Part shown: one piece after another, positions 1-64,000 of the stretch
How the letters are laid out: every line of letters begins with the position of its first letter
Numbering within the stretch: the stretch's first letter is position 1
Sequence record: PP496998.1
Length of the DNA: 64,000 nt
Direction: 5' to 3' (one strand)
From: Escherichia phage EC.W14-3
Notes under the pieces: generated by a model
Databases searched by the model: none
What the model was told of the DNA's origin: nothing
The model's input: only the letters and a program-made list of their open reading frames with translations
Made by a program: the position numbers and the translations under genes

Positions 1-8
1 GAGCGGAG

Positions 9-224
9 ATGCTCAGCGCCACCGTGCACGTCGCATCGTTGAAAAGCGCGATGGAAAAGCTGCTGTCAGAGGTAAAGACGTTGGACACAAACGAGCTGTC
101 AAGTCTGGAGGCTCTAATGCGTCAAGCAACTTACGTGTTGAATCAGTCAGCTCAAACCGTTCAAACGGCGGCAAAAGTGGTGATCGAGCTGGAAAAGCAA
201 ACGGAGCTAGGAAGGGGGCGTTGA
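9..224 (+). CDS. hypothetical protein; frame is open to the window start so it may be the 3' part of a longer gene
   Basis: ORF track; no stop between position 3 and 9 in frame; no recognisable motif. Confidence 0.3.
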   Translation: MLSATVHVASLKSAMEKLLSEVKTLDTNELSSLEALMRQATYVLNQSAQTVQTAAKVVIELEKQTELGRGR

Positions 225-716
225 GTGGTTCTTGATGACACCTTATCTTACGATGCGGTCACAGGTAACCTATATTACACAAAATCTCCTAGCAAAGGAG
301 TGATGTGGAACAAAAGCCACCCCGGAAAGATAGCTGGATGTATGATATCGAAAGGCTATATCGGTGTGTATTTCCAAGGAAGACGATGGAGAGCGCACCG
401 ACTTATAGCTACGCACTTTATACCAAACCCTAACAATTATCCAGAAGTCAACCACATCAATGGGATAAAAGACGATAATCGACTGGAGAATCTTGAATGG
501 GTATCCGCTTCTGAAAACATACAACATTCCTTTGATACAGGGTTGAATAAAGGGCACACTCGTGACAATAACGGAATGACCAAATTATCCTCTGGAGATG
601 TTGTAAAGATTAAACAGATGTATGTGAAGGGTTCTAGGGATTTTGGCTCTAGAGGTCTTGGTAAGTTGTTTGGCGTGAGCCATACAGCTATACTCCATGC
701 TTTAAAGGAGCTTTAA
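225..716 (+). CDS. HNH homing endonuclease (HNH_3-like)
   Basis: GTG start abutting upstream stop; motif HRLIATHFIPNPNNYPEVNHINGIKDDNRLENLEWVSASENIQHS typical of phage HNH homing endonucleases. Confidence 0.7.
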   Translation: MVLDDTLSYDAVTGNLYYTKSPSKGVMWNKSHPGKIAGCMISKGYIGVYFQGRRWRAHRLIATHFIPNPNNYPEVNHINGIKDDNRLENLEWVSASENIQHSFDTGLNKGHTRDNNGMTKLSSGDVVKIKQMYVKGSRDFGSRGLGKLFGVSHTAILHALKEL

Positions 717-724
717 GCTCATCG

Positions 725-750
725 TAATATGAGGCTACCCAAATGGGTGG
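725..750 (+). terminator. rho-independent terminator-like hairpin
   Basis: GGCTACCCA / TGGGTGGCC stem followed by TTTT. Confidence 0.45.
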
Positions 751-795
751 CCTTTTCTTTCATATAAACCAAAATAAACTTCTTAGGTAATAAAT

Positions 796-1050
796 ATGTC
801 TATTGTAAAAATCGTAAATATTTTTGATGTAACCAGAGATGGCAAGATTGTTAAGTGGACTTTCACTAACCACCACAACAAATCAAACAAGATCATCGAA
901 CGGATGATTGAGATTAACCCAAAAACAGCTCGCACTAACGTACTCCTTCGAGGAGCTGATGGAAAATTTATCTCTTATAAGAATAAGAACGTAGAAAAAT
1001 CTTTCCGTGTTGCAGTAGAAAATCTCATCCCATTCCCTAAAGGAGTTTAA
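796..1050 (+). CDS. hypothetical protein, tandem paralog of 1052..1336
   Basis: shared C-terminal block KTARTNVLLRGADGKFISYKN / KTARTNVMLRDSKGKFISYRD. Confidence 0.45.
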   Translation: MSIVKIVNIFDVTRDGKIVKWTFTNHHNKSNKIIERMIEINPKTARTNVLLRGADGKFISYKNKNVEKSFRVAVENLIPFPKGV

Positions 1051-1051
1051 T

Positions 1052-1336
1052 ATGAATAAGTTAGCTATGGTTCAGATTCGAGACACATACCCTAACCGCC
1101 CGGAGCAGAAACCGCGTACTTGGTCTTATCTGTTGGCTGAAAGTAAGACTATTGACAAATACGCTGTAGGGATTGATGCTATTCCAAATAGTGTCACATT
1201 ACTCCCTCACAAAACAGCCAGAACTAATGTAATGTTACGTGATAGCAAAGGTAAGTTTATCTCTTATCGTGATTCAAGAATCAATAATGAAATTAAATCT
1301 GCTGTGGAATTTTTGATGCCATTCCCAAGAGGTTGA
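1052..1336 (+). CDS. hypothetical protein, tandem paralog of 796..1050
   Basis: shared C-terminal block with preceding ORF; tight spacing. Confidence 0.45.
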   Translation: MNKLAMVQIRDTYPNRPEQKPRTWSYLLAESKTIDKYAVGIDAIPNSVTLLPHKTARTNVMLRDSKGKFISYRDSRINNEIKSAVEFLMPFPRG

Positions 1337-1339
1337 GTT

Positions 1340-1499
1340 ATGAAAGAGTATATTTACGTTGGTCAGCGGTGGTTCGGTGATGAATGGGAAGGTGGATACA
1401 GCGTTGTGAAAGCTTTTAAGTCTGAAGAAGATGCCAAGGCATGGGTCTTAAAAGATGACGTTGGCGAGAGAACTTACATTGAAGTAGAGGTGGAGTAGA
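1340..1499 (+). CDS. small hypothetical protein (about 52 aa)
   Basis: ATG found by eye overlapping previous stop; below ORF-track cutoff; coordinates approximate. Confidence 0.3.
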
Positions 1500-1922
1500 A
1501 TGCCATTACCAGCTAGACACCAAAACCGTTTCTTAGTTCTTAAGTGGGATGATATCGAAATGAATCTCACTGAACATGAACTTGATTTGTTCCATGAACT
1601 ACTGTCAGAGATTCGCTCTGGTATCCCTGAACGTCAGTATGTGGTTATCAGTGATAAGCACCCTCAAGAGTTTGAAGAAGCTTGGGGTATGAAGTTGGCT
1701 TACATTCAGAGAGCTATCCGAGAAAGAGAAGAAGTCGCTAACCAAAGGGTTGTGGCTCATTTAGTACGAGAGCAACCTCGTGAAGCTAGGGCTAACCATG
1801 CACCACCTCCACCTACTCCTCGGATAGTTGTTAACGGGGCGGTTAGGGCTTACAGTTATGAAGCTACCGCGTTAGATGTGATAGAAGATAACCAAGCATT
1901 TACAGATTTACTTTACCAATAA
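1500..1922 (+). CDS. hypothetical protein
   Basis: ORF track; co-oriented and tightly packed upstream of the polymerase. Confidence 0.4.
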   Translation: MPLPARHQNRFLVLKWDDIEMNLTEHELDLFHELLSEIRSGIPERQYVVISDKHPQEFEEAWGMKLAYIQRAIREREEVANQRVVAHLVREQPREARANHAPPPPTPRIVVNGAVRAYSYEATALDVIEDNQAFTDLLYQ

Positions 1923-1938
1923 TTTAAAGGAGTATAAA

Positions 1939-3783
1939 GTGAGCAACCCGGACGCTCTTCCATTTTTGACAGAGATGACTGTCGCTGATATAATCTCTAA
2001 GCAAGCAAAGCACGGAGTTAGTTTCAACCGAAGAAATGCTCGGTGGTATGTTCACCTCCTTAAAGAGATTATTGTTAATATTGACAGAGAGTTGATTCCT
2101 CTCTTACCTAAGATGAGATTAGATGGCTCTACTTATATGAAGCCGTTTAAGAAGTCTGGAGCTTTACAGAAGTGGCCTCAAGCTTATTGTGATAGGGTTG
2201 GGCTGAAAAGAGAAGACATTGGTGGAGCATTCACCTGTGTCGAATATGTAGACTTTGATCCATCGAAAGATGCACGAGTTAAAGAAGCTCTTATGGATGA
2301 GGGCTTTCTTCCTCCAGAGTTTAACGTATCTAAGAAGCCTTGGAATACTTTCGAAATTAAGAAAGATATGAGAAAGTATGGAACATACCAAGCATGGTAT
2401 ACTGCTTGGATGCGAGGTAATGCTAAACAGAAGCAGACAGCCGAGATGGTTGACGCTGATATTAGAAAGTTCTTAGAGAAGCATTTTCGGTTTAAAACTA
2501 AGAACTACATGAAGGCTTACGTATTTGGTTTGGGATTAAACCCTAATCGCCGTAATCCTGTAACGTTTGATGAGATTAAGAAAGCACTAGCCACATCAAA
2601 CAAGTGGCCTACAGCTCCTACAAACCTCGAGGAGACTCTTGAAGAAGGGTTAGGGGGTGAGCTAGGGAGTGTCGGAAGTTTGCTTAAGAGACGCGTTGTG
2701 GCGGCTCACAGGCTAGGTCTTATCAGTGGACTCATAGCAAAGGAACGCGAAGATGGTAAACTTTCGGCAGAAGCTAACAGCTGCGCTACGCCGACTTTTC
2801 GATTCAAACATCGTATCGTGGTTAATATTCCCTCCCGTGGTCTGTTTGGTCACGAGTGTCGCAGTTTGTTTGAGTCTGACTATAACTCAGACAGTGATCA
2901 CTCTCGTCCTTTCGTTATTACTAACGTTGTTCCTGATGGTTGTTATATACGAAAAGGTACTAACGTAATTTACGAGAAAGGTAAGCCGGGGAAGAAAGAC
3001 AAACCTGTAGGCGCTTACAAATATTACATACCCACTGGTAAAGAAGTATTCTTAGGGTATGATGGTTCTGGACTGGAACTTCGTATGCTCGCTCACTACC
3101 TCATTAAAGAGTGTAGGGATATGCTTGCTGAGGCAATTGAAGAGAACAACCCAGCTAAGAAAGCTCTGGCAGAACGTGGTTTAGCTTCTGCTATTATGTA
3201 TCGTGATATTCTCCTTGAAGGTGATATCCACTCCCACAACCAGAAACTTGCTGGTCTTCCTACTCGTGACAACGCTAAGACATTTATCTATGCATTCAAC
3301 TACGGTGCTGGCGATGCTAAGCTTGGTTCAATTGTAGGTGGTGGGGCTGACGAAGGTTCAGTGATGCGAGCACGTTTCTTAGCAGAGAACCCATGTATTG
3401 CAATCCTCATTGATCGTATGACAGAGAAAGCTGCTCAAGGATACTTGATTGGAGTTGATGGTCGTAAGATTACAATGAGACGGGATGCCACTGGTAAGGT
3501 TATGGTTCATAAAGCCCTTAACACACTCCTGCAATGTGCTGGTGCTGTTGTTATGAAATATGCTATGATGTTCCTTAACAAGTGGATTGAGAAAGATAAG
3601 GTTCGTTGTGCTAAGGTAATTGATATGCACGATGAAGGTCAATTCTCAGTAAACCGTAATGATGTACAGAAACTCAAAGAGCACACTGAGCTTTGTGTTA
3701 AGAAAGCTGGCGAGTATCTGAACATGGAATGTCCTCTGGCATCTGATTGTCAGATTGGACTTAACTGGATGCATACACACTAA
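1939..3783 (+). CDS. DNA polymerase, family A (T7-like), polymerase domain
   Basis: motif KTFIYAFNYGAGDAKLG and surrounding palm/fingers-like sequence; 614 aa; no 3'-5' exonuclease Exo motifs seen in the N-terminal region. Confidence 0.85.
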   Translation: MSNPDALPFLTEMTVADIISKQAKHGVSFNRRNARWYVHLLKEIIVNIDRELIPLLPKMRLDGSTYMKPFKKSGALQKWPQAYCDRVGLKREDIGGAFTCVEYVDFDPSKDARVKEALMDEGFLPPEFNVSKKPWNTFEIKKDMRKYGTYQAWYTAWMRGNAKQKQTAEMVDADIRKFLEKHFRFKTKNYMKAYVFGLGLNPNRRNPVTFDEIKKALATSNKWPTAPTNLEETLEEGLGGELGSVGSLLKRRVVAAHRLGLISGLIAKEREDGKLSAEANSCATPTFRFKHRIVVNIPSRGLFGHECRSLFESDYNSDSDHSRPFVITNVVPDGCYIRKGTNVIYEKGKPGKKDKPVGAYKYYIPTGKEVFLGYDGSGLELRMLAHYLIKECRDMLAEAIEENNPAKKALAERGLASAIMYRDILLEGDIHSHNQKLAGLPTRDNAKTFIYAFNYGAGDAKLGSIVGGGADEGSVMRARFLAENPCIAILIDRMTEKAAQGYLIGVDGRKITMRRDATGKVMVHKALNTLLQCAGAVVMKYAMMFLNKWIEKDKVRCAKVIDMHDEGQFSVNRNDVQKLKEHTELCVKKAGEYLNMECPLASDCQIGLNWMHTH

Positions 3784-3788
3784 GGTGA

Positions 3789-4157
3789 GTGATGAAAGAA
3801 ACCAATATCATCTACAGAACATTGAGATGTTTAGCTAAAGAGAGGGGGATGGAGGATTTCCTCCTCCAATATTATGAAATAACTAAGACTGGAATTTATC
3901 CAAAATGGTTTAGTGAAGATCACGGATTATGCTTCAACTTTCGCTGTTATAAGAGGTATTACTATTTCACAAAGCATTTAGATATTGACGACATGAAGAA
4001 TATGTTTAATCAAGAAAAGTTTTTGGACCCAACATACCCATTCGGATGTTATCAATATTTTAGAGATAGGGAAAACGGGGCACATCATAAGAATCCAAAA
4101 CGACGGGCTTGGATTAAAGATACACTGAAAACTCTGTACAGTATTGAGGTTGAGTGA
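3789..4157 (+). CDS. hypothetical protein
   Basis: ORF track; no motif recognised. Confidence 0.4.
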   Translation: MMKETNIIYRTLRCLAKERGMEDFLLQYYEITKTGIYPKWFSEDHGLCFNFRCYKRYYYFTKHLDIDDMKNMFNQEKFLDPTYPFGCYQYFRDRENGAHHKNPKRRAWIKDTLKTLYSIEVE

Positions 4158-4348
4158 TGAGTGTTCGTGGTTATTATGAATCTTGGGCCGTCTTCAGCGG
4201 TGGCTCCACTCTCGTAGCATTAAATGGTCAACTGTGTATCTTTGAGACAGAGAACTTAGCAATAACCAAAGCAGCAGAGCTAGTTCGAAAGTTTCCAAAC
4301 AAGACATTCACAGTTAAAAGGATAGAAGTACCTGCATTGGTAGAGTGA
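4154..4348 (+). CDS. hypothetical protein
   Basis: ORF track; ATGA overlap with upstream gene. Confidence 0.35.
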   Translation: MMSVRGYYESWAVFSGGSTLVALNGQLCIFETENLAITKAAELVRKFPNKTFTVKRIEVPALVE

Positions 4349-4531
4349 ATAAATAAGACGAATGAACTATTCTTATTGATTGGTTCGTAACAAGGAGATT
4401 GAAGTGGAAGAGATGCCATCGGATTGGTGTTATCGTCAGAGCGCCATCTGTAATGAACAAGGTCGTCCTGATGAGGCTGAGTTCTATCTAGAGCTAGCCG
4501 AACTGTGGAAAGAACGAGAGGAGAAAGAGTG

Positions 4532-4699
4532 ATGGAAGGTATTTACCGTAAACCGCCTCCAAAATATAACATCCTTTATACTGATGCAACAGGTGAGTTT
4601 AGAAGTGTGTTAGTTTACACGGATGAAGAACGAAACCAAATGGTTGCTGCTATTGAAGCCAATGGTGGTACAATCATGCGAATTTATAACATAACATAA
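4532..4699 (+). CDS. small hypothetical protein
   Basis: internal ATG (MEGIYRK) of ORF 4505..4699. Confidence 0.3.
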   Translation: MEGIYRKPPPKYNILYTDATGEFRSVLVYTDEERNQMVAAIEANGGTIMRIYNIT

Positions 4700-4708
4700 G
4701 GAATATCA

Positions 4709-4885
4709 ATGACTGCTTCTGAATTAAAAGAAACCCTATCCACTGAAGAAGGTAAAGCTTTCTTCTTATCTCAAGTACACTCTATGGGTAAAGATGCCCT
4801 TCGCCAAGCAGTCGTTGAGCTTACTGGTGTAGTGATTGACTTGAGTATTGAAAATGAAACACTTGAAGCTAAAGTGAACGGTTAA
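4709..4885 (+). CDS. small hypothetical protein (58 aa)
   Basis: ATG with upstream AAGGAA; below ORF-track cutoff. Confidence 0.3.
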   Translation: MTASELKETLSTEEGKAFFLSQVHSMGKDALRQAVVELTGVVIDLSIENETLEAKVNG

Positions 4886-4892
4886 ATAAGAA

Positions 4893-4914
4893 GCTGCCTT
4901 CGGGCGGCTTTTCT
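4893..4914 (+). terminator. rho-independent terminator-like hairpin
   Basis: GCTGCC-TTCG-GGCGGC followed by TTTT. Confidence 0.45.
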
Positions 4915-5324
4915 TGTCTAAAGGATTTGACATGAATATTGGTTTAGATTATGATGACACTTACACAGCAGATAGACGTCTGTGGAGAGATGTGATAGGA
5001 TTGATGAAAGGGTATGGACATGATGTAAGATTCGTGACTTTCCGTTTCTCAGAGCCTAATGGTTATGATAACGTGGATATCCTCTATGATGCAGAGACCC
5101 TGCAAATCCCTGTCATCTTTTGTAATGGTGTGCAGAAGGATGAGGTGTGTCGACAGTTAGGTTTCTTCGTCGATATCTGGATTGATGACTTCCCTGTTGG
5201 AATCCCCAAAAAGGACCACCTAGATGGTATGCTGAAGGGCGTAAGACTTAATGACCTTAGGGCAGCACCTCCTGTAGAAATAGCCGCTCCTGTGTACTCT
5301 GAAGAGCCTTTGGTGATTCGATGA
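4914..5324 (+). CDS. hypothetical protein with HAD-like DxD motif (possible phosphatase/nucleotidase)
   Basis: N-terminal IGLDYDDT and later WIDD resemble HAD motifs I and III; weak. Confidence 0.3.
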   Translation: MSKGFDMNIGLDYDDTYTADRRLWRDVIGLMKGYGHDVRFVTFRFSEPNGYDNVDILYDAETLQIPVIFCNGVQKDEVCRQLGFFVDIWIDDFPVGIPKKDHLDGMLKGVRLNDLRAAPPVEIAAPVYSEEPLVIR

Positions 5325-5485
5325 AGAAATATAGTGTATGGATTAACGAGGAAGAAGAAGGTTTTGATGAAGCTGGAGGGTGGGTGAATATCCTAAACAC
5401 CGACGACATAGAAGAGGCCGAGAAGTGCGCCCTAAACTATAACTCTGGATATTATGAAAGAAATTGGGAATATGGGGAAGAAGAA

Positions 5486-5706
5486 TGATTTGGGTTCACA
5501 CTTATAGAATTGGAAAGAAAGGGCTTACTACTATTCATACCTCTGAAGACAGTGCTAAAGCATCTCAGGCTGTACTGAAAGGGAAGATCACACCTTATGT
5601 AGTCGCTGAAGAAAAGAAGAGTCCTCCAGTTTTGGAATACTTAGGAACAGGTAAAGCTTATACAGCACTGGATGTTATTAACAACAAACAAGGAGATGTG
5701 GCATAA
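5486..5706 (+). CDS. hypothetical protein
   Basis: ORF 5464..5706, start chosen at ATGA overlap. Confidence 0.3.
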
Positions 5707-5708
5707 AA

Positions 5709-5924
5709 ATGGAATACATTGATAAATACTCAAGTGAAGACTCAACCAACGCTGAAGTTTTGTTCGTACTAAAAACAGACTGCCTCGAACATGGTCAGCT
5801 CATTAACTTTATGGAGTTGGCAAAACTTAAAGAAGAGATTGATCAACTATACAGCGATGAGCAATCCAGATTACTTTCCCTGTCCCTGCTAGGTGACTTA
5901 ACTTGTGATGGGTGTACTATCTAA
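5709..5924 (+). CDS. hypothetical protein
   Basis: ORF track. Confidence 0.35.
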   Translation: MEYIDKYSSEDSTNAEVLFVLKTDCLEHGQLINFMELAKLKEEIDQLYSDEQSRLLSLSLLGDLTCDGCTI

Positions 5925-5933
5925 GAGGTCTTT

Positions 5934-6437
5934 ATGGCTGAAGTTTATTTTGCAGGGGATGGTCACTTAGGCCATCGCAACATCTGTAGTTTTCGTAAGC
6001 AATTTAAAACCATCGAAGAACACGACAAAGTAATCCTAGCTGCATTTGATCATGTAACTAAGCGTGATAAAATCTTCTTTACCGGTGATTGGGTGTTTGA
6101 AAAGTATGCCCTTGATATCATCGCTGAAGTAAGAGGAGAGAAGCATCTAGTCTTAGGAAACCATGACAGGTTAGAACTTCTCCCTGATATGATGAAAGTC
6201 TTCCGTAGAATCTCTGGTGATTATAAATATAAAGAGTTTTGGGTAACTCATATTCCTATTCACACTGATGAGATGAGAGGAAAGTTTAACATTTATGCTC
6301 ATACACACAACCATGTAATTGATGATTGGAGATATTTCTGTACATCAATGGAGCAAATTGACTATAAAGCTGTTTCTCTGCAAGAGATTAGGAAGGTCTT
6401 TGATGAAAGAAGAAAAGAACAAGATCTCATTATTTAA
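5934..6437 (+). CDS. metallophosphoesterase (calcineurin-like phosphoesterase)
   Basis: ordered motifs GDGHLGH, FFTGDW, GNHD, THIPIH, AHTHNH. Confidence 0.6.
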   Translation: MAEVYFAGDGHLGHRNICSFRKQFKTIEEHDKVILAAFDHVTKRDKIFFTGDWVFEKYALDIIAEVRGEKHLVLGNHDRLELLPDMMKVFRRISGDYKYKEFWVTHIPIHTDEMRGKFNIYAHTHNHVIDDWRYFCTSMEQIDYKAVSLQEIRKVFDERRKEQDLII

Positions 6438-6915
6438 AGAACCTGTAGTACATAAAGATTCTATCAGAGATCAATATAATGAGATGTTAAAGAAACAAGC
6501 TGATTCTAATCTTCGTTATCAGAGGATAGTAGAACAATCTAACTTTAAAGGTTTACTTGAATGGTAACTTATATCCTTTACTTTTTAGCTTTCTTAGGAA
6601 TAGTCTTTTTATCTATTCTTATTGAATTTGGTTTAAGTAAGTTAGTTAATTATTTAGGTAATAAGTAATTAATATTCTTTTAAATAGAGAATCAAAGTCC
6701 CTAGGAGTCCCTACAACCTAAATCAAGGATTCCTTAATTCTCTATTTTTATCTCGCAGGTGGCTCCTGCCCTTCGGTACTTGCAAGGGATTCTGTGAATT
6801 GCCCAATATACAAGCCTGCAATAACTTTATCAGCTATACAATATATACATTACTAGTGTGATATATCTACTACCAAAGATACTTATATTATATAGTACTC
6901 TTATCGGTATAAGCG

Positions 6916-6924
6916 TAATGTATA
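6916..6924 (+). promoter_or_regulatory. TAATGTATA motif, candidate phage-sigma-dependent promoter element upstream of the SSB gene
   Basis: exact 9-mer also found upstream of two minus-strand structural genes (17095..17103 and 33925..33933 as reverse complement). Confidence 0.4.
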
Positions 6925-6983
6925 CTATACATAACCGCTCAAAGAGAGCAACAATCTTTCAAATTAAATAAGGAAATTAAAAT

Positions 6984-7730
6984 ATGTCTATGATTCCAAC
7001 TATCGCAACCGCTTCCCGTAAATCCAACTACGATGTAATCCCTGATGGTGAGTACGAAGCACGTATCGTTCGTGTAGTAGGTTTGGGTGTTCACAATCGT
7101 GACCCTTGGATTGACCCGAAGACCAAAGCAGTGACTCCTAAGAATCCGGCTTTCCGTATGGATTTAGCTTTCGAGCTGATTGGTGTTGATGCTACTGGTA
7201 AAGATTCCGATGGTAAGGCATTAGAACCACGTCCAGCTTGCCAGTTCAAGAGCTATGATGTAAACCCACGAGCTAAGAACTCTGGTATTCTTGATCTTTG
7301 CAAGATGATTGACCCAAGTATTCAAGCACTGAAAGGTGATCTATCTTGGTTCAAGGATGTTCTGTTAGGTCAGCCTGTTAACATTCTGGTTAACTCTTAT
7401 ACTAACAAAGCTGGTGAAGTTAAAAACTCCATCAAGACCATTTCTCCAATCCCAACCAAATATCGTGCAGCAGTTGGTGAAGCTCGTAGTCCTCTGGTAT
7501 TCTTCGAACCATATGCTGAAACCGACGAGAACGTAGCATCCTACCAACTGATGTTCCCGTTCCAGCGCAACCTGCTTACTCAAGCTAATGACGCTAAGAA
7601 CATGCCTCTGGCTGGTCGTGAAATTACTCGTGCTTCTGAAACAGAGCAGAAAGAAGCTACTCCTTCAATCCCTACGATTGATAAAGAGCCTGCTTCTACT
7701 TACGAAGACGACAACGATAGCCCATTCTAA
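6984..7730 (+). CDS. single-stranded DNA-binding protein, T7 gp2.5-like (putative)
   Basis: acidic C-terminus ending in Phe (YEDDNDSPF) as in gp2.5-type SSBs; preceded by AT-rich region; followed by terminator. Confidence 0.45.
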   Translation: MSMIPTIATASRKSNYDVIPDGEYEARIVRVVGLGVHNRDPWIDPKTKAVTPKNPAFRMDLAFELIGVDATGKDSDGKALEPRPACQFKSYDVNPRAKNSGILDLCKMIDPSIQALKGDLSWFKDVLLGQPVNILVNSYTNKAGEVKNSIKTISPIPTKYRAAVGEARSPLVFFEPYAETDENVASYQLMFPFQRNLLTQANDAKNMPLAGREITRASETEQKEATPSIPTIDKEPASTYEDDNDSPF

Positions 7731-7751
7731 TAACTCTCCTTGTTATAGCTT

Positions 7752-7776
7752 AGCCACCTCCGGGTGGCTTTTTTCG
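7752..7776 (+). terminator. rho-independent terminator
   Basis: AGCCACC-TCCG-GGTGGCT followed by TTTTTT. Confidence 0.6.
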
Positions 7777-7787
7777 TTGGAGACAAC

Positions 7788-8138
7788 ATGCAAAACACAT
7801 TAAGTGATAACTTAGGGTTTATCGTTTTCTCAGCTCTTGTATTCTTTGGTGGTATGAAGTTTAACGAATATCAAACAGACAGCAGTAATCTGGACAAAGA
7901 GAAGCACCAGCAAGAGTTAGAGATTGAAAGAAGTAGAGCAGCTGATGAAGTTGCTCAGAGAGTTCTTACCGGTTTATCTAACTGGAAGAAGAACACAGAA
8001 ACCGTTTATAAAGAGATGCATTATGAGAAAACTAAACCAGTTTTTTATGATGTCTGCGCTAGTGATGACTATGTCCGCATGTTCAATGATCGACAGCAGC
8101 AGGCAATCAATGCCCTTACCAACAAACCTAAAAGCTGA
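7788..8138 (+). CDS. i-spanin (Rz-like) candidate
   Basis: N-terminal TM helix LGFIVFSALVFFGG then coiled-coil-like periplasmic region; an embedded lipoprotein ORF in the +1 frame. Confidence 0.5.
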   Translation: MQNTLSDNLGFIVFSALVFFGGMKFNEYQTDSSNLDKEKHQQELEIERSRAADEVAQRVLTGLSNWKKNTETVYKEMHYEKTKPVFYDVCASDDYVRMFNDRQQQAINALTNKPKS

Positions 8139-8282
8139 ATGCAGGGTTGACTTACCTTTTTTAGAGAGTGCTCAAGGAAAAGCACTAGCCACTACGTTGG
8201 AGTGGTATCAGGACCAGTACACAGAATGTGCTGCCAATCACAATGGATTGTTAGAAGCTCTGAAAGAGCGTGGAATAGAATA

Positions 8283-8283
<1 letters not shown>
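8023..8283 (+). CDS. o-spanin (Rz1-like lipoprotein) candidate, overlapping the Rz frame
   Basis: ATG inside the Rz gene in another frame; signal peptide ending in lipobox-like MSAC; extends past the Rz stop. Confidence 0.45.
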
Positions 8284-9769
<1,486 letters not shown>

Positions 9770-9779
<10 letters not shown>

Positions 9780-10669
9780 ATGAAGAGGTAAAAGCTTTAA
9801 AGAAAGCTCTTGCAATTAAAATCAAACATTTAAATTTCGTCAGAGATGAGTTGGAGGAGCTATCCAACTTATCAGGATATGAGTTACAGAATGAGCTTGT
9901 AGAGTTTCAAATCAATATTGATGGCGGTAAATACGTAGAAACAACTAGAGCGATTTTACCTAAAGTTACTGGTAACAAAACTTCTCCAGTAGACTACTCA
10001 CATGACCACACGGAGCAATTAGAAATGGAATCTCAAGGCAATCCAGCACTGACCAATATGGTGGGAGATTCCCATTATAAGCCTTTAGTAGTAATTCTTA
10101 ATGGGCCTCCGGGTTGTGGTAAAGATACGATAGCCAATGCTTGGGTCAATGCCCATTCATACCATCACAATTATTCAACCAAATCCTTCAAGGAGCCAAT
10201 GTACAAGGTAGCTGCTGCTGCACTAGGCATACCTCTAGAAAACTTTCTAGCACGCTATGAAGACCGTGAATGGAAAGAAAAACCTAGACCAGAATGGGGA
10301 GGGAAGTCTGTAAGAGATTTGATGATTTCTACAAGTGAAGACTTCTTAAAACCTATGTTTGGCAACAGCCATATGGGGGATCTTGCTGTAAAAAGCATCA
10401 AACAAGAAGGGTTAGGTCAGGATGATATTGTCATGTTTACTGACGGAGGTTTTGATGCAGAGGTACGAGAACTAGAAAAGAATTTCCATGTCCAAGTTGT
10501 ACAAGTTCTTAGAGATGGTTGCTCTTTTGATGGAGACTCTCGCTCATATATTGAAGGCGAACAGAGAAAAACATATCTACTGTTTAATGACTCAACTATT
10601 GAATCAGCAGTATCAGATCTAGATTGGATTATTGCTCAAGCTCAGGATGATATTTATGGAAGAAGTTAA
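9770..10669 (+). CDS. P-loop nucleotide kinase (dNMP-kinase-like)
   Basis: Walker A LNGPPGCGKDT; N-terminal coiled-coil extension of about 100 aa. Confidence 0.5.
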
Positions 10670-11474
10670 GCTCCCTGAAGTTGCTATAGTGGACGCTGAC
10701 GTTCTTCGGTATGAAGTGGGCGCTCTTACTCAGGAGCATCCCTTTCTTGACACAGGACGTGTTCCAGTTGATTACAATTTCATGATTGAACGACTTCAGT
10801 ACAAGATCGATACAATCATAGCTCGCTCGGGTTGTAGTAAGGTTGTATTCTACTTCAGCGAAGGTGGTAACTTTCGTTTCGATGTTGCTAAGCAACAAGA
10901 CTACAAGGCAAATAGACCTCCCGGAGAAAGACCTTTTCACTGGCAAAACGTTGGCGATTACATTAAAGCCAAGTACGAATATGTTGAGGTCTTTGGGAGA
11001 GAAGCTGATGATGCATTAGCTGAAAGGCAACGTAGGGATAAGAATACTATCATCTGTACTAGAGACAAGGATTTGTTGATAACTCCCGGATGGCATTATC
11101 GCTGGGCTTGTGGAGAAAGACAGAAAGAAGTACCTCCTCATTATGTATCTGACTTGGTATCATGGCAAAATTTCTTCTATCAAATGTTGATTGGGGATGG
11201 GACAGATAACATTCCCGGATGTGGTGAACGTAAAGAAGTTATGTGGGGCGGTAAGCTCCAGCTACGACGTCAAGGTGTCGGGAAGAAAGCAGCAGCTAGT
11301 CTGTTGGCTGGTGTTGCAGATAAGTGGACCATGTATCATATAGTACGAATGGAATATTATAAGAAGTTCGATACTGAAGATGAAGAGAAGATGCTCGAGA
11401 ATGCTCGGCTTCTCTTTGTTGGTCAGACTCCGGAAGACCTGTTCGACTGGACATGGTTAGATAAATCTTGGTAA
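10656..11474 (+). CDS. 5'-3' exonuclease / flap endonuclease
   Basis: IGDGTDNIPG helix-3-turn-helix motif and acidic N-terminal block AIVDADVLRYE; start chosen at MEEVK. Confidence 0.65.
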   Translation: MEEVKLPEVAIVDADVLRYEVGALTQEHPFLDTGRVPVDYNFMIERLQYKIDTIIARSGCSKVVFYFSEGGNFRFDVAKQQDYKANRPPGERPFHWQNVGDYIKAKYEYVEVFGREADDALAERQRRDKNTIICTRDKDLLITPGWHYRWACGERQKEVPPHYVSDLVSWQNFFYQMLIGDGTDNIPGCGERKEVMWGGKLQLRRQGVGKKAAASLLAGVADKWTMYHIVRMEYYKKFDTEDEEKMLENARLLFVGQTPEDLFDWTWLDKSW

Positions 11475-11497
11475 TAAGGATATTATAATGGGTAAAT

Positions 11498-11677
11498 TTG
11501 ATTATCGTTCATATGATGAAAACTCCTCCAACCGTGAATCTCGTAAAGACCAAAAGATTAAACATCAACTGTTTGATCAGAGAACTGGTCGTATTCCTCG
11601 TGAGGGTAAGGTGAGCCATCGTGTAAACAAACGAGTTTGGGAAGAAGCTGATTATGGCGAAGTCTGAGAAGACTCGC
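11498..11677 (+). CDS. small hypothetical protein (59 aa)
   Basis: ATG found by eye; below ORF-track cutoff. Confidence 0.25.
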
Positions 11678-12055
11678 TGTAGTGGAATGTGGACTGAAGC
11701 TCGTTACAACTCTTTCATCAAGTCAGGGATTCGTTCTCTGACTAGAAAGTGGAAGCCCATGTTCGATGCACTAGCAGACGCCAAGACAGAGCAGAAGATT
11801 AATCCAAAGACAGGAAGACTGGCAATGCACTTTAAATGTGCCATGTGTGGTTCTGACCACCCTGTAAAGGATATGGCTATTGACCACATAGAGCCTATAG
11901 TTCCCTTAGATCATGAAGCAACTTGGGATGAAATCATCTCTCGTGCTCTGTGTGAGAAAGAAGGTTTTCAGGTTCTATGTAAAGACCCTTGTCATAAGAT
12001 TAAAACAAAAGAAGAGAATGATGCAAGAAAACAATTCAAAAAAGGAAATGAGTGA
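11654..12055 (+). CDS. HNH endonuclease
   Basis: CAMCGSDHPVKDMAIDHIEPIVP...LCKDPCHKIK: zinc-binding Cys pairs flanking the H-N-H core. Confidence 0.65.
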   Translation: MAKSEKTRCSGMWTEARYNSFIKSGIRSLTRKWKPMFDALADAKTEQKINPKTGRLAMHFKCAMCGSDHPVKDMAIDHIEPIVPLDHEATWDEIISRALCEKEGFQVLCKDPCHKIKTKEENDARKQFKKGNE

Positions 12056-12275
12056 TGATCAAAAATCTACGCAACAAGTGCTTCGCTTTCGCTATCGCAA
12101 TTGGAGAGGCGAGGTTGCTGACCGGTCCGTTATTCCACTCCGAACCTCCGTTGCTAGCTCCCGTTTTCATAACGGTGGCAAACCTTGTTGGATTATGACA
12201 GCGATAGATGTAGAGAAAGATGAGATTCGAGAGTTCAAACTCTCTGACATTATTCAGTATTACGATTTAATCTAG
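12048..12275 (+). CDS. hypothetical protein
   Basis: internal ATG of ORF 11913..12275, just after the HNH gene. Confidence 0.3.
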   Translation: MSDDQKSTQQVLRFRYRNWRGEVADRSVIPLRTSVASSRFHNGGKPCWIMTAIDVEKDEIREFKLSDIIQYYDLI

Positions 12276-12598
12276 GAACTGACATTATCACACAAGCAGA
12301 TAAAAATAAACTCTTCGACTTAATCCACGACCTATTAGAAGCTCAGAGCTTTATTGACAATGCCGATACTTGGGAGATGGAAGCAGCTGGAAAAGCTTTT
12401 GATGAAAGTGAAGAGAAACTTACTAATTTTATAAACACAATCTAGGAGGGTATATGAATGAAGAAGTTGTTATCCTTGGAAGTAAATCAGATTGGTTCTA
12501 TGGAGGCATCTCAGGATGCTTTGAAGATGAACATCCAGACTTCTGAAGAAAATTGGGATGTATGACGAATTTGATGGTTTTTAAAACTTAGAAACAAA

Positions 12599-12632
12599 TA
12601 AAGCCCCTTCCTTTCGGTTGGGGCTTTTCTTT
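12599..12632. terminator. bidirectional terminator between the convergent plus and minus gene blocks
   Basis: AAGCCCC...GGGGCTT hairpin flanked by A-run and T-run. Confidence 0.55.
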
Positions 12633-12634
12633 TA

Positions 12635-15600
12635 TCACTCCTTAGGTCGAACTCTTACACGGAGTCTCGATTGACGCTTACTGCGTTCAAGCTTCTCTGA
12701 CAATGAGCCACGTTTAATCTTAGGCTTCCCTTCGTCATTAAACTTCTCCAAGAACTGCAAGTACTCAGTACGATTTGTTGTCTTGTAAGAAGGAATCTTG
12801 ATATCAGGGTTCTCTTCAATCACACGTCTCATCTTCGCTACATCATCCCTACCAAGCAACTTACTCTTAGCCTGTTCAGCTGTAGAACCAAAGATCTTCT
12901 CCAGTGCTCTGGATTTGTTACCACCTGCGGAAGAAGCACCAAGTTTAGCAATGGCAGAGTAATCATCAGCACTAAACCAAGCTACTGGATTATCACCATA
13001 CTTCTTCTTGTTTTCAGCAGCAGTCTGCAATGCACGTACAAAGCGACGGTTGTTACCAGCCTTATCTGCACCATGAACCCTGTCTAAAACTTCAGCCACA
13101 CTAGCTAATTCATCCAAGCTCTTCCCGCTTAAGAAAGCTTTCTCTACTTTATCAGCAAAGACCTCTTCCTGTTGTTTAATGCTTTCCAAGATATCAGAAT
13201 TTGCTTGAGATTTTTCATCATCAGGTAGAGCAGAACGAATCTTCTCCATCTCCAATTCTTCCTCTTGCAGTTTCTTAATATCAGAGTCAACCTTCTGAGC
13301 CTCCTCAATAGCCTTCCTAGTATCCGCATCCAAGTTATCAAGCTTACCTTCAGTATCTCCAGTAACCTTAACAATCTCTTTCTCGATAGGAGTCATTGAT
13401 TCGTACTTCTTAGCAAACTTCTCAACATCAGCTTCGATACGAGAACGAGCATTCTGATGTTCAGTAGGAGTCATAGGTTTCTCAAGAAGTGCATAACGGT
13501 TGTCCATATAGGAACCAGCAAACGCTTCAGCATCCTCTCTAGATATGCCCTTATCTTCCATAGTACGCATCAGGCGGCGATGAATGTCATCACGTTGACG
13601 TTGTACTGCCATAAGATCATTCTCACGCTCTTGGGCCGCTTTAAGCTCTTCACTGCGCTTAACTCTCTTGTCCACATCAAACTTACGGTTCATCTCTTCC
13701 GCTTGCTCGTACATCTTGTTCCACTTGGCCTGACGAGCATCTTCCTCTGCATCAGTTAAACGACGCTGACGATCAAGGTAATCTGACTCGGCGTTGTGGA
13801 TACGTTCAATGTAACTACGGAACTTCTCTGGAGGAACTGGAGAGTTCTTGTCATGGTGAGCAGCCAACTGTTTCAATGTACGAGATTCCTGAGCCTCACG
13901 AACAGGTTTAGGTAAACCTTCCATCATCTTCTCAATCTCACTCTTCTGAGCTGCAATAGCCTCTAAAGTTTTACGTTCATTCTCAACAGCAGCCTTAGCA
14001 TCTGAACGAGCCTGAGCCTTTTTCCTGAGGGTAGCAAGACGTTCTTCACGAGCCTGTAAGTGCTTAGCAGCAGCTTCGTACTGAGAGTTCTTGTTAGCTT
14101 TGTTGAAGGCATTCACTTCTCTGTTGTAGGTGTTAATAAACCCATCCCAAATATCCTTCATCTGACCAACTTCCAAAGCCTCTTCCCTACCAGCCTTCTC
14201 TGAAGATTTAAACTTCCCATCTACAAAGTCATTCATCAGCTTACGCATAGCATCTTTCTGAGCAGGACGTAAAGGTTCTGAATCAATCAAAGCATCAATC
14301 TCAGACTGAAGCTCTTTCTTCTGATCAACCAGTTTAGGAGCATCTTTCTTATCGAAAGCTTTGTTCTCTTCTAGAGCTTGTTGGTACAGTCTATCAAACT
14401 CATCCTCACGCTGCTTCTGATACAACCTTTCAGCACGACGTTTCAGACTATCCAAGTTAGTTACGTTCCCACCTAAACCTTTCTCTTCAGCACGTAATGC
14501 CTTAGTAGCAATGTCTTCTGGCAGACCACGTTCTTTAACCCATTCAGCAAAATTAGTTCGTACAGTGTTGTTCTTAGCAGTAGCAATACCTTGCTGAGAG
14601 GCCAGCTGGTTACGAGCCATTTCTTCATGACGTTCAGTGTTGATAGCATTATCTTCCTGACGAATACGACGCATCAGTTCCTTAGGATCGCCTTTATAAG
14701 CCAAGAAGTTTTCAGCAGTAGCTTTAGCTTTAGCAGCCTTAGAGTACAGAGAACGAGCAAAGCGTTCTGCACGATCTTTAGTAGCCTGACGAGCAGCACT
14801 AGACATAGCAGCTAAACGTTCTACACCACTTGCCGGTTTAACGTCCTGTACAGCTTCCTTAGGAGCTTTAGGAGCACGAGCAGGTAACGGCTCAGCTTTG
14901 ACTGTTGGTTCCTCTACGGTTGGTTCTGGAGCCTGTGCGGCCTCTTCTTGAGCACGTTGCTGTTCCATTGCACGACGCTCCTCTAGAGGGTTACGAGCAG
15001 GGAGAGGTTCAGCCTGTGGAGCTTGTTCGACCGGAGCTTCTTGAGCTGCTGCTGCCTCTTCTTCAGCTCGACGCTGTTCAGCCTGACGGATAGCGCGTCT
15101 TTGCGCAACTAAATCACGAGCTGTGAGAGGGGTTTCTTGAGGAGTAGAAGAAGGAAGATTTTCTTCCGTCACAGTACTAGAAGAAGGCTCCCGAACCGGT
15201 TCGGTTTCCACGTCATTTTGCGTCTTAAATTTAATGTCATCAACAACTGGTTCTTCTTCCATCTTAGCACGAGCTTCATCAGCAGTAGATTTAGCACGAG
15301 CAACTTCCAAATCACCACGAGCCAGAGAGCGGATAGCTTCACTATTAGACTCTTGTTGCTTAACACGTTGAGAACGGGCACGCTGAGAAGAGAAGCGATT
15401 CAGAGCATATTTAGCAGCACCGAGAGTGTTCATCACCAGACTAGGAGAAGAAGCCTCACGGAATCCATCATCAGTCAAGGAAGTCCAACCACGATCTTGG
15501 TTGCTCATGAATTTAGCTGTATTGTTCAGAGTATAAGCATCTTGAATAGGATTAAAACCTTCAGGCATACCTTTCAGTTTCTTCAACCCACCAATAGCTT

Positions 15601-17056
15601 TCTTCATCTCTGGAGAAACATTATCAGCCATCTTCTGTAGTTCAGCAGCTTTCTCTACAAAGTTATTAAAGTCTTCGCCATCACGAGCTTTGAATCGATT
15701 TGCTTCATTGTAGAAAGTCTTGTAAGCATCAATGAAATCACGGTCGGCTTGTGTACGGTTCTTAATATCAATCGGACTACCAGTAAAATCACCAGAAGCT
15801 CGGAGAGAGGTTAATTCACGATCTAGATTATCTAGAACATCTGTAAGAGCTTTCGTGTTGTCTTTGGTGTAGTCAGCCATTGCATCCTTCATAGCAACAG
15901 CCTGCTTCTGGTTGTGCTCGTTATCAGCGAATGCTTTACCACGAGTCTTAGCAGGAGAAGCTAAAGGGTTGAGGCCCGGAATGTTGGAATGTTCTTTCTG
16001 AATGGAAGCAGCTTTCTCAGCACGAGCTTGGTCAGTATTAAGAATACGCTGAGCAGCAGGAGAGTCTACAGCAACAGCATCTGTAATACGGAATCCATTC
16101 TCATCCAGAAGGTTCAGAGCAGAAGCAGCGTTAGCAGTTTCAGCTTTAGAGTAAGCTTCTTTCAGTTCATCAATATTCTTAGCACTACGAATTAGTTCAT
16201 CATCAGCAGCAATATCAGTCTTCGCATACTCTGGAGTGTTCTTGAAGACAGTAGAATCCGGACGGTTAATCAAACCATGAACCCCACCAACTGCACCACC
16301 GAATGCAGCACCCATAGCACCTTCTTCGATAGCACCTTCTAATACATTAGCAAAGGTTGTATCATCTCCATGCTTGTTCTGAGCTTCAGCAGCACCTACA
16401 AGAGCGCCACCTTTAGCACCAGCCACTGCGTTAGTAGCAACGTTCTGACCAATACGTCCAAGTGTGGACTCAGCTGTACCAACAGCGCCCGGAAGGATTC
16501 TCTGAGCCGCATAGTTAGCACCACCAACTAAGGCTGCATCTAGAATAGATTTATCTTCCCCCTCTTCAGGGGTTTGGTCTGCATATGCACGACCTGTCTC
16601 ACGACCTGCGATGATAGCAGCAGCAGCCAATGGGTTAGCAACAGTCATACCAATATCACCAGCAACGCCAGCATACTGACCTACAGTTTTACCAATCCCA
16701 TCCTCAATCTTATCCATACGTTCTTTCAGAAGATTCTGAGAGTTCTCTTGGATACGCTTACCATAACTAGTTTGTGCTCCAGCTAGATTCTCACCAATCT
16801 CAACTAAACCACCAATACCTTTAGCAGCACTAGCTGCAATATTTGCACCACCAGATTGAAGAGCATTTGACACACCTTGAGCAAACTCACCTATAGCACC
16901 ACGTTCTTCTTGTTGTGGTTGTGCTACTGGCTGTTCCTCAGGAATAGAGCCACCTGCTGCCTTATATTGTTCTCTCATTTGAGCTTGTTGCTCCGGAGAG
17001 GCATTCAGATACGCAGGAGCTTTGGAAGCTTCTTCCCACGGTTTAATGTTAGCCAT
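12635..17056 (-). CDS. large internal virion / ejection protein (about 1473 aa)
   Basis: start placed at MANIK with AAGGAG upstream; Gly/Ala-rich N-terminus, long charged coiled-coil regions, internal repeats AEPLPAR; last gene of the structural block. Confidence 0.5.
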   Translation of the reverse strand: MANIKPWEEASKAPAYLNASPEQQAQMREQYKAAGGSIPEEQPVAQPQQEERGAIGEFAQGVSNALQSGGANIAASAAKGIGGLVEIGENLAGAQTSYGKRIQENSQNLLKERMDKIEDGIGKTVGQYAGVAGDIGMTVANPLAAAAIIAGRETGRAYADQTPEEGEDKSILDAALVGGANYAAQRILPGAVGTAESTLGRIGQNVATNAVAGAKGGALVGAAEAQNKHGDDTTFANVLEGAIEEGAMGAAFGGAVGGVHGLINRPDSTVFKNTPEYAKTDIAADDELIRSAKNIDELKEAYSKAETANAASALNLLDENGFRITDAVAVDSPAAQRILNTDQARAEKAASIQKEHSNIPGLNPLASPAKTRGKAFADNEHNQKQAVAMKDAMADYTKDNTKALTDVLDNLDRELTSLRASGDFTGSPIDIKNRTQADRDFIDAYKTFYNEANRFKARDGEDFNNFVEKAAELQKMADNVSPEMKKAIGGLKKLKGMPEGFNPIQDAYTLNNTAKFMSNQDRGWTSLTDDGFREASSPSLVMNTLGAAKYALNRFSSQRARSQRVKQQESNSEAIRSLARGDLEVARAKSTADEARAKMEEEPVVDDIKFKTQNDVETEPVREPSSSTVTEENLPSSTPQETPLTARDLVAQRRAIRQAEQRRAEEEAAAAQEAPVEQAPQAEPLPARNPLEERRAMEQQRAQEEAAQAPEPTVEEPTVKAEPLPARAPKAPKEAVQDVKPASGVERLAAMSSAARQATKDRAERFARSLYSKAAKAKATAENFLAYKGDPKELMRRIRQEDNAINTERHEEMARNQLASQQGIATAKNNTVRTNFAEWVKERGLPEDIATKALRAEEKGLGGNVTNLDSLKRRAERLYQKQREDEFDRLYQQALEENKAFDKKDAPKLVDQKKELQSEIDALIDSEPLRPAQKDAMRKLMNDFVDGKFKSSEKAGREEALEVGQMKDIWDGFINTYNREVNAFNKANKNSQYEAAAKHLQAREERLATLRKKAQARSDAKAAVENERKTLEAIAAQKSEIEKMMEGLPKPVREAQESRTLKQLAAHHDKNSPVPPEKFRSYIERIHNAESDYLDRQRRLTDAEEDARQAKWNKMYEQAEEMNRKFDVDKRVKRSEELKAAQERENDLMAVQRQRDDIHRRLMRTMEDKGISREDAEAFAGSYMDNRYALLEKPMTPTEHQNARSRIEADVEKFAKKYESMTPIEKEIVKVTGDTEGKLDNLDADTRKAIEEAQKVDSDIKKLQEEELEMEKIRSALPDDEKSQANSDILESIKQQEEVFADKVEKAFLSGKSLDELASVAEVLDRVHGADKAGNNRRFVRALQTAAENKKKYGDNPVAWFSADDYSAIAKLGASSAGGNKSRALEKIFGSTAEQAKSKLLGRDDVAKMRRVIEENPDIKIPSYKTTNRTEYLQFLEKFNDEGKPKIKRGSLSEKLERSKRQSRLRVRVRPKE

Positions 17057-17094
17057 AACGTCTCCTTTTATAAATAAAAATGTCCTACCCCCTA

Positions 17095-17103
17095 TATACA
17101 TTA
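17095..17103 (-). promoter_or_regulatory. TAATGTATA motif (reverse complement on plus strand), candidate phage-sigma promoter upstream of the 1473-aa gene
   Basis: exact 9-mer about 40 nt upstream of the start codon. Confidence 0.4.
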
Positions 17104-17123
17104 TAGAAGGCAGGACTTAGGTC

Positions 17124-18779
17124 TTATTGAGTAAACCAGCTAGTGTCTTCGACAGCTGATAAAGCACCATTGAGCTTAGGATTGGTTGCTGCACCACCAA
17201 CTGCTTCTTCTGCTTGTTCAGAGAAAACACCTAGAGGGTCATAGAAACCACCAGAAGGGATTGCACGGTTAACCAATGCAGTAGCTCTCTTCTTATCCAT
17301 ACCAGAACCGATGTAAGCTTCAATCGTAGCTCTCTTAGCATCAGCAACACCTTTCATTGCAGAGGTGTGACCAACGTTAGCTTGCTTACGAGCATAAGCA
17401 AGAGCAGAATCAGTAGGACGCCATCCAGATTTCAGTGCAAACTTGTTGCCAACACGAACGAAGATTGATGGGTCTTCTGCAAAGTGCCCCAAGTCTTCTT
17501 CGGTAAGAGAACGAGTAGCACCGATTTCAGCCCTTGCGGAGTTCATGATAGCCTGCATGTAAGCAGAACGAGCTGTCTGATAGTCTTTATCCTTAACAGC
17601 CTTATCAGCCAAATCCAAGTCTTTGTTAGACTGGTTAAACAGGCCACCTTTCTCTGCCCACTGCTTAGCAACCGTACCTTCAGCTGTATTCTGAGCAAGA
17701 CGAACTTCTTTCGGGTTAAAGTTAAAACTCTGAGCAGCTTGTTCAGCACGTTCAGCCTTAACCTTATCACGATAACCAATCAACTCTTTCTGACGTTCAA
17801 AGTTCATGTTAGCTCTTTCTTCAGCGGCACGACGAGTTTCATCAGCACGCTCACGCATAGTTTGCTCTTGAATCTGTTGACGTCTATCCCATTCAGCATT
17901 TTGTCGTTCTTCACGAGCAGCATACAACGCTTCTTTCTGAGCAGGGTCTACAGCTCTCATCTTCAGTAGAGATGGGTCTCCGTTAGCAATAGCAGCTGCA
18001 ATCGAGTCTTGAGAGAAGCCTTGTTCAATCAGAGCATCACGGTTAGCTTCCAGTTGCTTCTTAGTCTCATCTTGATTAGCCATTCCCTGACCAATCTGGA
18101 AAGCTTCAATAGGAGACTTACCTGACATAATGGAAAGACCTACACCCATCAAACCTGTGTAGAAACTAGAGTTCTGATAGAATGGTTCTTTCTGTAGCTT
18201 GTTCCAAGCTTCCGAAGGGTCTTTAGCTTTCGCAACTTGCAAGATATCATTGTTAACACGTTCCTGATCTTTAGCACGAGTAGCAGCAGCCATTCCATCA
18301 CCAGTATCTTGTCCTTGAGCAAGAGTATTAATCACACCTTGTGCCTGTTCCACCTGAGAAGGAGTAAACTCCATAGGACCAGCTTCTAACGGTTTAGTAG
18401 GAGGTGTTACCGGAAGAGGGTCACTAGGCATAAGCCCAGCATCCTGTAAACCTTGATCAGTGGATAGGTTAGGGTTAGACGCTACAGGGGCCGGTGCTCC
18501 AATATCAATACCTTGAAGACTTGTAGGAGTTCCTTGATTCTGCTGTTCCATAAGACGTTGCTGGAATCCCGGATTAACCATAGCAGTCTGATCTTCTTCT
18601 GCCTGAGAGACAAGACCCGCAAGAGATGAAGGTACAGCAGGACGTTGATACATAGAAATATCTGCTGTCTGAGTTGGTCTAGCCATATAAGGAGAGGCCG
18701 AAGCCGCTCCCGGATTAACACCATAGAAAGTATTTCTCGGGTCACGACTTCTGACCTGAGCGTAAGTTGTCTGTTGCAT
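17124..18779 (-). CDS. internal virion protein (putative)
   Basis: 551 aa; position among ejection-protein genes. Confidence 0.4.
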   Translation of the reverse strand: MQQTTYAQVRSRDPRNTFYGVNPGAASASPYMARPTQTADISMYQRPAVPSSLAGLVSQAEEDQTAMVNPGFQQRLMEQQNQGTPTSLQGIDIGAPAPVASNPNLSTDQGLQDAGLMPSDPLPVTPPTKPLEAGPMEFTPSQVEQAQGVINTLAQGQDTGDGMAAATRAKDQERVNNDILQVAKAKDPSEAWNKLQKEPFYQNSSFYTGLMGVGLSIMSGKSPIEAFQIGQGMANQDETKKQLEANRDALIEQGFSQDSIAAAIANGDPSLLKMRAVDPAQKEALYAAREERQNAEWDRRQQIQEQTMRERADETRRAAEERANMNFERQKELIGYRDKVKAERAEQAAQSFNFNPKEVRLAQNTAEGTVAKQWAEKGGLFNQSNKDLDLADKAVKDKDYQTARSAYMQAIMNSARAEIGATRSLTEEDLGHFAEDPSIFVRVGNKFALKSGWRPTDSALAYARKQANVGHTSAMKGVADAKRATIEAYIGSGMDKKRATALVNRAIPSGGFYDPLGVFSEQAEEAVGGAATNPKLNGALSAVEDTSWFTQ

Positions 18780-18792
18780 ATTTATCTCCTAA

Positions 18793-19761
18793 TTAAGTAC
18801 TAGCCAACCCACCGATTACACCCCCAGCTAATGCACCCCAAGGCCCAAAGGAAGAGCCAGCTGCTGCACCACTCATAGCTCCACCAAGGAAACCACCTTT
18901 GCCACCAGATGTTTTAGTAGTTGTAGTTTGTCCGAGAGCACCGTTAAGTACACCTGCTGCACCGAGTTGGTTATTGATATCTTGCCATCCCCAATTAGCT
19001 GCGTTCTGAGCATTCTGGTAGGCATTATCATATTCATTCTGTTGTTGCTGTTGTTGCTGCAACCCTGCATTCCATTGATTCATTATTTGCTGTTGAGACA
19101 AATTAGCACCCTGCTGACCTAGGTTAGAAAGGTTAGAACCAATATTAGAAAGACCAGAGAGAGCAGCTGCCTGATTCTGTCTATTACCAGAGAGGATGCT
19201 TTCAGCTTGGCTAATAGCCGAGTTATAGGCACTATTGGTAATATCTGTTGCTTGGCCTTGCATCTGATTCAGAGCATCACCTTGGGCAAAAGACTTAGCC
19301 ATACGAGCACCTGAACCTTGTTGACCAGCAAACTGTTGAGCTAACTGAGGAAGAGCATTACGTGCCAAGTTCTGTTGAACCTGTTCATTATTAGCTGTAA
19401 TGGCTGCTTGCACAGCGTCATCATCATACAGTTGACCAGCGAGAGCACCAATCTGCTCTCCAGTAATCCCACCTTGTCCAGAGAGGCTCTGATAACCTTT
19501 ATAGGCATTATCTAGATAACCCAAGCCTTGACCTGCTGCATCCATATACTGCTGTGAGAGAGTACCTAGAGCGCCAGATTGTGCTAGGTTGTTAAGTGCC
19601 TCTGTCTGATTGTTATTAAACCCTACATTGTCACGATAAACATAATCCCCTGAACTAGTATTACCAATCTGTTGGTTAAGCTGGTCAATATACTGTTGAA
19701 TGTATTCAGGGCGAATCATTTGGGAAGTAGTTTTACTACCCCCGCCTCCGAAAAGTCCCAT
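18793..19761 (-). CDS. Gln/Asn/Gly-rich virion protein, paralog of 19774..20826
   Basis: low-complexity Q/N-rich composition, N-terminal GLFGGGG and Gly-rich hydrophobic C-terminus shared with neighbour. Confidence 0.4.
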   Translation of the reverse strand: MGLFGGGGSKTTSQMIRPEYIQQYIDQLNQQIGNTSSGDYVYRDNVGFNNNQTEALNNLAQSGALGTLSQQYMDAAGQGLGYLDNAYKGYQSLSGQGGITGEQIGALAGQLYDDDAVQAAITANNEQVQQNLARNALPQLAQQFAGQQGSGARMAKSFAQGDALNQMQGQATDITNSAYNSAISQAESILSGNRQNQAAALSGLSNIGSNLSNLGQQGANLSQQQIMNQWNAGLQQQQQQQNEYDNAYQNAQNAANWGWQDINNQLGAAGVLNGALGQTTTTKTSGGKGGFLGGAMSGAAAGSSFGPWGALAGGVIGGLAST

Positions 19762-19773
19762 ATCAAATCTCCT

Positions 19774-20826
19774 TTAGTTTGCTCCAAATGCCCCTAAGAC
19801 ACCACCTAAGATATTACTACCTGCTGTGGATAACCAGTTAGACTGACCTTTCTGTTGAGAAAGATTAGAACCACCAATCATAGGACCAGCCATTCCAGAT
19901 TGCCCACCTGAGTTGTTATAGGAACTCCAAGCATTCTGAGTCTGTTGATTAGGAGAGAAAGCACCCATACGACCTGCAATACCTAATCCAGTGATACCAG
20001 CACCTAGGAGCTGTTGTCCAGTATTAACCCCCGGAGCAGCATTCTTAATCGTGTACCCAGCCATTGGGCTTACACTATTTAATACATTAAGTTGGTTGTT
20101 AAGCTGATTCCACCTATACTGTTGAGAGCCAATAGCGTTCTGCCAATTAATATCAGCTTGAGCTTGGGCTTGTTGCTGTTGTAGATTACCAGCCATGAGT
20201 TGATTCTGGATAGCTTGTTGAGTTGCCTGAACACCTTGAGCACCAAGATTGAGATTCTGTCCAGCCAATCCTGACTGAGCACCAAGTAAGCCCCTCTGGA
20301 AGTTTTGGTCTTGTTGAAGAGCACTGATTCCCATATTCTTGCCACTGATAGTACGAGCTAAGTTTGTATTAGCACTGTTCAGAGCAGCACCTTGAGCAGC
20401 AGCTCTACGGAGAGAGCCTGAATCAGAACCATTTCCGAGGGATACATTGGAAGCTGCCTTACTAGTCGCTTGAGCAAGAGCTGAGTTATTCAATCCTTTA
20501 CTAAAGTTATTAACACCATCAGCAGTTAGACCACCACCATTGACAATATTCTGATACTGCTGTGCAAGAGAGTTTAATTGGTCCAACCCTTGCTGTGTAC
20601 GAGGCGTGTACATATCAGCCAATTGCTTCTGAGTAGTAGAAGCTGCTAAGTTGTTCAGAGCACCCTGTTGGTTGCCATTAAACCCAGCCAGTTGTTGGGA
20701 GATGAATCCCGGATCGTTGTTCTGCATATTCTGAGCATTAGCAACAATCTGCTTCAGCAGGGCATCAACCTGAGAGGAAGGGGCCACTGTGGTTTTGCTA
20801 GAAGCTGATTTTCCAAATAAAGACAT
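19774..20826 (-). CDS. Gln/Asn/Gly-rich virion protein, paralog of 18793..19761
   Basis: same composition and termini as neighbour (MSLFGKSAS ... GVLGAFGAN). Confidence 0.4.
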   Translation of the reverse strand: MSLFGKSASSKTTVAPSSQVDALLKQIVANAQNMQNNDPGFISQQLAGFNGNQQGALNNLAASTTQKQLADMYTPRTQQGLDQLNSLAQQYQNIVNGGGLTADGVNNFSKGLNNSALAQATSKAASNVSLGNGSDSGSLRRAAAQGAALNSANTNLARTISGKNMGISALQQDQNFQRGLLGAQSGLAGQNLNLGAQGVQATQQAIQNQLMAGNLQQQQAQAQADINWQNAIGSQQYRWNQLNNQLNVLNSVSPMAGYTIKNAAPGVNTGQQLLGAGITGLGIAGRMGAFSPNQQTQNAWSSYNNSGGQSGMAGPMIGGSNLSQQKGQSNWLSTAGSNILGGVLGAFGAN

Positions 20827-20845
20827 AAGTCCTCCTTAAAGATTA

Positions 20846-21628
20846 TTACTTTACACCAATGCTAGCCAGACGTCTGAGCACTGCTTGTGTTTGTGGACTG
20901 TACTGAGAACCTGCTGCATGTGGTGCACTTGCCCTCTGAACTGTTTGAGAAGTGGGAGGTTTACCAGCAAGCATAGCAGCTACCCCTAATACTGCATTAC
21001 CAAAGTTCTGTTGAGGTTTCTGATTTTCGCCTTCCTGCACTTCATCAGAGTAAAACTCTACTGGATTTCCACCTAAAGCACCTGTCTTAGAAGCAGCAAT
21101 CTCTGCCTGAGTTGGAGCTTGTGCGGCCTTCTCTCTATCTAACAAGTCAGGACTAAACTGATTGACTGGTTGAACAGCTTGCAAAGCTCCAACAGGGTTA
21201 GCAATCTGAGAAGCTGCATCACCATAGAAAGGAAGAAAGTGTTTATTGTTCATGGAGTCAAGAGCTTGTGGAGTAAACCCCTTTTTACCAGCGAACATTT
21301 GCTTAGCTCCACCGATACCTTCTGAATAACCAACCATTGCTTTCTTAACATCACCATTAAAAGCTTTTAAGTTATCTCTTATGTAACGAGCGCCCATATC
21401 AATATTCTTTGCTGGGTCAAGTCTATCTTCTAGTTTGTAACCGTAATCTTTAGCCAACCCTTTACTGATCTGCATTAAACCTACAGGACCAGTTCCAGAG
21501 GCCACTGTAGGACGACCACTGGACTCTCTTTGGATGACAGCATGAATCAAAGCAGCAGGAATCCCATACTTCTTTGAAGCTTGCTGTACCATTGGGTCTA
21601 GTTCTTCGATACCCATTCTGATTGCCAT
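20846..21628 (-). CDS. lytic transglycosylase (SLT domain), virion-associated
   Basis: SLT motif QRESSGRP...GLMQIS with the catalytic Glu context; sits within the internal virion protein genes. Confidence 0.7.
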   Translation of the reverse strand: MAIRMGIEELDPMVQQASKKYGIPAALIHAVIQRESSGRPTVASGTGPVGLMQISKGLAKDYGYKLEDRLDPAKNIDMGARYIRDNLKAFNGDVKKAMVGYSEGIGGAKQMFAGKKGFTPQALDSMNNKHFLPFYGDAASQIANPVGALQAVQPVNQFSPDLLDREKAAQAPTQAEIAASKTGALGGNPVEFYSDEVQEGENQKPQQNFGNAVLGVAAMLAGKPPTSQTVQRASAPHAAGSQYSPQTQAVLRRLASIGVK

Positions 21629-21637
21629 AATATCTCC

Positions 21638-22672
21638 TTATTGTATACTCCTGAATATCTTTCTAGCATCTAATATTGGAATACTTAACCCGAGGGCACC
21701 ACCCCCTCCTAAATCATATTGACTACTCCAAGAGTAAATCATCCTTCCGAAACCTGTACCGAAAGAAGAGCCATTCATCATGTGAGATCTTGTGTGTTGA
21801 AAATACCAACCACTAGCCTTGCCTCTTATTGCTCCTGCTCCGTAAGATAGTGGTATCATTGGATAGGCCAGAGATGTGTTACCGCCACTCATAGGCATAA
21901 ATCCCTCAACACTAAAAGGGGTTCTATATGTAGAAAATACACACTGAGACCCATTTGGAGAGAAGATATTTAAACCACCATTGTGGGTTGGTACTCCAGA
22001 ACCATCACAGAAGACGGCAATTCTAACACCACCAATGTATCCTGTTTGGTTTGTGTTACCATTATCATGAGACCTGTTCTGGTACACATAAACAACCCTA
22101 TTGGATGGATTGTATAGCAGCCCTGCTCCACCGTTACTCCAATTCGCGTAGACAGTTGCTCGGCTCATATCAAAACCACCAATATCTGGTATTTGAAGAG
22201 AACCATTTATGTCACCCTCCCAAGCCCAAATACATTGACCAACAACCCCAGAATCGGATATTGAGAAATAGTCAGCAGAGTTGGAGAATGTGATTCCATA
22301 ATTCCTGTTAGCTCTAGGCCATATTTGATACACATTAAAAGCCATATCAAATACCCAACCGTTTACATTATAGTCCATAGTAACTCTGAAGGTTGAGTTA
22401 TTAATAACAGATATATCCGTTATCCAATACACATCAGACGTTACGTTAGGAGGTATGTATCTCTCCCAAACAACAGACCCTGTTGGAACTACAACTATCT
22501 GACCACTACCATCCCAACCACTTATAGGCAAGTCACAGGTATTTCCACTAAAAGAGAAATTCCCACTGACTCTATTTCTGAGTTGAGGGAATGTGCTACC
22601 ACTATCGATGTAAATATCAGCAGGTGCCGCTGGACCCGGACCAACCGGGCGTGTCCATATTCCATATGCCAT
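21638..22672 (-). CDS. virion structural protein (putative)
   Basis: 344 aa; position only. Confidence 0.35.
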   Translation of the reverse strand: MAYGIWTRPVGPGPAAPADIYIDSGSTFPQLRNRVSGNFSFSGNTCDLPISGWDGSGQIVVVPTGSVVWERYIPPNVTSDVYWITDISVINNSTFRVTMDYNVNGWVFDMAFNVYQIWPRANRNYGITFSNSADYFSISDSGVVGQCIWAWEGDINGSLQIPDIGGFDMSRATVYANWSNGGAGLLYNPSNRVVYVYQNRSHDNGNTNQTGYIGGVRIAVFCDGSGVPTHNGGLNIFSPNGSQCVFSTYRTPFSVEGFMPMSGGNTSLAYPMIPLSYGAGAIRGKASGWYFQHTRSHMMNGSSFGTGFGRMIYSWSSQYDLGGGGALGLSIPILDARKIFRSIQ

Positions 22673-22673
22673 G

Positions 22674-23708
22674 TTACCAACTCCCTATTCTTATGCGAAG
22701 AGTTCCACTCCCATCATAAAAATCTATTCTATTACCATTCATCCACAACTGAGAACCACCTGTACCACCCATAACAAAATCACCACCAACAGTAAGTCTC
22801 CAGTTAGAACCCCACATAGAACCAGCAGTGATTTTATCCGCTGATAAGTTCTGAATCTGAGCATTGGAGATAGATACGTTATCAATCTGTGCCCATTGGA
22901 TCCTAGCGTTGGCAATCTGAGCAGTTGTGATGTTGACGTTCTTTATGTCAGCGAATTCCATCCTAGCTCGCCCACCCTCAAATACGAAGGGGGTATTCCC
23001 AGAGCTGCCATCACCAACAATAAATTTGTTAGCTGTTACTTGGAATTGACTGTTTGTTCCGTTGTTAGTTAACTTGACCCCAGCATATCTTCCGTTGACT
23101 GTAGAGTTAACACCCCACGTAGCTTCATACTCAGAGAGTTTCATATACTGAGAAAGGCTTCCGTTGATATTTTGCAGTTCTGTCTGAACAAGAGCAATCT
23201 CTTGACCTTGATCGTTAACAATACCTTCTACTGTCTGAATTTTAGTTGTGTTACCTTCGATGCTGGTCTTAAAACCAGATACAGTGCTTTCTAGCTTCAC
23301 AGGGGGTTGAACAGAATTATCCCAAATGTCCTCAGTGGACAGGTTCCCCATCTGGGTTTGGATATCTGCAATAGCTGTTTCTATCTCTGTAGTAATTCTA
23401 TTCTCAAGCTCATCAAATTGTAGATTCATTGCATTAAGAGCTTTAATACGAACATCAATCTCTTCGTGAATTTCATCTATAGCTTGGAACATTTGGTTAG
23501 TAGCTGTGCTAACTTTTTGTAATTCATCATACACGGCTACGTTATATGTTTCTGTGTCCTGTACATTATTGAGAAACCCAACGTTGTACGGGAGTGTGGT
23601 GTTGTTGCGACCAGTGTTCTTACGAAAACCACCTGCACCCATAAGTTCCTCCAAAACAATAAAAGGGGCACGAAGCCCCTTGTTGTTATCTCCGCCCGCC
23701 AACAGCAA
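22674..23708 (-). CDS. tail fibre-like structural protein
   Basis: coiled-coil segment then repeat-like NVSISNAQIQNLSADKI stretch. Confidence 0.4.
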   Translation of the reverse strand: MLLAGGDNNKGLRAPFIVLEELMGAGGFRKNTGRNNTTLPYNVGFLNNVQDTETYNVAVYDELQKVSTATNQMFQAIDEIHEEIDVRIKALNAMNLQFDELENRITTEIETAIADIQTQMGNLSTEDIWDNSVQPPVKLESTVSGFKTSIEGNTTKIQTVEGIVNDQGQEIALVQTELQNINGSLSQYMKLSEYEATWGVNSTVNGRYAGVKLTNNGTNSQFQVTANKFIVGDGSSGNTPFVFEGGRARMEFADIKNVNITTAQIANARIQWAQIDNVSISNAQIQNLSADKITAGSMWGSNWRLTVGGDFVMGGTGGSQLWMNGNRIDFYDGSGTLRIRIGSW

Positions 23709-26703
23709 ACTCTATCGTTAAACCATTGATAGCAGCATTACTATTAACATCATTATCTATAACATTATAGAAAAGGTATGGATGGTTCAGTCTCACCGAG
23801 ACATGCCTGTCAACACCGATCGTATATGTCTTAGATGTGTGTGGGTGTCCATATTCATTTGAGAATTGACTACCACCAGCTTCAAATATGTAAGTACCTG
23901 AACCAGTTGTCTGAGGTCGGAACCTGTTAATATGCTTCTGATTCCACTCATTCGTCACATTATCAAAATCTATACCAGTCCTCTCCAACCTCATTTCCAG
24001 AGGCTTCTCTATAACAACATCATTTAGCCTGTCATAGAAGTAATCAAGAGCACCTACATCCACTTGATAGAATCCCTTCAAGAATGAACCTACTATCGTA
24101 ACCCTCTGTCTAAAGTTTGTTGCATCCTTTCTCCAAACGAGTTCTTTAATAGATGGGTCATCCCAAGTGATTTCTTGGAAGTCAGACCAGATTGGACCTC
24201 TTTCTAAAACAGGAGGATCAACCAGACCAATACACTGAGCATATGGGATAGTACGGAATGACCAAGTATCAAACTCGTAGTTCCATACAGCAGCTTTAGT
24301 ACAAGCGAAGCTTTCTTTTGGCTCTCCCGGACCTACGTACAGAACCCAAACTTCTTTCTTATCCTGATGCAAATGCACTCGAGTTGCTAGAGGGTTAACC
24401 AGACATACCTCGTTAATCAGCATATTCTTAACACGGTTAGATGCAATTGACTTCTTAGTTGCACCGTTGTGTAAGATTACATCGTTCTGAGTAACTACGA
24501 AGTGACTACCTTCTACTTCAACCACACACTCAGGAGCAAGGATACCAGAGTCGTTAAAGAGCTTCTTGAACATTAGAGGTTGGTACGTGTTATTAGTCGG
24601 AGAACCAATATACGTTTCAAACTCTGTATAAACGAACAAGTAATCTTTAAGAGGTAGGATATCAATCAAGCTACCATTAGAATCTGCTAAGTCAATGTAA
24701 CCAGCATACCCATTCTCTAGAGCCTGAGTCTGCCCTACGATGTTAGAAGCTAAGTCCGAAGACACAACTCGATCATAGGCAAAGTCATCCCACAGTGTAG
24801 GAGCCTTGTTCTCATTGGCAAAGTTAGACCAACGAAGACGAAGCGGGTAGTTAGTGGTAACACCAGAAGCATTAGCCTCTCTCATATTCAGAGCAAAAAG
24901 ACGGTTGTTAAAAGATCTTACTCTCTCACATTTCCAGTTAAACTTCTTGACTGAAGGGTTTCCATCACTATCCACCACTGTTTGCTCACCCCACCCCGGA
25001 AGGTCTACAAAGTATTCTGATTCGAATTCTTTTACCTGAGGAGTTTCATAGTGAGTTGTAGCAACTGCACAGTTAGAGATAACAGCGTGATACCAAGGGT
25101 AGTCATCAAAAGCATCGTAATCCTTCTGAGTCATCTGACTGACAGTACATGTTACGTTAATCTCTCCTTTACGAAGAGCAACCAGTTTGATAGATTTACC
25201 AGTGACTGAAGTTGTAGAAACATAACCAGTTTTATCAACAGACCACTGATAAGAGTACTCACCTTCTGGAGAAGCTGTGGCTGTAATGACAACCTCTTCA
25301 CCAACATCAAGAGAAGCGCTGACAATATCTAAGGTTACAGATGACAAAGGGGTTGCCAGTAAAGAAGCTCTTGCAAAACCTTCAATGTCATTCACGTTAG
25401 AGTAGTCATAGAAGTTATTACCTTCGTACATCCCTGACGTATCAATACCGGATGTAGGCTCAGCAAAATAAACCGTCTCTTCACTTTCAGGAGGAGTTAC
25501 TACTTCTTCCTCTTGAGTTTCTACTGACTCTGACACAGGAGCAGCAAATGCCATAGAACTTGTTCTCATTGTTCTTCCAGCTAAATCTACACGTACAGTA
25601 CAGACAGCAACCCTGTTGCCTTCTTCAGTGGTAGCTGTAATCTCAGTAAAGCCAGCAAGTAAAGCGTTGATCGTCCCTTGTGTGCTAGTCCCTGATACTG
25701 TTGCAATATTTGGATTAGAAGAGGTCCAAGTAATATTTTGATTAGGGGCGTTAGCAGGAGAAAGGGTAGCAGTTAAGATATACTGAGAACCTCTACTCAC
25801 AATAACATCTGACTGGCTTAAAGAGATACTATCAATCTGAGGGATGGAAACAACCTCACAAGAAGCAGTCTTAGTTCCGTTATCAGCAGTGATTGTTACA
25901 TTACCTTCTCCATTCGCTGTAATGACAGCAGTTAAAGAATTGGCGTTAGGGGTTACGGATACAATAGAAGCGTTATTGCTGGACCAAGTTACAGGAGTCT
26001 TGCCAGTAACAGCCGTGAGAGTAGTAGTCCCTCCTTTACGAATTGTAACAGTGTCTTGACTCAAGAAGATGCCTGAATCACCGTCGATGATATTAACAGC
26101 AATCTGAGCCACTACGGATTCGTTGGCAGTAGAGATAGTTACTACAAGATTACCTTCTTTCTCAAAAGATGTTAGAGTAGCAAGTTTAGAGTCACTAGGG
26201 TCTACCGTAATACTTCCATAGGATGAGTTACTAACCTCCCAAATAAGATCAGTATTGTTAGCATCAGCAGGGAGAAGAGAAACCTCTAGATTCTTGGTCT
26301 GATTGAAGTTCATTGAGATAGTTGATTCTTTAGGAACGATCTGAGAAACAACTGGATAAATCTTAATTGAGGCAGAAGCCTTCTTAGTGACTGTAGCAAC
26401 CTTACGGCTAATATCAGTCAAGCTTTCATCTGTCAGTTTATATAACTTCTTATCCGTACCTACAACAAGAAAGCTATTACCTGCGCTATAATAATCGAAA
26501 GGCATAGAAACGAAAGACAGAGGGGTTAAATCCTTATCTTCATCTACATAAGAAAGAGGGGCATTGCCCCCCGTCTTAAATACTCTCTGCTCAACAAATC
26601 GAGCATTTATAGCATTAGTGAAAGCATTAGGAGCTAAGTCTGTCGGAGCCTGATCAGCGATAATGCCTACAGCACCTAGTGACTTTATTGGATACAGCGC
26701 CAT
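23686..26703 (-). CDS. large tail/baseplate protein with bacterial Ig-like (Big_2-type) repeats
   Basis: several about 80-aa repeats of the form ...ITATTEEGNRVAVCTV... / ...TITADNGTKTASCEV... Confidence 0.5.
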   Translation of the reverse strand: MALYPIKSLGAVGIIADQAPTDLAPNAFTNAINARFVEQRVFKTGGNAPLSYVDEDKDLTPLSFVSMPFDYYSAGNSFLVVGTDKKLYKLTDESLTDISRKVATVTKKASASIKIYPVVSQIVPKESTISMNFNQTKNLEVSLLPADANNTDLIWEVSNSSYGSITVDPSDSKLATLTSFEKEGNLVVTISTANESVVAQIAVNIIDGDSGIFLSQDTVTIRKGGTTTLTAVTGKTPVTWSSNNASIVSVTPNANSLTAVITANGEGNVTITADNGTKTASCEVVSIPQIDSISLSQSDVIVSRGSQYILTATLSPANAPNQNITWTSSNPNIATVSGTSTQGTINALLAGFTEITATTEEGNRVAVCTVRVDLAGRTMRTSSMAFAAPVSESVETQEEEVVTPPESEETVYFAEPTSGIDTSGMYEGNNFYDYSNVNDIEGFARASLLATPLSSVTLDIVSASLDVGEEVVITATASPEGEYSYQWSVDKTGYVSTTSVTGKSIKLVALRKGEINVTCTVSQMTQKDYDAFDDYPWYHAVISNCAVATTHYETPQVKEFESEYFVDLPGWGEQTVVDSDGNPSVKKFNWKCERVRSFNNRLFALNMREANASGVTTNYPLRLRWSNFANENKAPTLWDDFAYDRVVSSDLASNIVGQTQALENGYAGYIDLADSNGSLIDILPLKDYLFVYTEFETYIGSPTNNTYQPLMFKKLFNDSGILAPECVVEVEGSHFVVTQNDVILHNGATKKSIASNRVKNMLINEVCLVNPLATRVHLHQDKKEVWVLYVGPGEPKESFACTKAAVWNYEFDTWSFRTIPYAQCIGLVDPPVLERGPIWSDFQEITWDDPSIKELVWRKDATNFRQRVTIVGSFLKGFYQVDVGALDYFYDRLNDVVIEKPLEMRLERTGIDFDNVTNEWNQKHINRFRPQTTGSGTYIFEAGGSQFSNEYGHPHTSKTYTIGVDRHVSVRLNHPYLFYNVIDNDVNSNAAINGLTIEFAVGGRR

Positions 26704-26712
26704 AATTCCTCC

Positions 26713-27516
26713 TTAGCTAATACGTCTCCAAATGTGAGCTGCTCTGAATGGTGGCAAAGTGTTAATAGGTTGACGAGAGATATCATCACGACCAAGACTT
26801 ACACTACCAGAGATTGTATGAGTGTGAGTATCATTATCAGTTCTCTGACTGTATCCACCACCCGGACTATACCAGTTTGGCGAGCTGTTATGACCACTAG
26901 CATCTCCACGACCAAATACCATGTTGTGACTGTGAGTATTACTGGATAGAGAGAAGCTGGAGCCATTAACTGTCATCAAAGGTACGTTCTCAGTTCGAAT
27001 AGTATTGAAGACACGACCACCAGTACCACCTGCTTGGAACTCAACTCTCTGAGCATTAGGGACAGAACCATCAGGGTTTACTACACCAGTACCCATGATA
27101 ACACCAGTCACTTTAGCCCAAGAGCCAAACCCTAAGGAGATGGAATCACCGGGGTTAATATCTTCTTCAGTGATGTAGTAAGAACCAATTCGATAGAGCT
27201 TATTCTCCATCCAGTTCTTCATGAACGCTTCCATCTGGCCTTTAGTAACAACATCCTTGTCACCAGTTCCCGGAGTAACGTTCTTGATCATAAGACCACC
27301 AACATCCATTGAATCACCAGTAAACTTGAGCTTCTCTGACATAATCTTAAAGGTGTCAGAATCTATATCAACTGGTTCTGTAACATTGGGGAATGTGTTC
27401 TGTAACGTTTGTTTAATGAGGCGGATTTGAGCCGCCCCTTCGTAGATGTAATCCCTGTCTCTAGGATAGAGCGGGTTTAAGTCGGTAATAACTACCGCAT
27501 TAGTTTCGATAGCCAA
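26713..27516 (-). CDS. tail-associated structural protein (putative)
   Basis: 267 aa, Gly/Ser-rich; position between the Ig-repeat protein and lysozyme. Confidence 0.35.
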   Translation of the reverse strand: MAIETNAVVITDLNPLYPRDRDYIYEGAAQIRLIKQTLQNTFPNVTEPVDIDSDTFKIMSEKLKFTGDSMDVGGLMIKNVTPGTGDKDVVTKGQMEAFMKNWMENKLYRIGSYYITEEDINPGDSISLGFGSWAKVTGVIMGTGVVNPDGSVPNAQRVEFQAGGTGGRVFNTIRTENVPLMTVNGSSFSLSSNTHSHNMVFGRGDASGHNSSPNWYSPGGGYSQRTDNDTHTHTISGSVSLGRDDISRQPINTLPPFRAAHIWRRIS

Positions 27517-27528
27517 AAGGCACCTCCA

Positions 27529-28020
27529 TTAATATTTACCTTCGGTGTAAAGATTAGCTTCTGCAACTCTTCTATTATGAAGACCCTGACTTCTCTGCTT
27601 CTCTCCCTTGACCGTTATTTTATCCCAACGAAGAAATTCGGAATAAACATCCCCCTTAACATCTCCATTGATTACCTTCCTTAACTTAGATGTGCTCAAA
27701 GCCCCACTGCCAACATTGAAGTTGAAAGAAGTGAGTGCATCAAACTCATGAACTAGTAAAGGAACCTTTATGTTCTTCTGAGTAGCACGAACAGAGTCTT
27801 GTGTGTCTCTATCTAGCAGAGCTAGACAATCCTCTATAGAATACGTTAATCCTTGTCTAACCGGATAACCATTCATATCGCGCGTAGCCCCTACACATAT
27901 AGTCCAGATACCTGCGGAATCTTTATAAGCCTTGGTTCTCATACCCTCATGCTTCATGATGAATTCCATTCCAGCTGGGCTTAAGTTTAATTGTACAGGT
28001 GGCAATGCGGCGTTATCCAT
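27529..28020 (-). CDS. lysozyme, glycoside hydrolase family 24 (T4/lambda-R-like)
   Basis: KHEGMRTKAYKDSAGIWTICVGAT catalytic region; no signal or SAR sequence. Confidence 0.75.
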   Translation of the reverse strand: MDNAALPPVQLNLSPAGMEFIMKHEGMRTKAYKDSAGIWTICVGATRDMNGYPVRQGLTYSIEDCLALLDRDTQDSVRATQKNIKVPLLVHEFDALTSFNFNVGSGALSTSKLRKVINGDVKGDVYSEFLRWDKITVKGEKQRSQGLHNRRVAEANLYTEGKY

Positions 28021-28049
28021 TTCTAACCTCCTTTTGTAGTCCCTTTAAA

Positions 28050-28268
28050 TTAAGGTAGTATCTTTCTCAGAGCGTTAGATTCAGCATCAGGGCAAATAAC
28101 AACTAAGTTATTTTGAATTGTTCTCTGCTTGCATTGAGAGCTAAGCTTCTCTACTGGAGCAGGGACAGTTACTAATGGATGAACTGCGCCTACAGGAACT
28201 GCGGTGGATACCACAACACCTGCGCCTAAACATATTAAACCATATGCAGCTTGTTTCATCATTTTCAT
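28050..28268 (-). CDS. small membrane or secreted protein upstream of lysozyme (holin candidate, weak)
   Basis: single N-terminal hydrophobic segment AAYGLICLGAGVVVSTAVPVGAV. Confidence 0.3.
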   Translation of the reverse strand: MKMMKQAAYGLICLGAGVVVSTAVPVGAVHPLVTVPAPVEKLSSQCKQRTIQNNLVVICPDAESNALRKILP

Positions 28269-28361
28269 TTGAGTGTCTCCTATATATTAACCTCTTGGGA
28301 TATAGTAGTTTCATTACTTATTCACCAGTTTTACTCCTAAAAGCCCCCGAAGGGGCTTATC

Positions 28362-30530
28362 TCACTTCTCTGCTAACTTCGCTTCTAGAACTTCAATACG
28401 CTTCAGCAGATCTTGAACAACCTGCATGGTATCTAAAAGCATTGGAGTTGCATCCAACTCTTTCTGTTCCTGCTCTACCCCATCGTTGTCATGGAATTTA
28501 CGAGTTTTAACATAAAGAGGTTCAACTTTCTCTGCCTGCTGTGCAATGATACCACGACGAGTTCTTCCTTGATTATCATTGTTGTACACAAACGATTTGA
28601 AATCCAAACCTTTTATCGCACGAATTGCTTCATCAGGAGAGATATCTTGGATGTTATGTTTCAACTTTTCATCAGATACAGGATTCATAGCAAGAGTATA
28701 AGTTCCGGTTGAACTTGGCTGCCAAGTGTAGTAGTAAATCTCGTTCCTGTTTGGTCGGAGAGTTAAACGACAACCATATTTGTTGTCTTCATCTCCCGAA
28801 ACATGCCAACAGGAATCAGCAAAAGATCCAGCATCATTGTGAATCATCCCTACATGGGTAGTAGTTTTGTATCCACCTTGGGATGCTTGGGAAGCACTCA
28901 GTATAGAGTTAAAAGAGTAGTTAGCACCAACCCCTTGGTTGTCTATAGAAAACGTCCCTCTGCGACTTCCTGTTTCACTCCAAGACATCAATGTTCTAGA
29001 CCGAGCAACATATCTATCAGAGTTCAGGGTTCCAGAATCGTCAAAAGCTAATTGCTTGGTAACTCCTTTGGTTTTATTATAAACATTGATAATCCCATAA
29101 TAAGCTCCGTCGATATAAGCATCAGTTTGGAGCGTAGTAGAGGCTTCTACTTCTGAACCTATTTTATATTCAGAAACAACTGAACCGCTAGTTACCCTAG
29201 TTCCACCAGCAGGACGGTTTGCATCACTGTTAATAACTGACCAAGAGGTGTTAGCAGCAGTAAAACCTCCATGAGCACGAATAGTCCAAACACCTACAAA
29301 GTTACGGGTCAGAATCTCCTCAGTGGAGCGACCATAAATAGGACTGGAACGCGATGCGTCAAAGTTTGTGGATATGTATTTACCTCCAGCCCCCACTGGA
29401 GCCACATCGTCTGTAGAGGTGATTGATTGAATTGCCCCGTTAGTCGCCACCTGCCCCGGAGCGGAGGCTAGTGTTACCATTGTGTGAGGGGACGCATATG
29501 TGATATTCGGTGCAGCAGAATCAAACACTTGGCCATTTGCAGCAGAATTACCACCATCACCACGGCCATATAAAGCTCTCAGTGACCCCTCTTGGATACC
29601 ATTTCGGTCAGGAACACGGAAAGTTGTTGTACCATTTCCGGTAGAATACCTACCCCTCTGATAGATATTAGACAACCAAAGAGAGTCTTCAATTGGGGAT
29701 AGCAGTTGTGCATAAGCCCATAAATCTGGGTAGTCAGCACGATTCAAAAGCTGCCCATCCGACACAACCTCAAAAGCTGGGATGAAAGCTCGACTGTCAC
29801 GTAAATGGAAATCACCAATACCAAAGTTAGAGATACCGCTCATCGTAGGACCACCAGAGCCACCACCACTGTTTCGAAGCTGTCTCAAAGTAACCGCATC
29901 ATAATCACCAACTGCATCAGGGACAGTTACTGGTTGAGTGAAAGTAACTTTCTGTGTGAGCTGTTTGATATCAGAGTTAATCCCTGTACGAGTAACACCT
30001 ACCGTACGACCTTTAGAGTCTTTAACATAAGAACCAATTGCAGCAAAAGGCAAATCCTCAATCTCAGGACGGTAACGTTTAGAATAAACTGGATACTTAG
30101 TTTCTACCCCAGAGTCATTCTGGTCAACAACCTGAAGACGACCAGCAGAATGAATCTCTACACCTTGAACTGAAGAGGCATAACTACCAATCTTGATTGA
30201 GTTATCAGTAGTAACTTTCATCATATCAACTGATTCTACACCATTAGCTCCAGTAGAACGGAATGGGGTATCATTAACAACCCAAGGGTCTTCTCGGAAC
30301 AGCGCACCAGACATAATAGGTTGAATCGAATCCAGCACAAAATCTTTAGATGCACCCTCTGTTTTAGTTTGATAGGTAGCAGCTGCGTCGGTTTTCTGTA
30401 AATATTTTCCGGTGAGGTTAATAGCTCCAGTCTGTCCATCTACAGTAGAAACCCCAACAACAGCCGCGTCTCTGGTTACAACCACATGAGGCATCATTAT
30501 ACCAGATTTGGGCATTAATTCTCTAGACAT
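28362..30530 (-). CDS. tail fibre/spike with tail-collar-like domain and C-terminal intramolecular chaperone (S74-like) domain
   Basis: YPDLWAYAQLL...TTFRVPDRNG collar-like motif; C-terminus ...GLDFKSFVYNN...LEAKLAEK typical of self-cleaving chaperone domains. Confidence 0.55.
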   Translation of the reverse strand: MSRELMPKSGIMMPHVVVTRDAAVVGVSTVDGQTGAINLTGKYLQKTDAAATYQTKTEGASKDFVLDSIQPIMSGALFREDPWVVNDTPFRSTGANGVESVDMMKVTTDNSIKIGSYASSVQGVEIHSAGRLQVVDQNDSGVETKYPVYSKRYRPEIEDLPFAAIGSYVKDSKGRTVGVTRTGINSDIKQLTQKVTFTQPVTVPDAVGDYDAVTLRQLRNSGGGSGGPTMSGISNFGIGDFHLRDSRAFIPAFEVVSDGQLLNRADYPDLWAYAQLLSPIEDSLWLSNIYQRGRYSTGNGTTTFRVPDRNGIQEGSLRALYGRGDGGNSAANGQVFDSAAPNITYASPHTMVTLASAPGQVATNGAIQSITSTDDVAPVGAGGKYISTNFDASRSSPIYGRSTEEILTRNFVGVWTIRAHGGFTAANTSWSVINSDANRPAGGTRVTSGSVVSEYKIGSEVEASTTLQTDAYIDGAYYGIINVYNKTKGVTKQLAFDDSGTLNSDRYVARSRTLMSWSETGSRRGTFSIDNQGVGANYSFNSILSASQASQGGYKTTTHVGMIHNDAGSFADSCWHVSGDEDNKYGCRLTLRPNRNEIYYYTWQPSSTGTYTLAMNPVSDEKLKHNIQDISPDEAIRAIKGLDFKSFVYNNDNQGRTRRGIIAQQAEKVEPLYVKTRKFHDNDGVEQEQKELDATPMLLDTMQVVQDLLKRIEVLEAKLAEK

Positions 30531-30570
30531 TTAAATCTCCTTAAAGCCCCCCGAAGGGAGCATTGTTAAA

Positions 30571-33129
30571 TTACTCAGAAGGCATTTCAACACGAACTGA
30601 AATAAAAGCATCACTCGGGATATCAATAGGATCACCGTCAGAAAAACCTTCTATCTCATTTCTAGAAAAAACCGGAGAGGTTGGATGGGTTCTGTGATAG
30701 GTTTTAACTAAAATAGAACCATCTTCTTTAATCTCATAGTCCAGCCAAACCCTAGGTTGTTTGTTGCGGTCAGTAGGGATTTCAAAGCCGCCGTCAATGC
30801 CTCCCCATTTTGCATCTGCGTTTAAGCCAAGGCAACCGGTAATCAAGTACTCACCAACACCTTGCCGAATGACATTAACCCCCTCAGATTCCTCGTTCGT
30901 CTCATATCGACCGTCGGAGTAAATATGAACTACCGGAGATGCCGCTTTGATAAATCCGTTTACATCAACAGTGGTGTTTTTGTTTGTAAGACAATGGACA
31001 TATTTTATTGTTCCGTCTGCAATCTTTATTGCGTAAGATATGCGACCGTATTGTGAGGCTTCGCCACCAGACCCTGCATATGACACACCGTGGGCAATCC
31101 AGAAGTTAGTATCCTCTGGCTGCATATACCAGTAGCAGTTAAACAAGTCTAAAGTAAACAGGCCGTTCCCGGAGGCATGTTGGACACGATCCCCAGTACC
31201 ACCTACGCCTGAATTTGCTGGGGTGTTACTTAGCGCTCCAATATTGAACCTTGCACCAGCAGCATCTCCAGCCCCTGTCCCACCATTAGCAATAGGTACA
31301 TTATCCAGAGTAGAAACACTTCCCAACCCTAGATTAGAACGAGCACTAGCAGCATTTTTAGCTCCAGTGCCTCCTCTTTCAACACCTAGAGCCAAATCGC
31401 CAACTCTTCCAGGCGAGGTACTGTAACATCCCCACCCATTATTATCCACAAAGAGGTAGGTTTCTTTGTTAGGAGATAGTAATCTACTCTCCCCAGAGGC
31501 TTGATCAACTCTATCTATAGATAAATTGGAACGAGCAGCATCAACAGTAGTTGCCCCTGTACCACCATTAGCTATAGGAATTGTGTTGAGTGTAGCTATG
31601 GAGCTTAGACCTAGATTAGAACGAGCACTAGCAGCGTCTTTAGCTCCAGTGCCTCCTTGTGTGACAGACAGTGCTGTAGTGAGTCCCGTGAGGGATGTTA
31701 TATCAGAGTTTGTACCAGAAGCGGCAGCACCTAAAATTGATCTGGAGATGTTCACATTACCAGTAATCTCATCAGGAGCTTGGTTATTTACAGTAACAAC
31801 ATAAGGTTTCTGAGCCTGTACAGACCCATTGTACTGAGAGTCTTTATCAGAATCTGGTGCTCTTATTGCCTCCCCTCCAGTCCAATCAGGAAGTCGAATG
31901 TTGATAAAATTAGTAGAATCTGCATCGGTAATACCATCTGCCAATTTACCCCAAGAGAAGTATTGTTTAGCCCCTGCTTGCCATTCAGTTTCAGAAACAA
32001 CAGGAAGTTGTCCACTGACAAGGGATGGGCCTAAATCTGAAGCAGACTCTTTAGACACTAGACGACCATCGGCTGGAAGAACGCCCGGATAGGAGATATT
32101 CTTTGTTGGGTCATAAGGGAACATTACCATCTCACCAAGATATAGAGAAGGGTTTCCTGTTGGAATGGTAATGTCAATATTACCACTGGAGTCTGGAGAA
32201 CGGGAATTAACAGTAAGAATTCTACCTTCAGTTTTAACAGGAGTTAATGTTTTGTTAGCAGCAACAGTATAAAATTCATACTTAGTAGCTTCCCAAACTA
32301 AGACCTTCTCACCAACTTGGCGATACTGAGCGTCAGCATCAGCTTCTGCTTTAGATTGATATGTCTTGGTGGTTTTATCAAACTTGTCATTAATCTCTTG
32401 ACGACTGTACTGAGCAACGTTCAGAACATTTCCTAAACCTACCGTCTCTTTGTTAAGCGTTAGAGCAACCTCTCCATCAAGAGCTGGACCGCCGTTAATA
32501 GAGACAGAACGGACAGATGGGATTAAGTTAGCAATGTTATCTAGAGTAGTTTTGTGGACGGTGTTGTCATCTTTGTCAACATAGAAACCTAAATCACCTA
32601 GCTCTGGAACACCTGTAGGTGCTGTATCCAAATCCTTAACAGAACCATCTTTTCCGGGATCACCTTCTGGAATACCTAAAGAGATTACACCAGTGTTAGG
32701 ATTAAAAGAGCCAGTAGCTGGAGTTCCCGGAGGGAGAGTTGTTACATCAACAGACATTCCTAACAGAACATCAAGCTGATTCTGGACTTCAATAAGTTTT
32801 TGGTTAATGAGAGCAACGGCATTATTAGCATCCGATACTGCTGCGTTGGTTTGGGCAATCAGAGTCATCAAACGAGCATCTTGATCCTTAAAATCCTGCT
32901 TAAGATCTTCAATATCCTGCTTCATCAGAACACCCTGTTGATATAGACGCTCTACTTCAGCGATTAAATCATCAATTGTACCAAACTTAGATTCTGCTAG
33001 CAGTGCCCAATATTTGGAGTCAGCTGCATATTCTGCTGCTTGCTTGTAAGCTCCGATAGAGCCTTCAGTAGCACCAAACTGCCCAACGTTATTCACTGCA
33101 TCAGGTGCTTGGTTATTATAAACGATCAT
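30571..33129 (-). CDS. tail fibre protein
   Basis: N-terminal coiled coil; repeated GGTGAKDAASARSNLGL / ANGGTGA blocks. Confidence 0.55.
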   Translation of the reverse strand: MIVYNNQAPDAVNNVGQFGATEGSIGAYKQAAEYAADSKYWALLAESKFGTIDDLIAEVERLYQQGVLMKQDIEDLKQDFKDQDARLMTLIAQTNAAVSDANNAVALINQKLIEVQNQLDVLLGMSVDVTTLPPGTPATGSFNPNTGVISLGIPEGDPGKDGSVKDLDTAPTGVPELGDLGFYVDKDDNTVHKTTLDNIANLIPSVRSVSINGGPALDGEVALTLNKETVGLGNVLNVAQYSRQEINDKFDKTTKTYQSKAEADADAQYRQVGEKVLVWEATKYEFYTVAANKTLTPVKTEGRILTVNSRSPDSSGNIDITIPTGNPSLYLGEMVMFPYDPTKNISYPGVLPADGRLVSKESASDLGPSLVSGQLPVVSETEWQAGAKQYFSWGKLADGITDADSTNFINIRLPDWTGGEAIRAPDSDKDSQYNGSVQAQKPYVVTVNNQAPDEITGNVNISRSILGAAASGTNSDITSLTGLTTALSVTQGGTGAKDAASARSNLGLSSIATLNTIPIANGGTGATTVDAARSNLSIDRVDQASGESRLLSPNKETYLFVDNNGWGCYSTSPGRVGDLALGVERGGTGAKNAASARSNLGLGSVSTLDNVPIANGGTGAGDAAGARFNIGALSNTPANSGVGGTGDRVQHASGNGLFTLDLFNCYWYMQPEDTNFWIAHGVSYAGSGGEASQYGRISYAIKIADGTIKYVHCLTNKNTTVDVNGFIKAASPVVHIYSDGRYETNEESEGVNVIRQGVGEYLITGCLGLNADAKWGGIDGGFEIPTDRNKQPRVWLDYEIKEDGSILVKTYHRTHPTSPVFSRNEIEGFSDGDPIDIPSDAFISVRVEMPSE

Positions 33130-33138
33130 ATTATCTCC

Positions 33139-33891
33139 TTATACACGAGAAGTACGAATACCATAAATATCAGGCAAGCTGCTCTGAAGCCGAGTCATGT
33201 TATTCGGAATTGCGATAGGTGAACCTGAGTACTCTTGTTTCTTATTCTGCTCTACCATTTCATCAAGGATAGCTTTTCCTAATGCTGACCATTTCTGAAC
33301 ACCGTTATCATCTTGAACAAAGAGACAAGCATGACGTAGGGTGAAGTACAGAAGAAGTTCTGGTGCGATAGTAAGAATAGCACTGGTATCTGTATCTTCG
33401 TGGAATTCCGGTGGGTCTGCATAATAGCTAAGAATCACTGAGTTTTCTGCTGGAATTAAAGGGCTTCCATCATCAGGATAAACAGGAGTATCTGCTTCAA
33501 TACTAGGGTAGAAAATGAAACGACTCCCGAAACGAGCAAAGTTAACAGGTTGGTTATTCCAGTGAGATGGATTAATTGTTCCATGCTGTCTACGATAGCT
33601 AATCTCCTCAGGAGAGGTTACTTGGAAGATTGTACCATCTTTGGCTCTCATCATCCATTGAGCTTCTAAGTAATCAGGAGGAATATAAGCTACTCCATCT
33701 TTGATATCTAAATACACTTCTTTTTCCAGAGGAGGAATACGTAAGTTACGATAAATCTCTTTCTCTGCAAAGTTAATAAAGTTTGGAATTTGATTAACAA
33801 ATTCATCGTCGTCCCTATCTGCCCAGAGGGCCACGGCCTTCTTTAGCCACCCATAGGTATTGATGGGGTATTGAACATCTGGCATTGCCAT
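33139..33891 (-). CDS. virion protein (head-tail adaptor or tail protein, putative)
   Basis: 250 aa; position after capsid genes; preceded by terminator and TAATGTATA motif. Confidence 0.35.
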   Translation of the reverse strand: MAMPDVQYPINTYGWLKKAVALWADRDDDEFVNQIPNFINFAEKEIYRNLRIPPLEKEVYLDIKDGVAYIPPDYLEAQWMMRAKDGTIFQVTSPEEISYRRQHGTINPSHWNNQPVNFARFGSRFIFYPSIEADTPVYPDDGSPLIPAENSVILSYYADPPEFHEDTDTSAILTIAPELLLYFTLRHACLFVQDDNGVQKWSALGKAILDEMVEQNKKQEYSGSPIAIPNNMTRLQSSLPDIYGIRTSRV

Positions 33892-33924
33892 AGGTTGTCC
33901 TCCTTGTTATATGTAGACAAAGAA

Positions 33925-33933
33925 TATACATTA
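33925..33933 (-). promoter_or_regulatory. TAATGTATA motif, candidate phage-sigma promoter upstream of 33139..33891
   Basis: exact 9-mer (as reverse complement) about 35 nt upstream of the ATG, just after a terminator hairpin. Confidence 0.4.
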
Positions 33934-33961
33934 CACACTAGCTTGTATAGGTCTTAAAACG

Positions 33962-33990
33962 AAAAAACCCCGCCCGAAGGCAGGGTCTGA
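33962..33990 (-). terminator. rho-independent terminator after the capsid genes
   Basis: CCCTGCC-TTCG-GGCGGGG hairpin followed by TTTTTT on the minus strand. Confidence 0.55.
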
Positions 33991-33992
33991 TT

Positions 33993-34535
33993 TTAAGCAG
34001 GTGTTACACCAGTAAAAGTGCATGTTGCATTGATGGACGGGTCAGCTGTCAAACTTGCTTGAACAGTAACTTCGCCACTTGCAGCAGCATCTAAGGTTAA
34101 CGCACCAGCGGCGCTTACTGTACCGGCTTCTGTAGGAGTTACAACAAACGTGTAATCCGCAGCAGCAGAGTTAGTTACAGTAAACATGGTAGTGAAATTA
34201 GTGGAAGAACCACCAGTTTTACCCGTAATTGGACCCTTAGCTACAATAGTAGGAGCAGGAGCAACAATTTCAGAAATGGTTGCTGTACCAGAAACACCTT
34301 CTAAAGTTGCAGTAATGGATACATCAGTGGATTGAGACGCACTCGGAGCAGTATACAAACCAGACTGAGTGATAGAACCACCTCCTGTCACTGACCAAGT
34401 AAAGCCAGTTGTTTCGGTAGAACCATCACTTTTCTCCGCGCTTGCAGTGAACTGCCGAGTAGCCCCTGTCTCTAGACTTGCTAAAGACGCAGGGCTAACA
34501 GTCACACTGTCTACTGTTACGCCGCCACCTTTCCC
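33993..34535 (-). CDS. Ig-like (Big_2-type) domain ORF in the -1 frame of the capsid gene; likely expressed as a frameshift extension
   Basis: no SD upstream of its GTG; frame open back across the capsid stop; slippery heptamer GGGAAAG at 34529..34535; Thr/Ser/Gly-rich beta-sandwich-like sequence. Confidence 0.45.
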   Translation of the reverse strand, partial: GKGGGVTVDSVTVSPASLASLETGATRQFTASAEKSDGSTETTGFTWSVTGGGSITQSGLYTAPSASQSTDVSITATLEGVSGTATISEIVAPAPTIVAKGPITGKTGGSSTNFTTMFTVTNSAAADYTFVVTPTEAGTVSAAGALTLDAAASGEVTVQASLTADPSINATCTFTGVTPA

Positions 34536-35575
34536 GCAGCAGTGAACAGAACGCCGGAAGCATACGGGTTGCGGTGACGCAGACCAACTTCCATTTCAAT
34601 CATCCACTTCTCGTAAGAACCGTCTTTAGCCAGTTCAGTACGTTTCGGAGCACGCAGAACCATCTGAGTCCAGTCAGCGCTACGGAAGAAGTAAACTGCA
34701 TCGGTAGGCATCCAACGGTTAACGATGATTTTGTAGCTCTGGCCCAGCGGGTCAGTGATGCTGTTAACTTCGTAGATGAACTGCTTGGTGTTCTCAAAGA
34801 TACGCTTACGTGAACCCTGAGTATTTTCTTGCAGACCAGCAAAGATCTTAGCATGAGCCGGGTTAATCATGATGATATCTGCTTCAGAACCAGCGGTATA
34901 CAGTTGCAGAGTCATATCAAAGATATCAGCTTCGTCGAAACCAATGTTAGTGGTCGGGTTAGAAGCATTCTGTGCAACTTTAACAGTTACTGCACCAGTG
35001 TCCGGGTCAGCAGGACCATTCTTGGTCTTGTCAACAACGCCACCAGCCAGACCACCGTGAGCACACAGGAACTGGAATGCACCAGTCTTACGAGCTGCAT
35101 GGGTGTCATTCAGACCAACAACAGCAGGATCAGTTGCAGAGTTAGTCAGATACTGGTCAGCCAGAACGTCGGTACGAGCCTGACCGGACAGAAGGATTTT
35201 CTCGAGGTCACGCTTGATCTCTTTACCTTTCTTCTCCAGCTGATACATCAGTTCACGACCACGACCGTAGTTAGCGGTGGTGTTAGCAGTATCAGAAACA
35301 CGAACAACCTTACGCAGAATCTGAGTAACGTTAGATTTGATAACAGTCGGTTTCATTTCACCGTCTTCAGCACGAGAGCCTTCGACGTGTGCGTTATTAC
35401 CGTCAACGCTTGCCAGTGCATCGGTCTGCCAGCTAAAGATAGTCTGGTTGATAGACTCTTTACCGGTCATAGATACGAACGGGGTATCCTGAGGGGACAG
35501 AACAGAAATCCAGTTAGCAAAAGAAAGTTTTTTACCATTCTGGTCATACGATACAAATAAAGTTGGATTAGCCAT
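34517..35575 (-). CDS. major capsid protein (putative)
   Basis: 352 aa; directly after scaffold-like gene, followed by Ig-like extension and strong terminator; TAGGAG SD. Confidence 0.6.
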   Translation of the reverse strand: MANPTLFVSYDQNGKKLSFANWISVLSPQDTPFVSMTGKESINQTIFSWQTDALASVDGNNAHVEGSRAEDGEMKPTVIKSNVTQILRKVVRVSDTANTTANYGRGRELMYQLEKKGKEIKRDLEKILLSGQARTDVLADQYLTNSATDPAVVGLNDTHAARKTGAFQFLCAHGGLAGGVVDKTKNGPADPDTGAVTVKVAQNASNPTTNIGFDEADIFDMTLQLYTAGSEADIIMINPAHAKIFAGLQENTQGSRKRIFENTKQFIYEVNSITDPLGQSYKIIVNRWMPTDAVYFFRSADWTQMVLRAPKRTELAKDGSYEKWMIEMEVGLRHRNPYASGVLFTAAGKVAA

Positions 35576-35616
35576 GTTATGTTAGCTCCTATACTATTAA
35601 TAATTTAATTTGTCGA

Positions 35617-36693
35617 TTAATCTACGAGGAATTTGAATGCGTCTTCGTGACTAACGCGACCCTCTGCGAATGCCTTGGCAACCTTAGCGTTGTCGGGCTT
35701 ATTGGAAGTGCGAGACTTTGCAGCATCAGACTTCACAACCTTGCGTGGAGCACCGGGACGTTTAATCTTAGCCATCACCTGTTGCTTACCTTTATCAAAT
35801 TGGTATGCTTTGTGGAGAGCTAGGAAAATAGACGGACGGTTTTCCTTCAATACTTCTTCTTCAGTAGCACCTAAGTCAATTGCGTATTGCATTAAGTTTT
35901 GATATAAGTTTTCATCCCAATTTGGAATCTCACGTTTCAGAATATTAACACATTCAATACTCTTGGCTTGGAAAGCTTCCTGCTCTTTAGCTGCTGCTTC
36001 CTGCTTAATACGGACCTGAGCCTGTTCAAGCTGTTGACGGCGAGCTGTGTACTTCTCTAGGAAACGTTTGTTTTCAACATATGCTTGAGGATCTTCTACT
36101 GCAAGCTTGTCCCAATCAAAACCGTTATAATCTTCAATTACTCGGTCTGCTTCTAAAGACGCTAGTTCTAATACATCCTTCAAACCTACTACACGTTCCT
36201 CGAATGCTTCCATATGACGCTGAAGAGTTGATTCTCGTTCTGTCATATCAGCACCAGTAAGATAGCCATTAGAAAGTTCTTCAATAGTCATCTCACGTCC
36301 ATCAGGAAGGGTGATAACGGTTTCGTAGTCTACATCAAAGACTTCACCTTCACCGTCAGCAGAATCATCTTCATACTCTGCATCGCTTGAATCTTCTTCC
36401 TCTTGTTCTTCTGCTTCAGAGGATTCGTCTTCATCTTCTTCGACTTCGCCTTCCTCTTCACGATCTTCCCAACCATCTTCATCTTCGAACTTAAGCTCAT
36501 CGCTTTCACCGAGAAGGTCGGTATCAAAGTCGAAATCGTCACCGTCTTTTTCCGGGAACTCATCGTCAATGTCCACTTCTGGTTCTTGTTCAGATTCTAA
36601 TCGACCGAGTTCTTCTTTGAAAGAACCTTTCAGGTCATCCAGTTGGAGGAAAGATTTAAAATCGTTCGGGTCAATATAATTATCTTGTGGCAT
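35617..36693 (-). CDS. scaffolding protein (putative)
   Basis: highly acidic N-terminal half (runs of E/D) and helical C-terminal half; between portal and capsid. Confidence 0.5.
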   Translation of the reverse strand: MPQDNYIDPNDFKSFLQLDDLKGSFKEELGRLESEQEPEVDIDDEFPEKDGDDFDFDTDLLGESDELKFEDEDGWEDREEEGEVEEDEDESSEAEEQEEEDSSDAEYEDDSADGEGEVFDVDYETVITLPDGREMTIEELSNGYLTGADMTERESTLQRHMEAFEERVVGLKDVLELASLEADRVIEDYNGFDWDKLAVEDPQAYVENKRFLEKYTARRQQLEQAQVRIKQEAAAKEQEAFQAKSIECVNILKREIPNWDENLYQNLMQYAIDLGATEEEVLKENRPSIFLALHKAYQFDKGKQQVMAKIKRPGAPRKVVKSDAAKSRTSNKPDNAKVAKAFAEGRVSHEDAFKFLVD

Positions 36694-36929
36694 TATGAAA
36701 CATCTCCTGCACTATTGATAGCAGCTTTTATGACCTCTTTTAAGCTACCAACCATTTTATACTTTTGATAACAATCTTCGCGTTTCTTATTCTCATGAGG
36801 TTCTGTTTGAACTATCTCTGTCATGAGTCTTTCTTTCAATGCCTCTAATGCTGCGTCAAGACTGCCGTTAAGGTTGAGAGCCGCCAAAGCGGCGGCGTGC
36901 TCTTTATTAAATTGATGTCTAATGTTCAT
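36693..36929 (-). CDS. hypothetical protein
   Basis: ORF track; between portal and scaffold. Confidence 0.35.
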   Translation of the reverse strand: MNIRHQFNKEHAAALAALNLNGSLDAALEALKERLMTEIVQTEPHENKKREDCYQKYKMVGSLKEVIKAAINSAGDVS

Positions 36930-36938
36930 TCGACGTCC

Positions 36939-39182
36939 TTAGTTTTTACTTCCAAGACGTTTGCCTGGAATCCGTGAATCTTTGAGAGAAGCTTGTTGCT
37001 CTTTCTTAGTTACATTAGCTTCTTTCTTTTGGAGTTCCAAAGTTTTATCCTGAACACGAGCTTGCTGAACAATCTTCTCTTGGTCTACCTGATGCTCCAT
37101 AACCATCTGCAATTCTTTCAGTACAGACTCATACTGACGGACCTGCTGTTGCATAAGAGCTAACTTGTGCTTAGCTTGTTCCAGAGTAGCATTGTTATCC
37201 TCTTTACGGTTTTCCAGAGTCATAGCATCTGCTGCATTTTCTTGCTTGAACTGCAACTCTTCCTGACGCAGACTTAATTCATCCGCAGCTTTCTGCTGTT
37301 CGAATGTAGTACGTTCACGTTGGTCGAATGCATCAGCAATCATCTTCTGAGAAGAAGCCTGTACGTTCTCAACCTGTGCTTTAGTCATCTCGAGTTGGAG
37401 GATTTCCATTGGAGACGGCTCAGGAGGCTGATACTGTTCCAGAGGCAGTAAGTATTTATGAGTGTCCTTAATACCCATCAACTCAAAGATCTGTGCAGTC
37501 ATGTAACGGTCTTGCTCCAAACCGAAGAGAGGTGCTAACTGTGCATCTGCTGCAATCAGCTGTTTCAAGCTAATCAGTTTCTGTGCACGTTCTGCTTTCT
37601 CATTAGGAGAGATAGCTACAACAACTTGAAGATTGTGACGAGCTGGCAATTGTTTCGGATTTACCTGAACCATACCACGAGGGGTTTGTACCTCAATAGG
37701 AACTTCACCATTTTCTCTGATAAGGCTGTAAATACCACGCATCAATTCAACCATACCATTGTGAGCAATGTTACGACATACCATACGGAGACGGTTCTGT
37801 GCAGCATTCATCATCAAGCCTACAGTTGCATAAGCGTTATCATTCTTAAACACATCAGGGTTGATACCCATGCCTAGTTTGGTTACACCTGTACGTGTCT
37901 CTTTAAGCTCCTCAGACATGCCTAGGAGGCCGTCAATACCTTGAGGTAGGTTATGGTATGGGAACAGGTCAATAGCGTCCTGACGTTCCATTTCAACCAC
38001 TCCACCGGGACGGTTATCAAGCAGAGAGCGACGGTCGTATGCACCAACAAGAGCTTTGTATCGACCATAGTTAGCATTGTTGACGTTATCAATATAACCA
38101 CGAACTAACGCGGTACGTAAATCTTGAATATCTTTCGTAATGTCATAGACCGATTGACCATAGAAGGAACCCGGAATCGGATATGGGCAGAAGGTTACAA
38201 ACGGAATGTGAGTTACTTCTTCAGTGTGAAGGATATGCTCACCAGCTTGGATAACCTGATAGAGTTTAGACTCTTTATTCTTATCTAGAACACCAGTACG
38301 AATGTAGTGCTCGTAAACCCAAACCATAGAAGCGATATCTTCGGTATCTGTACCAATATCAGCATCAATATCTTGACGCCAGTCAGTACGAGACCAAGCA
38401 ACTGTAGATTGAGTAGTATCCATCGTGTCTGTCCAGTCGTTGAATGCTTCAATCTCATCTTTAGGGAAGCCCATAGCAACCAGATCTTCTTTAGAACGAC
38501 GTACACGATGACAGAAGTATTGTGCATCTGCAAAAGAGGTAGCATGTTCATCAACAAAGATTTGCTCTGAAGGAACATATTCAACTTTCACACGTTTAAC
38601 AGTTTGTTCGTAAGTAACTTTAACATCGACTGTACCGTCTTCATTTTCTTCAGTGAAGACTTCCAGATTCTTGAGTCCACCAGCTTCTAATCCCTGAACA
38701 TATGCAGCCAATGCTTCCGGTGGTACACCTTCAGCTTCTTCAGTTTGAGTAGAAGTTTGTTCATCCCAATAATACTTGATAAAAGAGTTACGAGTAACTA
38801 GACATTCTTGTGCAGCAGAAGAGATAATATTGTATCCCGGATTATCACGCAGAAGAATTTGGTTAACTAATTTAGTTGCTACATCAGCAGCATCAGAATC
38901 CTGTTGGTTGTCAGCTACGAAAGTAACTGCTTCATCACCAGAACAGAATACGTTAATAATATCTTGCAATGTACCGTTAACAGATTCCCAAACAGTACGA
39001 TCTACCCAACTAGAGCTGCCAGCAGTTACTGGTGCAGGTAAGTTACCATAGAAATATTCCCAAGCTTCACGAGCATAGCCCTTAACAGCCATGTCCACGT
39101 AACCTTGAGCGTAATTAAAACGACGTTGAAGGTCAACACGTAACTCGTCCAACACCTCTTCACTATATTTTTGCTTAGCCAT
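36939..39182 (-). CDS. portal protein (putative)
   Basis: 747 aa directly after the large terminase; C-terminal coiled coil. Confidence 0.6.
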   Translation of the reverse strand: MAKQKYSEEVLDELRVDLQRRFNYAQGYVDMAVKGYAREAWEYFYGNLPAPVTAGSSSWVDRTVWESVNGTLQDIINVFCSGDEAVTFVADNQQDSDAADVATKLVNQILLRDNPGYNIISSAAQECLVTRNSFIKYYWDEQTSTQTEEAEGVPPEALAAYVQGLEAGGLKNLEVFTEENEDGTVDVKVTYEQTVKRVKVEYVPSEQIFVDEHATSFADAQYFCHRVRRSKEDLVAMGFPKDEIEAFNDWTDTMDTTQSTVAWSRTDWRQDIDADIGTDTEDIASMVWVYEHYIRTGVLDKNKESKLYQVIQAGEHILHTEEVTHIPFVTFCPYPIPGSFYGQSVYDITKDIQDLRTALVRGYIDNVNNANYGRYKALVGAYDRRSLLDNRPGGVVEMERQDAIDLFPYHNLPQGIDGLLGMSEELKETRTGVTKLGMGINPDVFKNDNAYATVGLMMNAAQNRLRMVCRNIAHNGMVELMRGIYSLIRENGEVPIEVQTPRGMVQVNPKQLPARHNLQVVVAISPNEKAERAQKLISLKQLIAADAQLAPLFGLEQDRYMTAQIFELMGIKDTHKYLLPLEQYQPPEPSPMEILQLEMTKAQVENVQASSQKMIADAFDQRERTTFEQQKAADELSLRQEELQFKQENAADAMTLENRKEDNNATLEQAKHKLALMQQQVRQYESVLKELQMVMEHQVDQEKIVQQARVQDKTLELQKKEANVTKKEQQASLKDSRIPGKRLGSKN

Positions 39183-39243
39183 CTATTCTCTCCCTCGGTT
39201 GATAGCTTAAATAAAAGAAGGGAGGACAAACCTCCCCCTTACT

Positions 39244-40785
39244 TTAGTAACTCTGATTCCATCTGCTTACGTTTGCCTCATACAGAGAAGCACTTCCGTA
39301 GCTAACGTCATGCTTAGAGCGACCACGATGTGTAACAGAGCACGCTGAATAGCGCATTGCATCCATTAAGTCATCATGTTCTTTAATAATCTTACCAACC
39401 TTACGGTGATATCTAGCTTTCTCTTCGAATAGCTTAGCATTAGCGGCTGTGTTAAAGATTTTAAAGCGTCCACTCATCATTCTTTCTCGGATATCTGTGA
39501 TTCCCGGTTCTACAAAGAAGTTCTTTTTACCATCCATTCCAATTTTGTTGTAGAAGGTCTCACTCTGTACGTTAACTCCTGCATTCTTATAGAATTGAGC
39601 AACAGATGAGCCACTACCTTTCTCAATATTGTCCGCATCGTGCGGTAGGATGACAGGAATCCACTGACCACGACCATTAATAGCTGGAGCATGATACACT
39701 GGAGTAAAGCCACCTTCTTTATATGAGTCGTAAACATAGATAGTATCCGTGTTTGCATCGTAAGCTGTCCAAACAGCAGCAGTTGGGTGATCAATACCAA
39801 TATCAATTGCACAGACACGTTTCCACGTATCAGGAATTTCGAATGGTTCACATTTAATTGTGTCATCCGATACATCATAAATCAAACCACTTCCTAACAA
39901 TGGCATACCTTTCGAACGCATCTCTAACTGCCACGCTGGAATACCTTCAGTCATATCTTTTATATCTTGGTCAGTGATATGTCCACCTAGGTCTGCATGA
40001 GCATCCCACCAAGAAGCGTTCTGGAAATATAGAGAACCTGTGTTCTCATCCCCTTCGCCTTTCATAAATTTATCTACCAGTTCAGTTAAACCGTTCTCTG
40101 GTGTAGCTGTAATTGTAACTAGACCTTTAGTTGTGAGTGTACGTGTGACGCACTGTGCGAATATAGCCATAGACTCGTATGGATCTTCTTCGTCTAACCA
40201 AATGTAGTCAACTGTTGCACCCATCAATGTGTGTTCACCCTGTTGGGTTGAACGGAATTCTAATGTACTTAAACCGTCAAACTCCCCTCTCTCATTTTGA
40301 TGTTTGATTTGTACGATTTGAAGTTTGTTACCATCTCGTTCTATCGTGTCAATGACGATAGCATCACGAGGAATGACACCTGTCCCCAATAAGTTTGTAT
40401 CCTTTCCGATAGGTGTACCAAACAATTCCTTTTGCAATACTTTCCTTGTGGAATCCCCTGTAATACCAACTGCCCATGCTAAGATAGGTCTTTTAAATTT
40501 ATATCCTGTCCACCAAGTTGGGTAGCGACCTGTGACATGACAAGCAAACTCGTATGCCTCGCTATAAGATTTACCAACACGGTTCGCTGCACACAAGAAT
40601 CTAAAGCGATGCTTCAATCCTGCTGCATAAAATTTCTTTTGGAAGTCATACGCCTTGAAAGACAAAATCTTATTATACTTCCTCCATTGGTCACGCTCTT
40701 TCAACATATTCAATAGTGCTTTCTTTTCCTCTACACTAAGATTGTTACCAGTTAGAGCTTCATAAATTTGTTTATCTAATGACAT
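39244..40785 (-). CDS. terminase large subunit
   Basis: Walker A-like CAANRVGKSY, Walker B-like IWLDEED, C-terminal nuclease-like region; 513 aa. Confidence 0.75.
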   Translation of the reverse strand: MSLDKQIYEALTGNNLSVEEKKALLNMLKERDQWRKYNKILSFKAYDFQKKFYAAGLKHRFRFLCAANRVGKSYSEAYEFACHVTGRYPTWWTGYKFKRPILAWAVGITGDSTRKVLQKELFGTPIGKDTNLLGTGVIPRDAIVIDTIERDGNKLQIVQIKHQNERGEFDGLSTLEFRSTQQGEHTLMGATVDYIWLDEEDPYESMAIFAQCVTRTLTTKGLVTITATPENGLTELVDKFMKGEGDENTGSLYFQNASWWDAHADLGGHITDQDIKDMTEGIPAWQLEMRSKGMPLLGSGLIYDVSDDTIKCEPFEIPDTWKRVCAIDIGIDHPTAAVWTAYDANTDTIYVYDSYKEGGFTPVYHAPAINGRGQWIPVILPHDADNIEKGSGSSVAQFYKNAGVNVQSETFYNKIGMDGKKNFFVEPGITDIRERMMSGRFKIFNTAANAKLFEEKARYHRKVGKIIKEHDDLMDAMRYSACSVTHRGRSKHDVSYGSASLYEANVSRWNQSY

Positions 40786-40854
40786 ACTTCCTCCAGTTTA
40801 AAAATAGAAAAGGGAAAGTCCCTTCGTCAAAGAACCTCCCCTTCTTTCCTTTAC

Positions 40855-41328
40855 TTAACTCTCGTCCGCTTCCTCCCCCTTTTCAGCGTCCTCAGAGTTG
40901 TCTTCTTCTGGAGGCATAACGTCGATACCAAGTGCTCCAGTCAAGAAGTCCTTGATTTGTGCATTCAATGATTCTTCGTTGATTACATTCTCTTCCTCAA
41001 TCTTAACTTCAACAGAGGCCGCCTTAGGATATACCAGATCTGCAACTTTTGATGCAGCCTTGAATCTAAGATCAGGTGGAATATTAGGATCTTCGTAAAT
41101 TTGAATTAACACTTCATCAGGAGACAAATGACTTGCAGCAACACGGTCCAACATTAATTGTGTCAGTTTACCTCTACTACCTCTGGGTCGTCCGAATTTA
41201 TTTCCCTTTTGAAACTTCCCATTGCTTGGGTTCATACCACGGCCTTCAAGTTCTTCCGTTACTCCGGGTAATCTTCCTGTAATCTCAGCTACCTGTGCAG
41301 GCGTGAGTTCTCCGTTTTCTCCAAACAT
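40855..41328 (-). CDS. terminase small subunit (putative)
   Basis: 157 aa immediately upstream of the large terminase; basic central region, acidic tail. Confidence 0.4.
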   Translation of the reverse strand: MFGENGELTPAQVAEITGRLPGVTEELEGRGMNPSNGKFQKGNKFGRPRGSRGKLTQLMLDRVAASHLSPDEVLIQIYEDPNIPPDLRFKAASKVADLVYPKAASVEVKIEEENVINEESLNAQIKDFLTGALGIDVMPPEEDNSEDAEKGEEADES

Positions 41329-41384
41329 TTTATACTCCTTCTACATTATCAACAACACAAAAAGCCTCCCAACGGAGGCAAATA

Positions 41385-42017
41385 TTACTTACAATCACCA
41401 ACGGACAGGTTAAACATCTTACCTAGAGCAATCGTCTCACCTTCCCACGGAAGTTCTGCACCCTTCTCTTCCTCTAAAAGAATAGAGCCGTCGACCAAAA
41501 ATTTTTCGTAGTCTCGCAGTGCGTCGTCTACTAGCTCACTCTTGTGAATCCATGTAATTGTTTCTGTACCATCCTCTTCGATTCTAACATCACGATGCCA
41601 TTCATCTTTGGAGGTAATATAATCATGGAGCATTTCGTATTCAGCTTCTTCAATCATCTCAATCATTGCACGAGCATAGTCAGGGAGGTGATCATGTTTA
41701 GTAGATTCGTATTCAACTACTTCCAGAGTAGAAGGCTTAGCCCGTGCAACTTCTTCAAGTACTTTTGAGCGATCTTTGTAGTAGTTCTCATATTTATCAC
41801 CAATAGTACCGACTTGAAGTCCACGGTATTGTTCTACTAAACTCATCATATCTTTCTTCTCCGTAATAGTTGGTTTAAGAATACTTCCACTATATAAATC
41901 TTGTACAGCCAATCCTGAAACATTTCCCATAGTTTCTAAATGCTGTAAGCTACAACCAGATCGACATAGCTGTGAATTGTAATCGTTAAGGTCCATCGCT
42001 TGGATTAAATTATTCAT
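41385..42017 (-). CDS. hypothetical protein
   Basis: start at MNNLIQ in an ATGAATAA overlap with the upstream gene. Confidence 0.4.
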   Translation of the reverse strand: MNNLIQAMDLNDYNSQLCRSGCSLQHLETMGNVSGLAVQDLYSGSILKPTITEKKDMMSLVEQYRGLQVGTIGDKYENYYKDRSKVLEEVARAKPSTLEVVEYESTKHDHLPDYARAMIEMIEEAEYEMLHDYITSKDEWHRDVRIEEDGTETITWIHKSELVDDALRDYEKFLVDGSILLEEEKGAELPWEGETIALGKMFNLSVGDCK

Positions 42018-42264
42018 TTGTATCTCCCTTGCTGTAATCTTTGTATGTTTCTTTTCTGTAAGTGCGGAATGCTCTGAAGAAGAGCCAACCAAAACTACTT
42101 ACATCAATTGTAATATCGAAATCTGTTTCATCATCTAAATCAACAAGACGGCCTAAGCAAGTAGCTTCCATCCCTTCTTCAGAGTCACTGTTGACCACGA
42201 AAGCGTATGTCTCCGTTCTGAACCGAGGCACCATCTCTGATAAAAAGTCTAGTACTAAATTCAT
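42010..42264 (-). CDS. small acidic hypothetical protein, first gene of the minus-strand block
   Basis: GAGGAG SD upstream of ATG; translationally coupled to the next gene. Confidence 0.35.
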   Translation of the reverse strand: MNLVLDFLSEMVPRFRTETYAFVVNSDSEEGMEATCLGRLVDLDDETDFDITIDVSSFGWLFFRAFRTYRKETYKDYSKGDTNE

Positions 42265-42269
42265 AATTC

Positions 42270-43500
42270 TTCTCCTCTGAATAAGAGTATAAAGGGCACA
42301 TCATAAGACCTACCCGTAAAGGCCACCTCACATTAACACCCGTGAGAATACCTGTATTCATTTTCGTAGTCTTCTTCAGAGAAGCTACCGTATTCATCTT
42401 CTGTCATACATCCCTCTGATAAAGTTAAGACATAAAGGGGACGTCATCTTTGATGACTACTTCACATTAAGGCACCCCCATAAAGGCCATGTCACGTTAA
42501 GGCCTATCCATCCATGTGCTGTGTTTAAGCTTACCACATTTACTACATCTCCAAGTGGACTTATAAAGGGTGTGAACTCTTTCATCCCCGTAAGCTTTGC
42601 GTATCCGATAGTACTCATGATCACATTTGAATTGCTTAATGATTAACTTAATTTTCCACATAAGTTCTCTTTCAACCTTATATATAAGAGTTTAAAATAC
42701 AGATTTATAAAAAATAAAGATGTATATATCTGTTTAAAATTCTGATTTGACCGAGTGGGGCTAGCCGCTCGCCGCGCGTTTCCTAAAAGGGGGGAGTCCT
42801 CATTTAAAAAAGGGTTATTGGCAATGCCTTTACACCTCCTTCCACGTTCCAACCTTTCCCCGTGCCTACTCCCCGTTATTCTTTCCCCGTGTATACCATC
42901 CTATTCATTAGCTACCCGTTTATTTAGTACCCCTTTAGAGAGTGAGAGAAAGGCTATACTCTGATAAGGCACAATCATAACAGGTCTAATAATACCGTAT
43001 TGTTACCGTTCAGCTCCCCATAGTTTGAATGTAAATAGTTTCAATAGTAATGATTATGAGTGCAATAATGATGTATGTATTAATTAAGTGGATGATTGTA
43101 ATTCTTTTAATAATTGCTTTTATTCTTTTCTTTTTCAGCGTGCCTTTGTGAGCGTAGCGAACGTCTTTGATGTTTGAGTTATACAATTATTTAAGTGGTA
43201 TATTATTACCGCACTATCTTGCTATGTTTCCCCGTGGTCTACCCTGCGGTTGTATGCTCCCCGTGTCCTGGTCTGTTGGTCTGCTACCCGTAGCACCAGC
43301 GTAACACCCGTAGGATTAGTGTTATAAAGTAACAATAGCTAGTAAGCTGATTCTCTGAGTATGGAAGGTTTAGTAAATTAAATTCCTTTAGTTTTCAGTG
43401 AGTTATAAGAAAGTTAGAAAATAAATGGTTGACAGGTTTTTCCTTTATTATATAGTTGCGATTGTAATTTGTAGTTTTCATCAACCATAAGGAATATCAA
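42270..43500. promoter_or_regulatory. ORF-free divergent control region with two families of short direct repeats
   Basis: three repeats of TAAAGGCCAC..CACATTAA and about eight CCCCGT(G)/ACCCGT motifs; divergent genes on both sides. Confidence 0.45.
43429..43457 (+). promoter_or_regulatory. sigma70-type promoter
   Basis: TTGACA, 16-17 nt spacer, TATAGT, about 45 nt upstream of the first early ORF. Confidence 0.5.
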
Positions 43501-44373
43501 ATGTCTAAAGTAGCAATTAACCACTTGAACAAAGCAAACGAAAGCCTTTCCTCTTTAGGCTTAACCGTTGGTAGTCCTGATGCGTGGATGGAAAACGAAA
43601 GCGCACGTAAAGGATTCAAAAACTCTGTAATGCTGGCTTGCTTGATCATTAATTCTACTGCGAACGCCTTACAGTGTGAAGATGAAAGCACGTTCAAAGA
43701 GAATGGCTTTACCGATATACAGGACGCTATCAACTGTTACATTCAGGCAAATTTGGATAGCTGGAATCAGAAAGATTGGCCTGAGTCATGCCGTGATGTG
43801 AAAGCTGAATTATCCCGCTTGTCTGTCATGGTTGAAGCATGGAACAAGAAAAACAAGAAACAACCAATCAAGCCTACTGTTGCAAGTAAGATTATGAAGT
43901 CTGTTAATCTGGCAAGTTATGCACTGGTTGCAGCTATCGGTGTTAGTGCACTGGTCACGTCTCTTTCTGATAAGGCTATCGCTAGTCCTGCTCCTGCAAC
44001 TGATGCGGCTAGTGTCTTCTCTAGTTCCATCAATAAGGGTTGGATGATTTGCAACGGTGCGGATAGTGACGGCAATAATATCGTGCTAAAGATGAAATTT
44101 AGCAACGTAACAAATGATGGAGTTCTCTTTCAATCTAAAACGTTAGATAATCAGCCTAACAGTGATCTAGTTCTCAAGCGTACTGATAACGATGCGGATA
44201 TGGTGACATTTGGCACTGTACAACGTTATGAAGACGTTAAAGCTGTAACCAACCTAGTGAGCTATGGCCCGATCAATGAGTCGATGATCGCCACCACGGT
44301 TTACAATAACGCTGATAATGCTGTTTATACTGTTCACGTTAATTTAGCCAACTGCATTAAGGCTAGTAAGTAA
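43501..44373 (+). CDS. early protein with one central TM segment
   Basis: 290 aa; hydrophobic SVNLASYALVAAIGVSALVTSL. Confidence 0.45.
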   Translation: MSKVAINHLNKANESLSSLGLTVGSPDAWMENESARKGFKNSVMLACLIINSTANALQCEDESTFKENGFTDIQDAINCYIQANLDSWNQKDWPESCRDVKAELSRLSVMVEAWNKKNKKQPIKPTVASKIMKSVNLASYALVAAIGVSALVTSLSDKAIASPAPATDAASVFSSSINKGWMICNGADSDGNNIVLKMKFSNVTNDGVLFQSKTLDNQPNSDLVLKRTDNDADMVTFGTVQRYEDVKAVTNLVSYGPINESMIATTVYNNADNAVYTVHVNLANCIKASK

Positions 44374-44397
44374 ATAACCTATTTTGGGAGTGTAAAA

Positions 44398-44661
44398 ATG
44401 GCTATCAAAGAAATTAAGTTATCTAATGGCTTTTCTTGTTTTGTTGGTGGAAGCTCTATCCTGTTTAATACACTTGATGGTCAGATAACGTTACCTGTTA
44501 TCACTTTTTGCAGGATGGAATATCAGCCTCTTAAAGATTGGCTAGCCTTTGCTGATTTTGAAATTACCCGTGAAGACTTCAAATCAATCTATATTGACGG
44601 TGATTTATCACTGGCTAACCTGCTCAATCATGGACTAATTAAGGGTGATATTAATGGGTAA
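44398..44661 (+). CDS. hypothetical early protein
   Basis: ORF track. Confidence 0.4.
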   Translation: MAIKEIKLSNGFSCFVGGSSILFNTLDGQITLPVITFCRMEYQPLKDWLAFADFEITREDFKSIYIDGDLSLANLLNHGLIKGDING

Positions 44662-44908
44662 TGAAACAATCGCACTGATTGACACGCACAATTACGGTGG
44701 CGTTACGCTCTCCTTTGATGAGTCAATCGACTACACTTATTTGTCCTTTCTAACTAAGGGTGAAATAAAAACTATTAGCTTTCCTGCGGTCTATTTAGTA
44801 CAGGATTATCTCACTATTGGGAAGTATTTAGCCCAACGCGGGATTCTTCTGTCGCTGGAAGAAGTGGAACAGGTTAGCGTAGCATTTTTTGGCGAGGATA
44901 GCAACTAG
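44645..44908 (+). CDS. hypothetical early protein
   Basis: ORF track; overlaps previous stop. Confidence 0.4.
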   Translation: MILMGNETIALIDTHNYGGVTLSFDESIDYTYLSFLTKGEIKTISFPAVYLVQDYLTIGKYLAQRGILLSLEEVEQVSVAFFGEDSN

Positions 44909-45000
44909 TGATTCATGATTATTTTTGGCGTTGCTTGTTCGTTGTTACAGTGGCGTTATTCGTCGCTGATATGCTTTATTCTTATATTCTCTAACTATAG

Positions 45001-45378
45001 GTGATTATTATCATGGGTATTATCAAATTTGTAGTAAAAGTATTCGTGGGCTTCTTCCTTGTCGTTCTCCTGCTGGGTGTGCTCCTATCGGCTATGGGTA
45101 GCGTTAAGGCTGCAACATTCTCCCCTGCTACGGTGGAAGGTTTACAGTGCACCTATTTGATAGAAAATTATGATACCGGTAAAAAGTCACCTAAAGTTAT
45201 TATTTTGCATGTAAATGATTTCGATCATGTGCAATCAGATAGTAAAACTATTCTACTGGTAAATGAAACTACTGGTAAACAAATCACGGTCGATCACTTG
45301 ATGCGCTCATCGTTAACGCTCTTTGATGAGTCCATGAATGAAATGGCATCCGGTAATGGTCAATGTGTAAATCCATAG
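45001..45378 (+). CDS. secreted or membrane early protein
   Basis: N-terminal signal/TM FVVKVFVGFFLVVLLLGVLLSAMG. Confidence 0.4.
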   Translation: MIIIMGIIKFVVKVFVGFFLVVLLLGVLLSAMGSVKAATFSPATVEGLQCTYLIENYDTGKKSPKVIILHVNDFDHVQSDSKTILLVNETTGKQITVDHLMRSSLTLFDESMNEMASGNGQCVNP

Positions 45379-45682
45379 GCTTAATCTTTCTCCTGTATTG
45401 TGCCGTAGTCATGCCTATGGTCATAATTTATCTGATGCTTTAAATCCTTCCTGTAAGCCTCCTAGTGAGGCTTTTCTCTTTTATGAGGTGATTGTATGCC
45501 TTACTCCCTTTTAGCTCGTTGTGGTGCGTTACAGGCCGCTTATTATTGCTTTACAAGCCGTTTTCTATGATGTATCACGCGCCCCCGCTCTTTTACCTCC
45601 TGATTTCTTCCGGTGTCCTACCGACAATAAAATAAATTCCTTTATAAAACAGTGAGATGAAAAATAATTTGAAAAAAGGGTA

Positions 45683-45710
45683 TTGACATGATTTTCCTTT
45701 ATAGTAATAT
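45683..45710 (+). promoter_or_regulatory. sigma70-type promoter
   Basis: TTGACA, 16 nt spacer, TAATAT. Confidence 0.5.
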
Positions 45711-45839
45711 GAATCCCGTAGTAAGCAGTAAGTAACAACAAGTAGTAAAAACTCCTCGATAGGTGATTAGCATCACGGTAAAAGGCTTCAACGGGGAGCG
45801 GTAGGAATACCGACAGTAAGACGCACAATGAAGGTGCTA

Positions 45840-45849
45840 CGCTCTTTAA
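45840..45849 (+). repeat. CGCTCTTTAA motif, copy 1 of 4
   Basis: further exact copies at 45950, 46078 and 46311, each followed by an A-rich run. Confidence 0.5.
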
Positions 45850-45888
45850 AAATCAGGCTAGAAAGTGAAAATATTCTTAAAAAGAGTA

Positions 45889-45917
45889 TTGACACCGAAA
45901 ACAGCCTGATTCATAAT
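45889..45917 (+). promoter_or_regulatory. sigma70-type promoter (duplicate of the promoter at 46192)
   Basis: TTGACA, 17 nt spacer, CATAAT; about 50 bp near-identical to 46180..46240. Confidence 0.55.
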
Positions 45918-45949
45918 AAGCACTCAGTCAGCGATGACTTAAAAAATCC

Positions 45950-45959
45950 CGCTCTTTAA
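45950..45959 (+). repeat. CGCTCTTTAA motif, copy 2
   Basis: exact 10-mer. Confidence 0.5.
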
Positions 45960-46077
45960 AAACTTATCATCTTGCCTTTTCGCATAGATTCACGCGAGAT
46001 AAGGGAAAAGAATAAAAGAAGATGATAAAAAAGAGATTGACAAGCTAACACGATGTGTTAAGCTGTAAATGCTACAC

Positions 46078-46087
46078 CGCTCTTTAA
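46078..46087 (+). repeat. CGCTCTTTAA motif, copy 3
   Basis: exact 10-mer. Confidence 0.5.
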
Positions 46088-46191
46088 CAATATGAATCAT
46101 AAGTTAAGCATCACCGCTTAATCTTCAATCAAATAAAGCTGATTGATATATCCTCCCAATAGCGGGAACGACGAAAAAGATTAAAAAGTGG

Positions 46192-46220
46192 TTGACAGCG
46201 AAAACAACATGATTCATAAT
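46192..46220 (+). promoter_or_regulatory. sigma70-type promoter (duplicate of the promoter at 45889)
   Basis: TTGACA, 17 nt spacer, CATAAT. Confidence 0.55.
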
Positions 46221-46310
46221 GAGCACTCACTAAGCAAATCACCGCTTCAGTGAAAAGCGTAACAACGGCTAACAGTTGCATAGTGTGAGAAAGCACACTG
46301 ATAGATTTAC

Positions 46311-46320
46311 CGCTCTTTAA
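46311..46320 (+). repeat. CGCTCTTTAA motif, copy 4
   Basis: exact 10-mer. Confidence 0.5.
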
Positions 46321-47141
46321 TAATTTAAACATTCTCCTATATCGGTTGAATATGTTAGATGATAATAACCATCGGATAACATACCAGATAAAACGGTGTA
46401 AGATTCTCTAAACTATCAGAGAAAACAATCTTATAATCCCTTGCTGGAAACGTCACCACTGATAAACGGATTCATTGAGTGTACGCAAAGATTTAAGCTA
46501 ATCGCCCACGGTTAAGGGTAGCGGCGGTCATCGCTAACAAGGCGCTACAGTGAAAGAAGTTAATCAGGGTAGGCAAGCCCGAAGAATTAACGCTCAATTG
46601 AGAGCGGCGGGGAGTGGTTAAAAAGTGGCAAATTGCTATTTAACAATAAGGTTTAGTGTGAACGTTTACGATGTGAATGATTTGAGGCCACTATTGATGG
46701 CGTACATAGTCAGTTTATGTAGTAAACTTGCCGAAAGATATAAAACGTCAGAACATTAGACGGTCAATGACTCTTTCACAATAGCATCCCGTTGTGGGCG
46801 ATGGCTAGTGATTGAGAGTTGATACAAAAGGATAGGCGAGAGCGAAAGCAAAGTAGACGATATTGCCGACGGTTACAATAAACGTAACTAATTAGAGTCG
46901 GACGCACTGCCTTATTGTGATGATTGATCATCGCTATCAGGTCGGCTTCGTTTATAGCGACTAATTAAAGATACCAGATGAAACATCACGGATAAGGGGG
47001 CGGCAAGGTTAACTCCTGATAAGACCGCCCCGCTTACCTATAACTACTTAACAACGAGTGGTTATAGTTAAGTTAATAGTGACTTAAACAAGCTCATAGA
47101 GAGCGGGGCAATAGCGCCCTTACAAGTGAAAGGTGAATATC

Positions 47142-48041
47142 ATGGCTAAAATCTTTACTCTGGTTAACGAATCCGGTTTTAATGCTCTGGCTAACAACAT
47201 TCGCAGTAATAACGCGGCGATCAAACAAGATGTTTCTAACTTCCTGTTAGGGCACTTACAGCACTTCCGCAGTAATGGTAAGAAGCTGGACGTATTGCAG
47301 TCGGCGGTTGACTTTCTGTTAACTGAACGTTTCCGTGATATGGATGTTATTGCCACTGCAATTACTTTCTTAACTCCTATCAAGTTTAACACCGATGCGG
47401 CAAATGGTCGTAAAAAGTGGATTAATCTGGAAGGTGAGGCGAAAGCTAAAGAAGACGCGAAAGAAGCGCAAATTAAAACCAAAATGGAACAAAACCGCGC
47501 TCGCTGGTCAAATGCTTTCGAGAATTTTGCTTTAGGCCGTGAAATTGAAGTTGATAATCCTAACTTTTACAAGGGTTGCAATGACAACGTGGCGGCACAC
47601 CTGCAAATCCCGGCGAAAAACAAGGAAGATTTTAATCAGGATATTTACGCTTTAGTTGAACGCTTGAATGCAATCCGTATTGAAGCCAAATTATTGGCTG
47701 ATGAGCGCAATGGTGCTACCAGCGATAACACTATCGCCTTAAGTGAAGAAGTGGGCAAAGTTAAGAAGTCATTCGACTCGCTCATCAAGAAAGTCACGGC
47801 CTCAACGGTAGCGATCTCTGATAACTACCTGATGAACGCATCAAGCAAGGAATTAGAATCACTCGATTCATACGCTGATGAAATGGAAAAGACTGTTGCA
47901 GCTATGCAGGAGAAGTTAGAAAGTCTGCGCGGTCGTATCTCTTCAACGGTTGCTACCCGTACCGAACAAGCTGCGAAAGCAGAAGAGGAAGAAGTATTGC
48001 GTAAAGCGGCTGAAATTATGGCGGCACGTCAAGCGGCATAA
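47142..48041 (+). CDS. hypothetical early protein (300 aa, helical)
   Basis: ATG with AAAGGTGA SD; first long ORF after the 1.7 kb ORF-free stretch. Confidence 0.5.
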   Translation: MAKIFTLVNESGFNALANNIRSNNAAIKQDVSNFLLGHLQHFRSNGKKLDVLQSAVDFLLTERFRDMDVIATAITFLTPIKFNTDAANGRKKWINLEGEAKAKEDAKEAQIKTKMEQNRARWSNAFENFALGREIEVDNPNFYKGCNDNVAAHLQIPAKNKEDFNQDIYALVERLNAIRIEAKLLADERNGATSDNTIALSEEVGKVKKSFDSLIKKVTASTVAISDNYLMNASSKELESLDSYADEMEKTVAAMQEKLESLRGRISSTVATRTEQAAKAEEEEVLRKAAEIMAARQAA

Positions 48042-48143
48042 GTAAGACAATTTAAATAAACATAAGGTGCTATCTTAACGGGTAGCGCCTTTTCTTTTAT
48101 CAGTGCATTGATTCAGTGCATTAATCAAAGAATTTAATCAAAG

Positions 48144-48371
48144 GTGATGATCATGTTAATTACGCATACCACGATTTATAGGAATCTTGTCAACGGTCAA
48201 CATTACCGCCTATCTAAAAAATATGGCGTTGAATGTAAATGTATTATTACCGGTGAATGGTATCCGTCACCAATGAAGATTGAAACATTGGAACGTGAAG
48301 CGATCAGCTATATTATCACGCAAGAAACAACGTTAGGCCGTATCTTAAGAAAGTTGGGATTGAGAAAATGA
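48144..48371 (+). CDS. hypothetical protein
   Basis: ORF track. Confidence 0.35.
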   Translation: MMIMLITHTTIYRNLVNGQHYRLSKKYGVECKCIITGEWYPSPMKIETLEREAISYIITQETTLGRILRKLGLRK

Positions 48372-48592
48372 TATTCAGTAATAATTTTGGCAAGTGTCCT
48401 ATTTGTGAGAAACATCGCAGCACGGGAAACCATCGCAAATGTAGTAAGATATTACAGCGCCAACGTGATAACAACCATTGGGATACTGTACACGCTAATC
48501 AGCGTAAAGAAGAAGTTAAAGAAATGGCTGTTAAAGCATCCTTTGCCCAATCCACCCGTATTGAACACATCCAAAGGTATCAAGCATTATGA
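48368..48592 (+). CDS. small zinc-finger-like protein
   Basis: CPICEKH...HRKC Cys/His cluster. Confidence 0.35.
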   Translation: MIFSNNFGKCPICEKHRSTGNHRKCSKILQRQRDNNHWDTVHANQRKEEVKEMAVKASFAQSTRIEHIQRYQAL

Positions 48593-48798
48593 TCACTAAT
48601 ATTTCAGAGTTTAAGAAAGCGCCTTCTCGTCTGTTAGGTCGTCGTGTTGTGTATCTTTATAGCAATAAAGGTAAAGCTACAACTGGACGAATTACAACAG
48701 TAAGTAGTGTTACTAAAGGTTTGCTCAAGTTATGTGTAGCTATGGACGATGGTACAATCCTGCTACGCAGTTGGAAGTCATTTAGTTTACTCGATTAA
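48589..48798 (+). CDS. hypothetical protein
   Basis: ORF track; ATGA overlap. Confidence 0.35.
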   Translation: MITNISEFKKAPSRLLGRRVVYLYSNKGKATTGRITTVSSVTKGLLKLCVAMDDGTILLRSWKSFSLLD

Positions 48799-48867
48799 GT
48801 TATTTGTTCAAGCCTGTCACCTTGATGGGCTTGCCCGATATAATTTATCACTAAAAGGAATAAGGTT

Positions 48868-49311
48868 GTGGCTAAATCTAAAATCAGCATGAAGGGCGGG
48901 CGTTGTTTTTCTATATCTGAACTGGAGAAAGAGAATCCAAAGGCAACCAATCACGTCAGCAAGCGTAGTTTAAAACGTCGTGCTGCAAAGGCTGAAGCTG
49001 AATCCCATATCCCTTCTAGTGTGGCAAAACGTGTAGGCCATCGTGTCCATCGTGCTGATGCGTTATTGTTAGCCGATCATAAACGTTCTTTGTTAAAGAG
49101 CGGGGGAGCAAAAACAGAAGAGGAGAAGAAGTTAGAAATCTTCTGTAATGGTCGCACCCGTGGTAAACAGAAGTTTAAGGGTAGCACGAAAGACCCGCAG
49201 GCTTTTCCTAAGACAAGCCAGTGCGCACCTGATGTTTTCTACGCAGACAGTAAACACAAGTGGGGCGTTGAAAAATACATTGATCCCATCAAAGAGGCGA
49301 GGGTAAAATGA
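48868..49311 (+). CDS. basic hypothetical protein
   Basis: ORF track; Lys/Arg-rich. Confidence 0.4.
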   Translation: MAKSKISMKGGRCFSISELEKENPKATNHVSKRSLKRRAAKAEAESHIPSSVAKRVGHRVHRADALLLADHKRSLLKSGGAKTEEEKKLEIFCNGRTRGKQKFKGSTKDPQAFPKTSQCAPDVFYADSKHKWGVEKYIDPIKEARVK

Positions 49312-49481
49312 TTTATTCAGAGATTCTAAATAAAGTCAGAGAGATGCGGCAAGGTGATGCAGTAGTTGATGTTCTGGTCCATCTGGTAGCATCCTTGCAA
49401 GAAGAAAACGAATTGGTTAAACAAGAAAACAAGGCATTAAGGAAGGCAATAAGTAACCTCTCCAATAGCCTCTCTTTTTAG
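49308..49481 (+). CDS. small hypothetical protein (57 aa)
   Basis: ATGA overlap with previous gene; translation checked by hand. Confidence 0.35.
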   Translation: MIYSEILNKVREMRQGDAVVDVLVHLVASLQEENELVKQENKALRKAISNLSNSLSF

Positions 49482-49536
49482 TACTATGACGCTCTTTCTG
49501 TCGCGTCGTGCCCTCTCCCCATTTGAAGCTTCCGCA

Positions 49537-49560
49537 TAGCCGCCTTTGAGCGGCTTTTTG
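49537..49560 (+). terminator. rho-independent terminator
   Basis: AGCCGCC-TTTGA-GCGGCT followed by TTTTT. Confidence 0.55.
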
Positions 49561-49622
49561 CGTTGCTGTAAGTGCATTTGCGAGTGTATTTATAGCAACG
49601 GTCATGTGTTGCTTTCAGGTTT

Positions 49623-49648
49623 GCCCCGGCTACGGCTGGGGCTTTTTT
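49623..49648 (+). terminator. rho-independent terminator
   Basis: GCCCCGGC-TAC-GGCTGGGGC followed by TTTTTT. Confidence 0.6.
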
Positions 49649-49697
49649 ATGCCCGTAAAACAGGAGGTATCAAGTTCTGATAACAACGGCACAGCTA

Positions 49698-50087
49698 ATG
49701 TTGACATTGACTATTTATTATGAGGCAGGGAATCAGCCAACCGCATGTAAGGCTTTAGTTGCGGATACCGTGATAAATAGAATGGCCCAACGAAAACTGA
49801 CCGCTGAACAGGTGATAAGACAAAAGAACCAGTTTGAGTGGATTCCGGTACTATTAAAACAGGAGAAACCTTATAAACGTTATGTAAAGCTGATTCGTGA
49901 TAAAAATCCGATGACTAAGCAAGCCATTGGAGAAAGCGAGCGGCTGGCTAAACGTGCCCTTAAGAAGAATTATGTTCCGCTGTACAGTGGGACTTACTTT
50001 CAGAGTAAGAGCGAAGGGGTGCCAAAATGGTATGCCAATCCTATGTATTGTGGTGATTTAGTATTTGATAATAGCTCTAGGGAATAA
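49698..50087 (+). CDS. cell-wall hydrolase, SleB/CwlJ-like (Hydrolase_2) domain
   Basis: TIYYEAGNQPTACKALVADTVINRM resembles the conserved N-terminal block of SleB-type hydrolases. Confidence 0.45.
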   Translation: MLTLTIYYEAGNQPTACKALVADTVINRMAQRKLTAEQVIRQKNQFEWIPVLLKQEKPYKRYVKLIRDKNPMTKQAIGESERLAKRALKKNYVPLYSGTYFQSKSEGVPKWYANPMYCGDLVFDNSSRE

Positions 50088-50286
50088 TCACTAGTGCCAG
50101 ATTTGACAAACTAAATTCCTTTATAAACCAACCACTTAGTAAATTTATTGAAAAAGATGGTAGTATTCTGGGACTATGGGTAATGCTCTGTATATAGACC
50201 CTTTGAAAATTTCTTAGAAAATAAGTTTACTAAATATAACTTACTTAAATAATATTACTTTTAATCTCTGATAAAGGGTAAATAAT

Positions 50287-50583
50287 ATGACTTTAGAAGT
50301 ATATAAATTCCTTTTTGTAAGCTGTTTAACTATCAGCGTTCTAGGATTTATTGTTCTAAGAAACAAAGCAGCAAGCTGGGAAAGAATGTATAAATCCCTA
50401 GTCCGAGTGGATGAGATGTATAATGAGAAGGTTAAAGTAACACTCAACGATCTTATTATGCAAGTTGAGGACAGAAACAAGCGTCTTCAGAACCTCAATC
50501 ACGAAGTGTTACGCCTTGCTCGTGCTAATGAAGACTTGCGAATAGCTATTGCTAAGCAGCAGGAGATTAACAGTGATAATTGA
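50287..50583 (+). CDS. membrane protein with N-terminal TM and coiled coil
   Basis: FLFVSCLTISVLGFIVL then heptad-like region. Confidence 0.4.
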   Translation: MTLEVYKFLFVSCLTISVLGFIVLRNKAASWERMYKSLVRVDEMYNEKVKVTLNDLIMQVEDRNKRLQNLNHEVLRLARANEDLRIAIAKQQEINSDN

Positions 50584-50584
50584 T

Positions 50585-50809
50585 ATGAACAACGCCCCAA
50601 AGGTTTTAACTCTTGGGGATTTAGAATCAGGTGATGTATTCCAGTTCCCTCTGGATGGGGAGAATTACTATATGTTATCTAGTCAGAAGTTTGGGACAAC
50701 AGACAAGAGAAGTTATATCAATCTTTCCTGTGGCGTTATTGCAACGGATGAAGGTAATACAGTCATCAAGAAGGTCAGCAATGCTCGGCTTACCAATAAG
50801 GTGGATTAA
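50585..50809 (+). CDS. GDVF-family small protein, paralog A
   Basis: shared pattern L.LGDL..GDVF ... YYM ... G with seven other ORFs. Confidence 0.45.
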   Translation: MNNAPKVLTLGDLESGDVFQFPLDGENYYMLSSQKFGTTDKRSYINLSCGVIATDEGNTVIKKVSNARLTNKVD

Positions 50810-50811
50810 CA

Positions 50812-51048
50812 GTGAAAGTTAATATTAAATCCGATCGTACAATGCTTCGCTTAAACAACATGAAGCCGGGCGTTCTATTTGAGCGTAAAGAATCCCTTTA
50901 CATTAGAACCGACACATTGTACGCAGACAATTATGTCAACTGTGTTGATGTGGTAACTGGAAAGCTCATTCCTTTTAAACGGGATGAAGTCTGCCAAGTA
51001 CGCAGCGATCTCCACATAACTAACATAGAGGCTAAAGATGAAGATTGA
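50812..51048 (+). CDS. GDVF-family small protein, paralog B (divergent)
   Basis: PGVLF ... YI ... VNCVDVVTG pattern; tandem position. Confidence 0.4.
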   Translation: MKVNIKSDRTMLRLNNMKPGVLFERKESLYIRTDTLYADNYVNCVDVVTGKLIPFKRDEVCQVRSDLHITNIEAKDED

Positions 51049-51295
51049 TTTGAAGGTAAATGAACCATCTTTGTGTGTTGGTGATCTCAAACTTGGAGAT
51101 GTATTCCAAATCAGGGAAACACGAGCAGATTTCTACATGGTTGTTCAGCTATTTACCTCACAGATTGAAGAGACCAAGCCTTCTGATGGGGGTTGTGTCG
51201 TCCTTAGTCTGACAAATAAGCAAGTCCTTAAGCTTAGCTCGAAAAGCAAGGTTGTTCTTCTTCATGATGTTGTTATTACTAACAAGGGCAAGTAG
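51038..51295 (+). CDS. GDVF-family small protein, paralog C
   Basis: VGDLKLGDVFQ ... FYMVV. Confidence 0.45.
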   Translation: MKIDLKVNEPSLCVGDLKLGDVFQIRETRADFYMVVQLFTSQIEETKPSDGGCVVLSLTNKQVLKLSSKSKVVLLHDVVITNKGK

Positions 51296-51514
51296 ATGGA
51301 AATTAAAGTAGTTGATTATCCTAAATATGCAAATGCAGAAGATGTTAAAGGTGGTGATGTTTTCTCTTACGACAGACGTTTCTGGCTGATGTTAGAAGAT
51401 AAAACTCCCGATGGTTTATGTAAGGCCGCCAATCTGAACAGCGGTTCTGTTGAAGTCTTCGGTCTATCAACCACTGTTATGCCACGCCCTGATCTGTGTT
51501 TATCCCAAAAGTAA
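51296..51514 (+). CDS. GDVF-family small protein, paralog D
   Basis: VKGGDVFSY ... FWLML ... ANLNSGSV. Confidence 0.45.
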   Translation: MEIKVVDYPKYANAEDVKGGDVFSYDRRFWLMLEDKTPDGLCKAANLNSGSVEVFGLSTTVMPRPDLCLSQK

Positions 51515-51522
51515 CATCGACT

Positions 51523-51609
51523 TATAGCCCTTGTGTTTATCAGAGGGCTATGTGAGGGTGTTCCTCATTAACTTATTAATTCAGGCATATGCCACACCGC
51601 TAGGGAGAG
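51523..51609 (+). repeat. conserved intergenic element, copy A (hairpin ATAGCCCT..AGGGCTAT + GTGAG; GCTAGGGAGAG box)
   Basis: same components recur at 56671..56760. Confidence 0.45.
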
Positions 51610-51872
51610 CTTGCTCGAACATCCGGTGTTAGACTAAAACCTGTTCAATTTCGGTAGACTTTCCACTACGTAGGGGTACGTATTGGTTTGGGATTCAGGA
51701 GATCTCCTAGGGGTAGGAGGTCTTCACCAGTTGGGATAAGAGATAGCTCTAGAACCTGAACTCTTAGGCAGAGAGGGTCGGCAATGAGTACGAGGTCAGA
51801 ATTAGCCTCCTGACTAGGGCTATCCCTTATATCAACTGGCAATAATGCCTCCACTAATAAAGAGAGAACGTT

Positions 51873-52013
51873 ATGAAGAAGTCAACCAAGAGTATGAACC
51901 GTCCTGAGCGTATGGATGCAGTAGCAAATGGTGCACTGAAGATCGAGTCTGCCATGCTGCGTCTGATGGGTAACATCCGTAAGCGTCAAGGTGGTTGGGT
52001 TTACAATAACTGA
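51873..52013 (+). CDS. small basic protein (46 aa)
   Basis: ATG after AGAGAGAA; translation checked by hand; below ORF-track cutoff. Confidence 0.3.
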   Translation: MKKSTKSMNRPERMDAVANGALKIESAMLRLMGNIRKRQGGWVYNN

Positions 52014-52226
52014 TTTAATAAAAGGCTGCCTAGAAATAGGTGGCCTTTGTTGTTTTAATTAAGGGTCAACTCTTACTTAAACTAACAACGGGTGTATGGT
52101 ATTGACAGGCATCGGCACGGAACTTGTTACCAACAAGGTTGGCGAATCAAGACCTCTGTGAAGCTCCGAAGAAATCAAGGCAGGTTCGACTCCTGCTCCC
52201 CGACCAAATCAGCAAGAGGTGCTTAT

Positions 52227-52580
52227 ATGAGAAGCATGGTTAAAGATTGGGTAACTAAATCAGGTCTTCGTGCTGTGATTATGCACATGAACGACTCCCA
52301 CTTTTGTGGATATGTAGAGCTACCAGACAGCTTAAAACATAAAAACTTCACCGGATATAACGGGAATGAAGAAGTTTGTTATGTAAGTGTTCATGGTGGT
52401 GTCACATGGCAAGATACCCTTGAAGAGATGGATGGTTTAGATACAATCGGATTTGATTGTGCCCATGCAGGTGATAAGACACGGTTCAACCCTAACGGGG
52501 TTCCAAGAACAGAAACGTTCTGCATCAACGAATGCGAACAAATGGCTGAACAACTAAGAGATCTCGAATCAAATGTCTAA
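52227..52580 (+). CDS. hypothetical protein
   Basis: internal ATG (MRSMVKDW) with AAGAGGTG SD; the upstream part of ORF 52092..52580 is probably promoter/leader. Confidence 0.4.
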   Translation: MRSMVKDWVTKSGLRAVIMHMNDSHFCGYVELPDSLKHKNFTGYNGNEEVCYVSVHGGVTWQDTLEEMDGLDTIGFDCAHAGDKTRFNPNGVPRTETFCINECEQMAEQLRDLESNV

Positions 52581-52745
52581 GCAAACAATCAAACATACGC
52601 AAGCTGGTTACTCTTATATCAACTCTCCTTGTTGTGGTGCTCGTGTGAATCTGGTTAAGGAAGAGGTTCGTATCGTTCAGCGTGGCGCTACTGTTGTTCG
52701 TTCATGCTGTGTCTGTGGTAATGACATTTTTATCAAAGGTAAAGT

Positions 52746-52997
52746 ATGAAAAACTTCCAAGCTGCACCAATAACTAAAGTGATCGAAGTTGACGGTGTAA
52801 TGATGACTGTTCCTCTGAACACTCGTTACATTGCAATTGACAAGATGGGCTATGTATGGGCTTGGAAGATCAAGCCTAGTTATAACGCACTGTTTGATGA
52901 GTTTGTTTGTACTGGTACTTACAGTCCTACATTCTTGGGTTTATTTGGAGAGTTTGATGGTAAGCATAAAATCATCACTCTCCCTGCTTGTGCTTGA
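52746..52997 (+). CDS. hypothetical protein
   Basis: ORF track. Confidence 0.35.
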   Translation: MKNFQAAPITKVIEVDGVMMTVPLNTRYIAIDKMGYVWAWKIKPSYNALFDEFVCTGTYSPTFLGLFGEFDGKHKIITLPACA

Positions 52998-53177
52998 GGT
53001 TATTATGTTCAAGTGGTTTAAACGTTTCTTCCATCTCCATGATTGGGAGACAATAAAAGAAATTCGTTTACACATATATAATGAGATTGGTCAAATAGAA
53101 GACACAGGTACTCGTTATATACTTCGATGTAAAACATGTGGTCATATCACCAAGCGAGATATGATCTAAATAATTCT

Positions 53178-53253
53178 GCGCTCTTAGCTCAATGGATAGA
53201 GCAGTAGCCTTCTAAGCTATTGGTTACAGGTTCGAGTCCTGTAGGGCGCACCA
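53178..53253 (+). tRNA. tRNA-Arg, anticodon UCU
   Basis: hand-folded cloverleaf: 7-bp acceptor stem (one G-U), D-arm GCTC/GAGC, anticodon loop CTTCTAA, T-arm ACAGG-TTCGAGT-CCTGT, discriminator A and encoded CCA. Confidence 0.8.
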
Positions 53254-53393
53254 CATTTAGGGCTAGTATGGGTGCGGCACCAGAGTTAGTGTATCCCTGT
53301 TGAGGCAAGTGCTTTTATAACAGTGGGAATTACTTTCTTAGTGAGCTTCTGGTTCGATTCCAGATAGTCCACCAAATCTAATAGGAGGTAATT

Positions 53394-53693
53394 ATGAGTT
53401 GGGGTGGTGTAATATCCTTAATCTGTATCTTCCTTGTCTGTATAGCCCTTACAGGCTGCGTACAGAGTCGTCCTGATGGATGGTGTGCAGTAGCAGTGGA
53501 AGGTGTTTGTGTTTCTCGCTGGCATAAAGGTAAGAAGGTTCCTTCTGGTGAAATTGATATGCGCTGGAACGGAGCAACCTGCTCTAATGCTAACCCTTCT
53601 ATCAACGAAGAGAAATCTACACCGGATAATGTTGTGATTGATACAGCGTTGTGGTGTGGTGGCTCTGTAACAACAACCGGTAAGGAGTGGTAA
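53394..53693 (+). CDS. lipoprotein (candidate envelope-modifying / superinfection-exclusion protein)
   Basis: signal peptide with lipobox LTGC (ICIFLVCIALTGC); Cys-rich mature part. Confidence 0.45.
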   Translation: MSWGGVISLICIFLVCIALTGCVQSRPDGWCAVAVEGVCVSRWHKGKKVPSGEIDMRWNGATCSNANPSINEEKSTPDNVVIDTALWCGGSVTTTGKEW

Positions 53694-53694
53694 T

Positions 53695-53943
53695 ATGACA
53701 GCTCATTATTGGAATACAAAGAAGCTTCTTGAGGAGATGGCTGGGGGTAGTAGAGTACAGCTAATCTCTATGCTTCGAATGGATGCTCGCTCTTTACGCT
53801 TTCAAGTGAAGATTGGTAACTTCAGCGATGGTCTTTATTATACCTTGAAGGAAAGAATTAAGAAAACTCACTTCATCATGTACGGAATCAAACCGAGAAC
53901 GTACGTTAACTACATGTATTGGGATACATGCTACGATAGTTGA
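53695..53943 (+). CDS. hypothetical protein
   Basis: ORF track. Confidence 0.35.
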   Translation: MTAHYWNTKKLLEEMAGGSRVQLISMLRMDARSLRFQVKIGNFSDGLYYTLKERIKKTHFIMYGIKPRTYVNYMYWDTCYDS

Positions 53944-53950
53944 GGCTATT

Positions 53951-54172
53951 ATGAAATTAGATTCTAAACAATCACTTAAAACTGTTGAACTATCCACCCT
54001 TCCAAATGGAAGTATTTTTGGTCATGATAAACACTTCTGGATTAAAACAGACTACTTGAACGATGGGTATATCACCTGTGTCAATCTTTGGAATGGCTCA
54101 GTGGATGGCTACCGCCCTAGTGCAAAAGTAGTCCCTCAGCCTGATGCAAAAGCTATAGGTTTGGTCTACTAA
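53951..54172 (+). CDS. GDVF-family small protein, paralog E
   Basis: LPNGSIFGHDKHFWIK ... CVNLWNGSV. Confidence 0.45.
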   Translation: MKLDSKQSLKTVELSTLPNGSIFGHDKHFWIKTDYLNDGYITCVNLWNGSVDGYRPSAKVVPQPDAKAIGLVY

Positions 54173-54181
54173 GGAGTTCAT

Positions 54182-54355
54182 ATGAGCTGTTATGGTGGAG
54201 GTGAAGTTTATGATGACGATGATATGGAATCTAATGGGGAATGCCCTGATTGCGGGTGTGAGACGTTTGATGGTGTATCAGTATATCCTGCCTGTAGTTA
54301 CTCACCAGTGATCTGTAAAACATGTGGTGATCAGCCATGTGACCAATCTTGTTAA
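54182..54355 (+). CDS. small Cys-rich protein (57 aa, zinc-ribbon-like)
   Basis: CPDCGC ... CKTCGDQPCDQSC; below ORF-track cutoff. Confidence 0.3.
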   Translation: MSCYGGGEVYDDDDMESNGECPDCGCETFDGVSVYPACSYSPVICKTCGDQPCDQSC

Positions 54356-54364
54356 GAGGTTAAT

Positions 54365-54622
54365 ATGGACGGAGAAATGGTTTCATATATAGCCATGACC
54401 TACTTGGTAGGTTGGTGGGTTGCAGTGTTGGTGGTGAAGTGGTGCTTCAAGAGAGGGAAGTTTAAAACTTTCCTACATACTCCTTGGGGGAACCCTGACG
54501 AAACTGCAATGTGGGTTGTGATCTTCTTCTGGCCTGTTATCTTATTATTCTTTATCATCTTCCCAATCCTACTACTATTTGACACTGTATTATGTAGGCT
54601 TACTAATTTTATAGTAAAGTAA
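54365..54622 (+). CDS. small membrane protein with two TM helices
   Basis: two hydrophobic segments separated by a basic loop. Confidence 0.4.
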   Translation: MDGEMVSYIAMTYLVGWWVAVLVVKWCFKRGKFKTFLHTPWGNPDETAMWVVIFFWPVILLFFIIFPILLLFDTVLCRLTNFIVK

Positions 54623-54912
54623 TATCGTGAAGGACTCTTACGAGAGTCCTTTGAGATAGGACTTCAGATCTCCTATCAAACTAACATTCATGTAACTAGC
54701 CCATAAGGGCGTTACCCTTTAATAACCCAGCCCACTAAGGGGGCGGGAGTTTAGTGCTGGATGAGCATAACGCTTATTCCTACAAAGGCAACCGATTGTT
54801 AGATCTTACATGCAATATTAATTAATAGGATAAGGGAGGATTCGTCCCCTCCCCCTATTTTATTGAATCTTTATCTAAGCAAGTCTTATATAAACATTTA
54901 ATCGGAGGGTAT

Positions 54913-55134
54913 ATGACAAAATGTGAAACACTTATCAAACATAGTCCGTATCCTTTCAGAAGGGTAACTCTTAGTCAGATAGAGGAAGAAGCCAAAAAGC
55001 ACTACACTAATTGGGAGGATATGAACTTCCTTCAGTGGAATAGCGCTCATGGAGATCTGTCTTCAGACATGATAAGGCATTCGCATTATCTGATAATTGA
55101 TGGTGTGTTAGTTAAAAGTCGACATGGGTGGTAA
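54913..55134 (+). CDS. hypothetical protein
   Basis: ORF track. Confidence 0.35.
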   Translation: MTKCETLIKHSPYPFRRVTLSQIEEEAKKHYTNWEDMNFLQWNSAHGDLSSDMIRHSHYLIIDGVLVKSRHGW

Positions 55135-55447
55135 AATGAAAGCTCGAAGAACTATATGGACTCCGATGCAGATTGAAAACCTTCGGAGACTAATCAAAGA
55201 GTACTCTGTCCAAGAGGTTGCTCAGATTATGAATGTAACGGAGAATGCAGTTAATACAGCTTGCACTAAGTTCGGTATATCAAGAGCTGTAATCCGAGTT
55301 AAGTGGTCTAAAGAAGAAGATCAGTTCCTTATCCGTAATGCTGGGTTCATGTCTATTCAGAGAATGGCTGACATGCTCGGTAGAAGTTATGCTGCTGTAC
55401 AGAACAGGGCATGTATGCACCTTAACATTAGCCTCAAACTTAAATAG
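55124..55447 (+). CDS. DNA-binding protein with two HTH-like repeats (putative)
   Basis: internal duplication SVQEVAQIMNVTENAVNTACTKFGI / SIQRMADMLGRSYAAVQNRACMHLNI. Confidence 0.35.
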   Translation: MGGKMKARRTIWTPMQIENLRRLIKEYSVQEVAQIMNVTENAVNTACTKFGISRAVIRVKWSKEEDQFLIRNAGFMSIQRMADMLGRSYAAVQNRACMHLNISLKLK

Positions 55448-55455
55448 GAATCAAT

Positions 55456-55701
55456 ATGAAGATCATCCCAAAGAAAAAGGATAATACGGTACGATTGGAA
55501 ACGATCATTCCCGGAAACCCCTTTGTGGTACAGCACGGAAGTGTCTCTCCTCAATATTATATGAGGGTTGAAAATGCTTCTGGTAATATCCGTATAGCCA
55601 GTGGCTGGGTTCCTGTGGTAAACCTTTCCACAGGTGTACTATCTGTTAAAGGTCTTGATGATCAGGTAGAAATGATTCGTATGTCAGTGGTTCAGGAGTA
55701 A
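55456..55701 (+). CDS. GDVF-family small protein, paralog F
   Basis: IIPGNPFVV ... YYMRV ... VNLSTG. Confidence 0.45.
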   Translation: MKIIPKKKDNTVRLETIIPGNPFVVQHGSVSPQYYMRVENASGNIRIASGWVPVVNLSTGVLSVKGLDDQVEMIRMSVVQE

Positions 55702-55703
55702 TT

Positions 55704-55952
55704 ATGGGCACTATTCATATTAAAGTTAAGAGCAAAGAGGAAACAGTCCTCCGTGTTAAAGATCTAAATATGTCAGATGTGTTCACTCTCCAAGAGTGCC
55801 ATCTTCAAAAGATTTATATGCTTACAGCTAAGAGCAGGGGCTGTCAACCTGCTGGAGCTGTTAACTTAGGCACTGGAGAACTGCGTGTCATCTCTGGTGA
55901 TATGGTTGTTGGTGAGAAGTTTAGTAAGGCTGAAATTATCTTAACTCCATAG
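55704..55952 (+). CDS. GDVF-family small protein, paralog G
   Basis: VKDLNMSDVFTL ... IYML ... VNLGTG. Confidence 0.45.
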   Translation: MGTIHIKVKSKEETVLRVKDLNMSDVFTLQECHLQKIYMLTAKSRGCQPAGAVNLGTGELRVISGDMVVGEKFSKAEIILTP

Positions 55953-56183
55953 GAAAACAAATGAGACGTAAAGCATATTCTTATGACGATATGATTAACC
56001 AGAAAGGCTTTGGTCAACGGCAGCCTGACGGTTCAATTATCTGGTTCGTAAACGGACAGAAAAAGGTAGCTAAATAAGCCCTCTTCTCTCCCCCTTTTAG
56101 TACTATGACGCCTCTCTGTGGGCGGCCCAATTTGCGTAGGGAATTCCCTCTACGCAGCCATGACTTTTTAAGGAATTTCCCCT

Positions 56184-56417
56184 ATGTCTAAAGTAAGCGC
56201 AATCGATGCAATCCGTCAACCGTTCCAGTTCCAATCCAAATCAACCCAAACCTTCAGTGAGCCTAAGCAAATTCGCTTGGGTGGCACAGAGAAGACTGTG
56301 TTTGATCTGGCTAAAAACAAGAGCGTTACCGTAGTTGATGGTGGCACTCTGGTTAACGTTTCCCATCGTATCCGCACTGGCAAAACTGCCAAAGATCGTG
56401 CTAAGAAAGGTGAGTGA
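56184..56417 (+). CDS. hypothetical protein
   Basis: ORF track. Confidence 0.35.
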   Translation: MSKVSAIDAIRQPFQFQSKSTQTFSEPKQIRLGGTEKTVFDLAKNKSVTVVDGGTLVNVSHRIRTGKTAKDRAKKGE

Positions 56418-56659
56418 TGAAAATAGGGAAACCAGCTAAGGATGTTCTAGCGAAGATTGGTGATATCTCTATTGGGGAAGTTTTCTCAGCTGAGCACTTT
56501 TCAAGTTACTACATGAGAATCCCTGACACTAAAGTTGAGGGTTGCATCATCCCTGCCAACGCAGTTAACCTGAACACAGGACACCTGTCTGCATTCAAAC
56601 CTGATTCACAGGTTACTGAAATCAAAGATGCCTACCTCGCCTTTGGTGGGGATAAGTAG
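56414..56659 (+). CDS. GDVF-family small protein, paralog H
   Basis: IGDISIGEVFS ... YYMRI ... VNLNTG. Confidence 0.45.
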   Translation: MMKIGKPAKDVLAKIGDISIGEVFSAEHFSSYYMRIPDTKVEGCIIPANAVNLNTGHLSAFKPDSQVTEIKDAYLAFGGDK

Positions 56660-56670
56660 AGTAACATCTA

Positions 56671-56760
56671 TAGCCTTCTTCTGAGGGCTATGTGAGTTAT
56701 TCTGACTCAACTAACCTAATCTTAATATATTTCCCGTATGGGGCCGATGCTAGGGAGAGG
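56671..56760 (+). repeat. conserved intergenic element, copy B
   Basis: hairpin ATAGCC..GGCTAT + GTGAG, GCTAGGGAGAG, GTTCCTCA and ACATCCG boxes shared with copy A. Confidence 0.45.
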
Positions 56761-57045
56761 AGTGTTCCTCAAACATCCGTCGGATAGATATTTTAAGAGC
56801 AGGTTATCCACAGATATTGGGTAATATCTTTTTGGATTTAAAGCTTGGCTCTTTTCGGAGAGTCCTTTTTTAAATTCAATGAGAGGAAATATGTCTAAAT
56901 TAGATTTAAAACTGCTAGCAGCAGCGGTAGTGATTTGTGCACTAGCACTGGTAACGCAGAGAACATCTGGATTTATTCAGTGTTTCTTTTCTGGGCAATC
57001 CACTTATCAGTGGGTTATTGACGAGTGTAAACAACAGGAGTAAGT

Positions 57046-57408
57046 ATGAATACACGTCCCATTAAGGGCAACGTTAATATTGAAACTCTGAACAAGGTTG
57101 CATCAAATCTCGGTGGAATGTCCAACGATGAGCTTGAGCAAGAACTTGCTTGGATTGCAAATGGTATCAAAGTTGCTAAAGGTAAGATTGCTCGTGAGCA
57201 AAGCAACATGAAAGCTCACAAGTATATCATCCGTCGTGCAAACATGTTACCAGAGCGGGTTGTACATCTTGCCCGTAAAAACTACTCAGAAGCAAAGAAA
57301 GCTCTGGAAGAAGCTACTTTCCAGAAGCACCAATTTATGAACAACTATCGAAACTTCCGAGATATTTTTTATATCCGTAAGTCGATTGAGTTGATTAAAA
57401 ACCAATAG
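57046..57408 (+). CDS. hypothetical protein
   Basis: ORF track. Confidence 0.4.
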   Translation: MNTRPIKGNVNIETLNKVASNLGGMSNDELEQELAWIANGIKVAKGKIAREQSNMKAHKYIIRRANMLPERVVHLARKNYSEAKKALEEATFQKHQFMNNYRNFRDIFYIRKSIELIKNQ

Positions 57409-57419
57409 AGGTTGGTATA

Positions 57420-58619
57420 ATGTTTCCAGTAACATTAGAAGATACTGAAGGTAATGTTTTAACGGTCAACCCTCCTTGTTATGGGTTCCTTCAGCTTCGC
57501 AACTATAACGGTGGCGTTGATGAAGACGGTGACGAAGATGATGACTACTTCGACCCTAACATGTATGAGGCAACTCATGGATGGAATATGCACGTTCGAG
57601 TATGGCATGAAGAAGCCAACGTTCGTAGCGCTGACGGAGAAGAGTTCTTGTTAAGCCGAGAGATGGGTATGTGTAAAATCAAGCATATCTGGAACTCTGG
57701 AACTCATATGAAGATGTTAGGTTTTAGACGTTGGCGTGATGAAAAGCATGTAGCTGAAGCTTTAAGTTGGTGTTCGTATGAAGATGAAGACACGCCTCCT
57801 AAGAATAACATTGAACGTTGGAACGACAAAAACCCTGAACATCGAACCACACCTCGTGCTGTACTGGAAGCTATGGAAGCATTTGTGGACAAAGACCGTC
57901 CCTCCTGTTTACGCTGGCACGATAAAGGTTTTATGGGGGTAGCAACTGAGAACATCCCTGCTGATCGTTGTCTGTTCTATTTGATGTTAGACCGAACCTT
58001 CTATTGTGAAGATGAAGAGAGTCAAGTTGAAACCTTCCTCCATAAATGGTTGGTTGAAGGCTGGACAATCCTTCAGGCTTATGTTTACTCACGAATGGTT
58101 AGCACTTACACTAACCTCTTGGGCGAAAAGAAAGCAACTCTGGTTGGTAACGATTGGGATGCTTGTATCTTCCCAGCGTCGCTGTTTACAGTCGGCATGG
58201 CTGATAAATACGCTGAAGCATTTCAAGTTCCTTGGCGTCAACAGTCATACAGAGATGGATGCGGTCACTTCCGTGATGAAGACTTTAAGTGGATTCATTA
58301 TGAGAATAACGAAACAGCAGAATTGCGAGTTAATAACTCGATGTTCTTGCCGGTGATGCATCCTGATTTAGTAAAAGATGAGTCAGAAATACTCAAAGGT
58401 GACAACCTTCTGGTTACCTTTGCTCGTCGAGTATCTAAAGATGAAAGAACAGCTGACAGATTAGTCTACGCTTATCGCGCTGAGACTAAAGATATGTTCA
58501 ATATTTATAATATTGTTCAGCGATTCAGTAGCGGAACTCTGGACCAAAGTTCGGAGTATTCAGTGATTCCGTCCTCTGAGTGGGATGGTATTATGAGCGG
58601 ATTATTTTTAGGAAAATAA
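57420..58619 (+). CDS. hypothetical protein (399 aa), first gene of the amidoligase-containing cluster
   Basis: ORF track; co-oriented and tightly packed with downstream enzymes; no motif recognised. Confidence 0.4.
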   Translation: MFPVTLEDTEGNVLTVNPPCYGFLQLRNYNGGVDEDGDEDDDYFDPNMYEATHGWNMHVRVWHEEANVRSADGEEFLLSREMGMCKIKHIWNSGTHMKMLGFRRWRDEKHVAEALSWCSYEDEDTPPKNNIERWNDKNPEHRTTPRAVLEAMEAFVDKDRPSCLRWHDKGFMGVATENIPADRCLFYLMLDRTFYCEDEESQVETFLHKWLVEGWTILQAYVYSRMVSTYTNLLGEKKATLVGNDWDACIFPASLFTVGMADKYAEAFQVPWRQQSYRDGCGHFRDEDFKWIHYENNETAELRVNNSMFLPVMHPDLVKDESEILKGDNLLVTFARRVSKDERTADRLVYAYRAETKDMFNIYNIVQRFSSGTLDQSSEYSVIPSSEWDGIMSGLFLGK

Positions 58620-58629
58620 AAGGTTAGTT

Positions 58630-59601
58630 ATGTCAATCTCCACAACGATCGTACCTCTTAATCTTCAACAGGATTTAGGGGAACAAAAGTTCTTAGGTCG
58701 TGGGTGCTTCGGTATCCACAACTACATGCAAGGCCAGTGTGTAAATGACATTAATGGTGAAGTTATCTCGGAAGAAGGGCGTTATCGTCGCTTCAACCGT
58801 GATATCAACTTGCAACTGGAGATGTTGAATTACTGGACTCACTCTTTTCACGGTCATGTTGCATCTGATATTGAAAAGAACTTGGTTGAAACAGCAGACA
58901 TTATGAACTCCATGTCTTGCTATCGTGACGTATTTACGATCACTTCAGCAAATAGTGTTGCTGTCAACCTTCGTGAGCATCCAGCAGATCAGATCTTCAC
59001 AGGACTTATGCTCTTTCGTAGTATTCTGGAAGGGCAATATCGTGGAATGGATTTCCTAGCAGAAGGAATTGAAGACAGGGAAGAGTGGCTGAAGCGTAAA
59101 CGCATCGGCATCGCTCTAGTGTTAGCTGGGTTGGGTCGTGACTTCTTCGGTGGATGGTCTCAACGAGGAAGAGCTAATGGGAGTAGCGAAAGCACCTCTA
59201 TTGTTATTAACAACAATATGTCAGCAGCAGCATTCCTTCCTTTGGTTGTAGACTCTGATGAATACACGAAGCAAGTATGGGTTCAAAACCCCTTCGGTGT
59301 TGGCGACAACGAGAATGGTTATGTTCGTAACCATAACCAAGATGCCTTACGAAGATTTGCTCGTGCTAAAGATCAAGACCCGGACGAGTATGAAACAATG
59401 TCAGAGTGGTTAAGACTCTGGTCCAACTGTTATGGTCACAAACGTGAATCAATAGACGACAAGTTGGGAAACATTACAGTACAAAACTTTACATCCCGAC
59501 TGATTCAAAGAACTGGAGCAGATTCCGGTCTTACTCTTGAAGAAGTTGGTAACACAATCTCATCTCTCTTTTCTGAACTAGTGGAGTATTACAATGACTA
59601 A
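58630..59601 (+). CDS. hypothetical protein (323 aa)
   Basis: ORF track; overlaps next gene start. Confidence 0.4.
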   Translation: MSISTTIVPLNLQQDLGEQKFLGRGCFGIHNYMQGQCVNDINGEVISEEGRYRRFNRDINLQLEMLNYWTHSFHGHVASDIEKNLVETADIMNSMSCYRDVFTITSANSVAVNLREHPADQIFTGLMLFRSILEGQYRGMDFLAEGIEDREEWLKRKRIGIALVLAGLGRDFFGGWSQRGRANGSSESTSIVINNNMSAAAFLPLVVDSDEYTKQVWVQNPFGVGDNENGYVRNHNQDALRRFARAKDQDPDEYETMSEWLRLWSNCYGHKRESIDDKLGNITVQNFTSRLIQRTGADSGLTLEEVGNTISSLFSELVEYYND

Positions 59602-60400
59602 GCGCAAATTCCTCATCGGCTCTGACCCTGAAATGTTCGTTCGTACTAGCAACGGTATCATCACCTCTGTAGCTGGTCTATTAGGCTGTTCTAAGGACGA
59701 TAAGATCACTCTGGCTAAGGATGTTCGTCTTCAAGAGGACAATGTATTGGCTGAGTTTGATATCGACCCACAGAGCGGTTTTGAAGCGTTTAACGATAAC
59801 ATGCAACGTGGTATTGATCTCACCAATAATGTCCTGAACAAACTGGACATGGAAACAGCTCCGGGTGTTAGCTCTCACATCTTCACTGAAGAAGAGATGA
59901 AGACCTTTAATGAATCAGCGTTCATCTTCGGGTGCACTCCTGATTTCAACGCCTTCACTGGTCAGAAAAACCCATCCCCGACTTCTCAGAATAAGGGACT
60001 TCGTACTGCCGGTGGTCACGTACATCTTGGCGTAGTTGGTGCTTTGGATATCACTCTGCAAACTCAGATGATGCTGGGTGTGTTGTGTGACTACTTCCTG
60101 TCTCTTCCAGCAGTAATTATGGACAAAGATACTCGCCGTAAAGAACTCTACGGTAAAGCATCTGCAATCCGTTATAAAGACTACGGTATCGAATACCGTT
60201 CGCTGTCTAACTTCTGGATTAGTGATCGTGAAAACCGTAAGTTTGTTTACGATCAGGTTGACAAGGTTGTTCAGCAGTGTGATATGTCCACTCTGATGGC
60301 ATTGCACTCTCGCCTTCCGATTGAGAAGCTTCATGAAATCATTAACGGGAACAACGTTAAAGAAGCTGACCAGCAGATCAAACTCCTTCAGGTAGCATAA
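59594..60400 (+). CDS. amidoligase-like protein (GCS2/YbdK-type carboxylate-amine ligase fold), putative
   Basis: N-terminal FLIGSDPEMF (G-x-D-x-E variant of the GxExE strand) and GGHVHLG His motif; paralogous pattern to 61024..62127. Confidence 0.4.
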   Translation: MTKRKFLIGSDPEMFVRTSNGIITSVAGLLGCSKDDKITLAKDVRLQEDNVLAEFDIDPQSGFEAFNDNMQRGIDLTNNVLNKLDMETAPGVSSHIFTEEEMKTFNESAFIFGCTPDFNAFTGQKNPSPTSQNKGLRTAGGHVHLGVVGALDITLQTQMMLGVLCDYFLSLPAVIMDKDTRRKELYGKASAIRYKDYGIEYRSLSNFWISDRENRKFVYDQVDKVVQQCDMSTLMALHSRLPIEKLHEIINGNNVKEADQQIKLLQVA

Positions 60401-60409
60401 GAGGTTATC

Positions 60410-61027
60410 GTGAGCTTAGTAGCTGATTTTTCTCATTACTATAATGGTACATGGATTGCTAAACGAGCAGGCAATGTCAACCTTCCGTGTTTTGTGATTG
60501 GTGTTGAGCAGAGCGGTAACTTCCGCAGCGATGACTTCTCGCATGAAGCAGAACAGGCTCTGTATTTTGTTGTAGAGCAGTGGTACAAGAACGAGCATGG
60601 GAATCTCCGAAACACTACGATGAATATTCCAGTGTTCGACCCAACCTTGATTCTTGAATCACCTGATGTTGGTTATCTGTTCCATAACGGTAACACTGTA
60701 AGCTGGACTCATATCAACCCTGTTCGTCAGAGAGCGAAGGGTTTGATGGGTAACAAGATTCGAAACGCTCCGGGAATTGGTCGTTCGATCTCTGGTGAAA
60801 TGGTTTACAGTCTGTTCAATCCTGAATTTGATGGATTGGTTACTCGTTATATTTACATCAATCCTACAGATGGTAAAGTGCATTATAAAGGTGCACTGGT
60901 AGGTCAGGTAGATCTGGAAGCGCCTCGTGACTCTTACGGTCAACAACCGATGCGACTTCTAGAGCATTTTCATCACATCTCTGAAAACCTTAGCAATTAT
61001 AATATTACGTTGGTGGATTCGTTATGA
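60410..61027 (+). CDS. hypothetical protein (205 aa) between the two amidoligase-like genes
   Basis: GTG start with GAGG SD; no motif recognised. Confidence 0.35.
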   Translation: MSLVADFSHYYNGTWIAKRAGNVNLPCFVIGVEQSGNFRSDDFSHEAEQALYFVVEQWYKNEHGNLRNTTMNIPVFDPTLILESPDVGYLFHNGNTVSWTHINPVRQRAKGLMGNKIRNAPGIGRSISGEMVYSLFNPEFDGLVTRYIYINPTDGKVHYKGALVGQVDLEAPRDSYGQQPMRLLEHFHHISENLSNYNITLVDSL

Positions 61028-62127
61028 CAACTGTAGCGCAAACTTTTGGATATCGAGAAGGTCGTTTAACTGAGGCGCATAGTTCAATTGCACTTCAGTG
61101 CGGTGTCGGTATTGAACTTGAACTCGAAGGTTCTGAACATATCGAAGCAGATATGTGGGATTGCACAGAGGATGGTTCCCTGCGTAACGGTTGTGAAATG
61201 GTATGTTCACGACCTTACAACGGACAGGAGTTGTTAGACGCTATCAACAACCTGAGTGAAGCAGTAGCTGAATCGCACGCCGAGGGGACTTGGCGTTGCT
61301 CTACTCACGTTCATATGGATATGAGGGATGCTGATAGTAATATCCTCAAGAAAACCATTCTCGCTTGGACCTTCTATGAAAAGATGTTGTTCAAGTGTTC
61401 AGGCTATCATCGTTACCGTAGCAACTTCTGCCCTGCTTTCGCAGTAGTACAAGCACAGGTAATGAATGCCTCTGACGCATTTAACTACGACGATGAAGAG
61501 TTCTTCAACCGTCTGGTTCGTTCATGGGATAAATATACATCTCTGAACCTTCTGCCACTTTCCCAATACGGTTCGATTGAGTTCCGTATCAGTGAGCCTA
61601 AGTGGAAACGTGGTCAACTTCTCAATCTGGTTAACCGCTTCTTGATGTTGAAGAAGCTGGCTTTAGATAACGCAGAGATGAGCAATGATCAGTTTATCGA
61701 GCATTTAAATACTGTACGATTTGCCCCAATGCTTCCTTACCTTCCTCTGGATTACAATCTGGACGAATCGGATTTGCATTCAGGGTATTGTATGGCCCGT
61801 GATGTTTTGTATTGCCGTTCTCATGGAGTAGAGCAGTCTGGTCGTATTCGTTTACGTCGAACCAACTCCAACGGAGAAGTTCTTGTTGACTTACGTCTTA
61901 TCTCAAACTTCTACGGATTCCTTGGATATGTACGAGGGAACGCTAACAACTTGTACCAAGAGATTCTGGTTATGCTTCGTACAACTGACCTATCTCAAGT
62001 AAGACACGCTCCAGAACAACGTATTCGTGCTATTTTTGACTTACTACGTGAGTCTGGTCATAGTGATAGCAATATCACAGGGTACATTCCAGACCATCTG
62101 GAAAATCAGTTAGAGCAAGCGCTGTAA
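61024..62127 (+). CDS. amidoligase (GCS2/YbdK-type carboxylate-amine ligase, glutamine-synthetase-like fold), putative
   Basis: N-terminal VGIELELEG, DGSLRNGCEMV and STHVHMD motifs. Confidence 0.5.
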   Translation: MTTVAQTFGYREGRLTEAHSSIALQCGVGIELELEGSEHIEADMWDCTEDGSLRNGCEMVCSRPYNGQELLDAINNLSEAVAESHAEGTWRCSTHVHMDMRDADSNILKKTILAWTFYEKMLFKCSGYHRYRSNFCPAFAVVQAQVMNASDAFNYDDEEFFNRLVRSWDKYTSLNLLPLSQYGSIEFRISEPKWKRGQLLNLVNRFLMLKKLALDNAEMSNDQFIEHLNTVRFAPMLPYLPLDYNLDESDLHSGYCMARDVLYCRSHGVEQSGRIRLRRTNSNGEVLVDLRLISNFYGFLGYVRGNANNLYQEILVMLRTTDLSQVRHAPEQRIRAIFDLLRESGHSDSNITGYIPDHLENQLEQAL

Positions 62128-62206
62128 TCAATGGGTGCCTCTGATAAAGGGGCACAATTTAAAGGTTAATTAGATGAAAGGGTTTACCCTTCAGGTGGAT
62201 TAGAAA

Positions 62207-64000
62207 ATTTGTGGCATCGTATTAGCTGGCGGTAATCTGTCAAGCACTGATTTAGACGTATTTAACCAACTCTTTTATGCTGGAGTATTCCGAGGACAAC
62301 ATTCCTCCGGTATCTTTGGTCAGCGTAAAAGTACTAAGGAAGTCTTCACTTATAAAGAAGCTCTTCCTTCTTTCGCATTCATCCTACAAGATGAGTACAA
62401 GAAGCACACCACTGGTGAAACAGCTTACACTGTAGCACCTTCATGGATTGTTGGTCACAGCCGTCATGCAACGAAAGGTGCAGTTAACGCCAAGAACGCC
62501 CATCCTTTCCAACATGGTAACATCACTCTGGTTCATAACGGAACCTTGATGGACCAAGATCTGTTACCTGACAGCAAAAACTTCGAGGTAGACAGTGAGA
62601 ACATCTGCCACTCTATTAACACTATTGGTGCAGCAGAAACTATTCAAAAGCTGGATGGTGCTTTCACCTTAATCTGGCATGATGCTTCTGATAACCGTCT
62701 TCATATTATCCGTAACGAAGAGCGTCCATTCCACCTCGCACGTTGTAACAGAGATTGGTTTGGTGCTTCTGAAGAAGACATGTTGATGTGGATTCTGAAG
62801 CGTTCTAGATCTCACAAGAACCGTATTGATGAGCATTTTGAATGTAAAGTTGGTACAGAGTATATCTTTGACATGTCAAACAACAGCATGACTCTGGTTG
62901 AAGAGGTCGCCCACGAGCTTCCGGTTTTTACGGTAATCAATCGTTGGGGCAATTACTACTCGAACAACTACAGCCAAAGCAATTATCAAAGTTCCTCAAA
63001 AAGCAGTACAAGCAATCCTTACGACACGAAGCCGGGAGTGACAGCGGCAGACGTTCGTCGAAGAAACGCAGTGGTAAGTCAAAACAAAATCGCAAGCGAT
63101 CGAAACATTGATATTCGCCGCGATATGACTGTGGAAATCACTCCGCATGAGTTTGTTCCTTATGCAACTGCTGGTGCTGTTCCTTCTCGTGGTAAGATGA
63201 TTGGCTATATCTACGATGAGAAGTCTCAAGAGTACATCGAAGGTGATGTTCATAACGTAGACATTAAGGCTTATCAGGATGCACTGAAAGACCCTAAAAT
63301 TGTTTACCGTGGGACAGTATCCTGCATCTCCGAAGTCAATGCTATGGTCCGTTTAGTGATCACAGCAGGTCGTTTTGTTGACCCATCTCTGGAGAAAAAG
63401 GAGCCTGAGTCAACTACTGCTGACTTCGATGATGATATCCCTTTTGATATGAATGATAGTTTCGTCAACAAGAATGGCGTTACTATCACTCGTAAATTCT
63501 GGGAAGCACACTCTCATGGTGATTGTGGTGGTTGTGACAAGCACATTGATTGGAAGGATGCACCTAAAGCAGTCTTCGCATATCAGTGCTATTGGCATCC
63601 TGAATGTCTGGAAGGTTTGACTAAACCTAAAGAGGAAGAGGAGGAGGAAACTCCTATTGGTGTTTGTGAAATCTGCGGTGAAGTTAAAACAGAAAATGAG
63701 TTCGATGATGAACTTAGTCGTCTTCGTGGTGAAGATATCTGTAAAACCTGCGCTGTAGAAGTAAAGAAGAAAGTATCTAATGCTACAATCAAAGATGGTT
63801 ATGTCTGGATTAAAGCAACAGATACAACAAACGCCCGTCGTCCTGAGTTTGCTTTACGTGTAACTGAAGAAATGATCGGTCGTATGACTGTATTACCTTC
63901 CTCAGCGAAACAGACAGGCATCACTCTGGAGGATGTTGTTGATGCTTATGTTGAGAAACGTAGCAACAGTATTTTTGCAATCTCAACTAAGCCAAAAAAG
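62207..64000 (+). CDS. class-II (Ntn) glutamine amidotransferase domain protein with Cys-rich C-terminal region; partial, runs off window end
   Basis: open frame from 62204 to the window end; CGIVLAGG at the N-terminus, GHSRHATKGAVNAKNAHPF, LVHNGTL, later four CxxC pairs; putative ATT start with AGGTGG SD 8 nt upstream. Confidence 0.5.
   Translation, partial: MCGIVLAGGNLSSTDLDVFNQLFYAGVFRGQHSSGIFGQRKSTKEVFTYKEALPSFAFILQDEYKKHTTGETAYTVAPSWIVGHSRHATKGAVNAKNAHPFQHGNITLVHNGTLMDQDLLPDSKNFEVDSENICHSINTIGAAETIQKLDGAFTLIWHDASDNRLHIIRNEERPFHLARCNRDWFGASEEDMLMWILKRSRSHKNRIDEHFECKVGTEYIFDMSNNSMTLVEEVAHELPVFTVINRWGNYYSNNYSQSNYQSSSKSSTSNPYDTKPGVTAADVRRRNAVVSQNKIASDRNIDIRRDMTVEITPHEFVPYATAGAVPSRGKMIGYIYDEKSQEYIEGDVHNVDIKAYQDALKDPKIVYRGTVSCISEVNAMVRLVITAGRFVDPSLEKKEPESTTADFDDDIPFDMNDSFVNKNGVTITRKFWEAHSHGDCGGCDKHIDWKDAPKAVFAYQCYWHPECLEGLTKPKEEEEEETPIGVCEICGEVKTENEFDDELSRLRGEDICKTCAVEVKKKVSNATIKDGYVWIKATDTTNARRPEFALRVTEEMIGRMTVLPSSAKQTGITLEDVVDAYVEKRSNSIFAISTKPKK

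What the first reader, a model, noticed from the sequence alone, without database searches (positions are those of the whole stretch)
33993..34535. Candidate -1 programmed frameshift fusing the major capsid protein to an Ig-like domain
The capsid ORF ends ...ACT GCT GCG GGA AAG GTG GCG GCG TAA. It contains the lambda G/GT-type slippery heptamer G GGA AAG (34529..34535 as reverse complement), four codons before the stop. The -1 frame is open from this point through the downstream 170-aa ORF, which has no SD of its own and a Thr/Ser/Gly-rich Ig-like sequence. A possible stimulatory hairpin (AGCCCTG...CAGGGGCT) lies about 20 nt downstream. This would give a minor capsid species with a C-terminal Ig-like decoration domain, analogous to T7 10A/10B.
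Basis: partly seen in the sequence, partly recalled or inferred. Interest (0 to 1): 0.65.

Follow-up and report, generated by a model that had tools for sequence, protein, structure and literature searches.

The report
Known capsid frameshift adding Ig-like domains
The capsid gene of this phiEco32-like E. coli phage does carry a ribosome-slipping site that makes a minor, longer capsid protein ending in two antibody-like domains, but this is already published and annotated for the phage group, so it is a correct re-discovery and not a new finding.

Summary
The window is a Kuravirus (phiEco32/SU10-like) coliphage. It is 100% identical to phage SkaterBoy_Bas90 over the locus, and its junction is identical to that of phiEco32. 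The sequence facts hold. An in-phase G GGA AAG lies at 34535..34529 (- strand), four codons before the stop of the major capsid gene. The -1 frame is open from there to 33993. The predicted product is MCP residues 1-349 plus 178 aa, 527 aa and 55.6 kDa, against 352 aa and 38.7 kDa.

The heptamer alone occurs at chance frequency. The support comes from comparison. All 24 distinct Kuravirus-type junctions keep the heptamer, its phase and an open -1 ORF of 174-545 aa, while the first possible start codon in that ORF moves about. The extension is under purifying selection and folds as two tandem Big_2 Ig-like domains, and the first strand begins upstream of the annotated GTG.

The frameshift is already described for phiEco32, SU10, Privateer and YF01, and is annotated as a joined CDS in RefSeq for phage Paul.

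One correction: the proposed hairpin starts 32-33 nt after the heptamer, which is 20 nt after the stop. It is conserved and has one covarying pair, but it is not at canonical stimulator spacing.

Verdict: real, interpretation supported, already known, low interest.

The parts
34517..35575 (-). Major capsid protein gene, 0 frame. 352 aa, 38.7 kDa.
   Evidence: ORF list. Pfam SU10_MCP, E 9e-77. Matches the solved SU10 major head protein 7z45 over residues 1-350.
34529..34535 (-). Slippery heptamer G GGA AAG, in phase as X XXY YYZ. The Gly and Lys codons occupy the P and A sites. It is the same heptamer as the phage lambda G/GT site.
   Evidence: Read directly. It is the only in-phase heptamer in the last 50 codons. 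It is kept in all 24 distinct Kuravirus-type junctions.
34517..34519 (-). 0-frame TAA stop of the short capsid form, three codons (9 nt) after the heptamer. It also forms the first three bases of hairpin H1.
33993..34529 (-). -1 frame extension of 178 codons plus a stop. It encodes a Gly-rich linker (GGG) followed by two tandem Big_2-type Ig-like domains. The full long isoform is join(35575..34529, 34529..33993): 527 aa, 55.6 kDa.
   Evidence: Translation. Pfam Big_2. AF2 pLDDT 96.6 with strands from residue 6. Foldseek match to LigA 8gyr, E 1.7e-10. dN/dS 0.14-0.28.
34503..34505 (-). GTG used by GenBank annotators as the start of a separate 'Ig domain containing protein'. It is probably not a real initiation site.
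   Evidence: No Shine-Dalgarno sequence upstream. In relatives the first start codon in the -1 ORF lies at +8, +14, +35, +86 or +128. Gene callers produce at least seven different N-termini. Beta-strand A (residues 6-12) spans this codon, which is residue 9.
34496..34519 (-). Hairpin H1: 7-bp stem TAACAGT / ACTGTTA with a 10-nt loop, 9 nt after the heptamer (12 nt in the Paul/YF01 clade). A candidate proximal stimulator, but A/U-rich.
   Evidence: The arms are essentially invariant in 19 sequences (one sequence breaks one pair), while the loop varies at most synonymous sites. There is no covariation, so the structure is not proven.
34461..34496 (-). It starts 32-33 nt after the heptamer. It can be extended by 34505..34497 pairing with 34455..34447.
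   Evidence: MFE fold. RNAalifold consensus. The pair at 34485-34471 is U-A in 8 sequences, G-C in 8 and A-U in 3, with none of 19 broken. The pair at 34484-34472 is G-C in 12 and U-G in 5.
33965..33988 (-). Intrinsic terminator immediately after the stop of the Ig ORF. It ends the MCP plus extension transcription unit.
   Evidence: Terminator scan: 10-bp stem, 6 GC pairs, T-run. SU10 annotates a terminator at the same place.

Best explanation
This is the programmed -1 ribosomal frameshift site of the Kuravirus (phiEco32-like) major capsid gene.

Most ribosomes read GCG GGA AAG GTG GCG GCG TAA and release the 352-aa capsid protein. A minority slip back one base on G GGA AAG: the P-site tRNA-Gly re-pairs from GGA to GGG and the A-site tRNA-Lys from AAG to AAA. 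They then continue in the -1 frame through a GGG linker and two Big_2 Ig-like domains to the TAA at 33993..33995. The result is a 527-aa, 55.6-kDa minor capsid species that would display the Ig-like domains on the head surface.

Shown here:
- the sequence geometry;
- conservation of the site, its phase and the -1 ORF;
- the lack of any conserved independent start;
- purifying selection on the extension and its Ig-like fold;
- a single transcription unit.

Taken from the literature: the long product exists in virions of phiEco32, whose junction is identical, and of Privateer.

Inferred:
- tandem-slippage details and efficiency;
- surface display of the Ig domains;
- any stimulatory role of hairpins H1 or H2;
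- the function of the Ig domains (weak adhesion to carbohydrate or cell surfaces, as generally proposed for phage Ig-like domains).
For: - Heptamer, phase and open -1 frame.
- Outlier among in-phase heptamers in the window: 178 aa against a median of 5 aa.
- All 24 distinct Kuravirus-type junctions keep GCG GGA AAG in phase with a -1 ORF of 174-545 aa, while the first start codon in that ORF wanders.
- Database ORF calls begin at seven or more different residues.
- The Big_2 match begins at residue 8 of the translation from the heptamer. AF2 strand A spans residues 6-12 of the extension, upstream of the GTG at residue 9.
- dN/dS is 0.14-0.28 with dS up to 1.4.
- The terminator comes only after the Ig ORF, and no promoter or terminator lies between the ORFs.
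- Other lineages also place Ig-like domains in the -1 frame right after the MCP. In the Privateer type, an I-set domain starts at residue 2 after the slip site.
- Literature: SU10 GGGAAAG slippage 'as in phiEco32' (PMC4281155). Privateer, with two bands and mass spectrometry (PMC7881722). Group-wide description (PMC9965538).
PMID 18294652', and in YF01.
- The junction is 201/201 identical to phiEco32.
Against: - There are no protein data for this particular phage. Its own GenBank record (SkaterBoy_Bas90) annotates two separate CDSs.
- The primary phiEco32 paper could not be read here, so its evidence is second-hand.
- The SU10 cryo-EM study saw no extra capsid density. The YF01 paper adds that no long band was seen on SDS-PAGE in that study. 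This is explained by a 1-nt insertion in SU10 that puts a TAG in the -1 frame.
- The SU10 mass-spectrometry coverage figures do not require any Ig-domain peptide: 50.29% of 527 aa is about 265 aa, and 78.1% of 352 aa is about 275 aa.
- The heptamer count is at chance.
- No strong structure sits 5-8 nt downstream, and fold z-scores are unremarkable.
Confidence: 0.9

Rival explanations
1. The 170-aa ORF is a separate gene that initiates on its own at GTG 34505, as annotated in most GenBank records. It would give a free 17-kDa Ig-like protein, a possible detachable decoration protein, and the heptamer would be incidental.
For: GenBank and RefSeq records for SkaterBoy_Bas90, ShigP1, CHD5UKE1, SU10 and others annotate a separate CDS. 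The SU10 cryo-EM authors treat gp10 as a separate protein. GGGAAAG occurs at chance frequency in the window.
Against: There is no Shine-Dalgarno sequence within 20 nt of the GTG, while neighbouring genes have AGGAG or AAGGAGG. The GTG is not conserved: in relatives the first start codon in the ORF is at +8, +35, +86 or +128, which would cut away the first strands of the Big_2 domain. Codons upstream of the GTG (VTVDS) are conserved at the protein level in the -1 frame with synonymous changes, including AGT to TCC for Ser. Strand A of the modelled domain begins upstream of the GTG. Long forms are reported in virions of relatives.
Confidence: 0.05
2. Termination-reinitiation. Ribosomes that terminate at the MCP TAA (34517) scan 11 nt and restart at GTG 34505, which couples a free Ig-like protein to MCP translation.
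For: The distance from stop to GTG is short (11 nt) and the two ORFs share one transcription unit.
Against: The same points on start-codon non-conservation and domain truncation apply as for independent initiation. In many relatives the nearest start codon is 86-128 nt beyond the stop. This mechanism would not explain the strict conservation of the in-phase heptamer.
Confidence: 0.03
3. The site is a relic. The heptamer no longer shifts at a useful rate and the Ig ORF is not expressed in this phage, as appears to be the case in SU10.
For: SU10 has lost the extension through a frame-breaking insertion and is still viable, so the long isoform is dispensable at least in the laboratory.
Against: The window's -1 ORF is intact, identical to that of phiEco32 and under purifying selection. 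SU10 is the only exception among 24 junctions.
Confidence: 0.02

Closest known systems
phiEco32 major head protein gp11 and its frameshifted gp11-gp12 long form (Savalia et al. 2008, PMID 18294652); also SU10 CDS9+10, phage Paul gp009 and YF01 gp8
   Same: The same gene family (Pfam SU10_MCP), the same heptamer GGGAAAG at the same distance from the stop, and the same -1 Ig-like extension. The junction is 201/201 nt identical to phiEco32. The long form is annotated as a joined CDS in Paul and YF01.
   Different: No mechanistic difference. The extension is 178 aa here, as in phiEco32, against about 545 aa in Paul and YF01. In SU10 it is truncated after 7 aa by a 1-nt insertion.
Proteus phage Privateer major and minor capsid proteins (PMC7881722)
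   Same: The same heptamer in a homologous MCP (about 57% identity). The extension is in the -1 frame and Ig-like (I-set plus Big_2). Two bands and mass-spectrometry detection were reported.
   Different: In contig L016, whose length of 90,710 nt matches the 90.7-kb Privateer genome, and in its relative L017, the stop follows the heptamer directly (G GGA AAG TAA) with no 3-4 codon tail. The identification of L016 with Privateer rests on length only. The downstream sequence and structures are unrelated.
Phage lambda G/GT tail-assembly-chaperone frameshift
   Same: The identical slippery heptamer G GGA AAG and -1 direction, in an E. coli host, with a low-percentage shift (established knowledge; the 3.5% figure is quoted).
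   Different: It occurs in tail chaperone genes and not in the capsid gene. The product is an assembly chaperone and not a virion surface domain.
T7/T3 gene 10A/10B capsid frameshift
   Same: A -1 shift near the 3' end of the major capsid gene of a podophage gives a minor, C-terminally extended capsid species (about 10%, as quoted).
   Different: A different slippery sequence, and a short extension in T7 (my own knowledge, not tested here). T7 needs a distant 3' element. Homology of the sites was not tested.
Salmonella phage 7-11 gp008/gp009 and relatives (tandem MCP genes)
   Same: They also produce a short MCP (312 aa) and a long MCP carrying C-terminal Big_2 domains (585 aa) from homologous genes.
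   Different: There is no frameshift. The gene is duplicated, the Ig domains are fused in frame to the second copy, and a rho-independent terminator is annotated between the copies.

Membership tests
Programmed -1 ribosomal frameshift site (tandem-slippage, X XXY YYZ type) | Heptamer X XXY YYZ in phase with the upstream (0) reading frame | tested here: met
   G GGA AAG at 34535..34529 with codons GCG|GGA|AAG.
Programmed -1 ribosomal frameshift site (tandem-slippage, X XXY YYZ type) | The -1 frame is open across the site and extends well beyond the 0-frame stop into coding sequence | tested here: met
   Open from -76 to +524 nt relative to the stop. The extension is 178 aa, with Big_2 domains and dN/dS 0.14-0.28.
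Programmed -1 ribosomal frameshift site (tandem-slippage, X XXY YYZ type) | The site and the frame relationship are conserved among diverged relatives | tested here: met
   All 24 distinct Kuravirus-type junctions keep it; SU10 alone has an early -1 stop. The Privateer-type lineage keeps the same heptamer.
Programmed -1 ribosomal frameshift site (tandem-slippage, X XXY YYZ type) | A stimulatory element (downstream structure 5-9 nt away, or an upstream SD-like sequence) | tested here: inconclusive
   H1 is a 7-bp A/U-rich stem at 9 nt (12 nt in one clade). It is invariant, so there is no covariation. H2 has covariation but starts 32-33 nt away. Fold z-scores are -0.3 to -0.9. No Rfam family matches.
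Programmed -1 ribosomal frameshift site (tandem-slippage, X XXY YYZ type) | Two protein products that share an N-terminus, with a trans-frame junction peptide | not testable with these tools
   Only literature on relatives is available: Privateer, SU10 (weak) and phiEco32 (cited; the paper could not be read).
Kuravirus / phiEco32-like MCP long isoform | An MCP of the SU10_MCP family in a phiEco32-like structural module (portal, scaffold, MCP, adaptor) | tested here: met
   Pfam SU10_MCP, SU10_portal and SU10_adaptor. 98.7-100% nucleotide identity to phiEco32 and SkaterBoy_Bas90.
Kuravirus / phiEco32-like MCP long isoform | GGGAAAG a few codons before the MCP stop, with an Ig-like ORF in the -1 frame | tested here: met
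   It matches the description in PMC9965538 and the RefSeq Paul note.
Big_2 bacterial Ig-like domain (PF02368) | A sequence match above Pfam's gathering score, and an Ig-like beta-sandwich fold | tested here: met
   24.8 bits against a cut-off of 22.8. AF2 pLDDT 96.6, all-beta, two domains. The top structural match is LigA tandem Big_2, E 1.7e-10, TM 0.56.
T7 10A/10B-type capsid frameshift | Homology of the slip site and the extension to T7/T3 gene 10 | not tested
   The analogy rests on logic only. The heptamer and the extension differ, by my own knowledge and by the citation.

The most novel reading that the evidence does not exclude
The frameshift itself is known, but two points do not appear in the papers I could read.

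1. A conserved hairpin with compensatory changes (H2, 34461..34496) sits one ribosome footprint (about 32 nt) downstream of the slip site. It could tune frameshift efficiency non-canonically, for example by pausing the leading ribosome so that a trailing one stalls on the heptamer. Alternatively it could act together with the proximal H1 stem.

2. Across prolate podophages the pairing of a short and a long capsid protein is kept by interchangeable genetic means:
- the canonical heptamer;
- the heptamer abutting the stop;
- a possible non-canonical G GUA AAG site with a GC hairpin 6 nt downstream, in contigs L010-L012 and (without a comparable hairpin) in the Lahexavirus Aeromonas phage LAh_8, where it is not annotated;
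- tandem duplicated capsid genes with an in-frame Ig fusion and a terminator between them.
Probability: 0.3. Interest if true: 0.35.

Novelty: already known. Interest (0 to 1): 0.15.

Why it matters
Practically, most GenBank records of this phage group, including the record identical to this window, still annotate the extension as a separate 'Ig domain containing protein' with an arbitrary start. The correct annotation is a joined CDS. That affects proteomics search databases and phage-therapy dossiers, because Kuraviruses are used against pathogenic E. coli.

Biologically, Ig-like domains displayed at low copy on the head are thought to mediate weak adhesion to surfaces or glycans. The length of the extension varies widely between close relatives, which suggests it is an adaptive, exchangeable module. 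None of this is new in principle.

Tried and rejected
- Heptamer significance by count alone was rejected: 7 observed against 7.35 expected.
- Single-sequence folding of the junction gave z-scores of -0.92 and -0.31, so thermodynamics alone gives no support.
- An extended H1 that pairs GGUGGCGG with GCCCUGC appears in the truncated fold. Relatives such as ECBP2 and Bas93 break it (read from the alignment), so it was rejected.
- The stem-loop proposed by Mirzaei et al., which encloses the heptamer (CTGCTGC...GCGGCGG), is also picked up by RNAalifold at columns 1-35. It is nearly invariant, and a ribosome sitting on the heptamer would have melted it. It is not informative and is unlikely to be a stimulator.
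- AF2 without an alignment gave pLDDT 54.5 and was discarded. The run with 25 sequences gave 96.6.
- Savalia et al. 2008 could not be read by PMC id or PubMed id.
- The Rfam scan gave only sub-threshold hits on the terminator.
- The only other long -1 extension behind an in-phase heptamer, TTTTTTA in ORF 7924..8283 (+), lies among small overlapping annotated early genes with ordinary start/stop overlaps. I did not pursue it as a frameshift.
- One protein alignment call failed because of wrong coordinates and was repeated.

Full report
**What the window is.** Region 33900..35700 is 100% identical to Escherichia phage SkaterBoy_Bas90 and 98.7% identical to phiEco32. 125 phage records match, nearly all of them Kuravirus-like prolate podophages. 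Pfam assigns the neighbouring ORFs on the - strand to SU10_portal (36939..39182), SU10_MCP (34517..35575) and SU10_adaptor (33139..33891). The 170-aa ORF between the MCP and adaptor genes matches Big_2.

**Checking the observation.**
- On the - strand the capsid gene ends ...ACT GCT GCG GGA AAG GTG GCG GCG TAA.
- G GGA AAG occupies 34535..34529 and is in phase as X XXY YYZ. The TAA is at 34519..34517.
- After a -1 slip the reading is GGG AAA GGT GGC GGC GTA ACA GTA GAC AGT GTG ACT..., that is K-GGGVTVDSVTVSPAS... This frame is open from 76 nt upstream of the stop to the TAA at 33993..33995.
- The predicted products are 352 aa (38.7 kDa) and 349 + 178 = 527 aa (55.6 kDa). These match the 38.5 and 55.4 kDa listed for SU10.
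- The GTG at 34505 has no Shine-Dalgarno core in the 20 nt before it. The MCP and adaptor genes have AGGAG and AAGGAGG.

**Is it more than chance?**
- The heptamer alone is not: 7 copies in the window against 7.35 ± 2.8 in shuffles.
- The configuration is unusual. Among 38 in-phase X XXY YYZ heptamers in all ORFs of at least 100 aa in the window, the median -1 extension is 5 aa and the 95th percentile is 56 aa. This site gives 178 aa.
- The only other long case, TTTTTTA at about 8160, lies among small overlapping annotated early genes and looks ordinary.

**Comparative evidence.** I collected relatives from IMG/VR, metagenomes and GenBank.
- All 24 distinct Kuravirus-type junctions keep GCG GGA AAG in phase, three to five codons before the stop (three or four in all but Bas93), with a -1 ORF of 174 to about 545 aa. 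SU10 is the single exception.
- In SU10 a 1-nt insertion creates a TAG in the -1 frame, as the YF01 paper also noted.
- The first ATG, GTG or TTG in the -1 ORF lies at +8, +14, +35, +86 or +128 nt from the stop in different phages.
- Gene callers in public databases give the 'Ig protein' at least seven different N-termini. Most of these remove the first strands of the domain.
- The first Ig domain evolves with dN/dS of 0.14-0.28 while dS reaches 1.1-1.4. The heptamer is therefore conserved against a saturated synonymous background.
- The residues VTVDS upstream of the annotated GTG are conserved in the -1 frame through synonymous changes, including AGT to TCC for Ser.

**The extension.**
- With an alignment of 25 sequences, AlphaFold gives pLDDT 96.6 and two all-beta domains. 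The first strand spans residues 6-12, so it begins before the GTG codon at residue 9. The single-sequence run was unusable.
- Foldseek's best match is the tandem Big_2 segment of Leptospira LigA (E 1.7e-10, TM 0.56). It is followed by invasin, S-layer, titin and NCAM Ig domains.
- The MCP part matches the solved SU10 head protein 7z45 over residues 1-350.

**Transcription.** A strong intrinsic terminator (33988..33965) follows the Ig ORF. No terminator or promoter lies between the MCP stop and the Ig ORF. The two ORFs therefore lie in one transcription unit, which fits a single translational unit.

**Stimulatory elements.** I aligned 19 distinct junctions.
- H1 (TAACAGT / ACTGTTA, 34519..34496) is a 7-bp A/U-rich stem, 9 nt after the heptamer and 12 nt in the Paul clade. 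Its arms are essentially invariant, while four synonymous positions in its 10-nt loop vary. This is suggestive, but without covariation it is not proof.
  - The pair at 34485-34471 is U-A in 8 sequences, G-C in 8 and A-U in 3, with none broken. The 3' partner changes the amino acid (E/Q, P, L) in step with a synonymous Ser codon change on the 5' side.
  - The pair at 34484-34472 is G-C in 12 sequences and U-G in 5.
  - 96.8% of cells are paired, against about 31-53% in the slid controls. The covariation score is only a little above the -1 slide (0.150 against 0.137).
  - I read H2 as a real, conserved RNA hairpin, but it is too far away to sit at the mRNA entrance when the heptamer is being decoded.
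- An alternative extended H1 is broken in relatives.
- The stem-loop proposed by Mirzaei et al. encloses the heptamer itself and cannot act in the canonical way.
- No Rfam family matches.
- Which element, if any, stimulates the shift remains open.

**What is already known.**
- Mirzaei et al. [quoted passage not shown]
- Corban et al. 2021 (Privateer) report the same heptamer, two gel bands and mass-spectrometry detection, and say the product was observed in phiEco32 and SU10.
- The YF01 paper describes the short and long isoforms for the whole Kuravirus-like group, and the SU10 exception.
YF01 also carries a joined CDS.
- The 201-nt junction of the window is identical to that of phiEco32.
- The finding is therefore a correct re-discovery.
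- Caveats: I could not read Savalia 2008. The SU10 coverage figures (50.29% of 527 aa is no more than 78.1% of 352 aa) can be met by capsid peptides alone. The SU10 cryo-EM paper saw no extra density, and the YF01 paper reports that no long band was seen there. All three fit the broken -1 frame in SU10.

**Wider family.**
- Privateer-type contigs have G GGA AAG TAA, with an I-set domain starting at residue 2 after the slip site.
- Contigs L010-L012 and the Lahexavirus Aeromonas phage LAh_8 (L013) have CTG AAG GTA AAG, which is not X XXY YYZ, yet they keep a -1 Ig-like ORF. In L010-L012 a GC hairpin (GCGCCC-CUAC-GGGCGU) lies 6 nt after the AAG; LAh_8 has no comparable hairpin. In LAh_8 the ORF is annotated as a 74-aa 'tail protein'.
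- Salmonella phage 7-11 and its relatives have two capsid genes instead: one of 312 aa and one of 585 aa with an in-frame Big_2 extension. A terminator is annotated between them.
- Crifsvirus phages and some metagenomic contigs have two to four tandem capsid paralogs.
- The short-plus-long capsid arrangement thus appears to be maintained by different genetic means. This is my inference, and it is the only part of the analysis with any novelty.

**Verdict.** The mechanism is a -1 programmed frameshift at G GGA AAG (confidence 0.9). Novelty: already known. Interest: low.

Noticed in passing
L002 (SU10, NC_027395) 1654-1777; corresponds to window 34503..34512: SU10 has a 1-nt insertion in the H1 loop (GACACTGTCTACTG against GACAGTGTGACTG). 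This puts a TAG in the -1 frame 7 codons after the MCP stop. The published SU10 mass-spectrometry coverage for 'CDS9+10' (50.29% of 527 aa, about 265 aa) is no larger than that for CDS9 alone (78.1% of 352 aa, about 275 aa). It therefore does not show any Ig-domain peptide.
   Followed up: partly
L023 / L056 (Salmonella phage 7-11, NC_015938) 2491-5267; also L019 and L036: Instead of a frameshift there are two tandem capsid genes. One is 312 aa. The other is 585 aa and is fused in frame to Big_2 domains. A rho-independent terminator is annotated between them. This is a different genetic route to a short and a long capsid protein.
   Followed up: partly
L010-L012 4412-4440; L013 / L055 (Aeromonas phage LAh_8): The MCP ends CTG AAG GTA AAG GCG TAA, which is not a canonical heptamer, yet a -1 ORF of 167-169 aa with Big_2 domains follows. 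In L010-L012 a GC hairpin (GCGCCC-CUAC-GGGCGU) begins 6 nt after the AAG. LAh_8 ends ...AAG CCC TAA, its -1 ORF is 88 aa, and it has no comparable hairpin; its ORF is annotated as a separate 74-aa 'tail protein'. This may be an unannotated non-canonical frameshift.
   Followed up: partly
L015 114-4433 (IMG/VR contig of 124,877 nt); L020; L014; L053/L054 (Crifsvirus): There are two to four tandem paralogs of the capsid gene, each starting MATLxSYDLNGKKLSFANW. Some carry C-terminal extensions in frame. None has a -1 extension.
   Followed up: no
window 34547..34600 (- strand), MCP codons EMEVGLRHRN: Eight consecutive codons (GAA GTT GGT CTG CGT CAC CGC AAC) show no synonymous variation in 24 Kuravirus sequences. 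The surrounding 54 nt are 94-96% identical even in most of the Aeromonas, Salmonella and Cronobacter phage records matched, whose MCP genes are otherwise about 73% identical. The stretch is also present in capsid genes without a frameshift, so it is not a frameshift element. The cause is unknown; it could be codon optimisation or an RNA- or DNA-level element.
   Followed up: partly
phage records MZ417522.1 (Mycolicibacterium phage J1, 24,953 bp) and PP350014.1 (phage PH444, 114,913 bp): A record labelled as a Mycolicibacterium phage carries a junction 99.5% identical to this E. coli Kuravirus. An oversized 115-kb record also carries the locus. These probably reflect contamination or chimeric assembly in the public records.
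   Followed up: no
L025, L026, L040, L043-L051 (-1 ORF after the MCP): The length of the Ig-like extension varies from 174 to about 545 aa among phages whose MCPs are at least 93% identical. This indicates frequent gain and loss of Ig-like domain modules downstream of a fixed first domain.
   Followed up: partly
window 7764..8723 (+ strand): An in-phase TTTTTTA in ORF 7924..8283 is followed by a 186-aa -1 ORF. The SkaterBoy record annotates small overlapping genes here (Rz-like spanin, hypothetical protein, phosphatase) with ordinary start/stop overlap. It looks like normal gene overlap and not a frameshift.
   Followed up: partly

What the first reader, a model, noticed from the sequence alone, without database searches (positions are those of the whole stretch)
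42270..43500. Divergent control region with iteron-like direct repeats
About 1.2 kb without ORFs between the first leftward gene (42264) and the first rightward early gene (43501). It has three copies of a roughly 25-bp unit (TAAAGGCCAC..CACATTAAC/GGC) at 42310..42500 and about eight C-rich hexamers (TTTCCCCGTG, CTCCCCGT, CTACCCGT, ACACCCGTAGG) in two clusters (42860..42930, 43225..43320), separated by AT-rich DNA. Candidate functions are a replication origin, a packaging/terminal-repeat region, or an operator array.
Basis: seen in the sequence. Interest (0 to 1): 0.5.

Follow-up and report, generated by a model that had tools for sequence, protein, structure and literature searches.

The report
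Phage genome-end junction with oriented repeats
This stretch is where the two ends of a phiEco32-like (Kuravirus) coliphage genome meet in the assembly: it holds the known 193-bp terminal repeat, plus a conserved one-directional array of short C-rich motifs that looks like the end-repeat arrays of phage T7 and probably guides DNA packaging.

Summary
The repeats are real; the "ORF-free divergent control region" reading is only partly right. The window is a Kuravirus, 100% identical to Escherichia phage EC.W2-6, in reverse orientation to phiEco32. The mapped 193-bp direct terminal repeat (DTR) of phiEco32 and YF01 aligns to window 42763-42955, so the interval is the collapsed genome-end (concatemer) junction.

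- **C-rich motif.** YMCCCGT occurs 11 times on the + strand in 42270-43500 and never on the - strand. That is 3 copies left of the DTR, 4 inside and 4 right of it. About 0.09 are expected from the rest of the window.
- **Conservation.** Order, spacing (13/14/29 bp) and orientation are the same in 13 relatives. In the DTR array 27 of 28 core positions are invariant, against 53% of spacer positions.
- **Motif drift.** More distant relatives keep the architecture but change the word: SU7 TACCCAT, GAP52 CYTCAAT, Vp_R1 CTATCATT. T7, SP6 and phiKMV also have oriented arrays at their ends.
- **The ~25-bp units.** They are real, begin with the same C-rich word, and sit at cassette (indel) boundaries between small left-end genes. 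One of those genes is real (42497-42661).

Best reading: a protein-binding lattice for terminase recognition and end processing, next to leading-end early promoters. An origin role is not excluded. This is a new member of a known kind, of moderate interest.

The parts
42289..42503 (+). Left-flank composite repeat units. Coordinates: 42289-42307 partial, 42310-42343, 42432-42473 with an optional hairpin insert at 42443-42457, and 42473-42503. Each unit is [C-rich word YMCCC(G/A)T] + AAAGGSC + N + TCAYRTTAA. The units lie between small leftward ORFs, including a possible 24-aa ORF at 42333-42407 (-).
   Evidence: Repeat families D1, D2 and D15. Enrichment counts. Coordinates. In the 14-genome alignment the indels and cassette swaps begin or end at these units, and the 18-bp hairpin insert sits in different units in different phages.
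42497..42661 (-). Small gene, homolog of phiEco32 gp1. It encodes 54 aa with a CxH...CxxC zinc-ribbon-like pattern. It contains one C-rich motif copy (42585) and one TAAAGG copy (42561-42574).
   Evidence: ORF list. PHROG 7696 match, E = 6e-17. Translation. phiEco32 annotation of phi32_1 at the equivalent place.
42662..42762 (-). AT-rich (26% GC) unique leader between gp1 and the DTR. The blocks CTTATATATAAGAG (42677-42690) and GTTTAAAATTCTGATTTGAC (42732-42751) are conserved. It is a candidate weak sigma-70 promoter for the left-end genes. This phage carries a 42-bp duplication here (42681-42748).
   Evidence: Alignment. Repeat D4. GC content. The SU10 supplement predicts a sigma-70 promoter in the homologous sequence. 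The consensus scan here did not call it.
42763..42955 (.). Single collapsed copy of the 193-bp direct terminal repeat. Both inferred boundaries carry GGCT|A (42759-42763 and 42952-42956). The repeat contains a conserved A/G-run block (42782-42814) and the C-rich array.
   Evidence: phiEco32 bases 1-193 are identical to its last 193 bases, and both ends align to 42763-42955. The YF01 annotated DTR maps to the same place. The literature reports DTRs of 192-193 bp across the group. Boundary words.
42840..42934 (+). C-rich array 1, inside the DTR. Strong copies lie at 42857, 42870, 42884 and 42913. Weaker lattice positions lie at 42840 (TTCCACG) and 42928 (TACCCCT). The period is about 14.5 bp. 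The array is bracketed by inverted CCTTTA words at 42827-42832 and 42932-42937. It is 48% GC with GC skew -0.63.
   Evidence: Spacing of 13, 14, 29 is identical in 13 relatives. 27 of 28 core positions are invariant, against 53% of non-core positions.
42956..43228 (+). AT-rich spacer on the early-gene side of the DTR (31% GC; 21% in 43030-43135). It contains invariant blocks at 43034-43091 (with TGCAATAAT at 43061-43069) and 43187-43219 (with an extended -10-like TGGTATATT at 43196-43204). It also holds a T-rich tract, TTCTTTTCTTTTTCAGCGT (43123-43141), that is conserved across two phage families.
   Evidence: Alignment and conservation profile. GC content. The T-rich tract is also found in SU7, GAP52, 7-11 and Vp_R1. 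Reading these blocks as promoters is inference only: the scan's criteria were not met.
43229..43311 (+). C-rich array 2, lying 274-356 bp inside the early-gene end. Copies lie at 43229, 43258, 43285 and 43305. Most relatives have three copies 29 bp apart. It also carries three TGGTC words.
   Evidence: 71% of core positions are invariant, against 41% of non-core positions.
43429..43456 (+). Strong sigma-70-type early promoter (TTGACA, 16 nt, TATAGT; 11 of 12 matches) for the first rightward early gene (43501-44373).
   Evidence: Promoter scan. The same sequence is listed as the early promoter upstream of CDS125 in SU10. It is conserved in the alignment.

Best explanation
**What it is (shown, about 0.9 confidence).** The interval is the junction where the two ends of a linear phiEco32-type (Kuravirus) genome were joined by the assembler.
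- It holds one copy of the 193-bp DTR (42763-42955).
- To its left are the left-end small genes, followed by the putative small terminase and the large terminase.
- To its right are an AT-rich stretch, early promoters and the first early gene.

**What the repeats do (inferred, about 0.4 confidence).** The C-rich heptamers are an oriented, regularly spaced (about 14.5 or 29 bp) lattice of binding sites for one phage-specific DNA-binding protein. The most likely candidate is the terminase recognition subunit, the PaP3-like small-terminase candidate encoded at 40855-41328.
- **Function.** Bound to the replicated concatemer, this lattice would mark the junction. It would also give it a direction and position the large terminase to cut at the two GGCT|A boundaries. 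Each packaged genome would then end in a full repeat.
- **Array inside the DTR.** It lies 28-115 bp from the end that adjoins the terminase genes. This is the position the cosB R-sites occupy in lambda.
- **Flanking copies.** The left units and the right array would distinguish the two sides of the repeat. The arrays around the T7 terminal repeat may work the same way.
- **Left-flank ~25-bp units.** They carry the same word fused to TAAAGGCC...TCACRTTAA. Because they are repeated, they also act as recombination joints that shuffle small gene cassettes.
- **Early-gene side.** The AT-rich DNA and conserved blocks right of the DTR are the early-promoter region of the early-gene end.
For: **Identity**
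- The window is 100% identical to Kuravirus EC.W2-6 and EC.W8-1.
- The phiEco32 and YF01 DTRs map to 42763-42955.
- DTRs of 192-193 bp are reported for the whole group.

**Array statistics**
- 11 of the window's 17 + strand copies are here, with 0 on the - strand.

**Selection on the arrays**
- Number, order, spacing and orientation are the same in 13 relatives.
- Motif cores are far more conserved than the spacers between them.

**One factor, co-evolving with its sites**
- In SU7 the word shifts to TACCCAT in all three zones at once, while the lattice is kept (14-16 and 28-30 bp; 13 copies on one strand, 0 on the other).
- GAP52, 7-11 and Vp_R1 keep the layout with other words.

**Link to ends rather than to genes**
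- T7 (CCTAAAG 11:0, inside the repeat and on both flanks), SP6 (CTTAGT 12:0) and phiKMV (CCTGGC 10:1) have oriented arrays at their repeat-bearing ends.

**Terminase nearby**
- A profile of the 40855-41328 protein family has small terminases as its best and third-best solved-structure matches: 7JOQ (E = 0.018) and PaP3 6W7T (E = 0.15). This agrees with the YF01 paper's assignment.
- PaP3 small terminase binds its end sequence specifically, and its authors suggest that repeated sub-sites could be recognised.

**DNA-level element**
- There is no Rfam match and no stable RNA fold.
Against: - No binding, cleavage or packaging data exist for any Kuravirus. The link between the arrays and terminase rests on position and analogy.
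- To my knowledge the function of the T7 arrays is itself not established, so the analogy carries no mechanism with it.
- The small-terminase assignment is weak (E = 0.018-0.15). That protein is 91% identical between Kuravirus and SU7 although the motif differs.
- The right array lies beside a 21%-GC stretch. In GAP52 the same position holds five perfect DnaA boxes, which suits an origin or an entry-control site at least as well.
- The physical ends of this particular phage were inferred by homology, not measured.
Confidence: 0.4

Rival explanations
1. Replication origin. The two C-rich arrays would be initiator-binding repeats flanking an AT-rich unwinding element (43030-43200). Replication would start near the early-gene end, possibly activated by transcription from the adjacent early promoters, as at the end-proximal secondary origins of T7.
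For: - Oriented direct repeats lie on both sides of a 21%-GC stretch.
- A T-rich tract (43123-43141) is conserved in non-coding DNA across two phage families.
- GAP52 carries five perfect DnaA boxes at the position of array 2.
- The cumulative GC-skew minimum falls at 42-43 kb.
- Three TGGTC words, a T7-type primase recognition sequence as I recall it, lie in array 2.
Against: - Four motif copies lie inside the terminal repeat and three inside or between left-end genes. That placement is not needed for an origin.
- The words are 7-10 bp long at 13-14 or 29-bp spacing. As I recall them, classical iterons are about 17-22 bp long and repeat at roughly 22-bp intervals.
- The adjacent gene is not Rep-like: it has no Pfam match, and its conserved half starts with a signal or membrane-like helix.
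- Only one relaxed DnaA box lies in the interval.
- The GC-skew minimum coincides with the switch in gene orientation, so it is not independent evidence.
- As I recall, DnaA boxes also occur at the T5 injection-stop region, so they do not prove an origin.
Confidence: 0.22
2. Control site at the end that enters the cell first. The arrays would bind a host or virion protein that pauses or meters DNA entry, or that regulates the tandem early promoters, in the manner of a T5-like injection-stop or T7-like stepwise-entry region.
For: - Array 2 lies between a conserved extended -10-like block (43196-43204) and the strong TTGACA promoter (43429-43456).
- The early genes start here, so by inference this end is the one that enters the cell first.
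- GAP52 has DnaA boxes at the same position.
Against: - The words do not overlap the promoter hexamers and have no dyad symmetry.
- Copies left of the DTR lie at the opposite physical end of the genome.
- The motif changes between close genera that infect the same host. That argues against a host protein.
- No candidate binding protein was identified.
Confidence: 0.13
3. The left-flank ~25-bp units are promoters for the phage sigma factor gp36 (consensus tAATGTAtA), or early promoter/stem-loop cassettes like the PeSL elements of T4-type phages. They would then be unrelated to the C-rich arrays.
For: - On the - strand the units read TTAATGTGA or TTAACGTGA, close to the gp36 consensus.
- They precede small ORFs and sit at cassette boundaries.
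- One unit carries a 6-bp stem, 3-nt loop hairpin.
Against: - All listed gp36 promoters have AATGTA; the units have AATGTG or AACGTG.
- The nearest true consensus copy is at 41348 (-), upstream of the putative small-terminase gene and outside the interval.
- The scan found no sigma-70 promoter in the units.
- The units begin with the same C-rich word as the arrays, and the word changes together with them in SU7.
Confidence: 0.1

Closest known systems
phiEco32 / Kuravirus 193-bp direct terminal repeat (Savalia et al. 2008, as cited in PMC4281155 and PMC9965538)
   Same: The sequence is homologous over the whole repeat, with the same boundaries, the same flanking genes (gp1-gp7 on one side, gp128 on the other) and the same conserved A/G-run block that the SU10 and YF01 papers noted.
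   Different: The papers I could read describe the repeat, its length, a variable T-run and a conserved 130-170 segment. They do not describe the oriented C-rich heptamer lattice or its copies on both flanks. Savalia 2008 and Pavlova 2012 could not be read here.
Short repeat arrays around the T7 terminal repetition (SRL/SRR, Dunn & Studier 1983, named from my own knowledge; their presence checked here)
   Same: Many copies of a 6-7-bp word, all in one orientation, lie inside the terminal repeat and on both flanks. T7 has a 13-bp period; here it is 13-14 bp. The arrays are followed by AT-rich DNA and tandem early promoters.
   Different: The word is unrelated (CCTAAAG against YMCCCGT) and so is the phage family. 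T7 transcribes all genes in one direction, whereas here the late genes point away from the junction. The right array here is 274 bp from the repeat rather than abutting it. To my knowledge the T7 function is itself unresolved.
Lambda cosB (R1-R3 gpNu1 sites) and other small-terminase recognition arrays
   Same: Several short direct repeats lie just inside the genome end that adjoins the terminase genes, close to a defined cut site (positions; general model and established knowledge of lambda cos).
   Different: Lambda makes 12-nt cohesive ends with no terminal repeat. No binding has been shown here, and two cut sites 193 bp apart must be served.
Iteron-type origins of plasmids and phage lambda ori
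   Same: Oriented direct repeats lie next to AT-rich DNA.
   Different: The repeat length and phasing differ. There is no adjacent initiator gene. Copies lie inside a terminal repeat and inside coding DNA.

Membership tests
Kuravirus (phiEco32-type) direct terminal repeat / concatemer junction | Sequence homologous to the mapped 193-bp terminal repeat, with both boundaries matching | tested here: met
   The phiEco32 left and right ends and the YF01 annotated DTR all align to 42763-42955 at 86-91% identity.
Kuravirus (phiEco32-type) direct terminal repeat / concatemer junction | Flanked by the left-end genes (gp1...terminase) on one side and the right-end early genes on the other | tested here: met
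   Annotation of phiEco32 and EC.W2-6. TerL lies at 39244-40785 (-) and the gp128 homolog at 43501-44373 (+).
Kuravirus (phiEco32-type) direct terminal repeat / concatemer junction | The repeat is present at both physical ends of virion DNA of this phage | not testable with these tools
   The window holds one collapsed copy. Confirming this needs read-start analysis or restriction and run-off sequencing of virion DNA.
T7-type terminal short-repeat arrays | Many copies of one short word, all in the same orientation | tested here: met
   11 copies on + and 0 on - in the interval. T7 has 17:0, SP6 12:0 and phiKMV 10:1.
T7-type terminal short-repeat arrays | Copies inside the terminal repeat and on both flanks | tested here: met
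   3 copies left, 4 inside and 4 right of 42763-42955. T7 has copies in the repeat, in 175-360 and in 39620-39710.
T7-type terminal short-repeat arrays | Common descent with the T7 arrays (shared word or related phage) | tested here: not met
   The word and the family are different. The resemblance is one of architecture only.
Terminase recognition site (cosB / pac-like) | Repeated sites adjacent to the cut site at the end next to the terminase genes | tested here: met
   The array spans 28-115 bp from the boundary at 42955/42956. The putative TerS gene is 1.4 kb away and TerL 2 kb away.
Terminase recognition site (cosB / pac-like) | Specific binding by the small terminase, and a requirement for packaging | not testable with these tools
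   Needs EMSA or footprinting and a plasmid-packaging assay.
Iteron-type replication origin | Adjacent AT-rich unwinding region | tested here: met
   43030-43135 is 21% GC.
Iteron-type replication origin | Adjacent gene for an initiator (Rep) protein | tested here: not met
   The 43501-44373 product has no Pfam match, belongs to PHROGs of unknown function, and its conserved half begins with a hydrophobic signal-like helix.
Iteron-type replication origin | Repeats of about 17-22 bp in helical phase; DnaA boxes | tested here: not met
   The words are 7-10 bp long at 13, 14 or 29 bp spacing. One relaxed DnaA box lies at 42652.
Operator array of the early promoters | Sites overlap the -35/-10 hexamers and/or have dyad symmetry | tested here: not met
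   The promoter is at 43429-43456 and the arrays end at 43311. All copies are direct, and no inverted partner was found.
gp36 (phage sigma) promoters | AATGTA core centred near -11.5 | tested here: not met
   No TAATGTA lies in 42270-43500. The units have AATGTG or AACGTG. The nearest true copy is at 41348 (-).

The most novel reading that the evidence does not exclude
Oriented short-word lattices in and around short direct terminal repeats may be a general "address code" shared by unrelated phages.
- They occur in Gordonclarkvirinae, Grimontviridae and Autographiviridae.
- The word would co-evolve with a lineage-specific recognition protein. It would set packaging specificity between co-infecting relatives.
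- It might also couple end-proximal replication to end cutting.
- If so, Kuravirus and SU7 would be a natural swap experiment: the same lattice with CCCCGT against TACCCAT. That pair could finally assign a function to the long-unexplained T7 arrays.
Probability: 0.25. Interest if true: 0.55.

Novelty: new member of a known kind. Interest (0 to 1): 0.35.

Why it matters
- **Practical.** The assembly is permuted. The true genome ends lie at about 42763 and 42955, and annotation should start there.
- **Biological.** The work defines a conserved, testable candidate for the packaging and end-processing signal of a therapeutic-phage genus (Kuravirus), for which no such signal has been described in the papers I could read.
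- **Comparative.** The same architecture with different words appears in two related phage families and in T7-like phages. This suggests a general requirement of phages with short terminal repeats. It also offers natural variants, such as Kuravirus against SU7, with which to test what such arrays do.

Tried and rejected
- **RNA element.** No Rfam match at E <= 1. RNA folds of the units and arrays are no better than shuffles, with z from -2.0 to +0.4.
- **Rep-like initiator next to the arrays.** The first early gene has no Pfam domain. Its homologs occur only in Kuravirus-like phages, and its conserved half starts with a signal-like helix.
- **gp36 promoters in the units.** The AATGTA core is absent.
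- **Sigma-70 promoters in the units.** None was called.
- **A satellite or plasmid carrying the junction**, which would have pointed to a packaging signal. There is no match in 20,395 E. coli records or 72,556 plasmids. An exact-word scan of viral contigs found only Kuravirus contigs.
- **Small-terminase divergence tracking the motif change.** The protein is 91% identical between Kuravirus and SU7, so this is uninformative.
- **The PaP3 cos 20-mer in the related LUZ24 junction.** Absent, and LUZ24 shows only a loose GATACCC repetition.
- **Key papers.** Savalia 2008 and Pavlova 2012 are not held. Literature searches on the function of the T7 arrays found nothing usable.
Full report
**What the window is**

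The interval 42200-43560 is 100% identical to Escherichia phages EC.W2-6 and EC.W8-1. It is 81-95% identical to the other Kuravirus (phiEco32-like) podophages listed among 93 matching records; 17 records match over at least 80% of its length. The window runs in the opposite orientation to the phiEco32 record and is circularly permuted. Terminase large subunit lies at 39244-40785 on the - strand. The first right-end early gene, the homolog of phi32_128, lies at 43501-44373 on the + strand.

**Where the genome ends are**

- The first 193 bases of the phiEco32 record equal its last 193.
- Its reverse-complemented left end aligns to window 42009-42955.
- Its reverse-complemented right end aligns to 42763-43662.
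- The "direct terminal repeat" annotated in phage YF01 aligns to 42763-42955.

The literature states that the phiEco32 repeat was mapped by restriction analysis, primer walking and subcloning. It also states that SU10, Paul and YF01 have 193-bp repeats with sharp read drop-offs, and that 30 phages of the group carry 192-193-bp repeats. The finding's interval is therefore the collapsed genome-end (concatemer) junction.

The "leftward" and "rightward" genes are neighbours only on the circular map or in a concatemer. Both inferred boundaries carry the word GGCT|A (42759-42763 and 42952-42956).

**Check of the observation**

*C-rich words.* The pattern YMCCCGT matches 20 times in the window, against 11 expected. 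Eleven matches lie in 42270-43500, all on the + strand:

| Zone | Positions |
|---|---|
| Left of the repeat | 42311, 42337, 42585 |
| Inside the repeat | 42857, 42870, 42884, 42913 |
| Right of the repeat | 43229, 43258, 43285, 43305 |

The rest of the window predicts 0.09 copies for such an interval. Dinucleotide shuffles of the interval give a mean of 0.43 and at most 4. With two weaker copies (42840, 42928), the array inside the repeat forms a lattice of about 14.5 bp. The right array has a 29-bp period in most relatives.

*The ~25-bp units.* These are also real and enriched.

*The "no ORFs" claim.* This does not hold for the left third. 42497-42661 (-) encodes a 54-aa CxH...CxxC protein that matches PHROG 7696 (E = 6e-17) and corresponds to phiEco32 gp1. 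Relatives annotate further tiny CDSs there.

**Conservation**

In 13 related genomes the motif copies have the same order and orientation, with none on the other strand. The spacing inside the repeat (13, 14, 29 bp) is invariant.

| Array | Motif-core positions invariant (14 genomes) | Other positions invariant |
|---|---|---|
| Inside the repeat | 27 of 28 | 53% |
| Right array | 71% | 41% |

 Other invariant non-coding blocks are listed below:

- 42782-42814, an A/G-run block noted by the SU10 and YF01 papers
- 43034-43091
- 43187-43219, which contains an extended -10-like TGGTATATT
- the leader next to gp1

**More distant relatives keep the plan but change the word**

- **SU7** (Suseptimavirus; TerL 94% identical). 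It has 13 copies of Y[ACT]CCC[GA]T, mostly TACCCAT, all on one strand. They lie in the left zone, in the repeat homolog (spacing 15, 28, 29) and in the right array (14, 16, 30, 28). A word change that affects all three zones together, with the lattice preserved, points to one co-evolving binding factor.
- **GAP52** (Grimontviridae; TerL 60% identical). An oriented CYTCAAT array lies between GGGCTAGC and AAAGGCTATAC, the same boundary words as here. It is followed by the T-rich tract and then five perfect DnaA boxes within about 190 bp.
- **Vp_R1 and 7-11.** Vp_R1 has about a dozen CTATCATT copies at 11-13-bp spacing. 7-11 has TATAACATC and CCACACG repeats. Both carry the A/G-run block, and the T-rich tract recurs in recognisable, divergent form: CTTTTCAG in 7-11, only a looser TTTCTTTCAG in Vp_R1, where the exact-word scan found none.
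- **Unrelated phages with terminal repeats.** The same kind of array appears at the end of T7 (CCTAAAG 11:0, with copies in the repeat, in 175-360 and left of the right-hand repeat), SP6 (CTTAGT 12:0) and phiKMV (CCTGGC 10:1). N4 shows none.

**The left-flank units**

Each unit begins with the C-rich word fused to AAAGGSC...TCAYRTTAA, for example CTACCCGTAAAGGCCACCTCACATTAA. In the alignment, cassette-sized insertions and deletions start or end at these units:

- a 90-bp module is missing in Bas91, SR02, SGF2 and one IMG/VR contig;
- an extra module sits beside the first unit in SGF2, and another begins inside the last unit (after 42494).

A 65-bp extra module in phiEco32 lies between units rather than at one. 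An 18-bp hairpin insert also sits in different units in different phages. Whatever else they do, the units behave as recombination joints between tiny genes.

They are not gp36 promoters. Every listed gp36 promoter has AATGTA, the units have AATGTG or AACGTG, and the true late promoter TGTTGATAATGTAGAAGG is at 41348 (-). No sigma-70 promoter is called in them either.

**Mechanism**

*Shown.* The interval holds the terminal repeat, flanked by small left-end genes and by the early-gene end. That end carries a strong TTGACA-16-TATAGT promoter at 43429-43456.

*Inferred.* The words are a directional lattice of protein-binding sites. I favour terminase recognition, for four reasons:

1. The arrays travel with terminal repeats across unrelated phages, not with any gene.
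2. Four copies lie between the two cut sites, 28-115 bp from the end that adjoins the terminase genes. This is the place of the cosB R-sites in lambda.
3. A one-directional array on both flanks can tell the two sides of the repeat apart. A mechanism that must cut twice and duplicate the repeat needs that information.
4. The gene upstream of TerL (40855-41328) is a weak but consistent match to PaP3-type small terminases: 7JOQ at E = 0.018 and 6W7T at E = 0.15. The same assignment is made in the YF01 paper. PaP3 small terminase is a nonamer with nine helix-turn-helix motifs that binds its end sequence specifically.

I put this at about 0.4.

**Rivals**

- **Origin (about 0.22).** The arrays flank a 21%-GC stretch that holds a T-rich tract conserved across families. 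GAP52 has DnaA boxes where array 2 lies here. Against it, the repeat-internal and left-flank copies are unexplained, the adjacent gene is not Rep-like, and the GC-skew minimum coincides with the switch in gene direction.
- **Entry or early-transcription control site (about 0.13).** This is possible for array 2 only.
- **Left units as separate promoter cassettes (about 0.1).**
- **RNA-level roles.** Not supported.

**Comparison and novelty**

The terminal repeat itself is already known for this genus. In the papers I could read, the oriented C-rich lattice and its flank copies are not described. Savalia 2008 and Pavlova 2012 were not available. In kind, the lattice matches the short-repeat arrays around the T7 terminal repetition. 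That is a resemblance of architecture, not of descent, and to my knowledge the T7 arrays themselves have no established function. I therefore file this as a new member of a known kind, of moderate interest.

Its value lies in three things. It gives the correct genome ends for annotation. It defines a packaging-signal candidate for a phage-therapy genus. It also offers natural word variants, Kuravirus against SU7, that make the function of such arrays testable.

Noticed in passing
L021 (GAP52, JN882286) about 435-631; array about 982-1348; T-rich tract about 818-839: Cronobacter phage GAP52 has five perfect DnaA boxes (TTATCCACA) within about 190 bp of its 1.7-kb non-coding start. They lie next to a T-rich tract and an oriented CYTCAAT array, at the position of the right C-rich array of Kuravirus.
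   Followed up: partly
window 43123-43141; also SU7 (L019/L020), GAP52 (L021), 7-11 (L026), Vp_R1 (L025): A polypyrimidine tract ending in ...CTTTT(T)CAG(C/T)GT recurs in non-coding DNA across Gordonclarkvirinae and Grimontviridae (TerL only about 60% identical). In Vp_R1 it appears only as a looser TTTCTTTCAG. This is unusual for non-coding phage sequence, and its function is unknown.
   Followed up: partly
window 42759-42763 and 42952-42956: Both inferred terminal-repeat boundaries carry GGCT|A (GGCT|AGC in most relatives). GAP52 has the same words bracketing its array. This is a candidate terminase cut-site word.
   Followed up: partly
window 42681-42748: A 42-bp tandem duplication lies in the leader between gp1 and the terminal repeat. 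It contains AAAGATGTATATA. Of the 14 genomes aligned it is present only in this phage and in IMGVR_UViG_2597490005.
   Followed up: partly
window 43501-44373: The first early gene is modular. Its C-terminal 163 aa begin with a hydrophobic signal or membrane-like helix (MKSVNLASYALVAAIGVSALV). That module occurs alone as the first early gene in the FH3, 172-1 and MN05-type phages. No Pfam domain matches.
   Followed up: partly
window 45001-45378: A 125-aa early gene is annotated "terminase" in GenBank and in PHROG 13168. It has no Pfam support and sits far from the packaging genes, so the name is probably inherited rather than earned.
   Followed up: no
window 41348 (- strand): A consensus gp36 late promoter (TGTTGATAATGTAGAAGGAG) lies directly upstream of the putative small-terminase gene (40855-41328). 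The genes between it and the terminal repeat (gp1-gp5 homologs) therefore lie upstream of the late promoter, which fits the early class that the SU10 paper gives its first three left-end CDSs.
   Followed up: partly
window 42443-42457; SGF2 (L018) and IMGVR_UViG_3300045988 (L006) at other units: An 18-bp insert carrying a perfect 6-bp stem, 3-nt loop hairpin (GTCATC TTT GATGAC) sits in different TAAAGG units in different phages, as if it moves between copies.
   Followed up: no
L033 (SP6 1-700), L034 (phiKMV 1-900), L023/L024 (T7 ends): Strictly oriented 6-7-mer arrays occur at the repeat-bearing end of SP6 (CTTAGT 12:0), phiKMV (CCTGGC 10:1) and T7 (CCTAAAG 11:0), but not in the first 700 bp of N4. 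This may be a general trait of short-terminal-repeat podophages.
   Followed up: partly
window 42333-42407 (- strand): A possible 24-aa very acidic ORF (MTEDEYGSFSEEDYENEYRYSHGC) with a GAGGG ribosome-binding site lies between two repeat units. GenBank instead annotates an overlapping 70-aa ORF (42185-42397) that runs through the repeats and into gp4.
   Followed up: no

What the first reader, a model, noticed from the sequence alone, without database searches (positions are those of the whole stretch)
45380..47140. About 1.7 kb ORF-free early stretch with duplicated sigma70 promoters and a recurring CGCTCTTTAA motif: candidate small-RNA locus
No ORF of 60 aa or more on the plus strand across about 1.76 kb in an otherwise densely coding genome. 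It holds at least three near-consensus sigma70 promoters (45683, 45889, 46192); the last two are about 50-bp near-identical duplicates. Four exact copies of CGCTCTTTAA, each followed by an A-run, lie 26 to 125 nt downstream of the promoters or TTGACA boxes. The distal 800 bp (46330..47140) is GC-richer and has inverted repeats (for example GGGGCGG ... CCGCCCC around 46990..47035). This could encode short non-coding RNAs, be a decoy/host-factor titration region, or be an origin.
Basis: seen in the sequence. Interest (0 to 1): 0.6.

Follow-up and report, generated by a model that had tools for sequence, protein, structure and literature searches.

The report
Phage early leader: BoxA sites, large RNA
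The gene-free stretch is the control region of the main early operon of a phiEco32-like E. coli phage: four strong host-type promoters, each followed by a ribosomal-RNA-type "BoxA" anti-termination signal, lead into a conserved, highly folded 0.8-kb non-coding RNA that matches no catalogued RNA family.

Summary
The window is a Kuravirus (phiEco32-like podophage). Region 45380-47140 is the spacer between phiEco32 genes 125 and 124.

The recurring CGCTCTTTAA is not an sRNA signature. It matches the gamma-proteobacterial BoxA consensus GYTCTTTAANA, the NusB/NusE site of rRNA operons. It occurs 4 times here, against 0.5 matches expected in the whole 64 kb. All 21 relatives examined carry 3-5 copies, alternating with near-consensus sigma70 promoters. 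T7 carries the same sequence 62 nt after promoter A3.

The distal 0.8 kb (46324-47120) is non-coding, with no codon periodicity. It varies less (0.094) than third codon positions of gene 124 (0.22). Its length is fixed: last BoxA to ATG is 825-836 nt. It folds into about 40 helices. 77 of 241 pairs show compensatory double changes, against 4-12 in slid controls. G-U cells outnumber A-C cells 567 to 19, so the folded molecule is the + strand RNA.

There is no Rfam hit, host homologue, conserved ORF, terminator, DnaA box or iteron.

Best reading: Nus-factor (rrn-type) antitermination carries RNA polymerase through a long ribosome-free, structured leader into the early operon. What the RNA itself does is unknown.

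The parts
45455..45483 (+). Intrinsic terminator (hairpin AAGCCTC-CTAGT-GAGGCTT plus a T-run) that ends the upstream short operon (genes 128-125 homologues, 43501-45378).
   Evidence: The same site is annotated as a terminator in SU10 and described in PMC4281155.
45662..45710 (+). Promoter P1: A-rich upstream tract, -35 TTGACA at 45683-45688, 16-nt spacer, -10 TAATAT at 45705-45710. The start site is predicted near 45717.
   Evidence: (repeat D5). The start site is inferred, not mapped.
45840..45852 (+). BoxA1 (CGCTCTTTAAAAA), about 123 nt after the P1 start. It is preceded by the hairpin GCAC-AATGAAG-GTGC.
45868..45917 (+). Promoter P2: A-rich tract, TTGACA at 45889, 17-nt spacer, CATAAT ending at 45917. 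It is a 44-nt duplicate of P4.
   Evidence: (D1, D5).
45950..45962 (+). BoxA2 (CGCTCTTTAAAAA), about 26 nt after the P2 start. It is preceded by the hairpin GTCA-GCGA-TGAC.
46037..46064 (+). Promoter P3: TTGACA at 46037-46042, 16-nt spacer, TGtTAAGCT (extended -10). In several relatives the -10 is TAGAAT (11/12 matches).
   Evidence: and reading.
46078..46090 (+). BoxA3 (CGCTCTTTAACAA), identical to the E. coli rrn BoxA core GCTCTTTAACAA.
46192..46220 (+). Promoter P4: TTGACA, 17-nt spacer, CATAAT. The start site is predicted near 46227. It is present at the same distance (-111 to -124 from the last BoxA) in all 22 phages.
46263..46299 (+). Two leader hairpins 5' of BoxA4: CAAC..GTTG (46263-46278) and the boxB-like GTGTG-AGAAAG-CACAC (46282-46299). 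Both show compensatory changes in relatives.
   Evidence: (helices 2 and 3).
46311..46323 (+). BoxA4 (CGCTCTTTAATAA; in many relatives GCTCTTTAACAATTTA, as in rrnB). It is invariant in position, 825-836 nt before the gene 124 ATG, in all 22 phages.
46305..46315 (+). 5' strand of a predicted long-range helix. AUUUACC, just 5' of BoxA4, pairs with GGUGAAU (47128-47138), the Shine-Dalgarno region of gene 124.
   Evidence: (helix 4). Only one-sided change is seen (G-U to A-U), with no double covariation, so this helix is inferred.
46324..46622 (+). RNA domain I: a multi-helix domain closed by helix 46324-46336/46610-46622. It includes a long irregular arm at 46452-46574.
   Evidence: (helices 5-18).
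46623..46641 (+). Hairpin between the domains. The invariant BoxA-like TGCTATTTAACAATAAGG (46634-46651) overlaps its 3' side. That sequence differs from the BoxA consensus at position 4 (C to A).
   Evidence: helix 19; D3.
46643..46918 (+). RNA domain II: closed by the 10-bp helix 46643-46652/46909-46918. The inner helices carry many compensatory changes.
   Evidence: (helices 20-31).
46919..47120 (+). 3' series of hairpins, including GGGGGCGG/CCGCCCC (46997-47031) and CTATAACTAC/GTGGTTATAG (47038-47067). No T-run follows the last one.
   Evidence: (helices 32-40).
47128..48041 (+). Shine-Dalgarno region (AAGGTGA, 47130-47136) and gene 124 homologue (ATG at 47142; 299 aa; function unknown). 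This is the first gene of the long early operon.
   Evidence: (strong codon periodicity).

Best explanation
This is the promoter and leader module of the main early operon of a phiEco32-like phage.

Shown by sequence:
- An intrinsic terminator closes a short upstream operon.
- Four cassettes follow, each a strong sigma70 promoter, a short leader (usually with a hairpin) and an rrn-type BoxA.
- Then comes an untranslated + strand RNA of about 820 nt. It is conserved and folds into about 40 helices: two closed domains plus a series of 3' hairpins. It ends at the ribosome-binding site of gene 124.

Inferred mechanism: host RNA polymerase starts at these promoters soon after DNA entry. Each nascent BoxA binds NusB-NusE(S10). 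With NusA, NusG and SuhB this converts the polymerase into the Rho-resistant, fast form used on rRNA operons. That form lets it cross 0.8-1.4 kb of ribosome-free RNA and continue into the long operon of small early genes without any phage antiterminator protein.

The folded RNA is made under this complex. Most likely it acts in cis, by stabilising or processing the transcript and by gating translation of gene 124 through pairing of its 5' edge with the Shine-Dalgarno sequence. A separate trans-acting role after processing is not excluded.
For: Identity and context.

BoxA:
- 4 of 4 copies match the published consensus GYTCTTTAANA (PMC5725501).
- The window has 7 matches against 0.52 expected; the four copies here lie within about 480 nt on the sense strand.
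- Copy 3 equals the rrnB core, and copy 4 in many relatives equals the rrnB sequence GCTCTTTAACAATTTA.
- All 22 phages have 3-5 copies alternating with promoters, although cassette number and spacing vary.
- A hairpin lies 5' of most copies, the rrn order boxB then boxA. The one before BoxA4 covaries (helix 3).
- The upstream operon has a 45-nt leader, no BoxA and an intrinsic terminator.
- BoxA is known to protect long untranslated RNA from Rho (PMC7665894).
- T7 has CGCTCTTTAACAA 62 nt after A3.

RNA:
- Variable sites show no codon periodicity (134/115/117 by phase, against 56/250/86 in gene 124).
- Variability is 0.094, against 0.22 at third codon positions.
- Length is fixed.
- RNAalifold gives 241 pairs. 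99.2% of cells are paired and 77 pairs show double changes, against 4-12 in slid controls. 0 of 500 shuffles reach the observed values.
- Strand: alifold energy is -251.9 for + against -155.1 for the reverse complement, and G-U cells number 567 against 19 A-C.
- The single-sequence fold has z = -5.4.
- No + strand terminator lies inside the region.
Against: - No transcript, NusB/E binding or Rho data were available. The two phiEco32 transcription papers could not be read.
- No boxC-like UGUGUGGG follows the BoxA copies.
- The folded distal part is G-rich and structured, so it may be a poor Rho substrate anyway. C-over-G windows occur mainly in the cassette part and at 46376-46428.
- The anti-Shine-Dalgarno helix has no double covariation.
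- The 22 sequences are related, 74-100% identical, so counts of cells overstate independent events.
- Nothing shows what the RNA does.
Confidence: 0.62

Rival explanations
1. Small-RNA locus. Each promoter drives a discrete short non-coding RNA, and the motif marks its body or its end.
For: Strong promoters lie in a gene-free stretch. Short hairpins follow each start site.
Against: No terminator-like site lies on the + strand between 45700 and 47140. The motif plus A-run is the BoxA consensus. The cassette leaders differ in sequence and number between relatives, while only the BoxA is constant. There are no Rfam matches.
Confidence: 0.08
2. Transcription-activated replication origin. The folded, G-rich transcript would act as a primer or R-loop RNA, in the manner of ColE1 RNA II or the promoter-dependent T7 and T4 origins.
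For: Strong promoters lead into a structured untranslated RNA. GC skew is positive (0.2-0.3) over 46500-47000.
Against: There are no DnaA boxes, iterons, tandem repeats or AT-rich unwinding block. Genome-wide GC skew simply follows gene orientation, with its minimum near 43-44 kb, about where alignment with phiEco32 places the genome end, not here. Base-pairing conserved along the whole 820 nt argues for a folded RNA rather than a persistent RNA-DNA hybrid.
Confidence: 0.07
3. DNA-level element, for example a T5-like injection stop signal or another protein-binding or cruciform region that separates a first-entering 'pre-early' segment from the rest of the genome.
For: It lies 2.7-4.4 kb from the inferred genome end, just after a short operon that has its own promoter and terminator. 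It is a gene-free region rich in inverted repeats.
Against: The pairing is strand-specific: 567 G-U cells against 19 A-C cells, and -251.9 against -155.1 kcal/mol. That fits RNA, not double-stranded DNA cruciforms.
Confidence: 0.04
4. Host-factor sink. Four very strong promoters with BoxA on a multiplying genome titrate RNA polymerase, NusB/E or SuhB away from host rRNA operons, as a host shut-off device.
For: BoxA and promoter copy number is high and evolutionarily amplified, at 3-5 cassettes.
Against: There is no direct evidence. Titration does not explain the conserved 820-nt fold or its fixed distance to gene 124. Early sigma70 transcription is shut off by gp79 in the middle phase (PMC12276001).
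Confidence: 0.05
5. Unrecognised or decayed protein-coding sequence.
For: Some GenBank records annotate small ORFs in the spacer.
Against: There is no 3-nt periodicity of substitutions and no + strand ORF of 40 aa or more that is conserved. The annotated ORFs run across promoters and BoxA and are interrupted in this window.
Confidence: 0.01

Closest known systems
E. coli rRNA operon leader (P1/P2, boxB-boxA-boxC) and the rrn antitermination complex (NusA/B/E/G, SuhB, S4)
   Same: Tandem strong sigma70 promoters with A-rich upstream tracts. The hairpin-then-BoxA order. A BoxA identical or nearly identical to GCTCTTTAACAA(TTTA). A long structured untranslated RNA downstream. A predicted leader-trailer type helix that brings the two ends of the folded RNA together.
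   Different: No boxC. One BoxA per promoter rather than one per leader. The RNA has no similarity to rRNA or to any host sequence. It is followed by protein-coding genes. Factor binding is untested.
BoxA upstream of CRISPR arrays and of suhB (Stringer 2020, PMC7665894; Baniulyte 2017, PMC5725501)
   Same: A consensus BoxA placed at the start of an unusually long untranslated transcript. In those cases it prevents Rho termination.
   Different: Here the setting is a phage, the copies are multiple, and a single large folded RNA follows instead of repeats. In suhB the BoxA lies within 50 nt of the start codon and represses expression; here it is about 830 nt away.
Phage T7 early region (promoters A1-A3, leader, RNase III site R0.3, gene 0.3)
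   Same: A virulent coliphage using host polymerase for early genes. Several strong promoters near one genome end point inward. CGCTCTTTAACAA lies 62 nt after the last promoter and before the first gene. The same arrangement occurs in T7-like IMG/VR contigs.
   Different: T7 has one BoxA and a 175-nt leader after A3. The Kuravirus has a BoxA after each promoter and an 820-nt folded RNA. I found no paper in the held library that discusses the T7 copy.
Lambda nutL/nutR (N-dependent antitermination)
   Same: A BoxA on the nascent early transcript recruits NusB/E for processive antitermination of a phage early operon.
   Different: Lambda BoxA is CGCTCTTA(A/C) and is followed by a boxB hairpin bound by N. 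Here the BoxA is the full rrn type, the hairpin is 5' of it, and no N-like protein is evident. This makes it closer to the N-independent rrn mode.
RNA-only antiterminators and large phage-associated non-coding RNAs (HK022 put, EAR, GOLLD, ROOL)
   Same: A structured RNA encoded in a phage or operon leader, with a possible direct effect on the transcribing polymerase or a separate RNP role.
   Different: No Rfam family is matched at E up to 10. put and EAR are 70-120 nt. GOLLD and ROOL are not leaders of early operons.

Membership tests
BoxA (NusB/NusE, rrn-type antitermination site) | Match to the gamma-proteobacterial consensus GYTCTTTAANA | tested here: met
   All four copies match. The window holds 7 matches against 0.52 expected, and 0 of 100 shuffles reach that number. 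The consensus is taken from PMC5725501.
BoxA (NusB/NusE, rrn-type antitermination site) | On the sense strand, in the transcribed leader downstream of a promoter | tested here: met
   Each copy lies about 7-123 nt after the predicted start of a promoter scoring 9-11 of 12. sigma70 promoters in this spacer are reported for SU10 and phiEco32. Start sites were not mapped here.
BoxA (NusB/NusE, rrn-type antitermination site) | Conserved in relatives independently of the flanking sequence | tested here: met
   22 of 22 phages carry 3-5 copies of GCTCTTTAA[ACGT]A[AG], while cassette number, spacing and leaders vary.
BoxA (NusB/NusE, rrn-type antitermination site) | Single-stranded in the nascent RNA | tested here: met
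   In the consensus fold only 2 nt of BoxA4 (46314-46315) are paired, and only in the unproven long-range helix 4.
BoxA (NusB/NusE, rrn-type antitermination site) | rrn architecture: boxB hairpin 5' of BoxA and GU-rich boxC 3' of it | tested here: inconclusive
   A hairpin lies 5' of most copies. 34 of 67 distinct upstream segments fold with z below -1.5, and helix 3 covaries. No UGUGUGGG-like boxC is present. As far as I recall from the rrn literature, neither is strictly required for rrn antitermination.
BoxA (NusB/NusE, rrn-type antitermination site) | Binds NusB-NusE, recruits SuhB, and suppresses Rho termination | not testable with these tools
   Needs ChIP, in vitro transcription, or BoxA and nus mutants.
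Lambda-type nut site | BoxA followed 3' by a boxB hairpin that binds a phage N protein | tested here: not met
   No hairpin lies directly 3' of any copy; the hairpins are 5'. The neighbouring proteins have no known family. An N-like protein was not searched for genome-wide.
Bacterial or phage small-RNA gene | A promoter plus an intrinsic terminator delimiting a transcript of 50-300 nt | tested here: not met
   No + strand terminator-like site lies between 45700 and 47140.
Any Rfam 15 family | Covariance-model match | tested here: not met
   Nothing in the region at E up to 1. Only chance-level hits (11-20 bits, far below gathering scores) at E up to 10.
Conserved structured RNA (generic criteria) | Purifying selection without coding signal, compensatory base changes, and strand specificity | tested here: met
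Replication origin | DnaA boxes, iterons, an AT-rich unwinding element, or a skew switch | tested here: not met

The most novel reading that the evidence does not exclude
The 820-nt RNA is not merely a leader. On this reading it is a new class of large phage non-coding RNA, produced as a 'pseudo-rRNA'. It would be transcribed from rrn-like promoter and BoxA cassettes and folded with the help of the rrn antitermination complex. Its ends would be clamped by a leader-trailer helix, and it would be released by processing as a stable RNA or RNP. That product would then act in trans on the host, for example by binding ribosomal or assembly proteins, RNases or an immune sensor. The BASEL study reports Gordonclarkvirinae as unusually resistant to the tested defence systems (PMC11990801), but nothing links that resistance to this RNA.
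Probability: 0.2. Interest if true: 0.9.

Novelty: new variant of a known kind. Interest (0 to 1): 0.7.

Why it matters
It would give phiEco32-like phages a concrete, protein-free way to keep host RNA polymerase going through a long early operon. These phages are common, are used in therapy cocktails, and are called poorly studied by the BASEL authors. The group that studies them wrote in 2022 that the antitermination strategy of the related phage 7-11 "remains to be defined" (PMC8948821).

The same BoxA in T7 suggests that hijacking the rRNA antitermination machinery may be a general early-gene strategy of virulent coliphages, not only of lambdoid phages.

Separately, the work adds an 820-nt RNA with strong covariation support and no known family. 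Large structured RNAs are rare. One that sits at the very start of infection and is present in every member of the clade found in the phage collection (97 records) is an obvious target for deletion, structure probing and partner identification.

Tried and rejected
- Rfam scans at E up to 1 and up to 10 gave nothing credible.
- tRNA/tmRNA scan: only the tRNA-Arg at 53178.
- Host homology: blastn of 46222-47160 against 5,426 E. coli genomes gave no match.
- Wider distribution. blastn and tblastn find the RNA and gp124 only in the same 97 Escherichia/Shigella phage records. IMG/VR and metagenome pattern scans added only close copies plus one chance hit, L039.
- Homology with the leader of Salmonella phage 7-11: none by nhmmer, and gp151 against gp124 shows no similarity. 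Too few 7-11 relatives exist (4) to test covariation there.
- Coding hypotheses: no periodicity, no conserved ORF, and the ORFs annotated in relatives are spurious or are insertions.
- Origin features are absent.
- Protein families of the flanking genes: no Pfam match, and PHROGs of unknown function or carrying inherited doubtful names.
- Literature. The two primary phiEco32 papers are not held. No held paper contains both 'boxA' and 'phiEco32'. The Kuravirus genomics papers checked (YF01, SU10) do not mention a non-coding RNA here. Two paper searches were wasted on too-loose term settings.
- I did not build covariance models. The domains exceed the practical model length, and there was no distant sequence set to search.
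Full report
**Context.** The window is a phiEco32-like podophage (Kuravirus, Gordonclarkvirinae). Region 45380-47140 is 100% identical to Escherichia phage EC.W2-6 and 92.8% identical to phiEco32. It corresponds to the unannotated spacer between phiEco32 genes 125 and 124. In SU10 the same spacer carries only an annotated terminator. The SU10 paper states that, as in phiEco32, there is a terminator after the upstream gene and three sigma70 promoters in this spacer (PMC4281155). So the promoters were already predicted, but the spacer itself has not been explained. By alignment with phiEco32, the physical genome end lies near window position 42760. The region is therefore 2.7-4.4 kb from that end and points inward.

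**Observation check.**
- No + strand ORF exceeds 47 aa.
- The three promoters are at the stated positions and score 10-11 of 12.
- A fourth promoter (TTGACA-16-TGtTAAGCT) lies at 46037.
- The 45889 and 46192 promoters are 44-nt duplicates.
- CGCTCTTTAA occurs exactly four times on the + strand within 480 nt, with only one further exact copy in 64 kb.
- The GGGGGCGG/CCGCCCC repeat and the modestly higher GC of the distal part are real.

**What the motif is.** The motif together with its 'A-run' is the BoxA element, the NusB/NusE binding site of rRNA operon leaders.
- All four copies match the published gamma-proteobacterial consensus GYTCTTTAANA (PMC5725501).
- The window contains 7 matches against 0.52 expected, and no shuffle reaches 7.
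- Copy 3 is identical to the rrnB core GCTCTTTAACAA. In many relatives the last copy reads GCTCTTTAACAATTTA, exactly as in rrnB.

I fetched 21 relatives spanning 74-100% identity. Every one has 3-5 copies, and they alternate with near-consensus sigma70 promoters (promoter, BoxA, promoter, BoxA and so on). The number of cassettes, their spacing and their leader sequences differ between phages. Most copies are preceded by a hairpin, which is the rrn order of boxB then boxA. The hairpin before the last copy (46282-46299, GTGTG-AGAAAG-CACAC) shows compensatory changes at three pairs. No boxC-like sequence follows.

The short operon upstream (43501-45378) has its own promoter 45 nt before its first gene. 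It has no BoxA and ends at an intrinsic terminator at 45455-45473. BoxA is thus associated specifically with the transcription unit that begins with a long untranslated stretch.

**The distal 0.8 kb.** The sequence from the last BoxA to the gene 124 start codon is 825-836 nt in all 22 phages. It is present in all 97 related phage records at 74-100% identity.

It is not protein-coding.
- Variable alignment columns are spread evenly over the three phases (134/115/117). In gene 124 they are 56/250/86.
- No + strand ORF of 40 aa or more is conserved.

It is nevertheless constrained. Mean column variability is 0.094, against 0.22 at third codon positions next door.

RNAalifold on the 22-sequence alignment A1 predicts 241 base pairs in 40 helices, and 77 pairs show changes on both sides that keep the pair. 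Counting pairs with controls gave the following:
- 99.2% of cells are paired.
- 0 of 500 column shuffles reach the observed pairing, double-change count or covariation score.
- Sliding the 3' partners by 1-3 columns, which preserves relatedness, leaves only 4-12 double-change pairs and 34-46% pairing.

The fold belongs to the + strand. The alignment energy is -251.9 kcal/mol against -155.1 for the reverse complement. Within the structure there are 567 G-U cells against 19 A-C cells. The single sequence also folds far better than shuffles (z = -5.4).

**Anatomy in window coordinates.**
- Two leader hairpins: 46263-46299.
- BoxA4: 46311-46323.
- Domain I: 46324-46622.
- A hairpin at 46623-41, overlapped on its 3' side by an invariant BoxA-like sequence (C4 to A).
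- Domain II: 46643-46918.
- A series of hairpins: 46919-47120.
- The Shine-Dalgarno sequence and ATG of gene 124: 47130-47144.

A long-range helix is predicted between AUUUACC, just 5' of BoxA4, and GGUGAAU in the Shine-Dalgarno region. It is kept in all sequences. Two phages change G-U to A-U, but no double covariation is seen, so I treat this helix as inferred.

**What it is not.**
- No Rfam family matches.
- There is no tRNA or tmRNA in the region.
- There is no similarity to any E. coli genome.
- No + strand terminator occurs anywhere between the promoters and gene 124, so there are no delimited small RNAs.
- There are no DnaA boxes, iterons or tandem repeats.
- Genome-wide GC skew simply follows gene orientation.
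- Small ORFs annotated by some depositors in the cassette part run across promoters and BoxA and are broken in this window. A 66-aa ORF in the SU7 and PAS59 lineage has no counterpart in this window's spacer.

**Mechanism.** What is shown is the sequence architecture, its conservation and the RNA fold. What is inferred is the following.

Host polymerase initiates at the four promoters early in infection, and each nascent BoxA recruits NusB-NusE. With NusA, NusG and SuhB the elongation complex then becomes Rho-resistant and fast, as on rRNA operons. This lets it traverse 0.8-1.4 kb of ribosome-free RNA and proceed into the long early operon.

The precedent for this logic is BoxA in front of CRISPR arrays, where it protects an unusually long untranslated RNA from Rho (PMC7665894). 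C-over-G windows that could serve as Rho loading sites occur mainly in the cassette part and at 46376-46428. The rest of the folded RNA is G-rich.

The function of the folded RNA itself cannot be derived from sequence. My ranking is:
1. A cis-acting leader that stabilises or processes the transcript and gates gene 124 translation through the anti-Shine-Dalgarno pairing.
2. A processed, trans-acting RNA.
3. The rivals listed separately (origin primer, DNA-level signal, factor sink).

**Comparison with known systems.** It works like the rrn leader and its antitermination complex. It passes every sequence-level membership test for BoxA that I could run, while factor binding and Rho suppression remain untestable here. 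It is not a lambda-type nut site, because the hairpin is on the wrong side and no N protein is evident.

The closest phage parallel is T7. Reading the T7 genome shows CGCTCTTTAACAA 62 nt after the A3 start site and before gene 0.3. T7-like IMG/VR contigs show the same arrangement. T7 has a single copy and a 175-nt leader after A3. The Kuravirus has one BoxA per promoter and an 820-nt folded RNA.

The distantly related Salmonella phage 7-11 also has about 1.05 kb of non-coding sequence before its first early gene. It folds well (z = -4.5) but has no consensus BoxA and no detectable similarity. Its authors wrote that its antitermination strategy remains to be defined (PMC8948821).

**Novelty and limits.** In the held literature no paper contains both 'boxA' and 'phiEco32'. 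None that I checked discusses a T7 BoxA. The Kuravirus papers I checked (YF01, SU10) mention no non-coding RNA here. The two primary phiEco32 papers could not be read, so prior mention there cannot be excluded.

I class the BoxA cassettes as a new member, or expanded variant, of a known mechanism. I class the RNA as a new structured-RNA family of unknown function.

The main weaknesses are three. There are no transcript or binding data. The 22 aligned sequences are related to one another. Nothing indicates what the RNA does.

Noticed in passing
L162 (T7 NC_001604) locus 412-424, about genome position 811-823: T7 carries CGCTCTTTAACAA, a perfect rrn-type BoxA, 62 nt after the A3 start site and before gene 0.3. 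Several ~40-kb (T7-sized) IMG/VR contigs have ACCGCTCTTTAACAAT 430-830 nt from a contig end; four of the eight checked also have a TTGACA promoter 55-140 nt upstream.
   Followed up: partly
L028 (Salmonella phage 7-11) 8865-9917, - strand: About 1.05 kb of non-coding, GC-rich sequence lies between the genome's right end and the first early gene (151). It folds with z = -4.5. It has no consensus BoxA and no nhmmer similarity to the Kuravirus RNA. Only 4 relatives exist, too few for covariation analysis.
   Followed up: partly
window 49091-49101, - strand: A fifth perfect BoxA consensus (GCTCTTTAACA) lies antisense inside the ORF at 48868-49311. It could be chance or could belong to an antisense transcript.
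   Followed up: no
window 24141-24151 and 39378-39388, + strand: Two GTTCTTTAATA matches to the BoxA consensus lie in the part of the window where the negative GC skew suggests genes run on the - strand. They are probably chance matches.
   Followed up: no
window 46634-46651: TGCTATTTAACAATAAGG is invariant in all 22 phages. It resembles BoxA but has A instead of C at consensus position 4. It sits at the junction of the two RNA domains, loosely recalling the second BoxA in the rrn spacer.
   Followed up: partly
window 45001-45378 and 44398-44661: The names 'terminase' (125 aa, with a hydrophobic N-terminus) and 'polymerase' (87 aa) carried by homologues in GenBank and PHROGs look like inherited mis-annotations. 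There is no Pfam support for either.
   Followed up: partly
L020 873-1073 (SU7_114) and L004 877-1077 (PAS59): In the SU7 and PAS59 lineage an annotated 66-aa ORF (with an annotated ribosome-binding site in SU7) sits between the first BoxA and the next promoter. It has no counterpart in this window.
   Followed up: partly
window 45480-45680: The 200 nt between the terminator and P1 are C-rich (GC skew -0.12 to -0.15). They contain a one-mismatch BoxA variant, CGCTCTTTTA, at 45586. Its role is unknown.
   Followed up: no
window 46989-47022 compared with L162 about 139-170: CGGATAAG followed by CCTGATAAG flanks the GGGGGCGG hairpin here. The same pair occurs in the T7 A1 leader (CCGGATAAGTAGACAGCCTGATAAG). 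This may be coincidence.
   Followed up: no
window 46378-46394 / 46968-46984 and 46528-46544 / 46928-46944: Two pairs of 17-nt internal repeats (82-88% identity) link domain I with the 3' hairpin region. They hint at shared motifs or an old partial duplication within the RNA.
   Followed up: no
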